Shown in pieces: positions 1 through 64,000 of a DNA stretch of 64,000 nucleotides. The notes beneath the pieces were generated by a model. That model saw only the letters and a list, made by a program, of their open reading frames with translations. It searched no databases and was not told the origin of the DNA. How positions within the stretch are numbered: the stretch's first letter is position 1; every line of letters begins with the position of its first letter. The translations under genes and the position numbers were made by a program. The stretch is from Candidatus Kapaibacterium sp. (GTDB taxonomy: Bacteria > Bacteroidota > Ignavibacteria > Kapaibacteriales > UBA2268). Where the stretch lies: the NCBI GenBank assembly GCA_937995785.1, contig CALKJQ010000030.1, positions 353-64,352 on the forward strand, in the 5' to 3' direction.

Positions 1-820
1 AAGATAAAAGTAATGATGCATAATTTGGTGTTACAGATTCGGCAAGTCTATTTATTTTATGATTAACAAAATAAATGGATACTAAGTCATTGTTCGAGAA
101 AGCCAACAAAGATTTCCGCAATTGGTTAATAACACTTGCGATATGTTGTGCATTAAAAGAATTTTCGATGATAAAATAAATATGGTTCTTGCCCGATTTA
201 CTAATTTTTTCTACGTTTGTTACCGAACAAGGTATCCTTACATTATCTTTCACAAACTGAAATGATAAATTATGATTTCCAAATTCAAGTTCATCTATAA
301 AATTGCCAAACAAATCTAATGGCATAAAATTAACTAAAATACCATTTTCTTGATTGAAGAAACCGGTTATCTTAATATTGTTTATTTTGGGATTATATTG
401 ATAAGGAATAATCCCCGAAAAATATTGCGACAATTCTAAAGAAATTGTATCGATATTACTTGTAATAAATTCCGAACCCGTTTGAATTTTGGGAACATAA
501 GGATTTACATTTACCTTTACTTTGAAAAATTTAGTATGTTCGGCATTGGCAGTGGCAATTGTAAATGTTGTTGTGTCGTCGGGGCAAACCCGAACAGAAT
601 CCTTGCTTGCATACTTTTTTGTTTGAAAAACAACTCTATCAGCATTTTTTATATCCCAAGATATGTAACAACACTTACCTTCTTCGATATCGTAAGTATC
701 AATAAAATCGATAGCTTCAATATCGCCCTTCATTCTTGGTTCGAGTAATGAACACGAAAAAACCAATTGAGCCAAAGCGATAATTAACATTAATGCATAT
801 AGTGTTGCTTTTAATTGCAT
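1..820 (-). CDS. Hypothetical lipoprotein, N-terminal part only (the gene runs off the window start); possible degenerate VWA-like segment
   Basis: A minus-strand frame opens at the ATG at 820-818 and stays open to position 1. It is missing from the ORF track because no stop is seen. The translation begins MQLKATLYALMLIIALAQLVFSCS (signal peptide plus lipobox Cys). A later stretch, HIYFIIENSFN...LVSIYFVNH, resembles a VWA strand/MIDAS region with D replaced by E. Confidence 0.5.
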   Translation of the reverse strand, partial: MQLKATLYALMLIIALAQLVFSCSLLEPRMKGDIEAIDFIDTYDIEEGKCCYISWDIKNADRVVFQTKKYASKDSVRVCPDDTTTFTIATANAEHTKFFKVKVNVNPYVPKIQTGSEFITSNIDTISLELSQYFSGIIPYQYNPKINNIKITGFFNQENGILVNFMPLDLFGNFIDELEFGNHNLSFQFVKDNVRIPCSVTNVEKISKSGKNHIYFIIENSFNAQHIASVINQLRKSLLAFSNNDLVSIYFVNHKINRLAESVTPNYASLLLS

Positions 821-883
821 TTATTTAATTAAATAAATCTCAAATTAAGAAATTTGTTGCAAATTTAGTGCAAATTTATAAAA

Positions 884-1480
884 TTATTTACCTAAAAATA
901 TTTCACGTCCACGATTGAGGGCGGCAATGTTTATTTCCACTACTCTGTCGCCTTTGCGACCAAATAAGGTTTTAATAGCATTTTCCAACATCGAAAACTC
1001 AATACCAATTTTACCGGCAGCAGCCCCGAGCAAAATCATGTTTGCGGCTTTGGATGAGCCAATTTTTCTGGCTTCCTCGTCGGCATCTATTATTATTGAA
1101 TTAGGTATAGCCATTATTGAATCCCAAATCTTGTCTAATTCTGGATAATTTGTAATATTTTTATAAGGATTCTTGTTCGAGATTATAATCCCGTCCATCG
1201 AAAGAAAATTTACATACCTTAATGCTTCCATCGGTTCAATTGATATTATAATGTCGGCAGATCCCATAGGAATCAAATCCGAATAAATCGGTTCGTTCGA
1301 GATTCTAAAATGAGATTGAACCTCTCCACCTCGTTGACTCATCCCGTGAACTTCGCTTTGCTTGAAAAATAATCTTGCTTCTAATGTTGCATAGCCAATT
1401 GCCGAAGCAATCGATACGATGCCCTGACCACCTACTCCCGAAATAATGATGTCGCGTTTAAAAAAACCATTTAAATTCAT
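884..1480 (-). CDS. iorB: Indolepyruvate/2-oxoacid:ferredoxin oxidoreductase, beta (gamma-type) subunit
   Basis: The N-terminus IIISGVGGQGIVSIASAIG...HGMSQRGGEV is typical of IorB/POR-gamma subunits. The gene lies 15 nt downstream of iorA. Confidence 0.8.
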   Translation of the reverse strand: MNLNGFFKRDIIISGVGGQGIVSIASAIGYATLEARLFFKQSEVHGMSQRGGEVQSHFRISNEPIYSDLIPMGSADIIISIEPMEALRYVNFLSMDGIIISNKNPYKNITNYPELDKIWDSIMAIPNSIIIDADEEARKIGSSKAANMILLGAAAGKIGIEFSMLENAIKTLFGRKGDRVVEINIAALNRGREIFLGK

Positions 1481-1495
1481 TATTCTATCTCCTTA

Positions 1496-3109
1496 TCAAT
1501 TTACTTTGGCTAATTTTTGCTTTTCTTTTCTTATCTCGTCCAATGCAACAATGCATTCACGGCGGGCAATTATAACACTCACGCCATCATAAGCCAATTC
1601 TTTTTTGAAAATCTCTACATTTTTTTCGTGATTTTTTCTCCTTGGGTCGATAACGTGCATATGTTCGGGGTGGACGCCTGTTCCTAATATAACACTTTCC
1701 AATCTGCCAAGCGCCATCGACGCCTGGCCACCGGTCATTGCAGTTATTTCATTGTCCACAATCAATATAGTTACCGGAGTGTTGTAGGCAACGCAATCAA
1801 CCAAACCGGTTATTCCACTGTGCATAAAGGTAGAATCTCCGATCACACTCACTGCTGGCACTAATCCTGCATCTGCTGCCCCTTTTGCCATTGTTATCGA
1901 AGCACCCATATCCACGCACGAATTAATCGAATTGAATGGCGGATAGGCGCCAAGTGTGTAGCAGCCAATATCCGACATCACCCGACCTGTGGTATAATCG
2001 GCTAATGCCTCGTTCAAAGCTTCGTAGGAATCTATATGAGGACATCCATTGCACAATTGAGGAGGACGATTTACTAAAAAATCGTAATTCACATCCCGAT
2101 AACTGCTCTCTATTCCAAACACTTTACCAACTATATTAGGATTAAGTTCGCCCTTGCGAGGCAAAGAGCCATCCAACCTTCCGTGAACGGGCTTGCCTAT
2201 GCCCATAATTCCTTTCAATTGTTCTTCGATTAGGGGATAACCTTCTTCGATTACCAAAACTTCGTCCACACTTTCCACTAATTGTTTTATCATCGCCGTT
2301 GGCAATGGATACTGAGTTATCCTTAACATTGGGTAGGGAAAATTCTTATGTTGAAAGTTTTCCATAATATAATTATAAGCAATACCCGAAACGATTACAC
2401 CCAATTTCTTGTCCACTCCATCAATTAATTTGTTGAAACCAGACTCAGTAGATTCCTTTTCGAATGCTTCTTGCTTGTTTAACAACATTTCGTATCTTTT
2501 CCTTGCAATCGAAGGTAGTAATACAAATTGCCTTAGATCTGCGGGCAACTTTAATTCATTCTCTTTTTTAGGTACGTTGAGAGTTACTCCGGCACGCGAA
2601 TGCGCCAATCGTGTGGTAATTCTCATTAAAACTGGGGTGCCATACTTTTCGGACAAATCGAATCCATAATGAACCATATCATAAGCTTCTTGTTGGTCGT
2701 GTGGTTCCAATGTTGGAATCAAAGCAAATTTACCATAATAACGCGAATCTTGTTCATTTTGCGAAGAGTGCATCGAAGGGTCGTCTGCCGAAACAATAAT
2801 CAATCCGCCATTTGCTCCCGTAATAGCCGAATTCATAAATGGGTCGGCGGCGACGTTCAAACCAACGTGCTTCATACAAGCCATAGCTCGTTTGCCCGCA
2901 TAAGAAACTCCAATTGCCGCTTCGACCGAGGTCTTTTCGTTCGAAGTCCAGTGAGATTTAATTCCCTTTTCTTTTGCTTGTTTGGAACGACTAACATATT
3001 CGGTAATTTCTGTCGAAGGGGTGCCCGGATATGCATAAATTGCAGTAATGCCTGCATCAATTGCCGCTTGGGCAATTGCTTCGTCGCCTAATAGTGGTAA
3101 TTTTTTCAT
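1496..3109 (-). CDS. iorA: Indolepyruvate:ferredoxin oxidoreductase, alpha subunit (TPP-binding)
   Basis: The N-terminus GDEAIAQAAIDAGITAIYAYPGTPSTEI and the TPP motif GDSTFMHSGITGL are present. A CNGCPH cysteine motif is also seen, and iorB follows. Confidence 0.85.
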   Translation of the reverse strand: MKKLPLLGDEAIAQAAIDAGITAIYAYPGTPSTEITEYVSRSKQAKEKGIKSHWTSNEKTSVEAAIGVSYAGKRAMACMKHVGLNVAADPFMNSAITGANGGLIIVSADDPSMHSSQNEQDSRYYGKFALIPTLEPHDQQEAYDMVHYGFDLSEKYGTPVLMRITTRLAHSRAGVTLNVPKKENELKLPADLRQFVLLPSIARKRYEMLLNKQEAFEKESTESGFNKLIDGVDKKLGVIVSGIAYNYIMENFQHKNFPYPMLRITQYPLPTAMIKQLVESVDEVLVIEEGYPLIEEQLKGIMGIGKPVHGRLDGSLPRKGELNPNIVGKVFGIESSYRDVNYDFLVNRPPQLCNGCPHIDSYEALNEALADYTTGRVMSDIGCYTLGAYPPFNSINSCVDMGASITMAKGAADAGLVPAVSVIGDSTFMHSGITGLVDCVAYNTPVTILIVDNEITAMTGGQASMALGRLESVILGTGVHPEHMHVIDPRRKNHEKNVEIFKKELAYDGVSVIIARRECIVALDEIRKEKQKLAKVN

Positions 3110-4077
3110 ATTCTTTCTATGTTTTCGTTATAATTAATATTCTTAATCTGTTTAATTAATTTCCTTGCCTGTCGCTCGTCTTTTCTTATTTGTTGAACCA
3201 ATTCGTCTGTGTTTGCAAACTTTATCTCTTCTCTAAGGTACTTTAGGAATCTAACCCTAATTTTCTTTTCATACAAATCTCCTTCGTAATCCAAATAATT
3301 GACTTCCAATGTTGGCTTTGTGTCGTTAGTCAAAGTTGGTCTTGTGCCTATATTAGCGATACCGAATTTATTCTCACCATCTATTTCCGAGATTACCAAA
3401 TAAACGCCTTGCTTTGGGAAAAGTTTGTGGATGTTTTCGGGTTTGATATTTGCGGTTGGATAACCAAGTTGTGCCCCCATACCTCGCCCAAATTGAACTT
3501 TTCCTTCTATCAAATAATTGTAACTCAACAAATCATTTGCTTTTTCTAATTCCCCTTCCTTGAGTAAGTTGCGGATTAAAGTGCTCGATACGATTTTATT
3601 ATCCCAATAAAAAGGTTCGCATTTTTCGACATCAAAACCAAGTTTTTGCGATAGGAAAATTAGTGTGTTGATGTTGCCTTTCCTATCTTTGCCAAAATTA
3701 TGGTCGTAACCAACTAGTATCTTTTTAAATCCGATTTTACTAAATAATGTTTCAATAAATTCTTCGGGTTCGTATTTGGAAAACTCATAAGTAAAATCTA
3801 TTACTAATACATTTTCTACTTCGTGTTGTTCGAACAATTCTAATCTTTCGGTGATAGTGGTTAAAAGATGCATCTCGGGTTTATCTGCTCTTTGAACTAT
3901 TATTTGGGGGTGGGGATCGAATGTTATTACAATTGGACGGCGCCCATTCGATAGATATTCGTTTTTCAATTTTTTAAGAATTTGTTGGTGCCCGCGATGA
4001 ATTCCATCGAAAGTGCCAATCGTAATTATTGAATTTTCCACAAACGGAACTTCATCTATTTGATAAAAAACATTCAT
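3106..4077 (-). CDS. ribF: Bifunctional riboflavin kinase / FMN adenylyltransferase
   Basis: GTFDGIHRGHQ is the nucleotidyltransferase motif. The C-terminal GRGMGAQLGYPTANI is the riboflavin kinase motif. Confidence 0.9.
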   Translation of the reverse strand: MNVFYQIDEVPFVENSIITIGTFDGIHRGHQQILKKLKNEYLSNGRRPIVITFDPHPQIIVQRADKPEMHLLTTITERLELFEQHEVENVLVIDFTYEFSKYEPEEFIETLFSKIGFKKILVGYDHNFGKDRKGNINTLIFLSQKLGFDVEKCEPFYWDNKIVSSTLIRNLLKEGELEKANDLLSYNYLIEGKVQFGRGMGAQLGYPTANIKPENIHKLFPKQGVYLVISEIDGENKFGIANIGTRPTLTNDTKPTLEVNYLDYEGDLYEKKIRVRFLKYLREEIKFANTDELVQQIRKDERQARKLIKQIKNINYNENIERI

Positions 4078-4157
4078 AAATTGGTAATTGTAAAAATGTA
4101 AAATTACTCAATTTTTATTGATTTATAATCTAATATTTAAGGCAATATTAATAAATA

Positions 4158-4874
4158 TTAATCTTTTTGTAGTATTCTCAACAAATCCGAAAATTCAATT
4201 GCTGATGTAATTCCGAAATTATCGATTTTTGTTCTTACAAGTTGATACAAATACCCAGTGGTTCCTAAGTCGTTTGCAAAGTCCTCGGCAAATTTGCGCA
4301 CATAAAAACCTTTGGAGACACTAATAGTAAAATGAATAAATGGAGGGTCTATTTCACAAATTTTTAGTGATTCCACTTTCACCACTTTGGGAGATAGTTC
4401 TTTATCTTTATTATTTCTTGCATAATTATATGCAGAACTTCCCTCAATCTTAACAGCAGAATAAATTGGAGGAACTTGGTCGATTTCGCCGATGTATTTA
4501 TTGATTAAATTGGATATTTTCTCGCTATCTATTTCTGGAACCAAATCTTCGCCTATTTCGGGGGTCTCTTTGTCCAACGAAGGAGTAGATTTGCCAAGTT
4601 TTATTATTCCTTGATATTCTTTATTCAATCCCGTAAGTTCATTCAATAGTTTTGTAGATTTACCAATAGCAACAATCATCAAACCCGAAGCAAGTGGATC
4701 GAGAGTTCCCGAATGACCTATTTTGAAATTCTTAAAATGCCTTTTCAATTGTTTAACCAAGCCAAACGAAGTGATGCCAACAGGTTTATTTATAATAATA
4801 ATGCCTCCGTTTAGGGGAAGCATTGAATACCAATCGGCAAATGAGCTTAAATTTGTGCTCGATAATATATTCAT
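4158..4874 (-). CDS. truB: tRNA pseudouridine(55) synthase
   Basis: The catalytic-Asp motif GHSGTLDPLASGLM is present. The position after rbfA is the conserved one. Confidence 0.9.
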   Translation of the reverse strand: MNILSSTNLSSFADWYSMLPLNGGIIIINKPVGITSFGLVKQLKRHFKNFKIGHSGTLDPLASGLMIVAIGKSTKLLNELTGLNKEYQGIIKLGKSTPSLDKETPEIGEDLVPEIDSEKISNLINKYIGEIDQVPPIYSAVKIEGSSAYNYARNNKDKELSPKVVKVESLKICEIDPPFIHFTISVSKGFYVRKFAEDFANDLGTTGYLYQLVRTKIDNFGITSAIEFSDLLRILQKD

Positions 4875-4879
4875 CAGAA

Positions 4880-5227
4880 CTACTCTTTCGGTTTGACTGA
4901 GTTCATTAAGTTTTGGATGTGTTCGATTTCGTCTAAAGTTTCGTCCAAAAAGAATTTTAAATCGGGGATCACTCTGATTTTCATTTTTTTTGCAATATCG
5001 TTACGATATATCGATTTATTAGTATTAAGATAATCAATTACTTCCAAAGGTGTTACCTTGGTGGCAATTGTACTAATATAAACTTTTGCCAATGAAAGAT
5101 CTTTCGTTACCTTTACTGTTGTAACGCTCACCAACCCACCGCCAATTTCTCGTCCTAAAAAAGAAATGGTTTCGGAAAGAATTTTGCGAATTTCCTTACC
5201 TAATCTATCAATTCTATAACTTTCCAT
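4880..5227 (-). CDS. rbfA: Ribosome-binding factor A
   Basis: The 115-aa size and the RIDRLGKEIRKILSE N-terminus fit RbfA. Its start overlaps the infB stop by 1 nt (TAATG). Confidence 0.85.
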   Translation of the reverse strand: MESYRIDRLGKEIRKILSETISFLGREIGGGLVSVTTVKVTKDLSLAKVYISTIATKVTPLEVIDYLNTNKSIYRNDIAKKMKIRVIPDLKFFLDETLDEIEHIQNLMNSVKPKE

Positions 5228-8200
5228 TACTGTAGTTTTCGTTTAATTTCTATTATTTTATAGCTTTCGAGCGAATCACCAATTTCGAAAGTATTGAAGT
5301 TACTAACCATCACACCGCATTCATAACCAGCATCTACTTCGCGAACATCATCTTTCTCGCGTTTTAACGAAGTAATGTTACCTGTATGGATAATAAAACC
5401 ATCGCGAATAACCTTGATTTTATCACTTTTTGATATTTTACCTTGTTGGACATAACAGCCAGCAATAGTACCAATTTTTGAAATTTTAAATGTACGGCGA
5501 ACTTCGAGAACAGCAGTTGTTTGTTCTTGATATTCGGGCGACAATAAGCCTTCGAGCGCCATACGAACTTCATTGATACAGTCGTAAATTATGTTATATT
5601 GCCTAATATCAACATTTTCGATATCGGCCAATTTGCGGGCATTACCCTCTACGCTGGTATTAAATCCAATAATAACAGCTTCGGATGCAGAAGCCAAAAT
5701 CACATCGGCTTCGAGAACGGCACCAACGCCCTTATGAATTATTTGAACACGTACTTCATCGGTACTAATTTTGATTAACGAATCGCTCAATGCTTCCACC
5801 GATCCAGCCACATCAGCTTTTATAATTAATTTAAGGTCTTTAACGTTGCCTTCTTGAATTTTTTGCGAAATATCATCCAATGATATTTTGCGGACTTGTC
5901 GCATTCCTAATTCGCGTTTTAGTATATCCCTTTCTCTGGCTATCTGGCGAGCTTCCACATCGGAGGAGACCACATTGAAAGTATCTCCAGCTTCGGGCAG
6001 TGTGTCGAAACCTACAACTAAAACCGGATCTGCTGGCAAAGCTTTGTCCACACGATTTTCTCTCTCGTCCAGCATTGCTTTAACCCTTCCCGAGGCAACT
6101 CCCGCAACAAATGGATCGCCCACCTTTAGCGTTCCACTTTGAATAATAATTGTTGCTACCGGTCCGAATCCTTTCTTCATAACGGCTTCGATTACTGTTG
6201 CTCGAGCTTTTTTGTTTGGATTGGCTGTTAAATTCAAAAGTTCTGCTTCAATAAGAATTTTTTCGAGTAATTGATCTATATTTTTACCAAACTTTGCAGA
6301 AATTTCCACACTTTGGTATTTTCCACCCCAATCTTCGATTAAAATGCCATGGTCTGACAGCTGCTGTTTAATTCTGTCTGGATTGGCATCGGGCTTGTCC
6401 ACTTTATTTATTGCAACAATGATAGGAACTCCCGCAGCTTTGGCGTGGCTAATTGCTTCTATTGTTTGAGGCATTACGCTATCGTCGGCGGCTACAACCA
6501 AAACCACAATATCTGTAACCTGTGCACCTCTTGCTCTCATCGCTGTGAATGCGGCATGGCCAGGAGTATCGAGGAAAGTAATCATCTTGCCATCGGGCAA
6601 CTCAACCTGGTAAGCACCGATATGCTGAGTTATTCCTCCTGCTTCGCCTGCCACGACATTGGCGCTACGAATATAATCGAGCAATGATGTTTTGCCATGA
6701 TCGACGTGTCCCATTATGGTTACAATTGGAGGTCGTGGAACAACCTCGTCTTCGTTCTCCTCTTCGATTTCTTCTTCGATGACGTTGGATTCTTCATAGA
6801 ACTCAACCTGGTACCCAAAATCCTCTGCAAGCAGAGATATAGTGTCTTTATCCAAACGTTGATTAATTGTTACCATCAAACCCATCTGCATGCACTTCAG
6901 AATTATTTGATTTGGCAACACATTCATTGCTTTGGCTAATTCGCTTGTTGTAATAAATTCAGTAAGCTCCAATACGTTTGCTCTTTCTTCTTCTGCTCTC
7001 TGTCGGATTAGGGCTTTTTCTTCTCGTTCTATCTTTTTCTTTTGCTTTATTTTGGAGCGAGAACCACCGGTGGCATGCTGGGTGTCCATCTCCATCATTG
7101 TTTCGCGAACTGCACGGTCAATATCAACATCTGAAATCTGTTCTCTAATTAATTTTTTATGTTTTTTGGTTAATTTATCTTCTTTGGTTTTAGATTTTTC
7201 TTTCGTTTTTACTTTTGGAGCAACTTTTGCAACTTCTTCATCTGCACCAATTTTTTTGAATTTAATATCTTTATCTTTGCTAAAAGGTTTGGCAGTACCG
7301 GGCTGTGGAACTGGAACAATTGGCTGAATAATCCTATCTGGTCGTGGCGGTTTGTCTGTTGGTCTGTTTGGTCTTTTATCGGTCTTGTCGAATCGATTAA
7401 GCTCTTTTCGTGGTCCATCAGACCTTTCGGTTTTATCGCCCCTGTATGGTCTTTCTGTGTTTTTTTCAAACCTATTTCCACTACGCTCGGTTCTTTCACC
7501 TTGTGGGTAATTTCTACCTGTGTTTCTGTCCCCTTCTCTCCTTTTTCCTTTATCTAAATCAATTTTCCCGACAATTGTTAGTCCAGGAATCTTGGATGAA
7601 GTAGATACTACTTCAACTAATTTTTGTCTTTTTTTCTTTTGTCTATCGCCACTTTCTCTACTTTTTTCGGTTGAACTTTGTCCTATTGAAGATAAGTCCT
7701 TGTTTTTGGATTCATCCTGTTTTGTTTCGGGTTCGAGTTGAGGTTGTTCTTGTTGTTCTTGGGCGATTTCTATCGGAGTTTGCAAAGAAGGTTGTTCAGT
7801 TATCGTTTCGGTAGGTTCGATTGGCGTTTCTTCTTTTTTTATCTCAATAGGCTCTACTTGTTCAATAGGTTCAACTTTTAGAGCAGGTTCGGCTTTATCT
7901 TCTTTTAATTGTTCTATTTCTGCAGTAATATGATATTCAGATTTTGGTTCTGGTTTTTTGTCTTTTTCCAAATCAATTTTATCAATGATTTTTAGCTCGA
8001 CTTTTGCGGGGGTATTTGTTTGAGTTTGAACTTCTTGAGTTTGTTTGACGGCAACTTCGGGTTCTGCTTTTATCGAGGCATCATCTTCGTTAACTTTTTC
8101 GTCTTTTGTGTCTGCACCGTGGACATTACGGAGAATGTGGTGCTTTTCGAGTTTTTCTCTTTGCTTTTCGGCAGCAATTTTTTCTCGTTTGAATTTCTCA

Positions 8201-8352
8201 TAAACTAATTCTACCATTTCTTCGGTGAGAATGGCTGTAGCTTTATTTTGGATATCAAATCCTTTATGTTGCAGAAATTCGACAATTGCTTCCCGCCCAA
8301 TGTTGATTTCGGAAGCAATTTTAAATAATTTCAGGTTTGGATTAGCTGCCAT
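5227..8352 (-). CDS. infB: Translation initiation factor IF-2
   Basis: The G-domain motifs [20 protein letters not shown] and NKVDK are present. There is an IF2-N helix at the N-terminus and a long K/E/P/R-rich variable linker. Confidence 0.95.
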
Positions 8353-8362
8353 ATTTCTTGTT

Positions 8363-9688
8363 TTAGTTTGTTAAACTATTTAATTTTTCAATATATTCGG
8401 GGTTTTCTTCTTCTTCGAATTCAGTTAAAATAATTCTTCTAATTTCCAGAATGAAGTTATTGTCGATGCCTTCGATAGTAAGTAGGTATTCGGGATCGGC
8501 TTCTAAGAAATCGCGTGCTGTTTTAATGTCTTTCTCAATAAGTTTGTTAATTAATTCTTCGCCGATCTCTTCGTTGAATTCTGCAATATCGATGTCTTCT
8601 GATGCTTCTTTAATCAAGGTTAGATTATAACCTGTTAATTGTGATGCCAAGCGTATATTCTGACCATTAGTTCCAATTGCTAAAGGCACCTGATCTTCGG
8701 TAACGATTACGTTGGCGGAGCGAGTATCTTCGAAAAGTTGAATTTCTTTAGCTTGTGCTGGTAATAGTGCTCTTTGGATAAAGGTCTGTGGATCGTCGGA
8801 ATATTCAATTAAATCGATGTTTTCGTTGTTGAGCTCACGAACGATTGAATGAATACGAACGCCCTTCATTCCAACGCAGGCTCCAACTGGATCGACGCGA
8901 TCATCAAAGGATTGGACGGCAACTTTGGAACGTCGCCCGGGATCTCTGGCTATTGCTTTGATTTGGATAAGACCATCATAAATCTCAGGAATTTCAATTT
9001 CGAACAATCGTTCTAAAAACTTTTCGTTGGCGCGCGACAAAATAATTTCGGGTAATCCCGCAGGTCCATTCTTTTTAACAGCTTTGATAACGGATTTTAT
9101 ATTCTGATTTTTTTTATACTTCATACTTTCGGTGGGAATTTGCTCCTCGCGAGGCATATGCATTTCCACCTTATTGTGCATAATAAGCAAATCGTTTCGT
9201 CGAATTTGGTAAATTTCTCCGACGATAACTTCACCAATTTTATTGGCGTATTCGTTATATATATTATTCTTTTCAATTTCTTTAATTCTCTGGGTTAGAG
9301 ATTGGGTTGCTAAATTGATCAATCTTCGCCCAAAGCTCTCGCCAATGCTATCCAAAGAAATTTCAATAACAAACTCTTCTCCAATTTCGCAGGGTTCATC
9401 GCTTATTTTCATTGCTTCGTCCAAACTTATTTCTAATATTGGGTCTTCCACAACTTCAACGATTGTTTTCATTAAGTAAATTTCGATATCACCTTTTTCC
9501 ATATTTACGATAATATCAAAATTGGCTTCGTTGCCATACTTTTTACGAACCAAAAGCGAAAGCGTATCTTCTAGGATACCTTGTAGCAAATCGCGGTCGA
9601 TACCCTTGTATTTAGCCATTTCTGCAAAGGCTTCAACGATTGTTTGTTTGTTGATTTCTGGTTTTCTTCTTAATCTTGCCATACTCAA
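8363..9688 (-). CDS. nusA: Transcription termination/antitermination factor NusA
   Basis: An S1 plus KH architecture is indicated by VGACVGMKGVRIHSIVREL. The gene sits immediately upstream of infB. Confidence 0.9.
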   Translation of the reverse strand: MSMARLRRKPEINKQTIVEAFAEMAKYKGIDRDLLQGILEDTLSLLVRKKYGNEANFDIIVNMEKGDIEIYLMKTIVEVVEDPILEISLDEAMKISDEPCEIGEEFVIEISLDSIGESFGRRLINLATQSLTQRIKEIEKNNIYNEYANKIGEVIVGEIYQIRRNDLLIMHNKVEMHMPREEQIPTESMKYKKNQNIKSVIKAVKKNGPAGLPEIILSRANEKFLERLFEIEIPEIYDGLIQIKAIARDPGRRSKVAVQSFDDRVDPVGACVGMKGVRIHSIVRELNNENIDLIEYSDDPQTFIQRALLPAQAKEIQLFEDTRSANVIVTEDQVPLAIGTNGQNIRLASQLTGYNLTLIKEASEDIDIAEFNEEIGEELINKLIEKDIKTARDFLEADPEYLLTIEGIDNNFILEIRRIILTEFEEEENPEYIEKLNSLTN

Positions 9689-9703
9689 AATCCGTTATCT
9701 TAC

Positions 9704-9724
9704 AAAAAAAAGGGCTTGTGCCCC
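9704..9724 (-). promoter_or_regulatory. Small hairpin plus U8 tract in the nusA 5' leader (terminator/attenuator-like)
   Basis: The minus-strand RNA reads GGGGC-ACAA-GCCC followed by UUUUUUUU, 15 nt before the nusA ATG. No upstream co-directional gene exists that it could terminate. Confidence 0.3.
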
Positions 9725-9796
9725 ATCTTGCTTTCACAAAATTAACTATTTTTTCGTCAATAACATAATATTTTTAATAATTTTTTTTGGTGGTTT

Positions 9797-10960
9797 ATGA
9801 GTTTCCAATTCCCTGATTACTATAATGTTTTTGATTTGTTCGATGAAGAAGAAAAATTAATACAAAAAACTGTTCGTGAATTCGTTAGTAATGAAGTATT
9901 ACCAATAATAGAGGAACATTATGCCAAAGGGACTTTTCCAATGGATTTAATTCCAAAAATGGCACAAATTGGTTTGTTCGGGATTACCACGCCCCAAGAG
10001 TATGGTGGAGTTGGTGCATCCTACACTATATATGGAATTGCTATGCAAGAACTCGAGCGTGGCGATTCGGGCGTGCGTTCGTTTGCTTCAGTGCAGAATT
10101 CACTTGTAATGTTTCCCATTAATGAATATGGTTCGATAGAACAAAAGAAAAAATGGCTGCCCAAGTTGGCAGATGGCACTGCAATAGGTTGCTTTGGATT
10201 AACAGAACCCGATTTCGGCTCTAATCCCGGAGGCATGGTTACCAATGCTCGCATAATCGATGGTGGTTACTTGTTGAATGGTGCAAAAATGTGGATTACA
10301 AATGGCTCGCTTGCCGACATAGCCGTAGTTTGGGCTAAACTCGACGGAGTAATTACTGGTTTTATCGTCGAAAAAGGTATGAAAGGATTCACGGCACCCG
10401 AAATGAAGGGAAAGCACTCGCTTAGAGCATCAGTTACATCAGAATTGATATTTCAGGATGTTGAGGTTCCCGAAGATAATAGATTGAACGTAAATGGACT
10501 TAAGGGACCCTTGTCTTGTTTAACTCGCGCAAGATATGGTATTGCTTGGGGAGCTTTGGGAGCGGCTGCTGCAGTTTACGATTCGGCTTTGAATTATGCC
10601 AAAAGCAGAATTCAATTCGATAAACCAATAGCACAGTTTCAATTAATTCAGGATAAATTAGTTTGGATTTTGAATGAAATTACCAAAGGTCAATTGATTG
10701 CTTATAGATTAGGTCAGCTTATGGACCAGCACGTCGCTTCTCCACAACAAGTTTCGTTAGCTAAAAGGAATAACGTAGATATTGCTTTGCAATCGGCAAG
10801 AATGGCACGCGAAATCCACGGAGCTAATGGAATACTAAATGAATATTGCGTTATGAGGCATTCCGCAAATTTAGAATCCGTTAAAACTTACGAAGGAACT
10901 CACGATATCCATACACTCATCTTAGGAGAAGATATCACCGGATATCCGGCTTATAAATAA
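9797..10960 (+). CDS. Acyl-CoA dehydrogenase, glutaryl-CoA dehydrogenase-like
   Basis: The C-terminal YEGTHDIHTLILGEDITG and WITNG motifs are characteristic of the GCDH subgroup of acyl-CoA dehydrogenases. Confidence 0.75.
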   Translation: MSFQFPDYYNVFDLFDEEEKLIQKTVREFVSNEVLPIIEEHYAKGTFPMDLIPKMAQIGLFGITTPQEYGGVGASYTIYGIAMQELERGDSGVRSFASVQNSLVMFPINEYGSIEQKKKWLPKLADGTAIGCFGLTEPDFGSNPGGMVTNARIIDGGYLLNGAKMWITNGSLADIAVVWAKLDGVITGFIVEKGMKGFTAPEMKGKHSLRASVTSELIFQDVEVPEDNRLNVNGLKGPLSCLTRARYGIAWGALGAAAAVYDSALNYAKSRIQFDKPIAQFQLIQDKLVWILNEITKGQLIAYRLGQLMDQHVASPQQVSLAKRNNVDIALQSARMAREIHGANGILNEYCVMRHSANLESVKTYEGTHDIHTLILGEDITGYPAYK

Positions 10961-10971
10961 AATTGTTTTTT

Positions 10972-11985
10972 TTATAATTCCTTGGCTTCCTCAACCATTT
11001 TTAAACCAAGGGAGATTGCACCCCATGTAGCAACATCGTCTTCCGAGATGGTGATTTCGAATCGTTTGTCTTTGTTCAATATGTTGAATATTTTTTGGGA
11101 TAACAGCGTGTTATTATGAATAATACCGCCCATTAAGGCAACTTTAATTTTCTTTGTTTTAAAATTCTTGGCTAAAGTGAGAGGTAATTCTGTTAGGTGA
11201 GTTGCCGCACGATCGATAATATCCAATGCTATTTCATCCTTGTTCTCGGCTAATTCCATAACTATTGGAGAGAGCTCTGAATAGACGAATGAACCATCTG
11301 CATAGGCTTTGACTATTGTCCTCGGATTTTTTAAATCAATAGATTTTACTTTTTGAGCGAATTTTTCTGTCATTTTTGTGTTTGGTCCTCTGCCGTCTAA
11401 CTGCCTTACAATTGCAGTTAAGGCTTCTTTACCAATCCATGCACCACTTCCTTCGTCGTCCAATTCAATACCCCAACCCCCACATCTGAAAAAGTGGTTT
11501 TTACCAATTCTACCTAAACCAATTGAACCAGTCCCAACTATGACTATTATTCCATCATCATCGCCTAATGCTCCTTCGAAAGCTATTTCGGCATCACTCA
11601 AAACAGCCAAATCGTTAATTACAATTCTATTCGATCTTGCTAATGTGCGGAGAAGATTGGCTGCTCGGAGTTTTTCTTCTTCCAACCAAACCCCTGCTAA
11701 CCCGACAACAATTGCATCTACTTCGGAGGTTTCAATTTCGGCTTGTTTGCACAAATCTATAATAATATTTAATGTCCTATCGCAACTTTCGCCAACACCC
11801 ACGGTATGAATTCGGGAAGTGCCAGCTTCGGATTGAGCTACTATCTTACCTTTTTGGAAAAGAACGCCACGCGTATGAGTGCCACCACCATCTATGCCGA
11901 TGATAGTGTAGTCGCTATTATTTATCATCAATTCCTCGTTAATGATTGTTTTATTGTTTGCTTTTTTTCCCAAAATTTGTGCCAT
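10972..11985 (-). CDS. BadF/BadG/BcrA/BcrD-type ATPase, N-acetylglucosamine kinase-like
   Basis: IGIDGGGTHTRG, VGTGSIG and GGWGIELDDEGSGAWIG are ASKHA sugar-kinase motifs. Confidence 0.7.
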   Translation of the reverse strand: MAQILGKKANNKTIINEELMINNSDYTIIGIDGGGTHTRGVLFQKGKIVAQSEAGTSRIHTVGVGESCDRTLNIIIDLCKQAEIETSEVDAIVVGLAGVWLEEEKLRAANLLRTLARSNRIVINDLAVLSDAEIAFEGALGDDDGIIVIVGTGSIGLGRIGKNHFFRCGGWGIELDDEGSGAWIGKEALTAIVRQLDGRGPNTKMTEKFAQKVKSIDLKNPRTIVKAYADGSFVYSELSPIVMELAENKDEIALDIIDRAATHLTELPLTLAKNFKTKKIKVALMGGIIHNNTLLSQKIFNILNKDKRFEITISEDDVATWGAISLGLKMVEEAKEL

Positions 11986-12067
11986 TATTTTTATTAAAAC
12001 AAAAATACGATATTTTTTGCAATATTTTTTTAAGTTCTTTGTTTTTATATTTTATTTATTGAAATCA

Positions 12068-15000
12068 ATGCAAAAACACATATTATCAATTATAATCACC
12101 ATTACTATTCTTGCTTACAATGTTTGGTCTGAATCGTATATTATCAAATTTAAGAACGAGAAAGCCGCAAAAAACTACCTTCAATCCAATAATTTGGCAC
12201 CAACTCCTGTTTTTTATATTGATAAAAAAAAACTAAATAACCACATTCAAAATAAGATAGACTTTAATCCCGATTTATACTATAAATTGGTAACAAATAA
12301 TGCCGACTTAAAGCGAGATTTATCACAAAACCAAGACATAGACTACATCGAACCAAATCACACATACAAGCTGAACCAATTAAAATACAACGACAGCTTG
12401 TTTGAATATCAATGGCAATTAGACCTTATAAATGCCCGCAAAACAATGCAAACCCAAACAGGAAAAGGAATAAAAATTGGAATTGTGGATAGCGGAATTG
12501 ATTATAATCACCCCGATTTGCAAAATCAATTTATAATCAATCCCAAAGAGGATTTGAACGGAAATGGCAAATTTGAGCCCTGGGATTATCGCGAAATTAG
12601 GAATGGAATTAGCGGCGACCTTAACGGATTGGACGACGACGGCAACGGATACCCCGACGATGTTATTGGCTATGATTTTGTGGATTTGGATTTCGTTCAA
12701 TTTGGGGATTGGCGAACACCTGACCCCATTCCCGACGACGAAGCTGGGCACGGCACCAATGTGGCTTCGATAATTGCTGCCGAAGGAAACAATAAAATTG
12801 GAATGGTGGGATTGGCAAATCGTTCGAAAATATTGAATGTCCGAGCATTCGATATCACTGGCAATGGCGAAACCGATGATATTGCCAATGCAATTATTTA
12901 TGCAGCTATTCGAGGAGTGCATATTATTAATATGAGTTTTGGCGATTATTTTAACTCCAGATTAATGGAAGATGCTGTTAATTTTGCAATCTCTATGGGA
13001 TGCATATTGGTAGCTTCCTCGGGCAACGACGACAAAGCAATACCGCATTACCCCTCGGATTTTAAGGAAGTTATCTCCGTAGGCTCTGTTAACAAAAATG
13101 GGAAAAGGTCGAGTTTTAGTAATTGGAGTTCTAATTTATCGATTTTGGCTCCAGGGGAAGAGGTGGTTACTTGCGAAAGTGGCGGTGGTTATGGTTTGTC
13201 TTTTGGAACATCATTTTCGGCACCTTACGTTTCGGCGGCAATTGCAATATATTTAGAAAACAATTCCAAACCAACAAATACCGAAGTTCGCTCTCATCTC
13301 GAAGCAACTTCAAATAAATTATCTGCCAACGGATGGTTGTTCAAATCGGGTTCGGGTATTTTAGATGTTGCTAATTTGCTGAATTACAAAGGATTGAGTA
13401 ATATTGAAATCAACAATATCCCTAATCATTATGTTTTTATAAATAACGATAGTTTAGAACTAAACATAAACGCAGTTACTCCTTTATTCAAAAGTGTTCA
13501 ATTACAAGTTGCCGAGTTGAATACTCAAAATTTTATACCTATAACCAACACAATCTATAAACAATTGAAAAACGAAAAGATAAAAGTTGATTTAACTAAG
13601 TTCAAAAATGATATAGATATATCGATTAAGTTAGAATTGAACAATGGGCAAATACTAAGGCGACAGAGGTCTGTTAGGTTGATAGACGGGATGGATTCTA
13701 TAAAACTGCTTTACAAATCTGCTACAACTGCAATTAAAAATGGAAAAAGAGTAGTATTGATTTCGGCTCGAACCAATATCGAAACGAGTTTTGCTATTGA
13801 ATACTATCACCAAGATTATCCGAACAAAGTTTTTAAAAAAGTTGATTTGGAAAATAAAGATAAAAACCATTTAATAGTAATCGACGATTTGATTATACCT
13901 GGAAAATATTTATTAAAGGGCATATTAAAACCACTGGCAATTAATCCGAATAACGAGAGCGAAGTTTCTTTCCCACTTGAATTCAATTTTGATTACCAAA
14001 TATTCCCAACTCAAAACGTGGTTCAAAAAGAATACAAATTACCACGAAGCTATCTGAACAACAATGTTGTGGATTTTTACCAAAAAGGTACTGAGCAGGT
14101 TGTGTTGAACGACTTATCCAACTTTGTAATAGAAAATGCAAAAATTTATGAATACAAAAATAATCGATTCTATTTATTGGATACTTTGAAAGATTGGATA
14201 CCGGTAGCTTTCGGAAATACTAACGGCAACGTTTTAAAAGATGTTCTAATGACCTACAATGGAAAAACACAAATAACCGAGGCGGTTTCGATAGGTCTAT
14301 CCCCATTTGGCAAAGAGATTTACAAAAGTAATTTTTCTTTGGTTGAATGGGGCGAGTCTTTGTTCGATTTAGACGGAGATGGATTGGACGAGGTGATAGC
14401 CTATAATGATAGTTCTTACTTTGCCTTAAAATTCGATAAAATACAGAACCGGTTTAATGTTCTTTCAATTACTAAATTGCCACAGAATCTCAAAAACAAA
14501 GGATTAACTAAGAGTTCGGTTGTTGCTGATGTCGATGGCGACGGCAAACCCGAATTAATTCATTCGAACTATTATGGTAATATTTTTATCTACGAATACG
14601 ACAAATCTACAAAACAATTCTACTTGGAATTTATCGATTCCACCAACTATGGTTATTCAAACCCGATTGTAACATTATTAAAAAATGCGGACAATACAAA
14701 CGAAATAATAATTGCTACTTATGGTACTCAAAATTTATTTGGCGAAACCAGTAGCATCAATCCAATTTGGAATATACGATCAATCAAAACTCGCGGGGAT
14801 AATAAATACACAATCGAGAATATCGAAAATATAATGGGGGTTCGCGCCGGTATCGACCCTCGAATCAGGGTTGGTTTCAGAAATGGAATTTTGGGAGCAG
14901 ATATCGACAAAGATGGACAAGATGAATTAATAGTCTCCACATTACCGAATACATACATTATGAAGAAAAATAAAGAAAAATGGCAAGCATATTGGCATTA

Positions 15001-16306
15001 CCCTTATTCATTCACAAACTCAGCCATTGTGTGGGACTTTGATAAAAATGGGGTGAACGAAGTTGGGATAGCAACTTTCGATTCCACTAAATTTTTTGAA
15101 ATTGCACCCTTTTCCAAAGTTGTTTCGGCTCCGCAATTCACCGACTCCTACACTCTTACCAATCAAATCGCAGTAATGAAATGGACAAAAATGCCAAATG
15201 TCCACTATTATCGTGTGTATAAAGTAGTTGAAAACGACAAAGGAGAAATAGTTTTAAAGCAAATATCAAAAACAGAAGTGGATTCTTTAGTTATTATCGA
15301 TTTGGAACCACAAAAATATCACTATTTTATCGTTACAGCAGTGGATACTACTAACGGTATTGACGAAAGCAATTATTCCGAGTTACTTGCTATCTATGCC
15401 AATGCACCAATTTTCCCAATAAAAGTATCGCCAATAGATAATAAAACGCTAATTGTTAGTTTCAATGGTAAAGTTAAACCTTCTTTAAATAATATCGAAA
15501 TATTTACCATAAAGCATTTATCGGGGAACTCTTCAACAAATCCGTTGTCGATAATTGCTAATTCCGATACTTCATACATACTTACACTACCGAAGGATTT
15601 AAGTCTTGGAGAGCACGAAATATTAAGCAAATCTTTTCGGGATTATTGGAATAATCCTTCTGAACCCTCTTCTATTTATTTCGAAATTGGAACACCCGAA
15701 ATAAAAGAAGAAATTTATTTAAAGTCGCTTGAAGTTAGAGATTTAAATAATTTGATAATTGAGTTTTCCGAAGCTCTGGACGAGGAAAGCAGCACCCAAA
15801 TTGGCAACTACGAACTTAAGCCAAAAGGAAAGGTGGTAAGTTCAATGCTCGACAAGGAAAATCCAACCAAAGTGCTTCTTCTGTTGGATGACGAAATAAA
15901 AAATAGTAACTCGACGGGCGAAATCTATTCAATAACCTGCAAAAATATAAAATCAAGAAATAAAAAGCAATTAACTAATGGTGCGGGCAACACTCTTTCG
16001 TTCACATTAGTTATGGACGATATTAATAATGTGTTTGCTTTTCCAAATCCGGTAAGTTTAAGCAATGATGAATTTGTTGGTTTTGGCAATTTGCCCAAGT
16101 TATTCGAGATAACTGTAATGAATTTAGAAGGGAAAATCCTCAAAAAATTAAGCGACAACAATGTAACTGGGGCTATTAAATGGGATTTGAAAGATGAAAA
16201 TGGCAATAAATTACCAATTGGAAAGTATTTATATAAAATTGAAGGAAAGAGTGGACAGGATGAAGAATTTAAATACAAAATAAATAAATTTGCGATTGTT
16301 CCGTAA
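12068..16306 (+). CDS. Secreted S8 (subtilisin-family) serine peptidase with FG-GAP/VCBS repeats, Ig/FN3-like modules and a FlgD-Ig/T9SS-type C-terminal domain
   Basis: The catalytic motifs are VDSGID (Asp), GHGTNVAS (His) and GTSFSAPYVS (Ser). FG-GAP-like repeats include DLDGDGLDEV, DVDGDGKPEL, DIDKDGQDEL and DFDKNGVNEV. The C-terminus FPNPVSL...IKWDLKDENGNKLPIGKYLYKI is a sorting-type domain. The start is placed at M43 of the track ORF (MQKHILSIIITITILAYNVWS signal peptide). Confidence 0.85.
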   Translation: MQKHILSIIITITILAYNVWSESYIIKFKNEKAAKNYLQSNNLAPTPVFYIDKKKLNNHIQNKIDFNPDLYYKLVTNNADLKRDLSQNQDIDYIEPNHTYKLNQLKYNDSLFEYQWQLDLINARKTMQTQTGKGIKIGIVDSGIDYNHPDLQNQFIINPKEDLNGNGKFEPWDYREIRNGISGDLNGLDDDGNGYPDDVIGYDFVDLDFVQFGDWRTPDPIPDDEAGHGTNVASIIAAEGNNKIGMVGLANRSKILNVRAFDITGNGETDDIANAIIYAAIRGVHIINMSFGDYFNSRLMEDAVNFAISMGCILVASSGNDDKAIPHYPSDFKEVISVGSVNKNGKRSSFSNWSSNLSILAPGEEVVTCESGGGYGLSFGTSFSAPYVSAAIAIYLENNSKPTNTEVRSHLEATSNKLSANGWLFKSGSGILDVANLLNYKGLSNIEINNIPNHYVFINNDSLELNINAVTPLFKSVQLQVAELNTQNFIPITNTIYKQLKNEKIKVDLTKFKNDIDISIKLELNNGQILRRQRSVRLIDGMDSIKLLYKSATTAIKNGKRVVLISARTNIETSFAIEYYHQDYPNKVFKKVDLENKDKNHLIVIDDLIIPGKYLLKGILKPLAINPNNESEVSFPLEFNFDYQIFPTQNVVQKEYKLPRSYLNNNVVDFYQKGTEQVVLNDLSNFVIENAKIYEYKNNRFYLLDTLKDWIPVAFGNTNGNVLKDVLMTYNGKTQITEAVSIGLSPFGKEIYKSNFSLVEWGESLFDLDGDGLDEVIAYNDSSYFALKFDKIQNRFNVLSITKLPQNLKNKGLTKSSVVADVDGDGKPELIHSNYYGNIFIYEYDKSTKQFYLEFIDSTNYGYSNPIVTLLKNADNTNEIIIATYGTQNLFGETSSINPIWNIRSIKTRGDNKYTIENIENIMGVRAGIDPRIRVGFRNGILGADIDKDGQDELIVSTLPNTYIMKKNKEKWQAYWHYPYSFTNSAIVWDFDKNGVNEVGIATFDSTKFFEIAPFSKVVSAPQFTDSYTLTNQIAVMKWTKMPNVHYYRVYKVVENDKGEIVLKQISKTEVDSLVIIDLEPQKYHYFIVTAVDTTNGIDESNYSELLAIYANAPIFPIKVSPIDNKTLIVSFNGKVKPSLNNIEIFTIKHLSGNSSTNPLSIIANSDTSYILTLPKDLSLGEHEILSKSFRDYWNNPSEPSSIYFEIGTPEIKEEIYLKSLEVRDLNNLIIEFSEALDEESSTQIGNYELKPKGKVVSSMLDKENPTKVLLLLDDEIKNSNSTGEIYSITCKNIKSRNKKQLTNGAGNTLSFTLVMDDINNVFAFPNPVSLSNDEFVGFGNLPKLFEITVMNLEGKILKKLSDNNVTGAIKWDLKDENGNKLPIGKYLYKIEGKSGQDEEFKYKINKFAIVP

Positions 16307-16389
16307 ATATCAAAAAAATGTAGAATACTAACAAAAATCAAATAATAAATATCTAATTTTGCAAATTAAAAAAGTAATTGGAGGAAATT

Positions 16390-16629
16390 ATGTTTTGGAC
16401 ACCAGAATTAGCTTCATTCTTAGAAGATGCACCTTTTCCGGCAACAAAGGAAGAACTTTTTGATTACGCAATGCGCGCCGGTTGCCCTCAACAAGTTTTA
16501 GATAATATACTCGAAATAGAAGATGACGAAGTTCTCATCGAAAGTATCGAAGATTTGTGGCCCGAATACGAAGATGTTATCAACGATGAATACCTATATA
16601 ATGACGATCAGGAAGATCAATTTTATTGA
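16390..16629 (+). CDS. DUF2795-like small acidic protein
   Basis: FPATKEELFDYAMRAGCPQQVLDNI matches the DUF2795 pattern. A GGAGGA Shine-Dalgarno sequence lies 4 nt before the ATG at 16390, so the upstream TTG start in the track is unlikely. Confidence 0.6.
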   Translation: MFWTPELASFLEDAPFPATKEELFDYAMRAGCPQQVLDNILEIEDDEVLIESIEDLWPEYEDVINDEYLYNDDQEDQFY

Positions 16630-16684
16630 GATCGAACTGGTTTCTTCTTTTTTTCTTTTTATCATAATTGCGCAAGGCGATAAA

Positions 16685-16720
16685 AAAAACCTGCCTTTCT
16701 ATCCGAAAAGCAGGTTTTTG
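16685..16720. terminator. Bidirectional intrinsic terminator between convergent genes
   Basis: AAAAACCTGC...GCAGGTTTTT is a 7-bp GC-containing stem flanked by an A-tract and a T-tract. It lies between the DUF2795 stop (16629) and the SusD stop (16739). Confidence 0.6.
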
Positions 16721-16738
16721 TTTAAGTTAGGCAGCAGT

Positions 16739-18139
16739 TTAATCTACTAATCCGCCATATTTTTTATTCAACAAATATTTGCATAAATCATCTTTGTCCA
16801 AAGGAACTTTGGTGCTTGCAACTTTTTCGCTTTGACCATAGAGGAAACGAGCATTAGCGCCGGCTTTGTATTCGGGCAATGTCCCCGTCCTTCTTTGGTC
16901 GTGCCAAGATTGACCTTCCAGATATAATTCTAAGAATTTTTGGGTTAAGGCTTCTTTAATTGCTTCGTCTTTGTTTGCGGGCGTAAAATCAGCTAATCCT
17001 GCTTTAGCACGAATAATATTTATCTGAGTGGCAGCATCGTTCAAAGTACCAGTGCGAGCCAAACATTCTGCTTTGATTAGTACGTTTTCTTCGTAGCGGA
17101 TAATTGGGAATTTTTCGGCATAAGTCGAGTATTTTTTCATTCTAACCGTGGTTTGGAAGTTCTTTTCTTTATCCAAAATTGGTTTGGTGTATGCATTAGC
17201 CAATGGACGAGAAGCAAAGCCAATAAATTCGCCATCAGCATTTGGATTGAAGTATTCTGCTAATCGTTTATCTTTTGCATCGAACATATCCAAGAAGTAT
17301 TTGTCGGGACGAATTGGTTCTTGTTCGTTCAATACCCACATACCCCAATTAGCTTTTTCTCCCGCATTAGCCGAGAAAATGCCATAAATTGAACCAGCAG
17401 CATCTGCTATGCCTTTATTAGCGGAGGCGAGAGCATTATTATAATCACCAATATGCAAATAGTAGCGAGCTTTTACTGAATTAGCAACGGCTATCCATTT
17501 AGCAGCATCGCCCTTGTGGTTCAAATCGCGTGTTAACGCAGCAGTTCCTTTATTTAAATCGGCAATGGCTTCGTCCAATAATTTTTGGACATAAGCATAA
17601 GCAGCATTTTGGTCGACAAAATCGGGGGCTTCTGCACCCTTGATTTCAACTGGAATGCTACCGAACGAAGCAGCTGCCTCGCCCAAAAGTATTGCTTTGT
17701 AAACTTTTGTGATACCAAGGATAGTGTTCCCTAACTTTTCGTTAACACCGGTGAAAACTTCGGGCGTAAAGGTTATTATATCGTTTGCAATTTTAACACC
17801 ACGATAAGTTATAATCCAATAATCGTCGGTAGGTCCGTCGGTTGTGATGTTGTAGGAGTTCCAAGCAACAGGTTGAGGACGTGCAATACCGGGAGGTGCG
17901 CACATTTGCCACGACCAAATTGAAGCCAACCTTGAACGATCCCTTGTGTAGGTGTCTGCAACATTAACTTGCAATGCAACAAATAAGGAGTAAACTCCGT
18001 CCAAAGATTTTACTTTTGTTTCGGCAATTGCGTTTGGATCGACATTAACGCTATCATCTATTGAGCAACTTGAAAGCAATAATGCTAACACAGCAAACGC
18101 AGCAAATATTTTCGAAATTTTATTGATATATTTTTCCAT
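16739..18139 (-). CDS. SusD/RagB-family nutrient-binding outer-membrane lipoprotein
   Basis: A lipoprotein signal LALLLSSCSID is present. The TPR-like helical content and WHDQRR-type C-terminal region fit the family. The gene lies directly downstream of a SusC-type gene. Confidence 0.8.
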   Translation of the reverse strand: MEKYINKISKIFAAFAVLALLLSSCSIDDSVNVDPNAIAETKVKSLDGVYSLFVALQVNVADTYTRDRSRLASIWSWQMCAPPGIARPQPVAWNSYNITTDGPTDDYWIITYRGVKIANDIITFTPEVFTGVNEKLGNTILGITKVYKAILLGEAAASFGSIPVEIKGAEAPDFVDQNAAYAYVQKLLDEAIADLNKGTAALTRDLNHKGDAAKWIAVANSVKARYYLHIGDYNNALASANKGIADAAGSIYGIFSANAGEKANWGMWVLNEQEPIRPDKYFLDMFDAKDKRLAEYFNPNADGEFIGFASRPLANAYTKPILDKEKNFQTTVRMKKYSTYAEKFPIIRYEENVLIKAECLARTGTLNDAATQINIIRAKAGLADFTPANKDEAIKEALTQKFLELYLEGQSWHDQRRTGTLPEYKAGANARFLYGQSEKVASTKVPLDKDDLCKYLLNKKYGGLVD

Positions 18140-18154
18140 CTTTAATCCTCCTTA

Positions 18155-21100
18155 TTAATAGTTAATTGAAATACCAAAACGCAACGAAGTTACTTGTGGT
18201 AAAGTAAAGTAATCCACTCCACGACCTTCGGCTAACGAGAAGGTGTTCACTTCGGGGTCGTAGCCTTTGTAATTAGTAATTGTTAGTAAGTTGCGTGCTG
18301 CAAACGAGAAAGTAATTTGGCTGATATTCCAATCCTCCAAACCTCGCCATCGATAATCCAAACGAATTTCGCGTAATTTAATGAATGAACCATCTTCGAT
18401 ATGAGGTTCGTTAATATTAAATCCATTGTAATATAAACGGTATTTCATAACCTTGTTTGGTATTGTGGGAGTTTCTGCCTCACCATCAATCACTGGGTTG
18501 AAATCGTAAACAGGATGACCATTTTCGTCGTTCCATGGATCTAATCGGTCGCGAGTATCGCCGTGTGTTCCGAAATTATACAATGCTCCTTTGGTTCCGT
18601 TCCACACATCAAATCCCCACACCATATCCCATAGGAAGGATACAGTAAAGTCTTTGAATATAGTGAAATCATTGCTCCAAGAGATCATAAAATCAGGATT
18701 TGGGTCGTACTTGAAAATCAAATCTGGATCTTGGACGGGTGCGCCAGCATAGTTCATACCATAATCATCGTTAACAACTTCTTTTGCATCGGGATCCCAG
18801 TAGGAAACACGTACATCTCCATTTTGGTAATCTCGGCCTGTTAATTGTTTGTAGTATGCTCTTTCTGCATCCGACACAGCCCATTTGGAGCCAGCATTTG
18901 CGGGATCTTTTGCTTTGGCGTCATCATATCGCAACCATCCTGCGGTTTGGAATGTACCCAAAGGCATTCCTTTTACAGCAGAATTCAATATACCAACAAA
19001 ACCGCCGGTAAGAGTGTAGAAATCTGCATCTAAACGAGTTACTTCGTTGGTTGTAGCTGTGTAATTTAATCTTGTTACCCAACTAAAGTCGGAAGTACTG
19101 AATGGACGGGCAGTTAAACCAATTTCGAAACCTTTGTTCCACATTGCACCACCATTTTTGAGCATATTTGTAAAACCAGTTGAAGCAGGAGCGGGCAAGG
19201 ACATTATTAGGTCTTCAACATCTGAGCGGAAATACGAAAATTCTAATGATACAGCATCTTCGAGTAAACCTATATCGAAGCCGAATTCTGTTTCAGTAGA
19301 TGTTTCGGGATTAATGTCTTTTGCACCCGCAACAGCGCTCGAGCGAATACCATTGAAGCCGCCACGTTTCGAATCCGATGATTCGACCCAAGGATCGAAG
19401 TTACCATTGGTAATGTAAACATTGTTTGTTGCGTAAGCATAAGGTAAGTCGGGCGAGCCTGCTTGTCCCCATGCGGCACGAATACGGAAATTGCTAAATA
19501 TGCCTTTCAAGCCTTCGAAGAAAGGTTCTTTACTGAGAACATAAGATAAACTTGCCTTTGGATAGGTGTGGAACTTTTGGGATTCGCCAAATGTGGAACT
19601 TCCATCTCGACGAATACCAAATGTAATGGTATATTTATCTAAATATGATGTTGTAAGTTGTCCAAATAGACCTTGGATTTCTGTTTGAGTCATCGAACTC
19701 GTTGCATCTTTGGTCGAGCCAGCTGCAATTTCGTCGAAAAATGCTAATGTTTGGGTTGCACTTGCTCCAACTGATGAACGGTCGTACCAAATTGATTGCG
19801 AACCACCAACCAAATTGAACTCTAAATCACCATCAAGTATTGATTGATTTAAGTTGAAAGTAAAGTCTAAATTTTGTTGTCGGTTCTCGATACGAGTTTT
19901 ATAAATTCCTCCCATACGGCTTGGCGAGGTTGCCGAACCAACTGCATGGCGTTCTATGTAGTTGTAGGAATACCAGTCCAAACCATATCGCAAATTAAAT
20001 GTTAACCAATCCAATGGCATATATTTGAACTCAGTGCTATGCAAGAAACGATTAATTTTTTGATTGAATTTATTAAATTTTTGTGTCCAAATAGGGTTGT
20101 CGTATGAAGCAAATCTTCTTTGAGTTACTCCATCTGCCTCCAAATATATCGTATTATCAAATTCGGGTGGGGTTCTTAATGCACCAAGCAGAATACCAGA
20201 TGTGTTAGAACCATCTTGAGGTAAATCATTATTTGTGTAGATATAGTTATTGTTAGTTTGGACGGTTACGCCAGGCAATAAAGAAATACCAACATTGGCA
20301 CGGACGCTTGTTCTTTCGAGTTTTGAACCTTCCACATAACCTTGGTTATTTGCATAGGTACCATTAATTAGATAGTCGAACTGAGGCACACCGCCACTAA
20401 TGGACAATGAGTTTTCTGTGGACATAGCAGTTCTAAAAGGTTCTTCTTGGTGGTCGAACACTGGAGTGCCGTCAGGTAATTTCTTGGTTGACCAAGAATT
20501 AGTTGAACCAGGTTTGTAGGGTTGGTAAGGAGTTGCTTGACCAAATTCTTTCTGCAAATCAATTTTGCCTGATTTGTTGTCGATTTGCAAAGAAGATTTA
20601 AACGAAATTCGAGCTGGCTTATCGCTACTGGTGAATTTACCGCGCTTTGTAGTGATAATAACAACACCGTTACCCGCTTTAGCACCATACAAAGCTGCAG
20701 CAGCTGCACCTTTCAAAATTTGCATATCTTCGATATCTTCGGGGTTAATATCAGTTACGCGGTTCGAAAATTGTTGAGTTCCGCTGGGGTCGTAGATAAA
20801 AGTATTGTCGATAACAACACCATCAACGATATAAAGAGGTTCGGACGAACCTTCCATTGTTTTACGACCACGCAAGGTAACGTAGGTGCCGGCGCCGGGC
20901 TGTCCCGAACTTCTTGTAACGTTTGCACCAAGAACTCGACCGCTTAATGCATCGATAGCCGAAGAAGAAACAACATTATTGATTGCTTCGTTGCCAACAG
21001 ATGCGATTGTGTTGCCAAGTTTGTTTTTGTCCACCTCGCCCGAAAGTCCCACTACAACTATTTCGTTTGTTCTAATAGAACCTTGGGAGAGCTTGATGTT

Positions 21101-21442
21101 GATAGTTGTTGTTTCGCCTTCTTTGAGAGTTACCGAGCGTGTTACTGTTTGATAGCCCAAGTATTTTACTTCAACTGTGTGTTTGCCAGCAGGGGCACGG
21201 AATTTGAAATTCCCATCTTTGTCTGTAACAGCACCTATACGAAGTTCGGGTACGGAAACAGATGCACCAGTTAATGCTTTTCCACTTTCTGCGTCGGTAA
21301 TTTTACCCGAAACGAAAGTGCCACTTTGCGCTAGCAGTTGTAGTCCACTTAACAAAATTGTAAATAGGACTACCAACACGGGAACAATAGCTTTTGCGAA
21401 CAATTTGTTGGTTCGCAGTAATTTGGTAGAGTTACTTGCCAT
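18155..21442 (-). CDS. SusC/RagA-family TonB-linked outer-membrane transporter
   Basis: After the signal there is a carboxypeptidase-regulatory-like domain (GKITDAESGKALTGASVSV). A plug region (ILKGAAAAALYGAKAGNGVVIITTK) and a long barrel ending in aromatic residues follow. It is paired with SusD. Confidence 0.85.
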   Translation of the reverse strand: MASNSTKLLRTNKLFAKAIVPVLVVLFTILLSGLQLLAQSGTFVSGKITDAESGKALTGASVSVPELRIGAVTDKDGNFKFRAPAGKHTVEVKYLGYQTVTRSVTLKEGETTTINIKLSQGSIRTNEIVVVGLSGEVDKNKLGNTIASVGNEAINNVVSSSAIDALSGRVLGANVTRSSGQPGAGTYVTLRGRKTMEGSSEPLYIVDGVVIDNTFIYDPSGTQQFSNRVTDINPEDIEDMQILKGAAAAALYGAKAGNGVVIITTKRGKFTSSDKPARISFKSSLQIDNKSGKIDLQKEFGQATPYQPYKPGSTNSWSTKKLPDGTPVFDHQEEPFRTAMSTENSLSISGGVPQFDYLINGTYANNQGYVEGSKLERTSVRANVGISLLPGVTVQTNNNYIYTNNDLPQDGSNTSGILLGALRTPPEFDNTIYLEADGVTQRRFASYDNPIWTQKFNKFNQKINRFLHSTEFKYMPLDWLTFNLRYGLDWYSYNYIERHAVGSATSPSRMGGIYKTRIENRQQNLDFTFNLNQSILDGDLEFNLVGGSQSIWYDRSSVGASATQTLAFFDEIAAGSTKDATSSMTQTEIQGLFGQLTTSYLDKYTITFGIRRDGSSTFGESQKFHTYPKASLSYVLSKEPFFEGLKGIFSNFRIRAAWGQAGSPDLPYAYATNNVYITNGNFDPWVESSDSKRGGFNGIRSSAVAGAKDINPETSTETEFGFDIGLLEDAVSLEFSYFRSDVEDLIMSLPAPASTGFTNMLKNGGAMWNKGFEIGLTARPFSTSDFSWVTRLNYTATTNEVTRLDADFYTLTGGFVGILNSAVKGMPLGTFQTAGWLRYDDAKAKDPANAGSKWAVSDAERAYYKQLTGRDYQNGDVRVSYWDPDAKEVVNDDYGMNYAGAPVQDPDLIFKYDPNPDFMISWSNDFTIFKDFTVSFLWDMVWGFDVWNGTKGALYNFGTHGDTRDRLDPWNDENGHPVYDFNPVIDGEAETPTIPNKVMKYRLYYNGFNINEPHIEDGSFIKLREIRLDYRWRGLEDWNISQITFSFAARNLLTITNYKGYDPEVNTFSLAEGRGVDYFTLPQVTSLRFGISINY

Positions 21443-21792
21443 AACAAGTCCTGTGTTTGTTAATAAAAATGTTATTTAAAGAGAACAAAAAAATTCACTG
21501 AATAATAATTTTTGATTTATATCTTTCCCAAGGCGTGAAATTACAAAAAAAAATATTAAAAAGCAAGTTTTATGTAATTTTTTTTACTACAAATTAATAC
21601 AGAATTAACTTTTTTGGAAAGTTGATGGTAATGAAGAAAGTAAGTTTTATCTATGAATTGCGTTCATATTGCCAAATATTCATAAATCGTTGTTAATAAA
21701 TCTTAATGTTTTAATGTTGGCTAAACACGAAAAAAAAATACTAATAAATGATAATATACGAGTGGGTATCGATAATTTACTATGATTATATC

Positions 21793-22293
21793 TTAGTTAT
21801 TGCCAATTTTCTTTAACTCATCCACTTCAGATTTAGTTAATATTTTTTCTAAATCTAGTAAGATAAGCAATCTATCCTCCAATTTGGCAATCGAGGTGAT
21901 GAAATCAGAATCTATTCCTGAAACCATTGTTGGTGGTGGTTCAGTTATTGATTTATTAATGCGAAGAACTTCGTTTACGCTATCGACGATAAAACCAATC
22001 ACTCTTTTGTCGATTTCCACAACAATAATGCGAGTATCTTTGTCGAGGGGTTTGGAAGGCATCCCAATTCGTTTCCGCATATAAATTATTGGAATTACTT
22101 TGCCTCTTAGATTAATCACTCCCTCCACGTAGTCGGGAGAATTGGGTACGCGTGTAATTTCCACCATCCTATTAATTTCTTGCACCCTAAGGATATCTAC
22201 ACCAAATTCTTCTTCGCCAATGTTGAAACTTACTAATTGAACAACTTCGTCGGCAATTGTTTTTGCACTTGCTACTTCACTTTGTTCGCTCAT
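21793..22293 (-). CDS. cheW: Chemotaxis coupling protein CheW (stand-alone)
   Basis: EEFGVDILRVQEINRMVEITRVPNSPDYVEGVINLRGKVIPI is a canonical CheW core. The start is placed at MSEQSEV (ATG at 22293), which is preceded by GGAGA. The track ORF extension would overlap the divergent gene. Confidence 0.8.
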   Translation of the reverse strand: MSEQSEVASAKTIADEVVQLVSFNIGEEEFGVDILRVQEINRMVEITRVPNSPDYVEGVINLRGKVIPIIYMRKRIGMPSKPLDKDTRIIVVEIDKRVIGFIVDSVNEVLRINKSITEPPPTMVSGIDSDFITSIAKLEDRLLILLDLEKILTKSEVDELKKIGNN

Positions 22294-22348
22294 TTGATTT
22301 TCTCCAAATTTTTTTTTGTAATTTAATAAAAAATAATTTATTACAAGT

Positions 22349-23071
22349 ATGAAAACTTTTTTTTTAACCGGCATATCTCGTGGAATTGGTTACGAAATAT
22401 TTAAATTACTCGGTAATGATAATCATTTTATCGGAATAACTCGAAATAAAATTAGATTTCTGCAAAATTTCCCTCTCAATATTTCCAAAAACAACGCTGA
22501 GATACTTGAATTGGACTTCGACATTAATGTAAACGAAAGCTGGAGCGAATATGTGGAGAGAATAAATATTATTGTTGATAATATCGATAATAATATTGAT
22601 GTATTTATAAATAATTCGGGAATTGCCCATTTTGCACCATTCGATGAATTCGGTTATGATATTATCAAATCCGAGTATTTTGTCAACACGATTGCCCCTA
22701 CTATATTATTAAAAAAAGTAGTTTCAAAGATGATTGAACAAAAAAAAGGATTAATTATAAACATTTCATCGATTGCCACCCAAAAGACATTTGAAAACGC
22801 CTCAATTTACAGTGCTTCAAAAAATTCAATCATAGGCTTGACCAAATCACTTCGGGAAGAAGTTAGAAAACATAATTTAAAAATAGTAAATTTATTTCTG
22901 GGTGCAACCAACACAGAAATATGGGATGAGCGTATTAGAAAGGAGAAAAACCATTTAATGATTTCACCCGAAAATGTTGCAAATATAATTCGAGAAATTA
23001 TAAAAATGTCTGAATATAACGATTTGATGGTCGAGGATATCACGATAAAGCCTAAATATGGCGACCTATGA
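22349..23071 (+). CDS. Short-chain dehydrogenase/reductase (SDR) family oxidoreductase
   Basis: The TGISRGIGYE cofactor motif and the catalytic YSASK motif are both present. Confidence 0.8.
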   Translation: MKTFFLTGISRGIGYEIFKLLGNDNHFIGITRNKIRFLQNFPLNISKNNAEILELDFDINVNESWSEYVERINIIVDNIDNNIDVFINNSGIAHFAPFDEFGYDIIKSEYFVNTIAPTILLKKVVSKMIEQKKGLIINISSIATQKTFENASIYSASKNSIIGLTKSLREEVRKHNLKIVNLFLGATNTEIWDERIRKEKNHLMISPENVANIIREIIKMSEYNDLMVEDITIKPKYGDL

Positions 23072-23755
23072 GATGACCTCTAATTTGCCATTCTTCAATA
23101 AAAACTTTCGAGTGGCCATTTGGGCAATTTCCACACTATGAGTGGCTATAACGAATGTTGTATCAAATTCAACGATTAAACTCAAAATCAAATCTAAGAA
23201 TAGAGCGGAATTAACTGCATCTAAATTGCCCGTTGGTTCGTCGGCAAGAACAATTTTGGGATTATTTATCAAAGCCCTTGCAATAGCAATTCTTTGCTGC
23301 TCACCTCCGGATAATGTTGAAGGCTTCTTATTTGCCTTATCTATCATTCCCACTTTTTCCAACAAATGTTCTGCTTTGAAATATGCGTCCTTTTTATCTA
23401 ATCCGGCAATTAAGGCGGGCATAGCGACGTTTTCGATAGAAGTAAATTCGGGAAGTAGATGGTGGAATTGAAAAATAAAACCAAAAAAAGTGTTTCTCAA
23501 TTTAGAGAGGAATTTATCTGATTGACTATATAAATTTGTTTGGATGCCGTTAAAAATAGTTACGGTGCCATTATCGGGCTTATCTAATCCACCAAGGATG
23601 TGTAATAGCGTGCTTTTGCCCGAACCCGAAACACCTTGTATGGAAATAAAATCTTTTTGATATACTAACAAATCCAAATCTACCAAAACTTGGGTGATTT
23701 CATCGGTACGACTTTTGTAGGATTTATTAATATTGGAAACTTTTAGTAATTCCAT
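23066..23755 (-). CDS. ABC transporter ATP-binding protein (LolD/MacB/FtsE-like), no permease adjacent
   Basis: Walker A GVSGSGKST, signature LSGGEQQR and Walker B VLADEPT are present. Confidence 0.8.
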   Translation of the reverse strand: MELLKVSNINKSYKSRTDEITQVLVDLDLLVYQKDFISIQGVSGSGKSTLLHILGGLDKPDNGTVTIFNGIQTNLYSQSDKFLSKLRNTFFGFIFQFHHLLPEFTSIENVAMPALIAGLDKKDAYFKAEHLLEKVGMIDKANKKPSTLSGGEQQRIAIARALINNPKIVLADEPTGNLDAVNSALFLDLILSLIVEFDTTFVIATHSVEIAQMATRKFLLKNGKLEVIS

Positions 23756-23864
23756 TGTTAGTGAATTAAGATATTATTTATTTGAAATATTAATGAATTA
23801 AAAATTGTAATATTGCAAATTACTAATAATGTGTTAATTTTGTAATTCGAAAGAACACAATCTT

Positions 23865-23940
23865 GGGGTCTTAGCTCAGTTTGGTCTAGAGCGCTTCCTT
23901 GACACGGAAGAGGTCGCTGGTTCGACTCCAGTAGATCCCA
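23865..23940 (+). tRNA. tRNA-Val (anticodon GAC)
   Basis: A manual cloverleaf fold works. The acceptor is GGGGTCT/AGATCCC with one G-U pair, the D arm is GCTC/GAGC, and the anticodon stem is CTTCC/GGAAG with loop TTGACAC. The T arm is GCTGG-TTCGACT-CCAGT and the discriminator is A. It is 76 nt long and CCA is not encoded. Confidence 0.85.
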
Positions 23941-24135
23941 CGACAACTTTAATTACTTCTCACATAGATAGCGACACTCCAATAAAGATATTTATGAATT
24001 TTTTAAGATCTCGCAGGAACCAGTAGCAAGATTATTTATATTCAAATTACATCCTGTTATATAATTTTATCCCTTCTTAATTTTATAATTTTAATTGCTA
24101 ATTTTGTAAAATTTATTTTATTAATGGGAAAATAA

Positions 24136-26841
24136 ATGAAAAAATTGCTTTACATATTAATAATCAGTGTATTTGCAACCATACCCGCTTGGTCACAAGC
24201 AACAATATCGGGCAAAGTAGTTTCTATCGATTCCGAAGAACCATTGATAGGAGCAAATGTATTCGTTGTAGGAACTAAGTATGGCGCACGAACAAATGCT
24301 AAAGGCGAATACACAATTTCGGAATTAAAAGCAGGAAGCTACACGCTAAAAGTAACCTATATAGGTTATAAACCAACCGAAAGGAAAGTGAATTTAAAAT
24401 CTAACGATAAACTAATATTGAATTTCGAATTGGAAATTGGAGCGTTGGAAAGTCAAGCTATTCAAGTTGTTGCAAGCCGAGCCCAATACCGGGAGACACC
24501 CGTTGCTTTTTCAGACATATCCAAGCAGCAAATAGTCGAAGAATTGGCAAGCCGTGATTTACCTATGCTTTTGAATAATACACCCGGAGTTTACGCAACC
24601 GAACAAGGAGGTGGCGCGGGCGACAGCCGAATTAATATTCGTGGATTTAATCAACGCAATGTTTCGGTGATGATAAATGGAGTTCCCGTAAATGATATGG
24701 AAAATGGATGGGTTTATTGGTCTAATTGGGATGGTTTGGCAGATGCAACATCTTCGTTGCAAGTTCAAAGGGGACTTGGTGCAAGCCGGATGGCAAACCC
24801 ATCTGTTGGTGGAACTATGAATATCGTTACCGATGCCGCTAATCAGAAACCAGGTGTATCGTTCAAGCAAGAATTTGGTATAGGTAATTTTCTTAAGTCA
24901 ACAATTATTGGGAACACTGGAAAAATAGGTGATTTTGCTGCCACTGTAACAGCAGTTCGAAAAACAGGCGACGGAGTTGTGAAAAATGTATGGACCGATG
25001 CTTGGGCTTATTATCTGGCTTTAAGCTACGACTTGAACGAAAACCATTCATTCGATTTTTATTTTACAGGCGCACCCCAAGAACACGGTCAACGCAGTTT
25101 TCGTCAACCAATTGCGAACTTTGATAAGGAATTAGCTCGCTCATCAGGAGTAGTGGATTCCGTCATTAACTTTTATACCGAATTTGGCTACGACTATAAT
25201 CCTAATTGGGGAGTAATAAAAATCAACCCTCAATATCCAATTCAACAATATTATGATGAAAAAGTTCAGAATTTCCGACAGGAAGGAATTTTGATGGCGG
25301 CAGAAAATTATTATCATAAACCGCAAGGAAATTTAAATTGGAATTGGAAAATGGCGCCACAAACAAGTTTGGCATCAGTGTTTTATTTCTCTCGCGGCAT
25401 TGGAGGAGGTTCGGGCACAGTCGGACAAATACCACAGATCTACAACAAATCACGCGAAGACAACGGGCAAATGGATTTCCAACAAATTTATGATTTTAAC
25501 ACAAGCGATCAATCAATCGATCCTCGCTATTCCAAAACACAACACAAGGCTAAAGCAATACTAAGGAATTCAGTAAATCAACACTATTGGTATGGATATT
25601 TGGGGACTTTGGAAACAAAGCCAATGGATCGATTTAGTTTACACACTGGTTTGGATTTGCGCTATTATCAGGGGCAGCATTGGCAAGAAGTTCGTAATTT
25701 GCTTGGAGCTGATTATTATTTCGACACTTCCGACAAAACACGCACAGATACCGCAAGTTGGATGAAAAGATTAGGCGATAAAATCAACTATAATTATGAT
25801 GGGTTGGTATCGTGGATAGGAGCGTTTGCCCAAGGTGAATACAAATTCGAAAAAGTAACATCCTACGTTAATTTGTCGCTATCAAATACGGGTTATAAGC
25901 GAGTTGATTATTTTAGAACGGAAGCAATGCCAAATGGACGCGAAACTAATTGGCAAAATTTCTTGGGCTACACGATAAAAATGGGAGCAAATTATAACAT
26001 TAACGAATACTTCAACGTTTTTGGAAATTTAGGTCATTATATCCGTCCGCCACTATATCAAAATGTGTTTTATAACGACAACTCTGTTTACGATAACGTA
26101 TTGACCGAAAAAGTAAACGCCATTGAATTAGGAGTTGGCTATAATACTCGCGATTTGAGAATTAATCTTAATGCATATTGGACACAATGGCGAGACCGCG
26201 CTTGGTACACTTCTTCCTACATCACCAATTCAGACGGTTCTCGGACATATTTCAATTATAATTTGCCCGGATTGGGAGCCGACCACAAGGGCGTAGAGTT
26301 AGATTTTAATTATAGGTTGAATAAATGGTTTAGGATTAATGGTATGTTGTCTGTTGGAGATTGGCGTTGGGCAAACGATGTTTTTGCAACATATTCGCCC
26401 GAGAACGTTGTGGATGCGAATGGTAATCCAATTACATTTACTAAAAACCTATATATTAAGGACATAAAAGTGAGCGATGCCGCCCAAACAACTGCATCAT
26501 TATCGGTTTATTTCTATCCAATAAAAAAGACCTCTATAATATTAACATATAATTATTTCACAAATTATTATGCAGATTTCAATCCTGAGTTTCGTAACAA
26601 TCCCAACGACAGAAAACAACCATGGCAGATACCTTCCTATGGTATGCTAAATGCTAAAATTTATTCCACTTTGCCAATAAATTTACCTGTGGACATCAGA
26701 GTTTTTGCTTCGGGTTTGAATATTCTGAATGCTAAATTTATTACCGATGCACGCGACGGAGCCGACCATACAGCAAATACTGCTCAGGTTTATGTTGGAT
26801 TGCCATTCCGTTGGAATTTTGGGGTTCAATTTAATTACTAA
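24136..26841 (+). CDS. TonB-dependent outer-membrane receptor (no SusD partner)
   Basis: It has a signal peptide, a carboxypeptidase-regulatory-like domain (GKVVSIDSEEPLIGANVFV) and a plug (RINIRGFNQRNVSVMINGVPVND). The barrel ends in FNY. Confidence 0.8.
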   Translation: MKKLLYILIISVFATIPAWSQATISGKVVSIDSEEPLIGANVFVVGTKYGARTNAKGEYTISELKAGSYTLKVTYIGYKPTERKVNLKSNDKLILNFELEIGALESQAIQVVASRAQYRETPVAFSDISKQQIVEELASRDLPMLLNNTPGVYATEQGGGAGDSRINIRGFNQRNVSVMINGVPVNDMENGWVYWSNWDGLADATSSLQVQRGLGASRMANPSVGGTMNIVTDAANQKPGVSFKQEFGIGNFLKSTIIGNTGKIGDFAATVTAVRKTGDGVVKNVWTDAWAYYLALSYDLNENHSFDFYFTGAPQEHGQRSFRQPIANFDKELARSSGVVDSVINFYTEFGYDYNPNWGVIKINPQYPIQQYYDEKVQNFRQEGILMAAENYYHKPQGNLNWNWKMAPQTSLASVFYFSRGIGGGSGTVGQIPQIYNKSREDNGQMDFQQIYDFNTSDQSIDPRYSKTQHKAKAILRNSVNQHYWYGYLGTLETKPMDRFSLHTGLDLRYYQGQHWQEVRNLLGADYYFDTSDKTRTDTASWMKRLGDKINYNYDGLVSWIGAFAQGEYKFEKVTSYVNLSLSNTGYKRVDYFRTEAMPNGRETNWQNFLGYTIKMGANYNINEYFNVFGNLGHYIRPPLYQNVFYNDNSVYDNVLTEKVNAIELGVGYNTRDLRINLNAYWTQWRDRAWYTSSYITNSDGSRTYFNYNLPGLGADHKGVELDFNYRLNKWFRINGMLSVGDWRWANDVFATYSPENVVDANGNPITFTKNLYIKDIKVSDAAQTTASLSVYFYPIKKTSIILTYNYFTNYYADFNPEFRNNPNDRKQPWQIPSYGMLNAKIYSTLPINLPVDIRVFASGLNILNAKFITDARDGADHTANTAQVYVGLPFRWNFGVQFNY

Positions 26842-26905
26842 AATGTTGATAACTATTTTTAGTTTACTAATTTAATCTTTCTTATTTTTGTATTTTTTTG
26901 GATAA

Positions 26906-28183
<1,278 letters not shown>

Positions 28184-28249
28184 TATTAAAACTATAATTG
28201 ATTTGAATAATTGTTATAGAAATAGGACTGTTCAGAGAATATTTTTATA

Positions 28250-29452
28250 TTAACATGGGTTTTTAAAATGCTCATATATTCTGCGGAATTCCACATCCCC
28301 ATATTTCTTGTTCATATATCGTTCGCGAATATTGTGGGCAGCGGAACTCATTTCGTCGGTTTTAATCCCCGCATTGCACGAGTTCCAAACTTCCAAAAAA
28401 GCGGCAAGATGGTCGGCCGCACGGATTAATGAGCCGTCGAAAGCGTTGAAGGAATCTTCGTTGTAAAGCGAATTTAATCCTTCCACCGTTTCAACAATTA
28501 CAATTTCTCCATCAGTAACAATTTTGTTTTTAAATTCATCAATTGTAAAATATTTGATTTCTTCAATCCAGTCAGGTTCTAACAATGGATAAATTTCTGC
28601 AATTGCCAATTCTTGTTCTAAATTTTTAATCAATTCATCCAATTCGGGCGAAGAAGTTTTAACAGGCGAGATTATATCGCGAGTAACGGCTTCGGGCAAA
28701 TCGTGGAACAAACCACCAAAAAAAGCATTGTAAAGTCGCTTGGGGCAAGCGTTATTTTGCCGAGCAAATAAATACGAAATAATAGCAACTAATAGCGAAT
28801 GTCCTAAAACTGATGTTTTTGGAACGCGTGGCAATTGTGCCCAACGATATTGAAATCGCAAATAACCAAACAAGTCCACAAAATGCTTAATTGGAAATGG
28901 TTCAGATAATTTTTGAATTCCTATTAAGTTGGTATATGGACTCATTCTATTGTCCAATTCCTTACGGATTTTTTCGATTTGGTAATTGCCCGGATTGGCG
29001 TTTTCGATTATTTTAAACTCCCAAATTGATGCGTAAATATGGGCAGCATTCAGTAATTTCAATTCGATGGAATCTTCTCGGTGTGATTGGAACAAAAAAC
29101 TTTTGAATTCCTCGAGTAGTTCGGGCTCTTCGAAAATCGAAGAATATTTGTTCAAAACAAATTCGTTTAATTTATCAAATACTTCGGGGCGTTTGGTAAT
29201 CTCGGCATAAATTGGCGATTTTATATCCGAAATTGCTATTCGACGAAGCATTTCGAATATTCCGTATGAAATCAATTTTGTCCAGTTAATCTGATAATTG
29301 TTCACTTCGTATTTAGCTAAGATGAATGCAATTAACATTTTATGGGAATGCTTATCGATTTCAATTAAATCCATCGGTCGGATTCTGTCATTCCATCGCT
29401 GGATGTGGAAACCGCGGAATATTTCGTTCAAAGTAAGATAGTTTACAAACAT
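28250..29452 (-). CDS. Tandem HD-domain phosphohydrolase (YfbR/5'-deoxynucleotidase-like); the N-terminal copy is degenerate
   Basis: The C-terminal half carries the metal ligands GHSLLV, LFHDLPE and RAADHL. The N-terminal half aligns to it (QRW/YRW, KHSHKMLIAF/GHSLLVAII, GIFEMLRR..DIKSP/GLFHDLPE..DIISP), but HD becomes EM and D becomes H. Confidence 0.65.
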   Translation of the reverse strand: MFVNYLTLNEIFRGFHIQRWNDRIRPMDLIEIDKHSHKMLIAFILAKYEVNNYQINWTKLISYGIFEMLRRIAISDIKSPIYAEITKRPEVFDKLNEFVLNKYSSIFEEPELLEEFKSFLFQSHREDSIELKLLNAAHIYASIWEFKIIENANPGNYQIEKIRKELDNRMSPYTNLIGIQKLSEPFPIKHFVDLFGYLRFQYRWAQLPRVPKTSVLGHSLLVAIISYLFARQNNACPKRLYNAFFGGLFHDLPEAVTRDIISPVKTSSPELDELIKNLEQELAIAEIYPLLEPDWIEEIKYFTIDEFKNKIVTDGEIVIVETVEGLNSLYNEDSFNAFDGSLIRAADHLAAFLEVWNSCNAGIKTDEMSSAAHNIRERYMNKKYGDVEFRRIYEHFKNPC

Positions 29453-29525
29453 TTTTTTGTTTAATTAATTAATTATTAATTCAAAATTAGTAATTTAATG
29501 TTTCTTACTAATTTTATATAAAGTA

Positions 29526-30917
29526 ATGCCAAAATTATTATTAGTAGATGACGATACGATGATTTTAAAGTTGTATAAACGTTATTTCGAAAAGCATTTC
29601 GAAGTTACAACTGCAAGCTCAGCGATTGAAGCATTAGAAATAATAAAAAAGAATTACAATCCCGAAGTAATTTTGTCGGACCATTTAATGCCCGAAATGG
29701 ATGGATCAGTTTTTTTAAATTCAATATCTACTTCTCACCCAAATACCGTCCGAATTTTAATGACAGCCGAAAGCGAACCCAGTAAACTTATTCCGAACGT
29801 TAACCAAGCAAAAGCGTTTATGTTCTTGATAAAACCAATTAAGGAAATTGATTTAGTTCAAGCTGTTAATATGGCGGCAAAGCATTATCGATTACTCATC
29901 CAAAATGAACAATTAATAAAAAAACTTGAGCAACAAAATAAAAAAATGACTCAAGAGATAGCAGTTTCGAGCAATGCAAGTTTTAATACTATGTATGAGA
30001 TTATATTAGGTTTGAAAGTATTTCGAGGTAATTATTTTTATAACCATTTTGAGGGTGTGGTTAGAATTGCTAATTATTTTATAGAAGAGATGAAACTCGG
30101 AGGGTCCATAAAACAAGAAATACTAAAAATCACTTTATATTATGAGCTAATGATGCTCACTTTCCCATCAAGACTTGCCTATAAAATTCCATTCCTACTG
30201 AAAGATAAAGATAGGACAGAATACATTGCCTATTTTGAAGACTTTTTGGATAAATTAAACAAAATCTCCCCGTATAATTTATTCAACCATATATGGGAGC
30301 ACGCCGATGGGTCTGGAATTCCAAAGAAACTAAAAGTAGATAAAATATCCATTGAATCGCAAATCTTCCAACTTTCTAACATTTATTTTCATATGCTTTA
30401 CGAATTACCAAATAGCGACCTCATTAATCGATTCAGTAACCTAACCTTTAAGTATCGTTACGAATCGGCTTTTGAAAAAATGAAAAAAGCTCAAAAATAT
30501 ATTTTAGAAAATATCAAATGGTTCAATGAAGATCTCATAAATGTTTTCCGTTTTGCAATTAAAGAAAATAAAGTGGATGCATTTCTGCCTATTCGAGAGA
30601 ATATAGAAGTAAAAAATAATGACTATATGCCTGAATTTGAGATATTAATGAAAGAATTGAATGAATACAGAGCCAAACAAGATAACGCCCCCGAAATTGT
30701 TCAAGAAGGTGACCAAAATTATGTTGTTAAATCTCTACAGCCACAGCAATTAGCAGTCGGAATGATAATCAATCAGAATATAGTTACTTTACAGAATTTT
30801 ACAGTTGCAAAAGTTGGGACTAAAATTACTACAACAATTCTCGACAATATTCACAACTTGTTTGAAAAAAAGCAATTGAAGGACGCAACTTCCATCGAAG
30901 TGAAAATTCCCGTTTAG
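29526..30917 (+). CDS. Response regulator: receiver domain plus degenerate HD-GYP-like output domain
   Basis: The receiver has DDD (8-10), D52, T80 and K103. The output aligns to HD-GYP blocks with substitutions, including WEHADGSGIP in place of HHExxDGxGYP. Confidence 0.65.
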   Translation: MPKLLLVDDDTMILKLYKRYFEKHFEVTTASSAIEALEIIKKNYNPEVILSDHLMPEMDGSVFLNSISTSHPNTVRILMTAESEPSKLIPNVNQAKAFMFLIKPIKEIDLVQAVNMAAKHYRLLIQNEQLIKKLEQQNKKMTQEIAVSSNASFNTMYEIILGLKVFRGNYFYNHFEGVVRIANYFIEEMKLGGSIKQEILKITLYYELMMLTFPSRLAYKIPFLLKDKDRTEYIAYFEDFLDKLNKISPYNLFNHIWEHADGSGIPKKLKVDKISIESQIFQLSNIYFHMLYELPNSDLINRFSNLTFKYRYESAFEKMKKAQKYILENIKWFNEDLINVFRFAIKENKVDAFLPIRENIEVKNNDYMPEFEILMKELNEYRAKQDNAPEIVQEGDQNYVVKSLQPQQLAVGMIINQNIVTLQNFTVAKVGTKITTTILDNIHNLFEKKQLKDATSIEVKIPV

Positions 30918-30940
30918 ACTTTTGTCTTATTTAAAAACAA

Positions 30941-30981
30941 AAAACCTTCCCTCAGATTTATGGATGCCAAAGGAAGGTTTT
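30941..30981. terminator. Putative bidirectional terminator
   Basis: AAAACCTTCC...GGAAGGTTTT is an 8-bp stem with an A-tract on one side and a T-tract on the other, but the loop is large (about 21 nt). It lies between convergent genes ending at 30917 and 31057. Confidence 0.4.
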
Positions 30982-31056
30982 ATTGTTTCTGAACCCTATA
31001 TCACCTAAAATTCATTTAGTTGCCATAGTTCAAAAAGCAGCAAATAGATTGAATTT

Positions 31057-34000
31057 TTAGGCATCTTGGGTTGCCACCTTGTGTTTTTTCTCTCTTGCAA
31101 AAATATAATAAAGCGCCGGAATCACAAAAACGGTTAGTATTGTGGATGCAATGATACCGCCAATTGTAACAATTCCAAGGGGAGTGCGGATTTCCACACC
31201 AGCATCGCCCATACCCAAAGCCAATGGCAACATACCAAGAGCCAATGCTGCGTTGGACATTATAATTGGCTTTAATTTAACTTTTGATGCATAAATTAAT
31301 GCTTCTTTGATGTGCTTGCCTTCCTCGCGAATTAGCTGGTTTGCCAAATCCAATATCAAAATTGCATTGTTCACCACAATTCCCGTGAGCAAAATAACCC
31401 CCATCAATCCACTTATGCCCAGTGGAGTGTTCGAAATTACCGAAATCAGCACTACTCCAATCAAACCTAATGGCACCGTAAACATAATATAAATTGGTTG
31501 AATAAAACTTTCGAGTATCGCCGCCAGCAACAAATATGTAAGAATGATGCCCAAAGCGAATGCAAATCCCAAATCCATCATCATTTGCTTAAATATCTTG
31601 GTTTGACCACCCCAAGCATACGAGTATCCTGTTGGGAACTTGACTTCTTGCAATTTCTTTTCGATATCTGCCGAAATATTGCCCAAAACAAATCCAGGTG
31701 CGGGGTTGCCCGTAAACTTTACGGTAAGGAATTTATTGCGATGCAGAACCTTTGTAGGTCCGGGAGTGAATTTGATATCGGCTAAATCCGACATTCTAAA
31801 AATACCGCTACGGGTTACAATTGGTAATTCCTTGATTTTTTGAGGTGCATCGATATCATTTTCCTTCATTTTTATTGTGATATCGTATTCTTCGCCGCGA
31901 ACCTTGAATTTGGTTTGAGCCATTCCTTCTACTGCCAAACGAGTGGTAAGGGCTAATTCATTCAAATTAATTCCAACTTCGGCTAATCTATCCCGATTTG
32001 GGATTATTGTGATTTCGGGTTTACCTGATCTCGTGGATTGTTCGAAATTGGCAAGTCCTGGTGTATCCTTCAATTTATTGAATACTTCGTCGGCAAGTCT
32101 TTGCACGGTGTTTTCGTTTTGCCCTAAAATGTAGAATTCTATTGGCGAGCCAGCGCCTTGGCTTGAAGCTCCTTTGAATACGTTAATTTTTGCATTTTTA
32201 ACGTCGGATAGACGTTCGGAGATATCCTTAACCAATTCGTTCAGTGTTTTGCTCCTATCTTGTTTGTTATCCAAGTACAAGGTTAAGGTTGCTAAGTTCG
32301 ACCCAATATCGATATTGCTGGACTTTCCTAAATCCGAAACAATTTTGTTGATTTCTTGAATTGGTTCTAATTTACTTTCGATAGTATTGATTATTTCGTT
32401 AGTTGCTTGCAAGTTGTAACCAATTGGCAATTCTACTTTTAACGAAATTATGCCTTGGTCGAATTCAGGTTGGAATTCGAATGCAACTTTGCGACCGAAC
32501 ACCATCATAACAAAGATAAACAGAACGATTGTGGCAACAACAGTTAAAATTGATATTAATTTGTTTTTAAGCAATAATTCTATTAATTGTTTGTAGATAT
32601 TAGTAAAGAAATTATCCACAACATTTTCCATAAATTTGGCAATTCGTCCCTTGGATTTCTTTTTGTCAGATATTAATAAATTAGAAAGCATTGGAGTGAG
32701 AATAAAGGAATATAGCAAACTAAAAATAGTGGTAAATGTCGCAGCAAGGGCAAGGTTCCGCAGGAATTGACCAACGATACTCGAGAGATTGGCAAGTGGG
32801 ACAAAAACAACTATATTAGTCAAGGTGGAAGCCAAGACAGCAACAAAAACTTCGTTGGTTCCTTTGATTGTTGCTTCATAGGTTTTTAAGCCCAATTCTT
32901 TGTAACGGAAAATATTTTCGATAATCACTACTGCATTGGCAACCAGCACTCCAATTGTAACACTTATACCCATCAATGAAAGTAAGTTGATGTCCAATCC
33001 CACCGCTTGGAACAACATAAAAGATGAAATAACAGAAGTTGGCATCATCACTGCAGCTATCAAAGTGGAACGCCAATCGTGCAAGAAAATAAATAGAACA
33101 ATTGCGGTTAAAATTATACCTAAGTAAATATTACTAAGGGTATCATTCACCGAGCTTTCGACAAAAGTGGCTTGTTCGTTCACGATTTTCAGTTCAGTGC
33201 CCGGTGGGAGGGATTTTTGCAAATCAGGAAGTAATTCCTGAAGAAGTTTAACAACTTCCACTACATTTCCATCGGGACTTTTGATAACACCAATGCGGAT
33301 TGCGTTGTCGTATTTCACCTTGTAATCGGTATCGAAATAAATTGCACGTTGCTTCACTTTTTTAGTGGTATCAACAACATTGGCAAGTTCACGGATTTTT
33401 TTCATACCAAAGGGGGTTGCCACCTGTGTTTCGGAAATAGTAGCAACGGTATCGAATTGCCCTTTAACGCGAACGGAGAATTCTTGGTCGCCAATATCGA
33501 AACTACCTCCGGGTAAGTCCATATTTTGTGCCGCCAATGCTCCCATCATCGCAGGAAGAGAAAGCATATTTTCGAATACAACACGGTCGTCCAATTGCAC
33601 CTGAATTTCTCGTTCACGTCCACCGGTTAGAGTAACGTTGGCAACGCCTTTGATTTGCGAAATCCTATTTTTTACAATTTTATCTGCTATATCAAACAAT
33701 TCCTTTGGGTCGGATTCGCCACTAAGAACCAAGTCGGCAACTGGTGTTGCTCTAAAGTCCACCTTCTGTATAAGTGGCTTTTTGGCGTCGCTTGGCAGAA
33801 AATTAATTATTTGGTCAACTTTATCTTTCACTTCTTGGTTTGCAACATCGATATCTTTGTTCAAGCTAAATTCTATGATTACAATCGAAACCCCATCGAG
33901 CGAGTAAGAGTCCATAGTTTCGATACCTTCGATAGTGGCAACTATGTCCTCAATCTTTTTTGTTACGAGTGTTTCAATTTCTTTTGGTCCAGCACCAGGA

Positions 34001-34152
34001 TAAATAGTTTGAATTGTTACAAATGGAATTTTAACATCGGGCATTAGGTTCAAACTGAGGGAACGAAAGCCTAAAAATCCAAATATAGCAAATACCAAAA
34101 CAATCACAGTCATCATTACGGGGCGTTTTACCGCTAATTCGGCAATTCTCAT
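31057..34152 (-). CDS. RND efflux transporter permease (AcrB/HAE1-like)
   Basis: The 1031-aa size fits the family. The N-terminus MRIAELAVKRPVMMTVIVL and a 12-TM pattern with two large periplasmic loops are present. Confidence 0.9.
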   Translation of the reverse strand: MRIAELAVKRPVMMTVIVLVFAIFGFLGFRSLSLNLMPDVKIPFVTIQTIYPGAGPKEIETLVTKKIEDIVATIEGIETMDSYSLDGVSIVIIEFSLNKDIDVANQEVKDKVDQIINFLPSDAKKPLIQKVDFRATPVADLVLSGESDPKELFDIADKIVKNRISQIKGVANVTLTGGREREIQVQLDDRVVFENMLSLPAMMGALAAQNMDLPGGSFDIGDQEFSVRVKGQFDTVATISETQVATPFGMKKIRELANVVDTTKKVKQRAIYFDTDYKVKYDNAIRIGVIKSPDGNVVEVVKLLQELLPDLQKSLPPGTELKIVNEQATFVESSVNDTLSNIYLGIILTAIVLFIFLHDWRSTLIAAVMMPTSVISSFMLFQAVGLDINLLSLMGISVTIGVLVANAVVIIENIFRYKELGLKTYEATIKGTNEVFVAVLASTLTNIVVFVPLANLSSIVGQFLRNLALAATFTTIFSLLYSFILTPMLSNLLISDKKKSKGRIAKFMENVVDNFFTNIYKQLIELLLKNKLISILTVVATIVLFIFVMMVFGRKVAFEFQPEFDQGIISLKVELPIGYNLQATNEIINTIESKLEPIQEINKIVSDLGKSSNIDIGSNLATLTLYLDNKQDRSKTLNELVKDISERLSDVKNAKINVFKGASSQGAGSPIEFYILGQNENTVQRLADEVFNKLKDTPGLANFEQSTRSGKPEITIIPNRDRLAEVGINLNELALTTRLAVEGMAQTKFKVRGEEYDITIKMKENDIDAPQKIKELPIVTRSGIFRMSDLADIKFTPGPTKVLHRNKFLTVKFTGNPAPGFVLGNISADIEKKLQEVKFPTGYSYAWGGQTKIFKQMMMDLGFAFALGIILTYLLLAAILESFIQPIYIMFTVPLGLIGVVLISVISNTPLGISGLMGVILLTGIVVNNAILILDLANQLIREEGKHIKEALIYASKVKLKPIIMSNAALALGMLPLALGMGDAGVEIRTPLGIVTIGGIIASTILTVFVIPALYYIFAREKKHKVATQDA

Positions 34153-34164
34153 ATTGTTTGCTCC

Positions 34165-35208
34165 TTAGTTTTGTACTAAAATTTTGGTACCATTTGCTAT
34201 AAGCGAAACACCTTGATAAATTAATTTGTCGCCAGGTTTCAATCCATTTATTATCTCGACATTTTCGCCAATTGCTTTGCCAACCGAAACTTCTGTTGCG
34301 GTTGCCTTGTCGCCATCTGCTAAATACACATAGTTTTTACCAGCAATAACCGAAACAGCACTTCGAGGGATTACTATTGCATTTGGATTTTTGTAATAAT
34401 CTAACTTAACATCCACGGTCATGCCAACCTTCAATTCTCGGTTCGTATTCGGGAATTCTGCAATTATTTTAAATGCTTTTCTCATTTGGTCTTGTGCTAA
34501 TGCTACTTCTGTTATTCTCCCATTATAAACTTTATCATTTTTTTCAATTGTTACGGCTAATCCACTTTTTATGTATTGCAATTCTTCGTCGTTTACAAAG
34601 AAAATAGCTCTCATCCTGTCCATTTGGGCAATTGTAAAGATTTTATCCCCAACCTTTACTTTGTTGCCTTCTTCGGCAAATTTTTCGACTAATAAACCCG
34701 AGATAGGAGCTTCGACAAACAACATTTGCTTTAGTGCTTCATAATTGCGCTTTGCCACCAAATATTGAGTTTCGATGTTGTCGAAATTTTGTTGTGAGGT
34801 TTCGCCTCCAGCCAACAATGCTTTCATTCTTTCGTAGGTTTTCGAAAAATTCTCGTAGCCAACTTTTGCTTGTTCGAATTGAAGAGCCGGATTGTTGGTT
34901 GGAAATTGACAAACGATTTGACCCTCGCGAATAGCACTCCCCACTTTAAAAGGAAATTTCTCGATTTTGTCGCCTACCATCGAGGCTACTGTTGCCTGAC
35001 GAATCCCTTCTAATGTTGATAGAAATTTTAAATCGAGTTTTAATTCCTGCGTTGTGATATCCATTGTTTTTACGGGAACGCCTTGCTCTTTTTGGATTTG
35101 CTCAATTGATTTTACTACAACTTTTTCTTTCTTTTCGCAGGATTGCAAACCCACAATTGCAATAGATGCTGCAAAAATAACTAATACTTTGAGATAATTT
35201 TTAAACAT
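34165..35208 (-). CDS. RND efflux periplasmic adaptor (membrane fusion protein), lipoprotein
   Basis: A lipobox GLQSC is present. A biotinyl-lipoyl/beta-barrel adaptor pattern is suggested by APISGLLVEKFAEEGNKVKVGDKIF. The gene lies between the TolC-like and RND genes. Confidence 0.85.
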   Translation of the reverse strand: MFKNYLKVLVIFAASIAIVGLQSCEKKEKVVVKSIEQIQKEQGVPVKTMDITTQELKLDLKFLSTLEGIRQATVASMVGDKIEKFPFKVGSAIREGQIVCQFPTNNPALQFEQAKVGYENFSKTYERMKALLAGGETSQQNFDNIETQYLVAKRNYEALKQMLFVEAPISGLLVEKFAEEGNKVKVGDKIFTIAQMDRMRAIFFVNDEELQYIKSGLAVTIEKNDKVYNGRITEVALAQDQMRKAFKIIAEFPNTNRELKVGMTVDVKLDYYKNPNAIVIPRSAVSVIAGKNYVYLADGDKATATEVSVGKAIGENVEIINGLKPGDKLIYQGVSLIANGTKILVQN

Positions 35209-35243
35209 TTTATATACTCCAATTATTTTTCAATTTTAATTAA

Positions 35244-36701
35244 TTATTTATTTATTTTGATTCTAAGATATTTCTGCTCTACTTTTCCTATTAAAGCATT
35301 GATATCAAACAAGATTGTGTTATATTGATAAACTGATTGCAATCTATTGGTTTTGGCTTGGCGTAGTGCAATCTCGGCATTCTCGATTTCCAATTGATTG
35401 CCCGTGCCATTTTTGTAGCGTAATTGAGCTATTTCGAAGGTTTTTGTTGCCAATTCAACATTTCTATCCTGAGCTTGTATATTGCTTTCGATTTTCTTTA
35501 ATTCAACCAATTTAGATTTTACTTGTGCGGAGATGAAGTTTTCGAGCTGTGCTATAGATTCTTCGGTTTTCATCACATTAATCTGCCCTTGCTCAACCTT
35601 TTGCGTTGTTCGCCAGCCATTAAATAAATTAATAGACAGCGACAACCCAACAACAGCTTGGCGATAATTCTGGAAGTCGAACTTATCGCTACTTCCGCTT
35701 AACGAATAACTACCGAAGCCTGCTAAGGTGGGATAAAACGTCGAAATATCCAAATCAATTAATGCTTCGTCGAAATCGCGTTTTACTTTAAGTGTTTTTA
35801 GATCGGGGTTGTTTTCGCGGGCTTGCTTTATCACATCGCTTTCGTCTGCGATATTGCTTTTGGCAAATTGAATTTCGCCAATTAATTGAATATTTTCTTC
35901 TTGGGGCATCCCTAATACGACTTTGAGGTTGTTAAGCACGGTTTCCAAATTGCTTTCCATTTGCAGAACCAATGGGCGTATGTTTTCCACCTGAACTTCG
36001 GCACGCATTGCATCGAATTCGGCAACCATTCCTTGCTTGTATAAAGCACGAACGCTCGCTAAGTTGTCCTCCGCATTTTTTAGGCTTTCCTTTGTAATTT
36101 TCAGCACTTCCTGCGAAAGCAAGGCGCCATAGAAGGCTTTTTTAACATTGGAAATAGTTGTATTAATCTTGGAAACTAATGCTTCGCGCGCTAATTGCTG
36201 ATATACTCCAGCAGAACTAATGCCTTTGAATACAGTAGATGAAAATAAAACTTGTTGCAATTGCAAAGTAGCAGTGTAGCTATTTGCCAAAGCAAAAGAT
36301 TGCAACTTGGTTTCCATTGGCATCATTTTGCTGTTGTCTTGAGGCACTAACTTTTCCTTGAACAATACTCCGTAAGTTGCATTGTTAAGCAAAGCATTGA
36401 AATCGGGAAAAGGCATTTGAGGTTTTTCGATAAAGTGAGTAAATTGGGTAGAAAAATCGAGCGTTGGCATAGCATAGCCATATGCTTCTTTGACTGCGGC
36501 ATTTGCCCTGTCTAATTCCAACTGGGCAATCCTCACATCATTATTGTTGGATAGTGCTACAGAGATTGCTGAGTCGAGGGTTAATTCGCGGCACTGTAGC
36601 TTGTTAGCAGCAATTATTATCATTGCCGTTAATATCATTAGCTTTAAAAACTTTTTTGTGAACATATAAATATATAATTTATTTAACATTTTTCTCTTCA
36701 T
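35244..36701 (-). CDS. TolC-family outer-membrane efflux protein
   Basis: Two OEP-type repeats with coiled-coil heptads are seen, and it is the first structural gene of the efflux operon. A start at M13 (36665, MFTKKFLKLMIL) would remove the 23-nt overlap with the tetR stop. Confidence 0.8.
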   Translation of the reverse strand: MKRKMLNKLYIYMFTKKFLKLMILTAMIIIAANKLQCRELTLDSAISVALSNNNDVRIAQLELDRANAAVKEAYGYAMPTLDFSTQFTHFIEKPQMPFPDFNALLNNATYGVLFKEKLVPQDNSKMMPMETKLQSFALANSYTATLQLQQVLFSSTVFKGISSAGVYQQLAREALVSKINTTISNVKKAFYGALLSQEVLKITKESLKNAEDNLASVRALYKQGMVAEFDAMRAEVQVENIRPLVLQMESNLETVLNNLKVVLGMPQEENIQLIGEIQFAKSNIADESDVIKQARENNPDLKTLKVKRDFDEALIDLDISTFYPTLAGFGSYSLSGSSDKFDFQNYRQAVVGLSLSINLFNGWRTTQKVEQGQINVMKTEESIAQLENFISAQVKSKLVELKKIESNIQAQDRNVELATKTFEIAQLRYKNGTGNQLEIENAEIALRQAKTNRLQSVYQYNTILFDINALIGKVEQKYLRIKINK

Positions 36702-37353
36702 TAGGGTTCAATTTATGACATAATTTTGAATTCTCTATGCCTTTTTCGGTTAATAATCCCGTGAATAGGATTTTAAAAATATTGTCCAATATCTCATTAG
36801 TATTCATCGATAATTCCGAAATAACTTCGGGAGTGAGAATATTGTCCAATACGTAAACGTGAATATAATAAGCAAGCTTAGCATCGATATCTTTGCGAAC
36901 GTAACCGCTTTGCTGACCAAATTCGAAAAGTCTTCCAAAATATTGAGCCATCTTGTTCCTTCTGAATTCGCGAATATTGGACCACAATGACGGATAAAAT
37001 CGCTTTAAATCGACTAAAAAGGGCTTGGTAATTATTGTTATTAAGATATTAACCTTTTGCATTAATTGATGGAAAACTTCGGTGAAGTCTGCTGTTTCAT
37101 CATTTTCTATTCTATCTATCACCGTTTGCCAAAAGTAGTCCATTTGGTTCAACGACCATAGTATGATTGCTTCAATCAATTCCTCTTTGCTTTTGAACAC
37201 TTCGTAAAGGGTTTTTTTGCTTATTCCGCATTCTGAAGCAATCATATCGGTGCTCACCGATTTTATCCCCATAGTGCGGAATAATTCAATCGAAGTAAAG
37301 AGGATTTTGTCCTTTATTTCCGAACCCGATTTAATATTTTCGATATTCATCAT
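36679..37353 (-). CDS. TetR/AcrR-family transcriptional regulator
   Basis: The N-terminal helix-turn-helix is ELFRTMGIKSVSTDMIASECGISKKTLYEVF. The gene heads the efflux operon. Confidence 0.85.
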   Translation of the reverse strand: MMNIENIKSGSEIKDKILFTSIELFRTMGIKSVSTDMIASECGISKKTLYEVFKSKEELIEAIILWSLNQMDYFWQTVIDRIENDETADFTEVFHQLMQKVNILITIITKPFLVDLKRFYPSLWSNIREFRRNKMAQYFGRLFEFGQQSGYVRKDIDAKLAYYIHVYVLDNILTPEVISELSMNTNEILDNIFKILFTGLLTEKGIENSKLCHKLNPNEEKNVK

Positions 37354-37471
37354 AATACTTAAAAAAACTCAAAAAACTCAAAAAACATTTATAGTTTTTT
37401 TTCATAATACGAACATATTTTTAAAATGTTGCAAAAATTTTATAATTTTACAAAAAAATTTTTGAGTTTAT

Positions 37472-37957
37472 ATGAATTTTAGAGAAACTGATTTGCCGGG
37501 TATTGGCAAAAAATATACTCTCAACCTAACCAACGGACAAGATATTGCAATAGTAATGCATCTTTCGGGAAAACGCGAGATATTTTATTTCGACGATCCC
37601 GATAACGATCCACAATTCCACTTTGTGATGAACGAAGAGGAGGCTCAATTACTTGGCTCGGTATTGTTGGGGTCTTATTTCAAACCAGAACAAGAGCAAC
37701 AAAAAGAATTGTTAATGGGCAAGCTATCAATCGAGTGGGTTACTATCGATAAGCAGTGTTCGCTTGTTGATAAATCAATTCTCCAATCCGAAATCCGTAA
37801 GACAACGGGAGTTACGATTATTGCTATCATCCGAGGTAAAGATAGCATTATAAACCCATTACCCGACGAAATAATTATGGAAAAGGATACCCTAGTGGTT
37901 GTCGGCAACCGGGAGCAAACAAAAATATTCAACAAAAAGTACGGCTTCAATGTCTGA
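37472..37957 (+). CDS. khtT: K+/H+ antiporter regulatory subunit, KhtT-like (N-terminal domain plus RCK_C/TrkA-C)
   Basis: The N-terminus ETDLPGIGKKYTL and the C-terminal TrkA-C pattern (SLVDKSILQSEIRKTTGVTIIAIIRG...GDTLVVVG-like) fit KhtT. Its end overlaps the antiporter gene start. Confidence 0.7.
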   Translation: MNFRETDLPGIGKKYTLNLTNGQDIAIVMHLSGKREIFYFDDPDNDPQFHFVMNEEEAQLLGSVLLGSYFKPEQEQQKELLMGKLSIEWVTIDKQCSLVDKSILQSEIRKTTGVTIIAIIRGKDSIINPLPDEIIMEKDTLVVVGNREQTKIFNKKYGFNV

Positions 37958-39086
37958 AATCCCACTATTACTGATTGTTGGATTGGGGGCGTTGGCGATT
38001 TTCCTTTTTGGCTATATTGGCAAAAAGATAAAGTTACCACAGCTGCTTTTTTATATATTTGCCGGTTTCATATTATCGCAATTTATCGATTTTAACGAGG
38101 AATTCGATTTTATTGCAAAGTTGGGCATTGTTGTGCTATTCTTTTTTATTGGCTTGGAATTCAACATATTAAAAGTTATCGAGATTTCGCGAAAAATTTG
38201 GGTGATTGGTATAATTGATTTAATTTTAAACTTTCTTCTAATCTTTGGGATATTATTAGCCATTGGCGAAAGTTTTGTTGTATCATTCGGCATAGCAAGT
38301 ATTGTATATGCGTCGTCCTCGTCGATTATTATCAAAATTATTGTTGATAATCACAGGATAGCCAATCCCGAAACCGATTTTTTGCTTGGTATATCGGTTT
38401 TCGAAGATATTGTGGCGCCTATCCTCCTTGCATTTGCAGCTTCGATATCAATTGGCAAGGATATTTCCTTCGTCGTTACAGCCGTAATTTTTGGTAAAAT
38501 CCTTTTAGTTATTTTATTAGGGATAGTTGCGGCATTTTTATCGAGAAAATACCTAATTAAGATAATTGAAAAATATTTGAACGACGAGATTATGATAGCA
38601 TTGATATTGGGTTTTGTGATTTTTTTGGCAGGTTTCACCGAGTATTTACACCTATCGGAAGCGCTGGGTGCATTTGTTGCTGGTTTGATTATTGCCGAAT
38701 CGAACAAAAAGTTCGAAATAGCTCAGATAACAATTCCAATTAGAGATTTCTTTGTAACATTCTTTTTCTTCTATTTTGGGGTTAACCTTAAAAGTAGTTC
38801 ATTTCAAGATTTTTCGTGGTTTCTTGTTTTGCTTGTTATTTATTCTATCGCAGGCAAATTCATTACTGGGTTTGTTGGTGGAAAAATGTACGGACTTTCG
38901 AAACGGCGGTCTTTTATTTCGGGATTGCAACTCATTCCAAGAGGAGAATTTTCGATAGTGCTCGCAAAGTATCTACCTTTGCTTTTGATACCTCTTGCAA
39001 ATATATACATATTTACAATGGCATTAATCGGAACAATCTTAGGTTATTTTTCCTACAAAATATCCGACAAAATTTATAAAAAGTAG
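37950..39086 (+). CDS. khtU: Cation:proton antiporter (CPA2, KhtU/Kef-like membrane subunit)
   Basis: It is a polytopic membrane protein with GLEFN and RGEFSIVLA motifs. The start is placed at MSEIPLLL (ATG at 37950), giving an ATGTCTGA overlap with khtT. Confidence 0.75.
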   Translation: MSEIPLLLIVGLGALAIFLFGYIGKKIKLPQLLFYIFAGFILSQFIDFNEEFDFIAKLGIVVLFFFIGLEFNILKVIEISRKIWVIGIIDLILNFLLIFGILLAIGESFVVSFGIASIVYASSSSIIIKIIVDNHRIANPETDFLLGISVFEDIVAPILLAFAASISIGKDISFVVTAVIFGKILLVILLGIVAAFLSRKYLIKIIEKYLNDEIMIALILGFVIFLAGFTEYLHLSEALGAFVAGLIIAESNKKFEIAQITIPIRDFFVTFFFFYFGVNLKSSSFQDFSWFLVLLVIYSIAGKFITGFVGGKMYGLSKRRSFISGLQLIPRGEFSIVLAKYLPLLLIPLANIYIFTMALIGTILGYFSYKISDKIYKK

Positions 39087-39196
39087 AAAAATAATTTATT
39101 CTATTGAATAAATTATTCATTGTTTTTTTTCCATTATGTTCAATTACGATGTTATGTAATATTATTTTTAAATTAAGTCTATCGTCAAATACTGAT

Positions 39197-39246
39197 AAAA
39201 AAAAGAGATTGTCCCTACGGGGGGGGCAACCTCTTTTAAAAAAGGT
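39197..39246. terminator. Bidirectional intrinsic terminator containing a G8 tract
   Basis: AAAAAAAAGAGATTGTCCC-TACGGGG-GGGGCAACCTCTTTTAAAAAA forms a 13-bp stem with one mismatch and one wobble on either strand. A and T tracts lie on both sides. It sits between convergent genes ending at 39086 and 39273. Confidence 0.6.
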
Positions 39247-39272
39247 TTTTTGCAGTTATAAATCGAAACCTT

Positions 39273-41408
39273 TTATTTTTTGATGAACTTTTCTATAATT
39301 ATTCCTTTTGGTGTTGTTACTTTCACAAAGTATAAACCACTCGATATTCCTGTTAAACTTATTTTGAAAGAATCTCCATTTATATTATCTAATGCCATTA
39401 CATTTTTCCCAAAAACATCAATAATTTTAACATTAGTAATAACTTCGGGATATTTGAAGGTCAATATTAAAAATTCTTCAGTTGGATTTGGGAATAATTC
39501 AACTAAGTTATTAATTAGGTAATTAGTTACTTTTTGTCCTTCTTCGGTTGTAAAGCTAAAAGTTGAAGACCAATTACTAAATCCTGATTCACCTAATGAT
39601 TGAACTCTCCAGAAATATTTAGTTTTAGGTTGTAACATTTCGTTGCCCATTAATTGATATTCATTTGTGTCGATAATCTTATTTAGAACAATATCCGATT
39701 GTGGGAATAGGCTTGTTTTGGATATTTGTAATCTATATTGTGTTGCATAGTCAACTTTCGTCCACACGAACTTAGTGTTCAATTTAACGTTAATTTCGTT
39801 CAATTTCGGTTCATTCAAAGTAGCAACATCGGGAACGGGGTCGGGTTGTTTGGTTTGGAATTTCCAAGTGGACGACCAAGTGCTGTTCTGACCACCTGCC
39901 TTACTTCTTACTCGCCAGTAATAAGTGGTCTTAGGATCAAATTTTTCGAAAGGTACGGTGTAAGTAGTATCGGGAGTAAAGGAATCGACTATAACACTGA
40001 ATCCCGAGAAGTCGCTTTTCAACGACACCTGAATTTGATATTCTTCTGCACTTGGGATTAATCTCCAAACTAAAGTAGGAGTAATTGAAATTTCAGTTGA
40101 TTCATTTGGCGGATAAACAAGTTCGGGTTTGTCGGGTTTTGGTGCAGCAGTAGTAAACGAACGAATTGGAGTCCACTCACTTTCGCCAACGTCGTTGATA
40201 GCTTTCACTCTCCAATAGTAAGTGGTGAGTTGTTCCAACCCATTAACGATAAAGCCATTCGATATTGATGCTTCGTCTTTGATAGGTTTACTCATATCGG
40301 GATTTTTTGATAGTTGAAATCGATACTTGTAAGTAAATTCACTAATACTCCAAGAAAATGCAAGATTGAAAGGCATATTTGTTGCACCATCAGCGGGATA
40401 GGAAAGAATTGGAGTGTTGGGTTTCAATCCCATTACGTTAGTAGTGAGTTTAAACCAATAGTTATATTCTTTAGGTTGACCATTAACCACAATACCTTTG
40501 ATATTGACATTATAGCGAACTTCGTTTTGCATCCCATCGACCAACCATCGGAAATTATTATGGATAGCACCCCATCCTTCAGCGTCATAAACATAGGAAT
40601 GCACATTCAATTTGTTTCCGTTATCATCAGTTACTGTAACCTGTGCGTTCGAGTAGTCAACTTTATTGTTTCTGCCCCAACTATTCATATCATAAATTGG
40701 CGAAAAGGATAGATACCAAGATTTGTTAACCAATTCTATAGGATAGTTCTGGAATGGATAAGCAACAAATTCAACGGGGCGGTCTTGAATGCCTCCGTTA
40801 ACTCTGTCAAGATACAACAACGACATTCCTGAACAATAATAATTATCAACATTGGATTTGCCATCAACACGTCCAAAAGCAATACTCGTTAAAAACGGAT
40901 TGATAATAGCGCGACGGTGTCCGCAACGGTCGGGTGCATTACCCGATTTGTCGTCTATCATCCATCCGATAATCGATTCGATTGATTTTGGATTTAATGT
41001 ATTGGATGTGCTTCGGTTCAAATGCAAGTTGGAGTTATCTGCACCATAATAGCCATCATTAGAATAACAAGACCAACTGGCGGGTGGTTGATGCGACAAA
41101 GCGGAATTTGCCGCCATTATCAAGGATGATTTTTGTGCATAAATATCGCCATTCAAATCGTATTGCACTGGTTTTAATCCATGAATACTTCTAATAAAAT
41201 TGATATAGTTCAAGATTTCTGCTTTTTCGGAATCTTTAAGGACACCTTCGAAACAATTCTGAATATTTGGTGATTGAGAATAGTGTTCATCCCACCCTAA
41301 AATCTTGTAAATGTTATCATTTTTTTGCGAAAGAGCATTGATAAATGAAAATAATACTCCACTTGATAAAAAGATAAAGAAATAATAGAAATAAAATTTT
41401 GTTTTCAT
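39273..41408 (-). CDS. Secreted CAP/SCP-domain protein with three tandem FN3-like modules and a T9SS C-terminal sorting domain
   Basis: It has a signal peptide. The CAP-like region includes YINFIRSIHGLKPV...LSHQPP...CGHRRAIINP. There are three repeats of about 95 aa ending TxYYWRV...W(S/T)..xxF(T/Q)T. The C-terminus LFPNPTEEFLILTF...LYFVKVTT..KFIKK is a sorting domain. Confidence 0.7.
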   Translation of the reverse strand: MKTKFYFYYFFIFLSSGVLFSFINALSQKNDNIYKILGWDEHYSQSPNIQNCFEGVLKDSEKAEILNYINFIRSIHGLKPVQYDLNGDIYAQKSSLIMAANSALSHQPPASWSCYSNDGYYGADNSNLHLNRSTSNTLNPKSIESIIGWMIDDKSGNAPDRCGHRRAIINPFLTSIAFGRVDGKSNVDNYYCSGMSLLYLDRVNGGIQDRPVEFVAYPFQNYPIELVNKSWYLSFSPIYDMNSWGRNNKVDYSNAQVTVTDDNGNKLNVHSYVYDAEGWGAIHNNFRWLVDGMQNEVRYNVNIKGIVVNGQPKEYNYWFKLTTNVMGLKPNTPILSYPADGATNMPFNLAFSWSISEFTYKYRFQLSKNPDMSKPIKDEASISNGFIVNGLEQLTTYYWRVKAINDVGESEWTPIRSFTTAAPKPDKPELVYPPNESTEISITPTLVWRLIPSAEEYQIQVSLKSDFSGFSVIVDSFTPDTTYTVPFEKFDPKTTYYWRVRSKAGGQNSTWSSTWKFQTKQPDPVPDVATLNEPKLNEINVKLNTKFVWTKVDYATQYRLQISKTSLFPQSDIVLNKIIDTNEYQLMGNEMLQPKTKYFWRVQSLGESGFSNWSSTFSFTTEEGQKVTNYLINNLVELFPNPTEEFLILTFKYPEVITNVKIIDVFGKNVMALDNINGDSFKISLTGISSGLYFVKVTTPKGIIIEKFIKK
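39546..40424 (-). repeat. Three tandem protein-domain repeats (about 95 aa each, FN3-like) inside the CAP-domain gene
   Basis: At aa 329-621 the pattern P..P.L..P......(I/V)....F.W.......Y..Q(L/V)S......-...TTYYWRV(K/R)-...(E/S)W(S/T)....F(T/Q)T recurs three times. The similarity is at protein level, not as near-identical DNA. Confidence 0.6.
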
Positions 41409-41577
41409 AGAATTTTCCTTTTTGCTTTTAATTCCACTATAAAATTACTAACAAATCATTAATCTAAAAAATAACGTATTTATATTAATTGTTGTTTTTT
41501 GATTTTTTGGTATAATTTTTTCTATTAAAATATGGCTGTAATTTAATTTATTTTTTGTAATTTAGAGGAATTATGAA

Positions 41578-44500
41578 ATGAAAATGAAAAAATCATTAAT
41601 TTATATTAAAAGATTATTACTAAAAGTTCATTATATCGTATTATTGATGTTAAATACATTGAAATATAGACTTTCTACTATTTTGATTTTATTTGGATTA
41701 TCATTATCCTATAATTATATATCATATTCTCAAATTTATCCAGCTAATCCATCAAATTGGCTTTTTACCGAAGGAAACGTTTCGGCAACCAAACAAAACC
41801 CATATCCTTCGATTAGCCAATCTTTTGATTCATTAGTTATAAAATGGTCAACTCCACTTATTTCTGGCGAGGTGCAACCATTAATAGGAAATATCATCAA
41901 TAACCCAAAGCTAAACAGCAACTTTTTGTATTCTCCTAACGAAATGGCTGCAGTAATGGGCAATAGGATTGTGTTGATTAATGGCACCGGGAAATTAGCC
42001 AAAGTATACGAATTTCCCGAATTTGTGAGAGGAGTGAAATCATTAAATTTCCTTTTGGATACACTATCGACCGATATCAGAGGTAGTAACCTTCCCGTTT
42101 TGCTTCTAACCGAAAGTATGGAAACAAGTTACGACTCAATAGCCCATTCTTACATTTTTGGTTATGATGCTAAACGCGATACGATATTAATTGCTCGACG
42201 TCTTGCCATTGATATGAGGGCATACAAACCTAATATTTATGCTTCTATCAAACCATTCGCAGGAAAACTTTACGGGAATGAAGTGCAAATTTATGCTACA
42301 GTTAATACCCATACTCCTGAATTAATTAGCCAAAATCCACCTTTTACTCCTTTCTTGAGAGGATTGGTTAAGTTTAATCTTTCTTCGCTAAGTTCCAGTT
42401 TTCCATTGCCCGATGTGGGCGACGATTTGGATTACAGAATAACACTTGGACCAGAAGTAAATAAATATCAACCCTCGATAGCTAATTTAGATAATAAAAT
42501 CAATCTGGTTTTGCCCACTTATCCAAGCAAAGACGATTCGGTAAACATAAACAACCCCGTAACATTGGCAACTCGGTCGAACCGACCATATTTGTTGGGG
42601 TTCGATATTACGGATAATACAATTAAAGAAGCAATTTTTCCGCGAGATTTTCGCAATATTGCCGATGGAAAAAGAGCATTGGTTCGTCCCTACTATGTCG
42701 ATTTGGAGGACGAGCAAACAGGCGAAAACGCCTTTTTACTTGTAACCGAGGAATACAGCGGTCTGGAAGGCTCCGATGGGGTTTCTAAACTTCATCTTTT
42801 TACGAAAGAGGGCGATCCTATAACTTTTCCCGACGACCCTTCTTCTCCTCCAATGATTGGCGGTAAAAATCATTATTGGTCCATAGCCATCGGAAACGTC
42901 GATGGTCCGGTGTGGAATGAGTGGGGACAATTTTATCCCAATAATAAGGGTAAGGAATTAGTCGTTACCCAATCTACAAGAGAATTTGCCTATCCCACCA
43001 ACAAACTAATGATTTTACGCTACAAATCCAACGGTGATTACGAAAAACCTTCACCCCCAGGAACATTTTTATACCAATTCGACACAATTTGCACTCAACG
43101 AATTAATGGATGGGTGGCTTGTGTTAATGATTTTGATGGACATCCCGATGGTAAAGAAGAAATTTTCTTGGTTGATGGAGGAACGCTTCGAGTTCTTAGG
43201 CTTCGATATTACAATAGCGAGCAGTTCAGATTGGGAAGACCTTTCGATACAGTTTTTACTCATACTTTCGTAAACCAAACAATTTTTTCGGTTGCAGTTG
43301 CCGATTTGGAAGGTGATAGCAAAAATGATATTATTATAACAACCAATGATAGCACTTACGTTCTGGGCACAGTTATACCCAATTCCTTTGCTTTGATTGC
43401 TCCGAAGCTACAACAAGAACCACCCGAAATGTATTGCTATGGCGATACTGTTCGTTTAAGGTGGACAAACTTCACATTGACAGAGCAAAGCATTCAGATT
43501 CGATTCCAAGAAACAAAAGAGAGGAAACCTTTACTTGCTCCACCAATTATCATTGATAATAATGTTATAAATAACAACGACGATGTGATTTATAATCTTC
43601 GAGTTGACGAGAGGCTTATCGGCAAAGAAGGTTTCTTTATTGTTTCGGGGAATAAAAATCCAAACAAAAATTTAGATACAACTGCAATTTTATCGTTCGA
43701 GATGCCGAGATTAAATTTAGATGAATTTACAAAGAAATCCTATAGAATATTAGACGAAATAATAATTTCGGGTTTCACAAAATGCGTGGATTCAATCTCG
43801 ATAGAATTTGCAATAAACGATTCGTTATGGCAAAATTTCGGTGGAGCCAAAATCCCAACAATTGATACATTTAATCTTCAAGCAATAATACCTTGCTTAG
43901 ATTTGTTTAATTGCAAAGTTTACGACTCCACATCCACTTTGCTATCGAGGGTATTGGTTCATAAGTATCTCTACACAGATACATCGCAAACATATGCATT
44001 GAATATCAAGCCCGCACTCTTACCGATTAATTTGGAACCGTGCCCCACAAATTGCCCAACTCGGCGATTCACTTGGGACACACTTATGCTAAAATCAATT
44101 GGGATAGATACCTTACATTTCTATTTTTCATCTAAAATAGGAGATAGCTTGGGTTTGATAGGTTCAGTTCCGGTGGATTCGATGAATTTTATTTGGAATT
44201 TACCTTATAATTTGCCCGAGAGAATACAATTGAGAGCTTGTGGCGGGAATGGTTGTTTTCGGTTCGATACTGTCCTGTCAGATGCTTCGCCAAAGTATAT
44301 AAACACAGTGTCGCCAAACCCATTCCGTCCGAATTACGGAGAATTAGAAATAGTGTATGCAATTCCACAAGATGATTTTGTAACAATTAGAATTATTGAT
44401 CAGGCAAATAGAATTGTAAGAATTTTGGTTGATAACCAACAGCGACAAGGAAACACAATATATTGCGATAAATGGGACGGCTACAATAGCAAAAGCGAAC

Positions 44501-44583
44501 CAATTGCAAATGGAATGTATTATATTTGGTTCGAAATAAGTAATGGAACAAAAGAAATTTATCCAGTATTCATAAGAAAATAA
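41578..44583 (+). CDS. Large secreted hypothetical protein with FG-GAP-like repeats and a FlgD-Ig/T9SS-type C-terminal domain
   Basis: There is a hydrophobic N-terminal signal region. FG-GAP-like segments include VADLEGDSKNDIIITTND and NDFDGHPDGKEEIFLVDGG. The C-terminus is SPNPFRPNYGELEIVYAIP...KWDGYNSKSEPIANGMYYIWFEI. A GAGGA sequence lies 8 nt before the ATG. Confidence 0.6.
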   Translation: MKMKKSLIYIKRLLLKVHYIVLLMLNTLKYRLSTILILFGLSLSYNYISYSQIYPANPSNWLFTEGNVSATKQNPYPSISQSFDSLVIKWSTPLISGEVQPLIGNIINNPKLNSNFLYSPNEMAAVMGNRIVLINGTGKLAKVYEFPEFVRGVKSLNFLLDTLSTDIRGSNLPVLLLTESMETSYDSIAHSYIFGYDAKRDTILIARRLAIDMRAYKPNIYASIKPFAGKLYGNEVQIYATVNTHTPELISQNPPFTPFLRGLVKFNLSSLSSSFPLPDVGDDLDYRITLGPEVNKYQPSIANLDNKINLVLPTYPSKDDSVNINNPVTLATRSNRPYLLGFDITDNTIKEAIFPRDFRNIADGKRALVRPYYVDLEDEQTGENAFLLVTEEYSGLEGSDGVSKLHLFTKEGDPITFPDDPSSPPMIGGKNHYWSIAIGNVDGPVWNEWGQFYPNNKGKELVVTQSTREFAYPTNKLMILRYKSNGDYEKPSPPGTFLYQFDTICTQRINGWVACVNDFDGHPDGKEEIFLVDGGTLRVLRLRYYNSEQFRLGRPFDTVFTHTFVNQTIFSVAVADLEGDSKNDIIITTNDSTYVLGTVIPNSFALIAPKLQQEPPEMYCYGDTVRLRWTNFTLTEQSIQIRFQETKERKPLLAPPIIIDNNVINNNDDVIYNLRVDERLIGKEGFFIVSGNKNPNKNLDTTAILSFEMPRLNLDEFTKKSYRILDEIIISGFTKCVDSISIEFAINDSLWQNFGGAKIPTIDTFNLQAIIPCLDLFNCKVYDSTSTLLSRVLVHKYLYTDTSQTYALNIKPALLPINLEPCPTNCPTRRFTWDTLMLKSIGIDTLHFYFSSKIGDSLGLIGSVPVDSMNFIWNLPYNLPERIQLRACGGNGCFRFDTVLSDASPKYINTVSPNPFRPNYGELEIVYAIPQDDFVTIRIIDQANRIVRILVDNQQRQGNTIYCDKWDGYNSKSEPIANGMYYIWFEISNGTKEIYPVFIRK

Positions 44584-44605
44584 ATATTAAAATACACGAG
44601 GTTCT

Positions 44606-45289
44606 ATGAGAGTATTAGTAATTGAAGATGATTCCAAAATAATGGCGTTTATTAGGCACGGATTAGCCCAAGAGAAATTTATTATCGAAACATGCGACAA
44701 TGGTAACGATGCTGTAGATATAATTCTCAACAACTTATTCGATGGGATCATCCTTGATGTAATACTTCCAGGGAGGGACGGCTATAGTGTTCTTAGAGAA
44801 ATACGGGAGGCAGGAGTATCGACCCCCGTTATTCTACTCAGTGGCAGAGATAACGTTGAGGATAGAGTAAGAGGTTTGGATTTAGGTGCAGACGACTTCT
44901 TAGGCAAACCTTTTGCTATCGAAGAACTTTCGGCACGACTTCGCACTATATTACGAAGATCGTTGCCCGATAAAACAACTAAATTAAAATGTGGTGATTT
45001 GCTTCTGGATACCGTTTCGCACATTGCGCTGCGAGATGGACGCGAAATTGAGTTAACAACAAAAGAATATACTTTGCTCGAATATTTTATGAGAAATAAA
45101 AACAGAATTCTAAGTAGAAGCACTATAACCCAGCATGTTTGGAAACACAATTTTGATGCAGATTCCAATATTATCGATGTTTATATCAAAAGATTGCGTT
45201 CCAAAATTGATTATAAGAAAAACAAACAACTCATTCAAAGTATTCGAGGAGTTGGTTACAGAATTAGGGATTTTGGAAACGATACCTAA
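44606..45289 (+). CDS. OmpR-family response regulator (CusR/CopR-like subfamily), no adjacent histidine kinase
   Basis: The receiver has VIEDD, an ILDVILPGRDG phospho-acceptor and GKPF. The winged-helix output has LTTKEYTLLEYFMRN...VWKHNFDADSNIIDVYIKRLRSKID...IQSIRGVGYRI. Confidence 0.85.
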   Translation: MRVLVIEDDSKIMAFIRHGLAQEKFIIETCDNGNDAVDIILNNLFDGIILDVILPGRDGYSVLREIREAGVSTPVILLSGRDNVEDRVRGLDLGADDFLGKPFAIEELSARLRTILRRSLPDKTTKLKCGDLLLDTVSHIALRDGREIELTTKEYTLLEYFMRNKNRILSRSTITQHVWKHNFDADSNIIDVYIKRLRSKIDYKKNKQLIQSIRGVGYRIRDFGNDT

Positions 45290-45334
45290 GTGTCAATTAA
45301 ATGAACAGTGGTTCGTTTTTACTAATAAAAGATA

Positions 45335-46174
45335 ATGAAAAACTCACATAAAGTATTTTATTCAACAATAACGTTACTACTAATTGGTTTCATAGTTCAG
45401 ATTATTGCCCAAAATGTTGCCCGATTGGAAATTAACAACGAGCAGGTGGCGAAGCATAATTTCAGATTTTTAAAAAACGAGGCATTTGGCTACGGCGAAC
45501 GTTTCGAATACAATGTTGGCTACAAATTTATTATAGCAGGTACGGGTTATTTGCAAATTGGTGCAGAACCGGTTTATCGATATGGTCGCGAATGTTATAA
45601 CGTCCAATTCGAAGTTCGCTCGCTCGAAAGTTTAGATTGGCTTTATAGAGTTCGTGATGTTTATACAACTGTTATGGATGTTGGCGGGTTGTTTTCTTGG
45701 GATTTTACACAAAAAATCAGGGAAGGAAACTATAAACGTGATTCTAAAGCATTTTTCGATCAAGTAAATAGAAAAGCATTGTTTCAGGATTCGATTTATG
45801 AGGTTTCGGAATATATTCAAGATATTTTATCTGCTTTTTATTATGCACGTACATTAGACCTTGGCTCGATGAAAAAGGGTCATATTTTTTATCTTAAAAA
45901 TTTCTTTGACGGAAAAACCTATGATTTGGGAATTAAAATTCACGGAAAACAAACCGCAGAAGTTGATGCAGGCAAGTTTCGCTGTGTTGTCGTAGAACCT
46001 TTAATAGTTGATGGTGGATTGTTTAAAGCCGATGGTTCAATTTATATTTGGCTAACAGATGACGAACGCAAGATGCCTGTCAAGGTTGCCGCCAAAATAC
46101 CTATAGGATTTGTGGAAGCCAAATTAATTAAATATCGGGGTCTTCGCGGTCCACTTAAAGCCAAAATTGATTAA
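45335..46174 (+). CDS. DUF3108-like secreted beta-barrel protein
   Basis: It has a signal peptide. The GERFEYNVGYKFIIAGTGYLQIG start and the YIWLTDDERKMPVKV end match the usual DUF3108 pattern as I recall it. Confidence 0.5.
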   Translation: MKNSHKVFYSTITLLLIGFIVQIIAQNVARLEINNEQVAKHNFRFLKNEAFGYGERFEYNVGYKFIIAGTGYLQIGAEPVYRYGRECYNVQFEVRSLESLDWLYRVRDVYTTVMDVGGLFSWDFTQKIREGNYKRDSKAFFDQVNRKALFQDSIYEVSEYIQDILSAFYYARTLDLGSMKKGHIFYLKNFFDGKTYDLGIKIHGKQTAEVDAGKFRCVVVEPLIVDGGLFKADGSIYIWLTDDERKMPVKVAAKIPIGFVEAKLIKYRGLRGPLKAKID

Positions 46175-46180
46175 GTAAAC

Positions 46181-47215
46181 TTAATTTTTTTGAATACCAA
46201 TTCTCTGGTCACGTTTTTCGGATGCAAGTTTCCTTAAATCTTGCACTTTGTCTGCCTCGTCCATAATTTCGACACCAAGAATTGTTTCCAGCACATCTTC
46301 CATAGTAATTAAACCGCTAACACCGCCATATTCATCAACAACGACAAAAATGTGCTGTCTGCGTTTAAGAAATTTTTCCAAAGCAACACTCAAAGAAGCC
46401 GTTTCGGGGATGATATATATATCGCGAGTAATTGAACGCAATTTCATATCAGTTTGGTTGTTCAATGCCGCTTTGAACACATCTTTGCTAAGCACATAAC
46501 CAATTACTTTTTCGTCCAAATTGTTGCCGTCCCAAATTGGTACTCTCGAATATGTTTGCAAACCTGGGTCGTTAACCACCTCGGCAACTGTGCTATCTGC
46601 TGAACAACTAAAGATAACAGTTCGTGGCGTCATCACATCAATCACCAAAACATCCGAAAAATTCATAATATTCTTTAGCAATCTGTATTCGTCGTCGTCC
46701 AAAGCGCCTTCGAATCGGGCGGATTCGACCATTTCTGCGATTTCGTTGAGTGATTCTTCGTTTTCTGTTGTTCCCTTCACTCTTTGAGTTATTTTGCTTA
46801 ATAGTATAAGCAAAGGACGGGATAACAAATTTAAAAAATACAGTAATCTAACATACTTAAATGCATATCTGTTGGATTTTCGTTCACCGTAGGAATAAAT
46901 AAGGTGGTGAACAAAGAAATAAACGATAATTGCGATAAAGGTGGAATAGACATCTATGGAAATATTGTCGTAATTTCTGTCTAAAAAAATCAAAAAAAAC
47001 GCAAGTGAAACACCTGAAAAGATCAGCTCAAACAGAAAAAACTCGTTAATATGTTCGTCGTAATGGTTATAGATATTTTCGATAATTTTGGCTTTTTTCT
47101 CATTGATTTGTTTTAATGTCAAAATCTCTTCTTTTGTTAACGAACTAATTACGCCAGCCAAAAAGCTAAAGAAAAATGCTAAAAATAGGAAAAGAATACT
47201 AAAGAGTATTTCCAT
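46181..47215 (-). CDS. CNNM/hemolysin-family membrane protein (DUF21 plus CBS pair, no CorC_HlyC tail)
   Basis: There is an N-terminal 4-TM DUF21-like region. A CBS pair follows (VMTPRTVIFSC...YSRVPIW and FVVVDEYGGVSGLITMEDVLE). Confidence 0.75.
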   Translation of the reverse strand: MEILFSILFLFLAFFFSFLAGVISSLTKEEILTLKQINEKKAKIIENIYNHYDEHINEFFLFELIFSGVSLAFFLIFLDRNYDNISIDVYSTFIAIIVYFFVHHLIYSYGERKSNRYAFKYVRLLYFLNLLSRPLLILLSKITQRVKGTTENEESLNEIAEMVESARFEGALDDDEYRLLKNIMNFSDVLVIDVMTPRTVIFSCSADSTVAEVVNDPGLQTYSRVPIWDGNNLDEKVIGYVLSKDVFKAALNNQTDMKLRSITRDIYIIPETASLSVALEKFLKRRQHIFVVVDEYGGVSGLITMEDVLETILGVEIMDEADKVQDLRKLASEKRDQRIGIQKN

Positions 47216-47238
47216 TTTATATTGAATCTACTCCTATG

Positions 47239-47853
47239 TTAATTAGAATAAGTTTTGTTTACAACTGTAATCCAACTGGGATAGGTAACATTGCCTAATA
47301 TAGTTTTCACCGAAGGCTTAACGTCGAGTTTCACACGGGTTAGGTCGCTATTCAATCCACCAAGAGCAAGTGCCAAATCCACTAATTTGTCATAACCTTT
47401 GTCCGAGAAAAATTTATATAAATCCAATTCCATTGCAAGCGGAATGGTGATGGATTGTCCCGAGGCGGGAATGGCTATTGGCGAATTAATACTGCCACTG
47501 ATAGTTGGTACGTCGTCGATAACCAGTCGCCAATCCATTGCAGTGATAGTTGCATCCGATTTAATTGGGGTAGATTTGCCATCGTTTGGGTTGTAGGCAT
47601 CCAAATCCAAAATAAATTGCACAGGGAACGATTTCAAAGTTAATAAATCCTTTAACTTCAGTGCATCAGACCAACTTAGGTCGGTTAGTTTAGTTTTGCC
47701 AGTGAGCGATACTCCCATTAGCCGAAAATCGTTAATTCCCGAAATCTTAAATTTTAATCTCTGAATGTTTTGTGCGGCTTGGTATAATGAACAAGAATGA
47801 ATACCTAACGACAGAAACGTTACAACAAGCAAAAATACCAAATACTTTCTCAA
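47239..47853 (-). CDS. LEA type-2 (LEA14/WHy-like) lipoprotein
   Basis: A lipobox LGIHSC is present. The pattern FILDLDAYNPND...MDWRLVIDDVPTISG...IPASGQSITIPLAMELD resembles LEA_2 beta-sandwich proteins, including the NPN motif. Confidence 0.5.
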   Translation of the reverse strand: MRKYLVFLLVVTFLSLGIHSCSLYQAAQNIQRLKFKISGINDFRLMGVSLTGKTKLTDLSWSDALKLKDLLTLKSFPVQFILDLDAYNPNDGKSTPIKSDATITAMDWRLVIDDVPTISGSINSPIAIPASGQSITIPLAMELDLYKFFSDKGYDKLVDLALALGGLNSDLTRVKLDVKPSVKTILGNVTYPSWITVVNKTYSN

Positions 47854-47971
47854 TTTGTAATTCCAATTTTATGATTTATAACGAATAATAGCAAGAAATA
47901 ATTTTAATTGTGTGGATTATATTTGGTTTAGGACGAATAAATTTGTGTTAATTTGAATTGCTTCTTTTTCG

Positions 47972-47999
47972 TATAAAAAAAGGTGGCTTAGCAGCCACC
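47972..47999 (-). terminator. Intrinsic terminator of the cytochrome/YeeE operon, with the stop codon in the hairpin loop
   Basis: The minus-strand RNA reads GGUGGCU-GCUA-AGCCACC followed by UUUUUUU. This is a 7-bp GC-rich stem, and the UAA stop of the 410-aa ORF spans the loop. Confidence 0.8.
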
Positions 48000-49220
48000 T
48001 AATACTCTTTTCGGCTTATCGGATTTAGAATTATCGGCCGGTTTATATTTCATTAAAATATCGGGTATAACATTCTTGGCATATAAGCGAAAATGATTTC
48101 TATCTTTTTCTGCAATTGTTTGGGGATTTTCCAATGGCTTATATTCAAGGATGTCCTTACGGAAACCGTCGATACCACCTTTGAGGATTTTTATGCGTTT
48201 GTAACCAAGTTTCATTGCCAAAATTGCCATTTTTTTCTCTGTTAATTCATCATTTGCTACAAAGATGTTTTCTCTATGCAATATTTTTAACAATTTATTA
48301 GGTTCTTTTGAAAATAAATCATCTATAGTCATTGGTGTAGATTTAGGGAGTGGCAATTTTTTTCGGTCCTCATCCGAACGGAAATCGAAAATTTGTATTC
48401 TATTGCACTCTTCGATTTTGATTAAACACAAAGCAAATTCGTCGGGGCAAATTATTCGATTAGAGATAGACCCATCCGAGCAACTGTGTTCACCGAAGGT
48501 GTTAACAACGTATTTTTCATCACCTATCAATTTCAATAAATCAGATTTGCGATCCGAAAAACCAAATGACATAATTCCCATAATTAATCCAATAACCAAA
48601 ACAGATGCAAAGTAAGGTGTTGTTTTTATCGCAGGTTGGTTGATTTTATTAACTTTATTTTCGATTATATTTGTAGCGTAGAATGCAAATAATGCAACCA
48701 CAACCATAACAAATGCAAAAACTCCTTGCGAAATACCCAAAGTTTCGAATATTTGCGGACTACCTAAATTGGCTGATTTGAATAAACCTTCGAATAGCGG
48801 ATAACCTTCGGCAAAAATTAAAACCCCAACGAAAGCACCAACAATAAAAATCATTGCATCGATTTTGCCAATTGCCGCCGCACACACGCTCGTCCCCGGA
48901 CAAAATCCTCCCAAAACAAATCCCAAACCCATTATCAAACCTCCGATAATCGCCGACCAAAGGAATGTGGGATTTACATATACTAAACTCATATCAATTA
49001 TACCGAAATGATTGAAAGCAATCACTCCAACCATTGCCACTAAACCTGCTGTGAAAAATACACGAAGAACTGTAAAATCATATCCATAGAACAAACCAAC
49101 CAATTTCTTTGATGTAGAAAATCCTGCTTGTTCCAAAATAGCACCAAAAAAGATACCTATTATCAAGGCAACTATATAATTTAAATTGGGGCTTACTATA
49201 TCGGGTACTAATGGTCCCAT
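47988..49220 (-). CDS. YeeE/YedE-family permease half fused to a C-terminal rhodanese-homology domain lacking the active-site Cys
   Basis: The membrane part carries the GGFCPGTSVC motif. The C-terminal region IQIFDFRSDEDRKK...ENIFVANDELTEKKMAILAMKLGYKRIKILKGGIDGF fits the rhodanese fold, but the CxxGxR loop is replaced by ANDELTE. Confidence 0.7.
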   Translation of the reverse strand: MGPLVPDIVSPNLNYIVALIIGIFFGAILEQAGFSTSKKLVGLFYGYDFTVLRVFFTAGLVAMVGVIAFNHFGIIDMSLVYVNPTFLWSAIIGGLIMGLGFVLGGFCPGTSVCAAAIGKIDAMIFIVGAFVGVLIFAEGYPLFEGLFKSANLGSPQIFETLGISQGVFAFVMVVVALFAFYATNIIENKVNKINQPAIKTTPYFASVLVIGLIMGIMSFGFSDRKSDLLKLIGDEKYVVNTFGEHSCSDGSISNRIICPDEFALCLIKIEECNRIQIFDFRSDEDRKKLPLPKSTPMTIDDLFSKEPNKLLKILHRENIFVANDELTEKKMAILAMKLGYKRIKILKGGIDGFRKDILEYKPLENPQTIAEKDRNHFRLYAKNVIPDILMKYKPADNSKSDKPKRVLGGC

Positions 49221-49235
49221 TTCTTTTTCTCCTTG

Positions 49236-49751
49236 TTAAATCCACATTTTTCTGAAGAAATACGCAAACATATACGCTCCTGCAAAGATTGCAAACATAG
49301 TGATTATTCCACCTGTGGACATTACCGCCATACCCGAAAGAGCCGCACCACTTGTGCAACCTCGCCCAAGTTGGGAACCTATGCCCCAAAGTATCCCTCC
49401 GATAATAGCTCCAGTAACCCTTACTTTTGTTGTTGCTCGTGGTCCCTTTTCGAATATAAGGTTTAGCCTATTAGAAGCCAACCCAGATAGGAAAGCACCA
49501 ATCAAAACGCCAACAACTTCGAAAACCAACCAGTTCATTAGTGGGTTGCCTGAATGTTCCTCGGCATACTCCTGATAGAACTTAGTGTTTTGGGTGTGGC
49601 TTGGTGCGATTGTTTGAACTGCGGCTATTGTGCCACTTTTGATTGCACCGCTGGCTCCGAGACCACGTCCAGTTATAAAAATTGTTGCTAATAGCAAAAT
49701 ACCCAATAAAACTCCTGCCAAATAGGGGTTCATATATTTAGTTTCTTCCAT
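49236..49751 (-). CDS. YeeE/YedE-family permease half (sulfur-compound transport component)
   Basis: It is a 171-aa, 4-TM protein with GRGLGASG and GRGCTSGAALSG motifs. It is adjacent to a second half-size paralogue. Confidence 0.7.
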   Translation of the reverse strand: MEETKYMNPYLAGVLLGILLLATIFITGRGLGASGAIKSGTIAAVQTIAPSHTQNTKFYQEYAEEHSGNPLMNWLVFEVVGVLIGAFLSGLASNRLNLIFEKGPRATTKVRVTGAIIGGILWGIGSQLGRGCTSGAALSGMAVMSTGGIITMFAIFAGAYMFAYFFRKMWI

Positions 49752-49763
49752 TTCATATCTCCT

Positions 49764-50438
49764 TTAATCGTATTGATTTGATAATTGTTGAGAATTATTT
49801 TCTTTCAAATTTTCGTTATCTTCTTCATCAGTTTCGATTTCTTCGTAACCCGTTAGCATTGCATTTAAATTTGTCAATACTTTCTCGCCTGTTGTCGTTA
49901 GGTAAATATGTCCTATCACAAAAGCAACCAACAATAATGCTCCCGCAGTATGAACGATAGCAATGTATTTTAAAGTTGCTATGTTAATAGATTCCACACC
50001 GTATTGGGTTGGGTATCTATAAAACATATACAATAATCCCGAAGTAACCATTACTGGAATTACTAATAGTTTTAAACCCAAGTATGCCAACTTTTGCAGT
50101 GGATTCAGTTTACTTAGGGCAGTTTTTTTAGTAGGATGAGGTTCGTTTCGGAATATACCCACGATATAATATCTAATTTGAGCCGATATAAATTCTTTAG
50201 TCGGTATATATTGCTTCCATTCGCCAGTTGCAAAATGCCAGAATATAGCCAAAACTACCAAGCTCACCAACATATAGGCAGCAATGTTATGATATATCAC
50301 TGCTTCCTCGAATCCGAAAAACGAATAGGTGCCATGAATTTCGAATCCCGTAAATCCGAGGAAAAATATCAAAATCATTTGCATCCAGTGCCAGAATCGC
50401 TCGAAACTTCTATAAATATATACTTTTTTATGTCCCAT
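49764..50438 (-). CDS. Membrane di-haem cytochrome b (Ni/Fe-hydrogenase/FdnI/PhsC-type b subunit)
   Basis: The N-terminus is RSFERFWHWMQMILIFFLGFTGFEIHG. There are four TM helices with conserved His residues (WHW, YHN, VHTAG, GHIY). Confidence 0.7.
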   Translation of the reverse strand: MGHKKVYIYRSFERFWHWMQMILIFFLGFTGFEIHGTYSFFGFEEAVIYHNIAAYMLVSLVVLAIFWHFATGEWKQYIPTKEFISAQIRYYIVGIFRNEPHPTKKTALSKLNPLQKLAYLGLKLLVIPVMVTSGLLYMFYRYPTQYGVESINIATLKYIAIVHTAGALLLVAFVIGHIYLTTTGEKVLTNLNAMLTGYEEIETDEEDNENLKENNSQQLSNQYD

Positions 50439-50449
50439 TTTTAACTCCG

Positions 50450-52009
50450 TTAAAGATGTTTTTTAAAATAAATTCTAATTATGCTATGGATAAAAACTCC
50501 AAGAATTGTCAATATAATTAGTCCAAATCCAGCATAATCAACTATTTGTGAGCGGTCTCGTCCGGGGATATAGAAGTCTGTTAGCTTTTCTAATCTCGAG
50601 TTAGTCCGTGTGTGACATTCTTTGCATTGCACAGATTCCTCTTTGGTCGAAACCATATGATTTACGGGCCAATACATCATAGTTTCGATAAAAGAAACTT
50701 GACCACTAAAGGGCAATCCAACATTTTTCATTCCTATTTCTGATGCTTTTACCCAATCGAAATCTTGCCAAAATCCACCTTCGCCTGGTTTGTCGGCATA
50801 CAATTTTGGTTGAATTATAATTTTGTTAATTGGGTCGTAAGGCTGTTTAGCGGTGTGAATTTTAACGGGAACTATTTTCGATTCGGGATCGTTGTAACTG
50901 CCGTGTAACTGATTCAATAATATTGGTTTGCTATCATCTCGAATTTTATCGCCCGAAATATAGTGACTTGAAGTGCCATTGAACCAAATATAATCTGGTT
51001 TGACGTTTCTTGCCCAAACAAATTGACCTTTAATTGACATATAACTATGATTCCCCAGAGAATCTTCTTCAGTATAGGGCTTACCATCTTTCAATTTTCC
51101 AGCTTTGCTCCAATCCCAATACATTTTTGTTGAATTAGCTTTGGCATAAACAGGAATATGGCAAGTTTGGCATGCCACTTTTAATGTGTGTTCGTTTAGT
51201 ATTTCTTTTTCGTGAGGGGTTGATGTATGGCAATCTTCGCAAAAAGCGCGGTTGATATTCATCGACGATAACGAGTAAACTTTGCCTGCAATGTTGTGGT
51301 TCTTTGTTTTATGGCAATCAACACAAGTCATATTCATTCCATCGGTACCCATATGTATATCTATGGATTTCGATGGTTCGAACATAGACATTTCCAGATC
51401 TCCGTGCTTTACGTTATTGCCACCGCCGCCATAAAAGTGGCAAACCCCACAATTTGATCTGTTTGGTTTGCCCACATTTTGAGCTACAAAATTAAAATTA
51501 ATGTCTTCTTTTGGCTTTCCTGCCATATTATCTGCTTTCGTATAGGTTTCGGTTTGGTCGTGGCAAACCATACAGTCAATATTTGTGGTATCGGTAAAAC
51601 CTTTTCCGTCGCTATCTATGCCATACCCAATATGACACTTGGCACATGCTTTTTCGTTGCTCGATGCACTTAAACAAAAATTATTAACAGCATTGCGTTT
51701 ACCAATGTAAGTGATACCCCGACCTTTGATATAATCAACTCGTTCCCAATTCCAGTGATTAGAGTTCATAACTTGATGAGATGTTAGATTGTGGCAAGTT
51801 TCGCAAGCTTTTGTTACTTGTTGTGGAGTGGTAAATGGTTGTTTGAGTATATCGAATTTTGAGTGATCCACTCGGGGTTGCTCTTTTTGCGAATAGCTTT
51901 CTTTCAAAATCAATTTATTGTTTGCAGGTTTTTCGGTTTGCCTAAGCGAACCAATGATTATGATAGAAATCAAAGCTATTATTGCTATTGCTAACGATAT
52001 CTTTCGCAT
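50450..52009 (-). CDS. Octahaem c-type cytochrome, tetrathionate-reductase (Otr)-like family
   Basis: Eight CxxCH motifs are present: CETCH, CAKCH, CMVCH, CGVCH, CVDCH, CEDCH, CQTCH and CKECH. It has an N-terminal signal anchor, an HWNWE motif after haem 1, and a predicted C-terminal TM helix (FGLIILTILGVFIHSII). Confidence 0.75.
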   Translation of the reverse strand: MRKISLAIAIIALISIIIIGSLRQTEKPANNKLILKESYSQKEQPRVDHSKFDILKQPFTTPQQVTKACETCHNLTSHQVMNSNHWNWERVDYIKGRGITYIGKRNAVNNFCLSASSNEKACAKCHIGYGIDSDGKGFTDTTNIDCMVCHDQTETYTKADNMAGKPKEDINFNFVAQNVGKPNRSNCGVCHFYGGGGNNVKHGDLEMSMFEPSKSIDIHMGTDGMNMTCVDCHKTKNHNIAGKVYSLSSMNINRAFCEDCHTSTPHEKEILNEHTLKVACQTCHIPVYAKANSTKMYWDWSKAGKLKDGKPYTEEDSLGNHSYMSIKGQFVWARNVKPDYIWFNGTSSHYISGDKIRDDSKPILLNQLHGSYNDPESKIVPVKIHTAKQPYDPINKIIIQPKLYADKPGEGGFWQDFDWVKASEIGMKNVGLPFSGQVSFIETMMYWPVNHMVSTKEESVQCKECHTRTNSRLEKLTDFYIPGRDRSQIVDYAGFGLIILTILGVFIHSIIRIYFKKHL

Positions 52010-52067
52010 TGTCTGTCTTTATATTTAATTCAACAATCATTATTTTTAAAATAATTTATATACTAAA

Positions 52068-52511
52068 TTATTGTTGTTGTTCGGTCCAATTTCCCAAAAC
52101 TTTAATTAATGTTTTGAGTGAGCTTTGGATTACTTTAAGTTCTTCGTCGCCAACATTTTCGAGTAATTCTTGGTGTATGTCGATGTAATTTTTGTGTAAA
52201 TTATCGATAAATAGCACTGCTTTTGCTTGAAGTCGCACAATAACGTTTCTTTTATCTTTTTCGTCGGGCAATCGCAATACTAACTTTTTATCCTCTAATG
52301 ATGTGAGAATATGGGTTATCCGTCCAGGCGTCAACTTAAGTTCTGCAACTAAATCGCTCACTCGGCGGACATTTGTGCCATCGAAAAGTTTTAGCATTTT
52401 AAGTTCAGTTGGTGATAAATTAAAACTTGCGGCAAATTTTTCTTCTTTCAAAACGCATAATCGCGTTAATTCGCAAATCAATTCAGCAGTACTTTGAATA
52501 TCGTTATTCAT
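52068..52511 (-). CDS. MarR-family transcriptional regulator
   Basis: It is a 147-aa winged-helix protein (LSPTELKMLKLF...VSDLVAELKLTPGRITHILTSLEDKKLV.R..DEKDKRNV). It heads the cytochrome operon. Confidence 0.8.
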   Translation of the reverse strand: MNNDIQSTAELICELTRLCVLKEEKFAASFNLSPTELKMLKLFDGTNVRRVSDLVAELKLTPGRITHILTSLEDKKLVLRLPDEKDKRNVIVRLQAKAVLFIDNLHKNYIDIHQELLENVGDEELKVIQSSLKTLIKVLGNWTEQQQ

Positions 52512-52723
52512 TATCTATCCCTTTGTTTATTTATAAAAAATAAATTGATTTTTTACAAAATTACAAAAATATTTTATTCTATAAAAAAAATAGTTAAAAT
52601 ATGAACAATATTTAATTTTTATGATTATTTTTTTTAATACAATTCAAGATGTAATAATAAGATTGCATAATATTGATTAATTTATTGCTAATTTTACATT
52701 TTTCAAAATTGAAGTATCAAAAT

Positions 52724-53725
52724 ATGAATAAAGACATACAGCTTTTTGGAATGGGCAATGGTTTAGTCGACCTGCAATACAATATTTCGGAAGATACAAT
52801 GTCGGATTTTGGAATGCTAAAAGGCGAAATGCATTTAATCGACGATGAGGAAAGGTCGCGAATTATACATTATTTTAAAAATTATAAATATAACATTTGT
52901 AGTGGTGGCAGTGCTGCCAACTCCATAATCGCCTTTTCCCAACTTGGCGGAAAGGCGGCATATTCCACAGTTTTAGGCGATGATTTATTTGGCAATTTCT
53001 ATGCTTCTGAATTTTCTCAATTGGGTATCATATTAGATGCAGAGTTGCTTCCAGAAAAATCGACGGGAACTTGTTATGTGTTTATTGCTCCAGATTCGGA
53101 AAGAACAATGCTTACTTATCTTGGAGCAACTGCGCTGTTTTCACCAAAAAATGTGAGCGAAGAACTAATTAAACGCTCACAATGGATTTACATCGAGGGC
53201 TATAAATTTAGTCAGCAAAGCAGCACCGAAGCCGTTAATTATGCAATGAGTCTTGCAAAGAAACATAATACTAAAATCGCATTTACTTTTTCGGATGTTT
53301 TTATTACCGAAAACTTTCGAAGCAAAGTGGAAGCGGCTTTCGACCAAGCAGATTTGATATTTTGTAACGAGAACGAGGCAAAATCTTTTACCAAAGAAAC
53401 CGAAATGGACAAAGCTATAAAGTCAATTTTCGATAGAATTAATGCAGCAGTTATCACCAAAGGGTCTGAAGGCTCAATTATTAAATACGGCGACGAAATA
53501 ATAAATATTCCGCCTTATGCAGCCAATCCTATAGATTCTACTGGTGCCGGCGATATGTTTGCAGGTGCTTTCCTTTATGGTTTGATTCAGGAAAACGACC
53601 TTACTTTTGCTGGACACTTAGCATCGCTCTGCGGAGCCAAGATTGTATCAAAATTGGGTGCGAGGATGGACGAAGATTTTCATAGTATCGTCAACGAGAT
53701 TAAACAAATAACTTCAAAACTATGA
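52724..53725 (+). CDS. PfkB-family carbohydrate/nucleoside kinase, adenosine kinase-like
   Basis: GGSAANS and DSTGAGDMFAGAF are PfkB motifs. The start is placed at MNKDIQLFG (ATG at 52724) rather than the upstream TTG. Confidence 0.7.
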   Translation: MNKDIQLFGMGNGLVDLQYNISEDTMSDFGMLKGEMHLIDDEERSRIIHYFKNYKYNICSGGSAANSIIAFSQLGGKAAYSTVLGDDLFGNFYASEFSQLGIILDAELLPEKSTGTCYVFIAPDSERTMLTYLGATALFSPKNVSEELIKRSQWIYIEGYKFSQQSSTEAVNYAMSLAKKHNTKIAFTFSDVFITENFRSKVEAAFDQADLIFCNENEAKSFTKETEMDKAIKSIFDRINAAVITKGSEGSIIKYGDEIINIPPYAANPIDSTGAGDMFAGAFLYGLIQENDLTFAGHLASLCGAKIVSKLGARMDEDFHSIVNEIKQITSKL

Positions 53726-55047
53726 GAAAAAACGCATTTATAACCTTGTTTGTTTTCTTGAGTTTATTCTACACATCTTTTTCACAATCGGGAATATCCT
53801 ATTCGGAATTTCTAAAAAGAGCCGAAGATTACTTTAATTCCGATATGATAAACGATTTGAGAAAAGCTTTTAGTAATCCACAAAGAATTGTGATTTGGAG
53901 TTGGGATGTGGGAGATTTTTCGGGCGATAAAAACAATGATTTGGCATTTACATATAGGATTACGGGTGATAGAGAGCAAAATGTTTACCTAAGAATGTAT
54001 GCCGACATTGATGGATTTTTGGTAAATGTGGGCGACTTCCCATTCAAATTTATTGACTTACCTCTCGAAGTTGGTGCAAACATCAAAGATGGCACTTGCT
54101 TCGTATCCCAAAAAATCAAAACTGGTGCTTGGAAAATATTCGGTTATCGACTTTTTAATGGTGCTGTGATTTTTAAAGAAGAGTTCTCGTCCGAAAAAAT
54201 CGACAACCTTTCTGTTGATAAAACAACTGATTACTATCATTTAACTGAACATACCAAAATAACTAATGATAAAAATAAAGTTCTCTACGAAAATAAATAT
54301 TTTAATATCCCAAGTTACCACCGAGGTAGGTTAATTTATCACGGATATTCAAATAAAGTTATTCTGGATGAAGTTGATTTTGTTCCTCGCGGAGCATACT
54401 GGTGGAATGGCGATAAAGATTGCAAAGCCGAAATAACTTCGGCTTACGATGAAGATTTTATTTACTTTCAATTTATAATAACCGACGACATTATTGTCAA
54501 AAAAACTTGTGATTCTTGCTACTCAGATTACATTAGCGTCTGGTTCGATTTGATGAATATTGGAGATGTGGTTCACTACACTATAAAAAATAATAAAGTT
54601 ATAGTGAACGACACTATGAGCCGAGCTTTATACAATTTTGTGATATATCCCGGCGATTTTAAGGATATTCCCGCTTACGTGCAAGCATACACGAGCGACA
54701 ACCTGACAACTATCCAACAAATTTCCACCTCACAAATTAAAGCAGTATCCAATTTAACAGAAAATGGATACGTAGTGAAAGCGAGAATACCCTTAAGCAT
54801 ATTAGGGGTGGATATTTCGTCGATAAGTGGGGATTTTTATAAAATTGCTTGTAGTGTCGAAATCCACGACATTGATAATGAATTTCGTCCCGACGAGGAA
54901 ACTGTTTTGGCAACGAGCAAATTTAATTACGCCAATTCATCTACCTATGGAGCGATAATTTTTGTTCCTTCCAATCAATGGTATGGAGAAACAAATAATA
55001 TTTATCGTCAAGAAATTTACCAAGTGCTTCTCGAATTTGGGTATTAA
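53722..55047 (+). CDS. Secreted hypothetical protein (one FG-GAP-like segment; C-terminal CBM9/DOMON-like region)
   Basis: It has a signal peptide ending FSQS. WDVGDFSGDKNNDLAF is FG-GAP-like. The C-terminal half (AEITSAYDEDFIYFQFIITDD...DYISVWFD) is reminiscent of family-9 carbohydrate-binding-like folds. Its ATG overlaps the kinase TGA (ATGA). Confidence 0.45.
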   Translation: MRKNAFITLFVFLSLFYTSFSQSGISYSEFLKRAEDYFNSDMINDLRKAFSNPQRIVIWSWDVGDFSGDKNNDLAFTYRITGDREQNVYLRMYADIDGFLVNVGDFPFKFIDLPLEVGANIKDGTCFVSQKIKTGAWKIFGYRLFNGAVIFKEEFSSEKIDNLSVDKTTDYYHLTEHTKITNDKNKVLYENKYFNIPSYHRGRLIYHGYSNKVILDEVDFVPRGAYWWNGDKDCKAEITSAYDEDFIYFQFIITDDIIVKKTCDSCYSDYISVWFDLMNIGDVVHYTIKNNKVIVNDTMSRALYNFVIYPGDFKDIPAYVQAYTSDNLTTIQQISTSQIKAVSNLTENGYVVKARIPLSILGVDISSISGDFYKIACSVEIHDIDNEFRPDEETVLATSKFNYANSSTYGAIIFVPSNQWYGETNNIYRQEIYQVLLEFGY

Positions 55048-55048
55048 T

Positions 55049-56266
55049 TTATTTGAACAACAAAGTCGCATCGCCATAGCTCAAAAATCGATAATTATTT
55101 TCGAGAGCCTCTTTGTAAATTTCTTGCATAGGTTCGCCACCAACAAATGCACCAACAAGCAGCAACAAAGTGCTTTTAGGTAAATGGAAATTTGTAATCA
55201 TCCCGTTTATCATCTTAAATTCGTAACCTGGCACAATCATCAATTGCGTCTCGCCAATCAAGGAGGTGGAATTATTTTTTCTCATCATATCAATTAGTTT
55301 TTCGATAGAATCAAGATCTGTTAAAGTTGGATTGGAGTTTCGCCATACCCATTGGTTCAATTGTATGTTATCTAAAGAGCTAAAATCTGAGGAACCAATC
55401 CAATATAAGGATTCTAAAGTTCTTACACTTGTTGTGCCAACAGCAATAATTTTTTTTTTATTTCTTAAGGATTCGCGTAACCTATCTAAAAATTGGATAT
55501 CTATTTGGAATTGTTCATAGTGCATTTTGTGATTATCAACATTATCAGTTTTTAATGGGACAAAAGTTCCCGAACCTACGTGAAGAGTTAGTTCTAATAT
55601 TTCCACACCATTTTGGACTAAATCGTCGTTAACCATCTCGGTGAAATGAAGTCCTGCAGTTGGTGCGGCGATAGAACCTTCTTTCGTTGCAAAGAGGGTT
55701 TGATATTTAATCTTGTCATCTGCTTTTTGCTGCCGCTTTATATACTCGGGAAGTGGAATTTTGCCAATTTCTTCGAGTAATTCAGAAAGTGTAAGTTGTG
55801 ATGGTTCCCAATTTAATTCCACAATTCTTTTGCTTTCGTAAATTTCGATAATTTTGGCTCTTATCTTAATATTATCAGAAAACTTACCTTCGAGTGTCAA
55901 ACCAAGTTTTAAGTTTTTTCCCCGCATGATGCAGAGCCATTTTTGAGGTGGTCGCGAATTTAGAGCTTTTTCGGGAACTTTATGGTCTAACGGGGTTTCC
56001 AAAAGCAATTCCACATTACCACCCGTTGGCTTTCTTAGAAATAAACGTGCGGGGAAAACTTTTGTATTATTACGAATTAAAACATAATTAGAATCGATTA
56101 TTTCGGGTAAATGATAAAAAAACTTATGCTCTATTTTATTATTTTGTGCATCATAAACCAACAACTTAGCATTATCGCGTTTTTCCAATGGATATTGAGC
56201 GATTCGCTCGGGGGGCAAATAATAGTTGTAATCATCAATCGAAAACGAAAACTTATCTGATACCAT
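55049..56266 (-). CDS. queA: S-adenosylmethionine:tRNA ribosyltransferase-isomerase
   Basis: The motifs YYLPPERIAQYP, AAPTAGLHFT, GTTSVRTLES and LLLLVGAF are present. Confidence 0.9.
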   Translation of the reverse strand: MVSDKFSFSIDDYNYYLPPERIAQYPLEKRDNAKLLVYDAQNNKIEHKFFYHLPEIIDSNYVLIRNNTKVFPARLFLRKPTGGNVELLLETPLDHKVPEKALNSRPPQKWLCIMRGKNLKLGLTLEGKFSDNIKIRAKIIEIYESKRIVELNWEPSQLTLSELLEEIGKIPLPEYIKRQQKADDKIKYQTLFATKEGSIAAPTAGLHFTEMVNDDLVQNGVEILELTLHVGSGTFVPLKTDNVDNHKMHYEQFQIDIQFLDRLRESLRNKKKIIAVGTTSVRTLESLYWIGSSDFSSLDNIQLNQWVWRNSNPTLTDLDSIEKLIDMMRKNNSTSLIGETQLMIVPGYEFKMINGMITNFHLPKSTLLLLVGAFVGGEPMQEIYKEALENNYRFLSYGDATLLFK

Positions 56267-56269
56267 AAA

Positions 56270-58468
56270 TTAACTTATTTCCGCTCCCGATGGGAAATTC
56301 GGCTCCATTGTTGTTATTAAAGATAGTCTTCCGTCCGAAGTTTTGGCAGCGAGCAACATTCCTTGAGATTCAATTCCAAACAACTTCGCAGGCTGTAAAT
56401 TAGCAACAACAACAATTGTTTTTCCTATGATTTCAGAAGGATCATAATATTTGGCTATGCCAGCAACCAATTGTCTATTTTCTTCGCCAATTTGAATTTG
56501 CAGTTTCAATAATTTTTCGGCTTTTGCCACTCGTTCAGCTTCGATTACTTTTGCTGTTCTTAATTCGATTTTGCGGAAATCATCTATCGACATTAAATTT
56601 GAGACATCTACCACATTGGAATTGTTATCGGGCTGCATACCTAATTTTGAAATCTGCAATTCGATTGTTTTATCTTCGATTATTGGGAAAAGAACTTGCT
56701 TTAATTCAAATTTTGTTCCGCTTGCAATAGTGGGAAATTTAGATTTATCCCATAAATTTTCCACTGGCACGGCATTGTTAGAACTACCTGTTTCTGGTTT
56801 CCTGCCAAAAGATTCTTGTAATTTTTCGCAAGCGAATGGAATCACAGGTGCAAGTGTTATCGACAAGGTATTGGCGACTTGAATACAAAAATTAAGAGTT
56901 TTAGCTGCCAATAATGGGTTTTCTTTGATAGATTTCCATGGGGCTTCGTCGTTAAAATATTTATTGGCAGCCCTTGCGATGTTCATAATTTCGAAAAAGG
57001 CTTCTTTCAATCTAAATTTATTTAAGTAAAATTTAGATTTTTCGATACCATACCAAATAGAATATATTAAGAGTAAATCATTATTATTCAATAATTTTGC
57101 ACTAAATCCATCGCAAGAAGAATTGTCGATATTAGCGGAATAAGTATCGTCTAAATAATTTACTACCTGTTTCCATTCCAACAACAATTCTAAATCTATC
57201 TCGGGGATCGATGAATTAAAGTTTTTGGACAAAAATTGGGATGTGCGGTTTATAAAATTGCCAAATATGGCGGCTAATTCACTATTATTTTTGGTTTGGA
57301 AATCTTTCCAAGTAAAATCGGCATCGCGTTGTTCGGGTAAATTCATCAACAAAGAATAACGTAATACATCTACAAAGTGAGGTTCGGGAAAATCATTCAA
57401 AAAGTCCTGCAAATCTATGCTCCAATTACGAGACTTTGAGAATTTTTGCCCCTCTAAATTCAAAAATTCATTGGCGGGGACATTTTTGGGTAGAATATAA
57501 CCATCTTCGCGAGCATATAGCATTGCGGGGAATATCAAAGTGTGGAATACAATATTATCTTTACCAATAAAAGCATAATAATCGGTTTCGGGGTTTTTCC
57601 ACCAATTGGCGTATTCTTCTTCGTTTTTTAACGTGTTGCGTGCCCACACTTTGGTAGCAGAAATATAGCCAAGAACGGCATCGAACCAAACATAAAGGGC
57701 TTTGCCTGCAGTTTTTTCCCTGGGAATGTCAGTAATTTTTTCCAACTTGACGCCCCACAAAAGGTCCCGTGTTATTGCCCGCTCGGTTAAGCCAAGTTTG
57801 AGCCAACTCCTACTTTGTTGCAAAACATTATCCTTCCAATCTTGGGAATGGCTTTCTATGTAATTTTCGAGAAATTTCTGAAAATTCTGAAATTTAAAAT
57901 ACCAATGCGTAGTTTTACGAACTTCGGGTGTTTCTCCCGTGATAATACTTCGTGGATTTTTTAATTCAATTTGATTATAATATGCGCCGCAGCTGTCGCA
58001 CTGGTCTCCGCGAGCTTTGTCGGAACCACAATTAGGACAAATTCCCTCCACATAACGGTCGGGCAAAAACATATTTGCTTTGGGATCGAAAAATTGTTCT
58101 TCCTCTTTTTCTACCAAATGACCTTTTCGGAGGAAATCAGCAAAAAATTCCAAAGCAATTTGGTGGTGTTCCTCGATAGAAGTGCGGCTATAGATATCAA
58201 AAGACATTCCAAATTTTTGGAATGCCTCGTAATTGGCAAAGTGGTATTTGTCGATAATTTTTTCGGGAGTTGTATTTTCTTTCTCGGCAGAAATTGTTAT
58301 GGCAACACCGTGTTCGTCCGAACCACAAACGTATAAAACTTTCTTGCCCGATAATCGCAAATAACGGGCGTAAATATCTGCAGGTAGGTATGCTCCCGCC
58401 AGATGTCCTAAGTGAATATACCCATTTGCATAAGGTAATGCCGAGGTGATTAATATCTGATTCATCAA
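56270..58468 (-). CDS. metG: Methionine--tRNA ligase with C-terminal tRNA-binding (EMAP/Trbp111-like) domain
   Basis: The HIGH motif (YIHLGHLAG), the KMSKS motif (KFSKSRN) and a zinc knuckle (CPNCGSDKARGDQCDSCG) are present. Confidence 0.95.
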   Translation of the reverse strand: MMNQILITSALPYANGYIHLGHLAGAYLPADIYARYLRLSGKKVLYVCGSDEHGVAITISAEKENTTPEKIIDKYHFANYEAFQKFGMSFDIYSRTSIEEHHQIALEFFADFLRKGHLVEKEEEQFFDPKANMFLPDRYVEGICPNCGSDKARGDQCDSCGAYYNQIELKNPRSIITGETPEVRKTTHWYFKFQNFQKFLENYIESHSQDWKDNVLQQSRSWLKLGLTERAITRDLLWGVKLEKITDIPREKTAGKALYVWFDAVLGYISATKVWARNTLKNEEEYANWWKNPETDYYAFIGKDNIVFHTLIFPAMLYAREDGYILPKNVPANEFLNLEGQKFSKSRNWSIDLQDFLNDFPEPHFVDVLRYSLLMNLPEQRDADFTWKDFQTKNNSELAAIFGNFINRTSQFLSKNFNSSIPEIDLELLLEWKQVVNYLDDTYSANIDNSSCDGFSAKLLNNNDLLLIYSIWYGIEKSKFYLNKFRLKEAFFEIMNIARAANKYFNDEAPWKSIKENPLLAAKTLNFCIQVANTLSITLAPVIPFACEKLQESFGRKPETGSSNNAVPVENLWDKSKFPTIASGTKFELKQVLFPIIEDKTIELQISKLGMQPDNNSNVVDVSNLMSIDDFRKIELRTAKVIEAERVAKAEKLLKLQIQIGEENRQLVAGIAKYYDPSEIIGKTIVVVANLQPAKLFGIESQGMLLAAKTSDGRLSLITTMEPNFPSGAEIS

Positions 58469-58577
58469 TTCTTCGATTTACTAAAATTCAAAATTAACTA
58501 ATTTATTAAAAAATAGTAGTTTATGTTTTCTAAATTTCGTAATTTTACAATGCAGCAAAAGAAGGAAATCGAAAATT

Positions 58578-61500
58578 ATGTTTCCAAGTTTATATTATTT
58601 TATTTTTCGGAATAATAGAATAACTAAATTGCTAATACTAATAATACTTGCATTAGCAGTTAAACCACCAATTTCGGCTCAAGTTCAGCAATACGACAAC
58701 GAATATGGATCTTCTCTTTACTTCGAAAGTCAGATGTTGTTCGATAATAAGTTGATTAGGGAGTCGGAACTGAGAATTATCGATTTAATAGATAAATTCC
58801 CCAACAATCCCAGCTATGGAAAAGCAGAGTTACTTAGGGCAAAAATCGATATTATTAGCGGGAATTACGAAGTTTCTAAAAGCACTCTCGAGCAATTTGT
58901 TGAGAAATATCCAAATTCGCCCTTGCAATCTAATGCCCTTTTGCAGATAGCATTGGTTCTGGTTGAACAACAAAAATGGGAACAAGCTCAAAAATATTTC
59001 GAAAAAGCACTAAAACGTATCGATTTCGAAAAAAGAATGCGTAGTGACCGCAACTTTTTTGCAACATTGGAAAGCGAGGCACTTTTTTGGCAGGGTATTT
59101 CGATTTATCAGCAAGGGAGATATTACGAATCAATACCATCGTTCAATCAATTGATTTCAAAATTGCCCAAATCCCATTTGGTTGATGATTCCTACTTTGC
59201 TATGGCACTTGTTTACGAAAAAAATATGGAATATGACAGTGCAATAACAAATTATAATATAATAATTAATCAATATCCATATTCAAATTCTGTGCTTTCG
59301 TCGGCAATTCGTTCGGCAAACAACTATATTTTAAGCCGTCGAGCATCGCGGGCTTTGTTCGATTTGGAAAATGCAACTTCTATTTATGGTCATATTCAGG
59401 CAAACGATTCAATCGGAAAATTGTATGAGAAGCAAACCTACTTGAATTACACAATCGACGAGATAAGCTATTTGAAAGGCGAAGCCTATAATATAGTTGG
59501 CAACTACGACCAAGCAATAGCCGAAATGACTGCTTTTTTGGAAACCTATAGCGATACGAAATTGCGAAGCTACTTTCTTTATGGTATTGCTTGGAACTAT
59601 CTTAATAAAAGTCGTTGGGCTGAAGCAATTTCATACTACGAGCAATTAATAGTGGAAGGTAATGCCGATAAAAAAATCATTAGTTTAGCCGAATTTTATC
59701 GCGCCATCGCCATTGCAAAATCAGGCAAAATAGAAGATGCTCAAAAAGAATTGCTCTCGCTTGCATCTCGTAGCGATTATCCTTATATCGGAATGGCACT
59801 GCTCGAAGTAGCACAAATTAATTATAATTCAGAGAACTACAACGAAGCTCGTAAGAACCTGATCCGTGCCGAAAAAGAAACCAATTCGGGGAGGATATCG
59901 GCAAGAATACATTTACTTTTGGGTGCCACCTATGTGCAGCTCAAAAACTATGATGCCGCATTGTTCGAATTCGACAAGGTATCTACCATAGTTCAGAACA
60001 GTAATATTTTGTTTTTCCCCGAAAAAAAAATCTTTAGCTCCGAAATACTTTACCGTAGAGCAATATGCTATATTCAAATGAATAGATACAAACAAGCAAT
60101 AATAAATTTAAACCAATTTATTGCAGAAAAACCAAAAGGCGAAAAGCTCTCGGAAGCCCTTTTCTGGTTAGCCGAAAGTTACTATCGTTCCGATTTATTG
60201 AAAAATGCACAAGAAACATATACAAATTTGACAGAACAATTCCCAAATTATCGTCGAGAGGAGGTATTGTATGGTTTAGGATGGTCTTATTTCAGGGACA
60301 AGAATTTTAAAAAATCAATAGATTATTTTGGAATATTAACAACTGAATTTCCTAAATCGAAGTTTTCGGTGGAAGCATTAGCTCGTTTAGGAGATGGATT
60401 TTATTTAGAAAAAAATTACACCAAGGCATCGGAATACTACGATAAAGCGGCAAAACTCAATCCCAAAAGCGACGAAGGACAATATGCTGCATATCAATTA
60501 TGTCACGCATTGTATCGCAACAATCAGTATTCGCGAGCGTTGTCGGCGTTGTTGGATTTTGTTGGAAAATATCCCAGTTCTTCTTTTGCACCGCACGCCG
60601 TTTATTTAATGGGGTGGATTAAGTTTAGTCAAAAAGAATATACCGATGCAATAAATAATTATTCTTATCTTATCGAAGCCTATCCTCAAAGCAATTTAGT
60701 CCCACGGGCTTATTATTCAATAGGGGATACCTATTTTAATCAAGGGAACTACGAAAAAGCAATATCATTTTATCGCAAAGTAGTGGAATTATTCCCAAGC
60801 GACCCACTCGCCCCCGAGGCATTAAAAAGCACCCAATATTGTTATGTAGCTTTGGGACGTTCAGAAGAAGCTATTGCATTAGCCGACCAATATATCCAAT
60901 CCAATCCCAACTCTCCCGTAATCGAAGAATTTTCGTTCAAAAAAGCAGAAATGTTCTACACAGGTCAAAAATTTAATGATGCTATCACCGAATATCAAAA
61001 ATTTTTGGAAAAGCACCCCAATAGCGAATTCAATCCGGAGGCTATGTTCTGGATGGCTCGTAGTTACCAAAATTTAAACGAAATTGATAATGCTATCGCC
61101 ACTTTAAAGCAATTGGCAAAAAAATATCCCAAAAGTGATTATGCACCACGAGCAATGATAGAAGCCGCACAATTACTTCGGGACAGAACATTTTTGATGG
61201 AGGCTGATTCAATTTATCAATCTGTTATAAACAATTATCCAAACACCGATTTCGCCGCACAATCAATTTACCGACGCGGCGACATATCGCTTGCCTTTGG
61301 CGATACGCTCAGAACATTGGATTTTTATAGGGAGGTAGCTGATAAATATCCAACCAATCCCTATGGATTGAGTGCTCGATATAGGCTTGGAATGTATTAC
61401 CGCAACACAGGCAAAACCGATTTGGCGCTCAAAGAATTCGAGGTGCTTGCTTCACTATCCGAAGATTCCGAACTTGCCGCCGAGTCGCAGTATCGCGTTG

Positions 61501-61754
61501 GCGAATTATATTTAAAATTGATGAAATACGACGATGCTATTAATGCATTCAATGTTGTGAAAGATAAATACTCCACAATTGAAGTTTGGTTTCCGCTTTC
61601 TTTGTTATCTTTGGGCGAAACTTACGAGAAAAAAGAAGATTTTGCAAAAGCCATAGATACCTATAAAGGGTTAATTGCTATCAATCCCGACGACGATTAT
61701 TCCAAAACAGCAAGGACAAGATTAAAGAATTTAACTAAAAAACTTGAGAGATAA
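58578..61754 (+). CDS. Large periplasmic/outer-membrane-associated tetratricopeptide-repeat protein (multiple YbgF/BamD-like TPR units)
   Basis: It has a signal peptide ending ISAQ. Repeated units of the form F.(E/K)(K/Y)P.S....A.(Y/F)..(G/A) run throughout, for example FVEKYPNSPLQSNA, TTEFPKSKFSVEAL, VGKYPSSSFAPHAV, IEAYPQSNLVPRAY and AKKYPKSDYAPRAM. Confidence 0.75.
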   Translation: MFPSLYYFIFRNNRITKLLILIILALAVKPPISAQVQQYDNEYGSSLYFESQMLFDNKLIRESELRIIDLIDKFPNNPSYGKAELLRAKIDIISGNYEVSKSTLEQFVEKYPNSPLQSNALLQIALVLVEQQKWEQAQKYFEKALKRIDFEKRMRSDRNFFATLESEALFWQGISIYQQGRYYESIPSFNQLISKLPKSHLVDDSYFAMALVYEKNMEYDSAITNYNIIINQYPYSNSVLSSAIRSANNYILSRRASRALFDLENATSIYGHIQANDSIGKLYEKQTYLNYTIDEISYLKGEAYNIVGNYDQAIAEMTAFLETYSDTKLRSYFLYGIAWNYLNKSRWAEAISYYEQLIVEGNADKKIISLAEFYRAIAIAKSGKIEDAQKELLSLASRSDYPYIGMALLEVAQINYNSENYNEARKNLIRAEKETNSGRISARIHLLLGATYVQLKNYDAALFEFDKVSTIVQNSNILFFPEKKIFSSEILYRRAICYIQMNRYKQAIINLNQFIAEKPKGEKLSEALFWLAESYYRSDLLKNAQETYTNLTEQFPNYRREEVLYGLGWSYFRDKNFKKSIDYFGILTTEFPKSKFSVEALARLGDGFYLEKNYTKASEYYDKAAKLNPKSDEGQYAAYQLCHALYRNNQYSRALSALLDFVGKYPSSSFAPHAVYLMGWIKFSQKEYTDAINNYSYLIEAYPQSNLVPRAYYSIGDTYFNQGNYEKAISFYRKVVELFPSDPLAPEALKSTQYCYVALGRSEEAIALADQYIQSNPNSPVIEEFSFKKAEMFYTGQKFNDAITEYQKFLEKHPNSEFNPEAMFWMARSYQNLNEIDNAIATLKQLAKKYPKSDYAPRAMIEAAQLLRDRTFLMEADSIYQSVINNYPNTDFAAQSIYRRGDISLAFGDTLRTLDFYREVADKYPTNPYGLSARYRLGMYYRNTGKTDLALKEFEVLASLSEDSELAAESQYRVGELYLKLMKYDDAINAFNVVKDKYSTIEVWFPLSLLSLGETYEKKEDFAKAIDTYKGLIAINPDDDYSKTARTRLKNLTKKLER

Positions 61755-61769
61755 TTGGAGAAATTAAAG

Positions 61770-63389
61770 ATGAAAAGTAAGTATTTAACAATAGTTATAG
61801 CAGTTATTTTAAGTTGGAATTCAGTTTATTCTCAAAATCAAAAAACAGAGAATGCTCCCCAGCAACAACCTCCGATAGAATTAATGAGATTGATGATAGA
61901 AGGAGTGGAGCGGGTGAACGTAAAAGCTGGCTCCAAACAAATGCCGTCGCCACAAACGAAGTTGTCGGCAGGGGAATTAGACTCTTTAAATCCATTGGAA
62001 AAACAACCATCGTTATTAATACCACCTCCACAACTTCCCAAAGCATTGTCTTTTCCGGTTATTCCAAATGCATTTGTCCAAGCCGATTTTGGTTTGTTCA
62101 GCACATTCGATATTTTTGCTGGTTATCGATACAATATGGAAGGTTATGAACTCTATGGGAAAGTTGGATTGGAAGGTAGCCAAGGGGATTTGAAAAATTC
62201 TGAATATACAAAGTTTAATTTAAATATAAATTCTGATTACATTGCACCTGACTATTTTTGGATTTTTGGCGGTAGTAGAACAAGAACTAAATTGACGGGT
62301 AATTTGCAGAACTATAAGTTGTATGGCACAGATTCAGCCAACAAGAGAGAGGCTGTCGATTTGGATTTATCATTGGAAAGTAAGGGAAATTTCGAAGGTA
62401 TCGTTTTTAGTACGGGAGGTTCGATTTCCACTCTTCAATTATCCGATAAAGATTCTAAATTCTTCGAAAATCGTATTAGTGGATTTCTGAAAGCAAACAA
62501 AATGTTCGACCACTATTCATTGGGTGCTCTCATCGATTTGAATTTTGGAAATTGGAGTGGAAAACCCTTGAGCATACACCAAATAACAGGACGAGGGGAA
62601 CTATATTACGAAAGAATGACATTAGAAGGCGAAATTGGTCATCAGTTTGCATCCAATTCCAAAGAAGAAATTCAATCAATGCCAACTCTTCGTTTGGGGT
62701 TGAGTTACCTGCCAAATCTCGATTTTAGTATTCGAGCAGAATTCTATACAGGATTGGACAAAACATTTGCAAAAGATTTTTATCATCGAAATCCTTATTT
62801 CGATTTTAATTCTCCGATAATATTCCCTCGTGCAAGTGCGATAATCAAAGGGATTGTAACTTATGCTCCCGATGTAAGGAAATCCGCAACAATTTCGGCA
62901 TCATTGAACTTTTACGAAAATTACCCCGTTTTCAATTCGATTATTGAAGGTATTCGCCGAAACGAAATTGAGTTATTATTCGAAACAGCCAATATTATCA
63001 AACTTTCGGTGGAAGGATTTTGGGAATTTGCCGACAACAACTCGATTAATTTATTATTAGGTACCAACATTGCAATGATGGATTACCAAAGTAATTCGGT
63101 GCCCTATATGCCAAAGTTGCACTCAACAATTAGTTACAGAATTAAATTTCTTGAAAAATTATCAACAGAAATAGGAATTATTTATAATTCTTCGAGATAT
63201 GCCGATAAGAATAACAAAAATGAGTTAAATTCGTATTTTAATTTATTTGCAAAATTAGAATATCAATTGATTGACAATTTAGCAATTAGAGTTGAAATGA
63301 ATAATTTAACCGGTAACGATAATTTCTTGTGGAAAGCTTATCGGGAATACGGATTATACGGGAAAATTGGTGTTTTGTGGCAATTCTAA
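61770..63389 (+). CDS. Hypothetical outer-membrane beta-barrel protein
   Basis: It has a signal peptide (KYLTIVIAVILSWNSVYSQ) and alternating amphipathic beta-strand patterns. The C-terminal beta-signal YGKIGVLWQF ends in Phe. A GGAG sequence lies 9 nt before the ATG at 61770, which is 15 nt after the TPR gene stop. Confidence 0.6.
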   Translation: MKSKYLTIVIAVILSWNSVYSQNQKTENAPQQQPPIELMRLMIEGVERVNVKAGSKQMPSPQTKLSAGELDSLNPLEKQPSLLIPPPQLPKALSFPVIPNAFVQADFGLFSTFDIFAGYRYNMEGYELYGKVGLEGSQGDLKNSEYTKFNLNINSDYIAPDYFWIFGGSRTRTKLTGNLQNYKLYGTDSANKREAVDLDLSLESKGNFEGIVFSTGGSISTLQLSDKDSKFFENRISGFLKANKMFDHYSLGALIDLNFGNWSGKPLSIHQITGRGELYYERMTLEGEIGHQFASNSKEEIQSMPTLRLGLSYLPNLDFSIRAEFYTGLDKTFAKDFYHRNPYFDFNSPIIFPRASAIIKGIVTYAPDVRKSATISASLNFYENYPVFNSIIEGIRRNEIELLFETANIIKLSVEGFWEFADNNSINLLLGTNIAMMDYQSNSVPYMPKLHSTISYRIKFLEKLSTEIGIIYNSSRYADKNNKNELNSYFNLFAKLEYQLIDNLAIRVEMNNLTGNDNFLWKAYREYGLYGKIGVLWQF

Positions 63390-63400
63390 ACTGAGAATTG

Positions 63401-64000
63401 ATGAAGATTTTTAATGAAATACGACCTGAAGAAATTGAAAGTGGCTTCCAACAGCCAGAACCTGGATATGAAGGTTTTATTTTAAAACCGACGGATCCTT
63501 ATCCAGGGGATTATCCAAGATATCAAGAGCCATTACCTACCGAAACGATAACAGAGGAAATCCCTGAAGTTTCCGAAGGTATAATCGATGCTGCCAATTT
63601 AGAAGGTGATATTTGGGGTGCGTTCGACGAAGAGCCTTCTTTGCCAAACCAAGAGGCACATCCCGAGGAACCCACACAAACCCCCGACGAAAAATCAGTT
63701 GATATTGAATCAGAACCAGATATTGAACTTGAACCAAATATTGAACAAGTAGAAACTGATATCGAGCAATTAGTTGCCGAGAATCAATTTGATGAAGCTG
63801 CAGATATTGCTACAATTGACACTGCTGTTCCAAAAACTGAAACCCAAAAAGAACCGAGTTCGCTATCGGTTGACGAAGAACTAAAAAAACTTTTGGAAGA
63901 AGAATTAGCCCGAAGTGCCGAAAAGAAAGCAAAGAAAGAAGCCCAATCTAATTCCGAAATTACGGAAATACCTATCGAACAACAAGAAAAACCCCAATTT
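63401..64000 (+). CDS. Hypothetical highly acidic, low-complexity protein (5' part; runs off the window end)
   Basis: A frame opens at the ATG at 63401 and stays open for 200 codons to the window end; it is not in the ORF track. It reads MKIFNEIRPEEIE...DIESEPDIELEPNIEQVETDIEQL... It is rich in E, D and P and has no signal peptide. Confidence 0.5.
   Translation, partial: MKIFNEIRPEEIESGFQQPEPGYEGFILKPTDPYPGDYPRYQEPLPTETITEEIPEVSEGIIDAANLEGDIWGAFDEEPSLPNQEAHPEEPTQTPDEKSVDIESEPDIELEPNIEQVETDIEQLVAENQFDEAADIATIDTAVPKTETQKEPSSLSVDEELKKLLEEELARSAEKKAKKEAQSNSEITEIPIEQQEKPQF

Follow-up and report, generated by a model that had tools for sequence, protein, structure and literature searches.

An operon conserved across several phyla links an Otr-family octahaem cytochrome c to a split YeeE-type channel and a proposed periplasmic cysteine carrier

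What does an Otr-type cytochrome do in its own host? The natural function of these eight-haem proteins is unsettled, and a locus in a 64,000-nt stretch of a Candidatus Kapaibacterium sp. contig (the window) ties one of them to a sulfur-handling module across several phyla. The ORF calls gave five co-directional minus-strand genes separated by gaps of 58, 11, 12 and 15 nt, figures identical to those of the initial annotation, and the families assigned there to each protein all held in Pfam and NCBIfam profile searches (Table 1). The operon structure was likewise borne out, from gene order and gaps to the closing intrinsic terminator, a stem-loop (47981-48000) with an 8-bp stem containing five G-C pairs, followed by a T7 run, with a folding energy of -14.4 kcal/mol (z = -2.7). 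The 5′ arm of this stem is formed by the GGC codons of the last gene, half B, whose TAA stop codon lies inside the loop.

Table 1. Features of the operon, in positions of the window
Feature	Position	Strand	Basis
MarR-family regulator, 147 aa	52068-52511	minus	ORF call; PF01047
Otr-family octahaem cytochrome c, 519 aa	50450-52009	minus	ORF call; TIGR04315; 1SP3 match
PhsC/FdnI-type cytochrome b, 224 aa	49764-50438	minus	ORF call; PF01292
PmpA-like half A of split YeeE/YedE channel, 171 aa	49236-49751	minus	PF04143
Half B (PmpB-like YeeE half with C-terminal extension)	47988-49220	minus	ORF call
Half B, Sulf_transp part (N-terminal half of profile)	48741..49220	minus	PF04143 match; conservation
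Half B, two extra transmembrane helices (predicted)	48561..48728	minus	AF2 helices; K+R; YeeE topology
Half B, rhodanese-fold domain without catalytic cysteine, predicted periplasmic	48141..48473	minus	AF2; Foldseek; alignments
Half B, C-terminal Gly-Gly-Cys, residues 408-410	47991..47999	minus	Conservation among homologues
Intrinsic terminator	47974..48000	minus	Sequence; folding
Probable MarR operator 1, 6-5-6 palindrome	52529..52545	minus	Sequence and relatives
Possible -7 promoter element	52552..52569	minus	Kept in closest relative (L001)
Probable operator 2, 6-5-6 palindrome	52053..52069	minus	Sequence and relatives

The locus was compared with the 80 most similar loci of at least 595 genomes, 74 of which had enough sequence. 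In all 74, the cytochrome c, cytochrome b, half A and half B genes follow one another in identical order, overlapping or with very short gaps, and the flanks differ; since these loci are the most similar ones, the count describes this clade and not the whole Otr family. The four-gene core is thus not a chance neighbourhood, and the lack of co-occurrence that the initial annotation had named as refuting it was not seen. The hosts span at least five phyla (Ignavibacteria, Bacteroidota, Acidobacteriota, Planctomycetota and Chloroherpeton). The PmpAB-rhodanese module is not specific to Otr. In two loci (L048 and L026), a PmpA/PmpB/Rhd-GGC set follows PsrA/PhsA-like, FeS and NrfD genes, and published accounts report the same arrangement with Psr/Phs-type genes for Ca. 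Electryonea, Caldithrix and Ca. Lernaella (PMC9324843; PMC5317091). Short-type Otr proteins were found without the module. Our literature search returned no paper on Otr coupled to YeeE/Pmp genes or on this architecture, in agreement with the initial annotation, which knew of no such operon.

The octahaem cytochrome scored 579.8 bits against TIGR04315 (NCBIfam cut-off 375) and matched the S. oneidensis OTR structure 1SP3 with 432 bits. Its sequence, read through, contains eight CxxCH motifs (CETCH, CAKCH, CMVCH, CGVCH, CVDCH, CEDCH, CQTCH and CKECH) and no CxxCK motif, and it keeps the haem-ligand Lys104 and the active-site Cys112, which correspond to Lys56 and Cys64 in 1SP3. Judged by its sequence, the protein is a true member of the Otr family, as first assigned. 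Membership of the HAO or MccA families, the outcome that would have spoken against this assignment, was rejected on the TIGR04315 and 1SP3 scores. An N-terminal signal or anchor is followed, at the other end of the protein, by a C-terminal transmembrane helix in which His508 is invariant and Arg512 near-invariant in the alignment of relatives.

The cytochrome b matched Ni_hydr_CYTB (PF01292) with 90.7 bits (cut-off 30.1), its top NCBIfam match being PhsC at 101 bits, under the cut-off of 204. Seven of its histidines are invariant across 74 sequences, and His17, His50, His163 and His177 are placed as expected for two haems b. The last two proteins divide the Sulf_transp profile (PF04143) between them: half A, in which Cys132 is invariant among aligned relatives, matches its C-terminal half (positions 175-309; 79.8 bits), as in the split-YeeE logic (PMC11582611), and half B its N-terminal half (positions 4-189; 57.3 bits).

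Of the rhodanese-like domain that had been assigned to half B, the fold stood but the catalytic site did not. The domain scored 20.8 bits in the window, just under the Pfam cut-off of 22.2, and 51 bits, well over it, in relatives. The AF2 model, in which the domain has a pLDDT of about 80 and the membrane part of half B is of low confidence, supports a rhodanese fold, and the Foldseek matches were all single-domain rhodaneses (TM up to 0.74); because of the model, these matches and the scores of the relatives, the fold was accepted despite the sub-cut-off score. The active-site loop, by contrast, reads IFVANDELTEKK and has no catalytic cysteine, a residue absent at this position from every family member aligned.

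Half B terminates in Gly-Gly-Cys, the last residue being Cys410. This end, the conserved feature of the domain, had been missed in the first reading. It is present in 97% of 74 genomic homologues and invariant in set A2, and distant representatives end in GGC or GGCG, rarely in EGC. The linker that precedes it is basic and varies in length from about 25 to 70 residues among homologues, as expected for a tether. Such an end on a variable basic linker resembles the carrier arm of SoxY (GGCGG), and by analogy with SoxY and with the Sud carrier, the terminal cysteine of half B is proposed to be a carrier thiol.

Three independent lines strongly suggest that the rhodanese domain is periplasmic. First, the N-terminal half of YeeE starts and ends outside (PMC7449682), and half B adds two further helices in the AF2 model (residues 165-190 and 202-220, joined by a basic loop on the cytoplasmic side), which are predicted to bring the chain back to the periplasm. 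Secondly, lysine plus arginine averages 6.6 in the predicted inside loops versus 0.56 in the outside loops. Thirdly, a single signal-anchor helix opens the stand-alone homologues of the domain, and two helices flanking a basic loop open the homologue of Chloroherpeton. Without a catalytic cysteine and predicted to be periplasmic, the domain therefore cannot play the part of TsuB, and a role as TusA-like cytoplasmic partner was rejected. A periplasmic arm ending in a single cysteine would rather indicate that the enzyme really acts on a sulfur compound, which may be protein-bound.

The reading that we favour, to which we give about an even chance, is that of a quinol-linked periplasmic sulfur reductase that works with a cysteine carrier on a tether and with a two-part channel of the YeeE type. 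From the sequences, we infer its substrate, direction of electron flow, arm function and transported species as follows. The octahaem subunit would be held at the membrane by its C-terminal helix, beside the PhsC/FdnI-like dihaem cytochrome b, its link with the menaquinone pool. The half-size YeeE pair would assemble as a heterodimeric channel of the PmpA/PmpB type, in which the PmpB-like partner continues through its two extra helices into the periplasmic rhodanese-fold domain and a flexible basic tail ending in Gly-Gly-Cys-COOH. Like the SoxY arm or Sud, the terminal cysteine could trap periplasmic sulfur species that contain an S-S bond; tetrathionate would leave a Cys-S-thiosulfonate on the arm, and polysulfide or S0 a Cys-persulfide. 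The arm might then present the adduct to the Lys-ligated active-site haem beside Cys112, a contact that is conjectural, and the octahaem enzyme would cleave it reductively with electrons from quinol delivered via cytochrome b. The small sulfur anion released, or the arm-bound sulfane sulfur, would enter the cell via the adjacent PmpAB channel. In favour of this reading are the occurrence of the module with Psr/Phs-type genes, the soxY/soxZ variants beside otr in lucinid symbionts (PMC11237559), the sulfane-sulfur hand-over from SoxYZ proposed for the YeeE-like SoxT1A (PMC11582611) and the types of regulator described below. What counts against a sulfur reductase is that Shewanella OTR prefers nitrite and hydroxylamine in vitro (Atkinson 2007, as reported in the citing paper PMC12949373) and is dispensable for tetrathionate respiration, deletion of otr in a Δttr background of Shewanella sp. 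ANA-3 leaving tetrathionate metabolism unchanged (PMC12949373). The Shewanella-type enzyme differs in gene context from the Otr of the window.

In the scheme initially drawn, quinol passes electrons through cytochrome b to Otr, which reduces free tetrathionate to thiosulfate for import by the YeeE pair and assimilation, with the rhodanese domain as a TusA/TsuB-like partner. Conservation of the cassette in 74/74 loci fits this scheme, as do the reduction of tetrathionate by Otr in vitro (Mowat 2004, according to the citing papers PMC11237559 and PMC12949373), the 36-fold induction of an Acidobacteriota MAG otr gene by tetrathionate in sediment microcosms (PMC8528874) and the import of thiosulfate by YeeE/TsuA (PMC7449682). 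The scheme is nevertheless unlikely: the domain is unfit for the TsuB role, no TusA-like or YedF/TusA-like gene was found among the ORFs in or beside the cassette, the TsuA equivalog model scored 43 against a cut-off of 400, Psr/Phs-type enzymes, which do not make thiosulfate, are found with the module too, and the invariant GGC end is left without a role. Tetrathionate itself lost ground as the substrate, given the neutral otr deletion in ANA-3 and the different context of the Shewanella-type gene.

The system could also run oxidatively, in a Sox-like direction, but we consider this reading improbable. The octahaem protein would then load the arm cysteine with thiosulfate, sulfide or sulfite by oxidative coupling, much as SoxXA loads SoxY, electrons would reach quinone by way of the dihaem cytochrome b and a redox loop of the FdnI type, and arm-bound sulfane sulfur would be imported via PmpAB. 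The sequence of a dihaem cytochrome b gives no direction of electron flow, and FdnI-type members are known to operate as quinone reducers. The SoxY-like end of half B and the presence of the cassette in Chloroherpeton thalassium, a phototroph that oxidises sulfide, would suit oxidation, but most hosts, by record titles and general knowledge of the taxa, are anaerobic or facultative heterotrophs (Ignavibacteria, Prolixibacteraceae, Thermoanaerobaculia), no sHdr or Dsr cytoplasmic sulfur-oxidising genes were seen in the clustered flanks, and the sister module sits with Psr/Phs-type reductases. Similarly, otr adjoins soxY/soxZ variants in sulfur-oxidising lucinid symbionts (PMC11237559) and a hand-over of sulfane sulfur from SoxYZ to the YeeE-like SoxT1A has been proposed (PMC11582611), but the thiosulfate-oxidase activity of OTR enzymes is reportedly very low (PMC12949373).

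Little credence is due to a nitrogen-oxide enzyme, that is, a quinol:nitrite or hydroxylamine reductase with the Pmp and rhodanese genes as co-transcribed passengers or in haem or thiol homeostasis. Nitrite and hydroxylamine are the top in vitro substrates of OTR in the citing papers' account of Atkinson 2007, and nitrite reduction is considered possible in a paper on Ignavibacteriae MAGs (PMC7509429), but the sulfur-trafficking module is there in every one of the 74 loci, in fixed order and tightly packed, it also accompanies sulfur-type molybdoenzymes, and the regulators belong to thiol- or sulfur-sensing types. The selenium alternative of the initial annotation, extended here to tellurium, has as slender a chance. 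In it, the octahaem protein would act as a selenite reductase, with selenium held on the arm cysteine in a selenotrisulfide-type adduct and brought in through the YedE-like pair. YedE has been associated with selenium utilisation, the pentahaem MccSep can reduce both selenite and polysulfide (PMC13510729) and the G. sulfurreducens rhodanese-like lipoprotein ExtH is linked to selenite uptake via the porin ExtI (in a reference given in PMC13510729), but the YedE/selenium models matched weakly (27-31 bits versus cut-offs of 200-350), no YedF/TusA-like gene was seen beside the cassette, flank clustering gave no selenium-utilisation genes among the recurrent neighbours, and the partner module is found with Psr/Phs-type enzymes.

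Returning to the quinol-linked sulfur reductase, its control would fall to a thiol-bearing MarR repressing a self-contained operon. The MarR gene was confirmed (PF01047, 30.6 bits, cut-off 24.6), but control by MarR is not general among relatives, where it is one of three interchangeable regulators, the others being MerR-like, with a Cys-rich tail in 19 loci, and ArsR/BigR-like, as in L003. Across 16 aligned MarRs (that of the window and 15 cassette-linked relatives), the N-terminal Cys13-x5-Cys19 pair keeps Cys13 in 94% and Cys19 in 100%. By their sequences, the cassette regulators point to sulfur sensing, and we infer that reactive sulfur would modify Cys13/Cys19 and so lift repression at two palindromic operators.

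Operator 1, already noted as a weak inverted repeat, is a perfect 6-5-6 palindrome (ATTTAT-TTTTT-ATAAAT on the minus strand) located 18 nt upstream of the marR ATG. Taken alone, it is not significant on shuffling (P about 0.08; spacer 12% G+C), and its support comes from the relatives, in which ATTTTA-N5-TAAAAT occupies the same place, 10 of its 13 occurrences in 1.18 Mb of loci lying just upstream of marR; the repeat is thus probably a real operator. The probable operator 2, another perfect 6-5-6 palindrome (AATTTA-GTATA-TAAATT), overlaps the marR stop codon upstream of the cytochrome gene, and relatives carry a second, degenerate copy of the TTTTAG..CTAAAA type at the marR-otr junction. Just upstream of operator 1 lies TTTTTGTAATTTTGTAAA, which is kept in the closest relative (L001) and contains TAATTTTG, a possible Bacteroidota-type -7 element (TAnnTTTG) like those of FCB-group promoters.

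The five genes that the initial annotation had described as a co-directional minus-strand series were recovered from the ORF list and the sequence, and the gaps of 58, 11, 12 and 15 nt between them were confirmed from the ORF list. The hairpin that closes the operon has a fold energy of -14.4 kcal/mol (z = -2.7). Its loop contains the TAA stop codon of the 410-aa protein gene and the 5′ arm of its stem consists of the conserved Gly-Gly-Cys codons, so that the invariant protein end and the terminator use the same bases. The flanking genes are unrelated to the operon, with a divergent PfkB kinase and a CBM9 protein upstream, and a protein without Pfam match and a CNNM/CBS protein downstream. An Rfam scan of the window detected no riboswitch or leader near the operon, a tRNA gene at 23865-23940 being its sole match across the entire window, and a sigma-70 promoter scan did not beat shuffled sequences.

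Features of the operon in window coordinates
Feature	Position	Strand	Basis or remark
marR	52068-52511	minus	ORF list, sequence
Octahaem cytochrome c gene	50450-52009	minus	ORF list, sequence
C-terminal transmembrane helix of octahaem cytochrome	50474-50551	minus	
Cytochrome b gene	49764-50438	minus	ORF list, sequence
Gene of 171-aa Sulf_transp protein (PmpA-like, half A)	49236-49751	minus	ORF list, sequence
Gene of 410-aa Sulf_transp protein with C-terminal extension (PmpB-like, half B)	47988-49220	minus	ORF list, sequence
Terminator hairpin	47981-48000	minus	8-bp G+C-rich stem, then seven T; end of operon
Candidate operator 1, palindrome upstream of marR	52529-52545		6-5-6
Candidate operator 2, palindrome at marR-cytochrome junction	52053-52069		6-5-6
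Third palindrome, marR-cytochrome spacer	52039-52055		8-1-8

Comparison with family profiles assigned the cytochrome to TIGR04315, the tetrathionate reductase family of octahaem c-type cytochromes, with 579.8 bits for a cut-off of 375 and a full-length match (1-440/440). The OTR structure of S. oneidensis (1SP3) matched it with 432 bits over alignment residues 53-472. The eight CxxCH motifs are present, and every Cys and His in them is invariant among 77 homologues. The GKKN...NNFC stretch of 1SP3, with Lys56 and Cys64, aligns with GKRN...NNFC in the window protein, whose Lys104 and Cys112 are likewise invariant in the 77 homologues; in 1SP3, Lys56 is the ligand of the active-site haem (haem 2) and Cys64 the active-site cysteine. 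Because of the TIGR04315 score, the 1SP3 alignment and the invariant Lys and Cys, the protein is of the Otr type, as had been proposed, and not of the HAO, MccA or NrfA type, for which the best non-Otr matches reached only 24-36 bits.

When every GTDB species was represented by a single genome, relatives of the cytochrome turned up in at least 595 genomes from several phyla, and the loci of the 80 most similar were analysed. Conservation of the neighbourhood, on which the operon proposal depended, was borne out for a four-gene core: cytochrome c, cytochrome b, PmpA-like and PmpB-like genes follow each other in identical order and strand in all 74 of these closest loci with enough contig, the apparent exception L064 being an ORF-calling artefact. 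The closest relative (L001, 81% identity) possesses all five genes, while Chloroherpeton thalassium and a Thermoanaerobaculaceae MAG keep the core with small variations. Hosts include Ignavibacteria/Melioribacteraceae, Kapabacteria, many Bacteroidota, Acidobacteriota, Pirellulaceae, LCP-89 and Chthonomonadia. As the surrounding genes vary among loci, the four genes act as one cassette. In two loci, L057 (10696-11502) and L062 (10764-11912), the PmpB-like gene is truncated and without the GGC end; a frameshift or sequencing error may be the cause, or the module may be decaying.

The Shewanella OTR (SO_4144, PDB 1SP3) has the family, the eight CxxCH motifs and the conserved Lys and Cys in common with the window type. 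However, proteins of the Shewanella type are soluble, about 460 aa long and devoid of a C-terminal helix, whereas those of the window type have 519-527 aa and end in a membrane helix with an invariant His. The gene context also differs: Shewanella-type otr stands alone or follows a small cytochrome c gene and a DUF3373 gene, whereas the window type is followed every time by cytochrome b, PmpA and PmpB-Rhd-GGC, the last being the PmpB-like protein extended by a rhodanese-fold domain ending in Gly-Gly-Cys. Length, C-terminal helix and gene context mark the window type, as judged from sequence, as a distinct, membrane-bound Otr subtype. Within the helix, His508 is invariant (100% of 77 homologues) and Arg512 shows no variation among 19 aligned sequences and is retained in at least 95% of the set of 77; these two residues could add to a haem b or quinol site common with cytochrome b, in which three His are invariant in addition to the four expected. 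Regarding the short type, otr in the loci from Shewanella, Marinobacter and a MAG (L084, L086 and L088) is preceded by genes for a small cytochrome c with a single haem and for a DUF3373 protein (566-601 aa), apparently a conserved three-gene context. No soxYZ adjoined short-type otr in the five genomes examined; in lucinid symbionts, otr adjoins soxYZ variants according to a single source (PMC11237559).

The cytochrome b is a PF01292 member (90.7 bits, Pfam gathering cut-off 30.1). Its equivalog scores stay under the cut-off for PhsC (101 bits against 204) and FdnI (51 against 116), and it is therefore the equivalog of no named subunit, HyaC included. Seven His residues are invariant in 74 sequences, of which His17, His50, His163 and His177 are expected by analogy to bind two haems b.

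The description of the last two genes as half-size YeeE/YedE proteins proved correct, as they match complementary halves of the Sulf_transp profile: half A covers positions 175-309 (the C-terminal half) and half B positions 4-189 (the N-terminal half). One conserved loop cysteine is invariant in each, Cys132 in half A and Cys107 in half B. Judged by these matches, the two proteins constitute the PmpA/PmpB arrangement of split YeeE (PMC11582611). They belong to the same Sulf_transp family as YeeE/TsuA-TsuB and conserve the equivalents of Cys91 and Cys293 (PMC11582611), but TsuA-TsuB has a cytoplasmic TusA-like partner, which was found neither in the cassette nor in its flanks, and the PmpB-like half, unlike YeeE/TsuA, is extended by two more helices and by a domain predicted to be periplasmic. 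The best equivalog scores of the halves (TsuA 43 for a cut-off of 400, YedE 31 for 350) and the missing TusA-like gene led us to reject both a TsuA/TsuB thiosulfate importer and a YedE/YedF selenium transporter.

The C-terminal extension of the 410-aa protein was modelled with AF2 as a confident alpha/beta domain (residues 250-395, pLDDT about 80), whose best PDB matches were exclusively single-domain rhodaneses (TM up to 0.74). The window protein scores 20.8 bits against PF00581, under the cut-off of 22.2, while a stand-alone Rhd-GGC homologue reaches 51 bits and the Rhd-GGC family profile matches PDB rhodaneses with E as low as 5e-17. Model and family profile matches together indicate a rhodanese fold for the extension. 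As for the membrane half of the same protein, its pLDDT of about 40-50 is low, probably owing to the absent PmpA partner, and no conclusions were drawn from that part of the model.

The active-site loop of the domain reads IFVANDELTEKK and lacks the catalytic Cys, whose place is taken by Ala, Ser, Thr or Gly throughout an alignment of 22 family members and likewise among 74 genomic homologues; the domain is therefore one of rhodanese homology and not a usual active sulfurtransferase. The C-terminal Gly-Gly-Cys, for its part, is kept in 97% of the 74 genomic homologues and does not vary in an alignment of 30 sequences. When the domain alone served as query in an exhaustive profile-free search, the 1.8 billion representatives yielded only 76 clusters at 50% identity, in which nearly all full-length members end in GGC, GGCG or GGCGx (for example GGCGV) and two in EGC. 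Between domain and GGC end lies a basic segment of about 25 to 70 residues, a variable length that fits the expectation for a flexible tether. These proteins apparently form a small family, unrecognised so far, that combines a rhodanese fold without catalytic Cys and a GGC-COOH end. The search also returned P0382, a protein of 261 aa in which a MerR-like HTH and one membrane helix precede an Rhd-GGC domain; the fusion may be an artefact of deletion or assembly, or else the protein would be a one-component regulator in the membrane with Rhd-GGC as periplasmic sensor.

Three independent lines place the Rhd-GGC domain, as a prediction, in the periplasm. First, the N terminus of the YeeE crystal structure lies outside and its N-terminal half (H1-H6) likewise ends outside (PMC7449682); as two more helices come after the PmpB-like part in the AF2 model, the chain would return outside. 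Secondly, predicted inside loops contain on average 6.6 Lys+Arg against 0.56 in outside loops (74 homologues). Thirdly, Rhd-GGC proteins encoded by separate genes (L048, L055 and many representatives) begin with a signal anchor, made up of a short positive N-region and one hydrophobic helix; the Chloroherpeton protein starts with two helices flanking a basic loop. This predicted topology would put the domain and its cysteine in the compartment of the octahaem cytochrome and is at odds with a role as cytoplasmic partner of the TusA/TsuB kind.

A first likeness, in gene content, was found in PhsABC/PsrABC clusters (PMC9324843), where periplasmic quinol-linked sulfur reductases are followed, as in the window, by PmpA, PmpB and rhodanese-like genes, and where PmpB is sometimes fused to a rhodanese domain, like the window PmpB. 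Such combinations of Phs/Psr, PmpA/B and sulfurtransferase genes are briefly mentioned for Ca. Electryonea, Caldithrix abyssi and Ca. Lernaella (PMC9324843; PMC5317091); neither an orientation towards the periplasm nor the loss of the catalytic Cys nor the GGC end is reported in PMC9324843. Among named subunits, PhsC comes closest to the cytochrome b of the window. The catalytic units differ, however, since an octahaem cytochrome c and a dihaem cytochrome b in the window stand against a Mo-bisPGD enzyme, an FeS protein and an NrfD/PhsC subunit in Phs/Psr. Two relatives have both systems, the molybdoenzyme cluster directly adjoining the Otr cassette. In Draconibacterium (L048, 1185-7465), a PsrA/PhsA-like molybdoenzyme, FeS, NrfD, PmpA and PmpB are followed by two signal-anchored Rhd-GGC proteins; in Ignavibacteriales (L026, 12170-17520), the same five genes are preceded by a MerR-like regulator of the cassette type and the cluster stops after PmpB. 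Members of the Rhd-GGC family occur alongside periplasmic sulfur reductases, known or proposed, of two unrelated kinds.

A second likeness concerns the SoxYZ carrier, in which Gly-Gly-Cys sits on a flexible C-terminal peptide in the periplasm (the SoxY GGCGG arm), similar to the window end and its predicted location. Both SoxYZ and Rhd-GGC are tied to a YeeE-type membrane protein (SoxT1A, to which hand-over from SoxYZ has been proposed; PMC11582611) and in some symbionts to otr (PMC11237559). However, SoxY has an immunoglobulin-like and Rhd-GGC a rhodanese fold, a covalent link ties the window arm to the channel subunit, and its partner is the octahaem reductase rather than SoxXA, SoxB or SoxCD. 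No soxZ-like gene occurs in the cassette. The likeness to SoxY is, by analogy, one of function and not of membership, and the carrier role is putative.

Sud from Wolinella succinogenes (PDB 1QXN) is a further periplasmic protein of rhodanese fold, matched by the Rhd-GGC family profile at E = 3e-6. Sud is a soluble carrier that delivers polysulfide sulfur to Psr, a respiratory reductase, and its functional cysteine is the canonical one of the active-site loop, whereas the window domain is membrane-tethered, lacks the loop Cys and has its only conserved Cys as C-terminal residue. According to PMC13510729, MccSep from Geobacter sulfurreducens is a pentahaem selenoprotein polysulfide reductase, hence like Otr a multihaem cytochrome c, and one that reduces a sulfane-sulfur substrate; its reference list cites ExtH, a rhodanese-like lipoprotein of the same organism. 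MccSep differs in its cytochrome family, its five haems, its Cys-ligated active haem and its selenocysteine, with neither a YeeE-type channel nor a GGC-ended domain. The genes for ExtH and MccSep are presumably neighbours in Geobacter sulfurreducens.

We propose that the system works as a quinol-linked reductase of sulfur compounds in the periplasm, with a tethered GGC carrier and a PmpAB channel, a reading that in our judgement could equally well prove right or wrong. Menaquinol would pass electrons to cytochrome b, on which the octahaem subunit would be docked through its C-terminal helix, in the manner of FdnH or of a hydrogenase small subunit. The tethered GGC cysteine would capture an S-S-bonded sulfur species as persulfide or S-thiosulfonate and present it to the active-site haem, and the PmpAB channel, fused to the arm, would bring the sulfur product into the cell. 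We infer here the identity of the substrate, the direction of electron flow and the transported species. Precedents by analogy may be seen in the SoxY arm with SoxT1A (PMC11582611), in Sud serving Psr, in the otr-soxYZ association (PMC11237559) and in MccSep from Geobacter sulfurreducens, which also possesses ExtH (PMC13510729). The further idea, that the membrane-bound Otr subtype may act on persulfide or S-thiosulfonate bound to the Cys at the arm tip and not on free anions, is doubtful at this stage and clearly less probable than the general scheme.

The rival readings bear on the substrate and on the direction. OTR was reportedly crystallised in 2004. Its physiological role is still unsettled, nitrite, hydroxylamine, sulfite, thiosulfate and sulfur having been proposed as substrates, and tetrathionate respiration in Shewanella is unaffected by otr deletion (PMC12949373). 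Reduction of free tetrathionate with import of the resulting thiosulfate would agree with the reduction of tetrathionate by Otr in vitro; on the other side stand this deletion phenotype and the rejected identity of the channel with TsuA/TsuB. An oxidative direction resembling Sox could draw on the SoxY-like arm and SoxT1A; the presence of the sister module beside Psr/Phs-type reductases speaks against it. Nitrite and hydroxylamine figure among the proposed OTR substrates, but the cassette context, with its cytochrome b, YeeE-type channel and Cys-ended arm, argues for a sulfur over a nitrogen substrate. Selenium handling, which kinship with YedE might suggest, fits poorly with the YedE score of the halves.

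If this idea of a subtype acting on Cys-bound sulfur is true, the cassette would mirror the Sox carrier system in the reductive direction, driven by quinol, with periplasmic sulfur redox chemistry coupled directly to transmembrane sulfur transfer; the arm-plus-channel module would also serve Psr/Phs-type molybdoenzymes, and the long-sought physiological substrate class of OTR would be supplied. The findings bear directly on the unsettled role of this enzyme (PMC12949373), for which the cassette context suggests a testable mechanism, namely carrier-bound sulfur. As metagenome surveys label such genes 'tetrathionate reductase', the part that they play in the sulfur cycle of sediments may be wrongly judged. 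All parts of the cassette belong to known families, and the pairing of Otr with cytochrome b561 is mentioned for one Ignavibacteriae MAG (PMC7509429). In the searchable literature, which is limited and in which absence is no proof, neither the four-gene Otr cassette nor Otr with YeeE, Pmp or DUF395 was found described, nor was a GGC-ended rhodanese, its periplasmic orientation or its loss of the catalytic Cys.

Regarding regulation, the MarR protein matches PF01047 with 30.6 bits (cut-off 24.6). MarR accompanies the cassette in 16 loci; in 19 loci its place is taken by a MerR-family protein whose C-terminal region is rich in Cys, and in L003 by an ArsR with BigR as second-best NCBIfam match. 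The MerR-type regulator, encoded directly upstream of the cytochrome gene (L041, 7448-7909, and 18 further loci), has about 150 aa and a tail of the form C..C..C..C..C..CxxC; its best NCBIfam similarity is to HspR, well under the cut-off. The cassette-linked MarRs possess a Cys-x5-Cys pair (Cys13 94%, Cys19 100% conserved), a sequence feature that suggests thiol-based sensing.

The 6-5-6 repeat ATTTAT-N5-ATAAAT, considered a possible operator from the outset, is real, but alone it is unremarkable in a spacer of 12% G+C. As a shuffle test of the repeat was unconvincing (P about 0.08), the operator claim rests on the relatives instead. Their retrieved loci, 1.18 Mb in all, contain ATTTTA-N5-TAAAAT at 13 sites, of which ten are situated just upstream of marR; a further, degenerate copy lies where marR ends, at its stop codon, and thus ahead of the cytochrome gene. 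At each of the two corresponding positions, the window carries a perfect 6-5-6 palindrome. Given this positional conservation of the motif, the palindromes near the marR promoter, retained at two homologous positions, are probable candidates for MarR operators. A third palindrome of the window, ATTATTTT-A-AAAATAAT, partly overlaps the second of these sites, and its half-site resembles the TTATTTTA arm of the relatives' operator.
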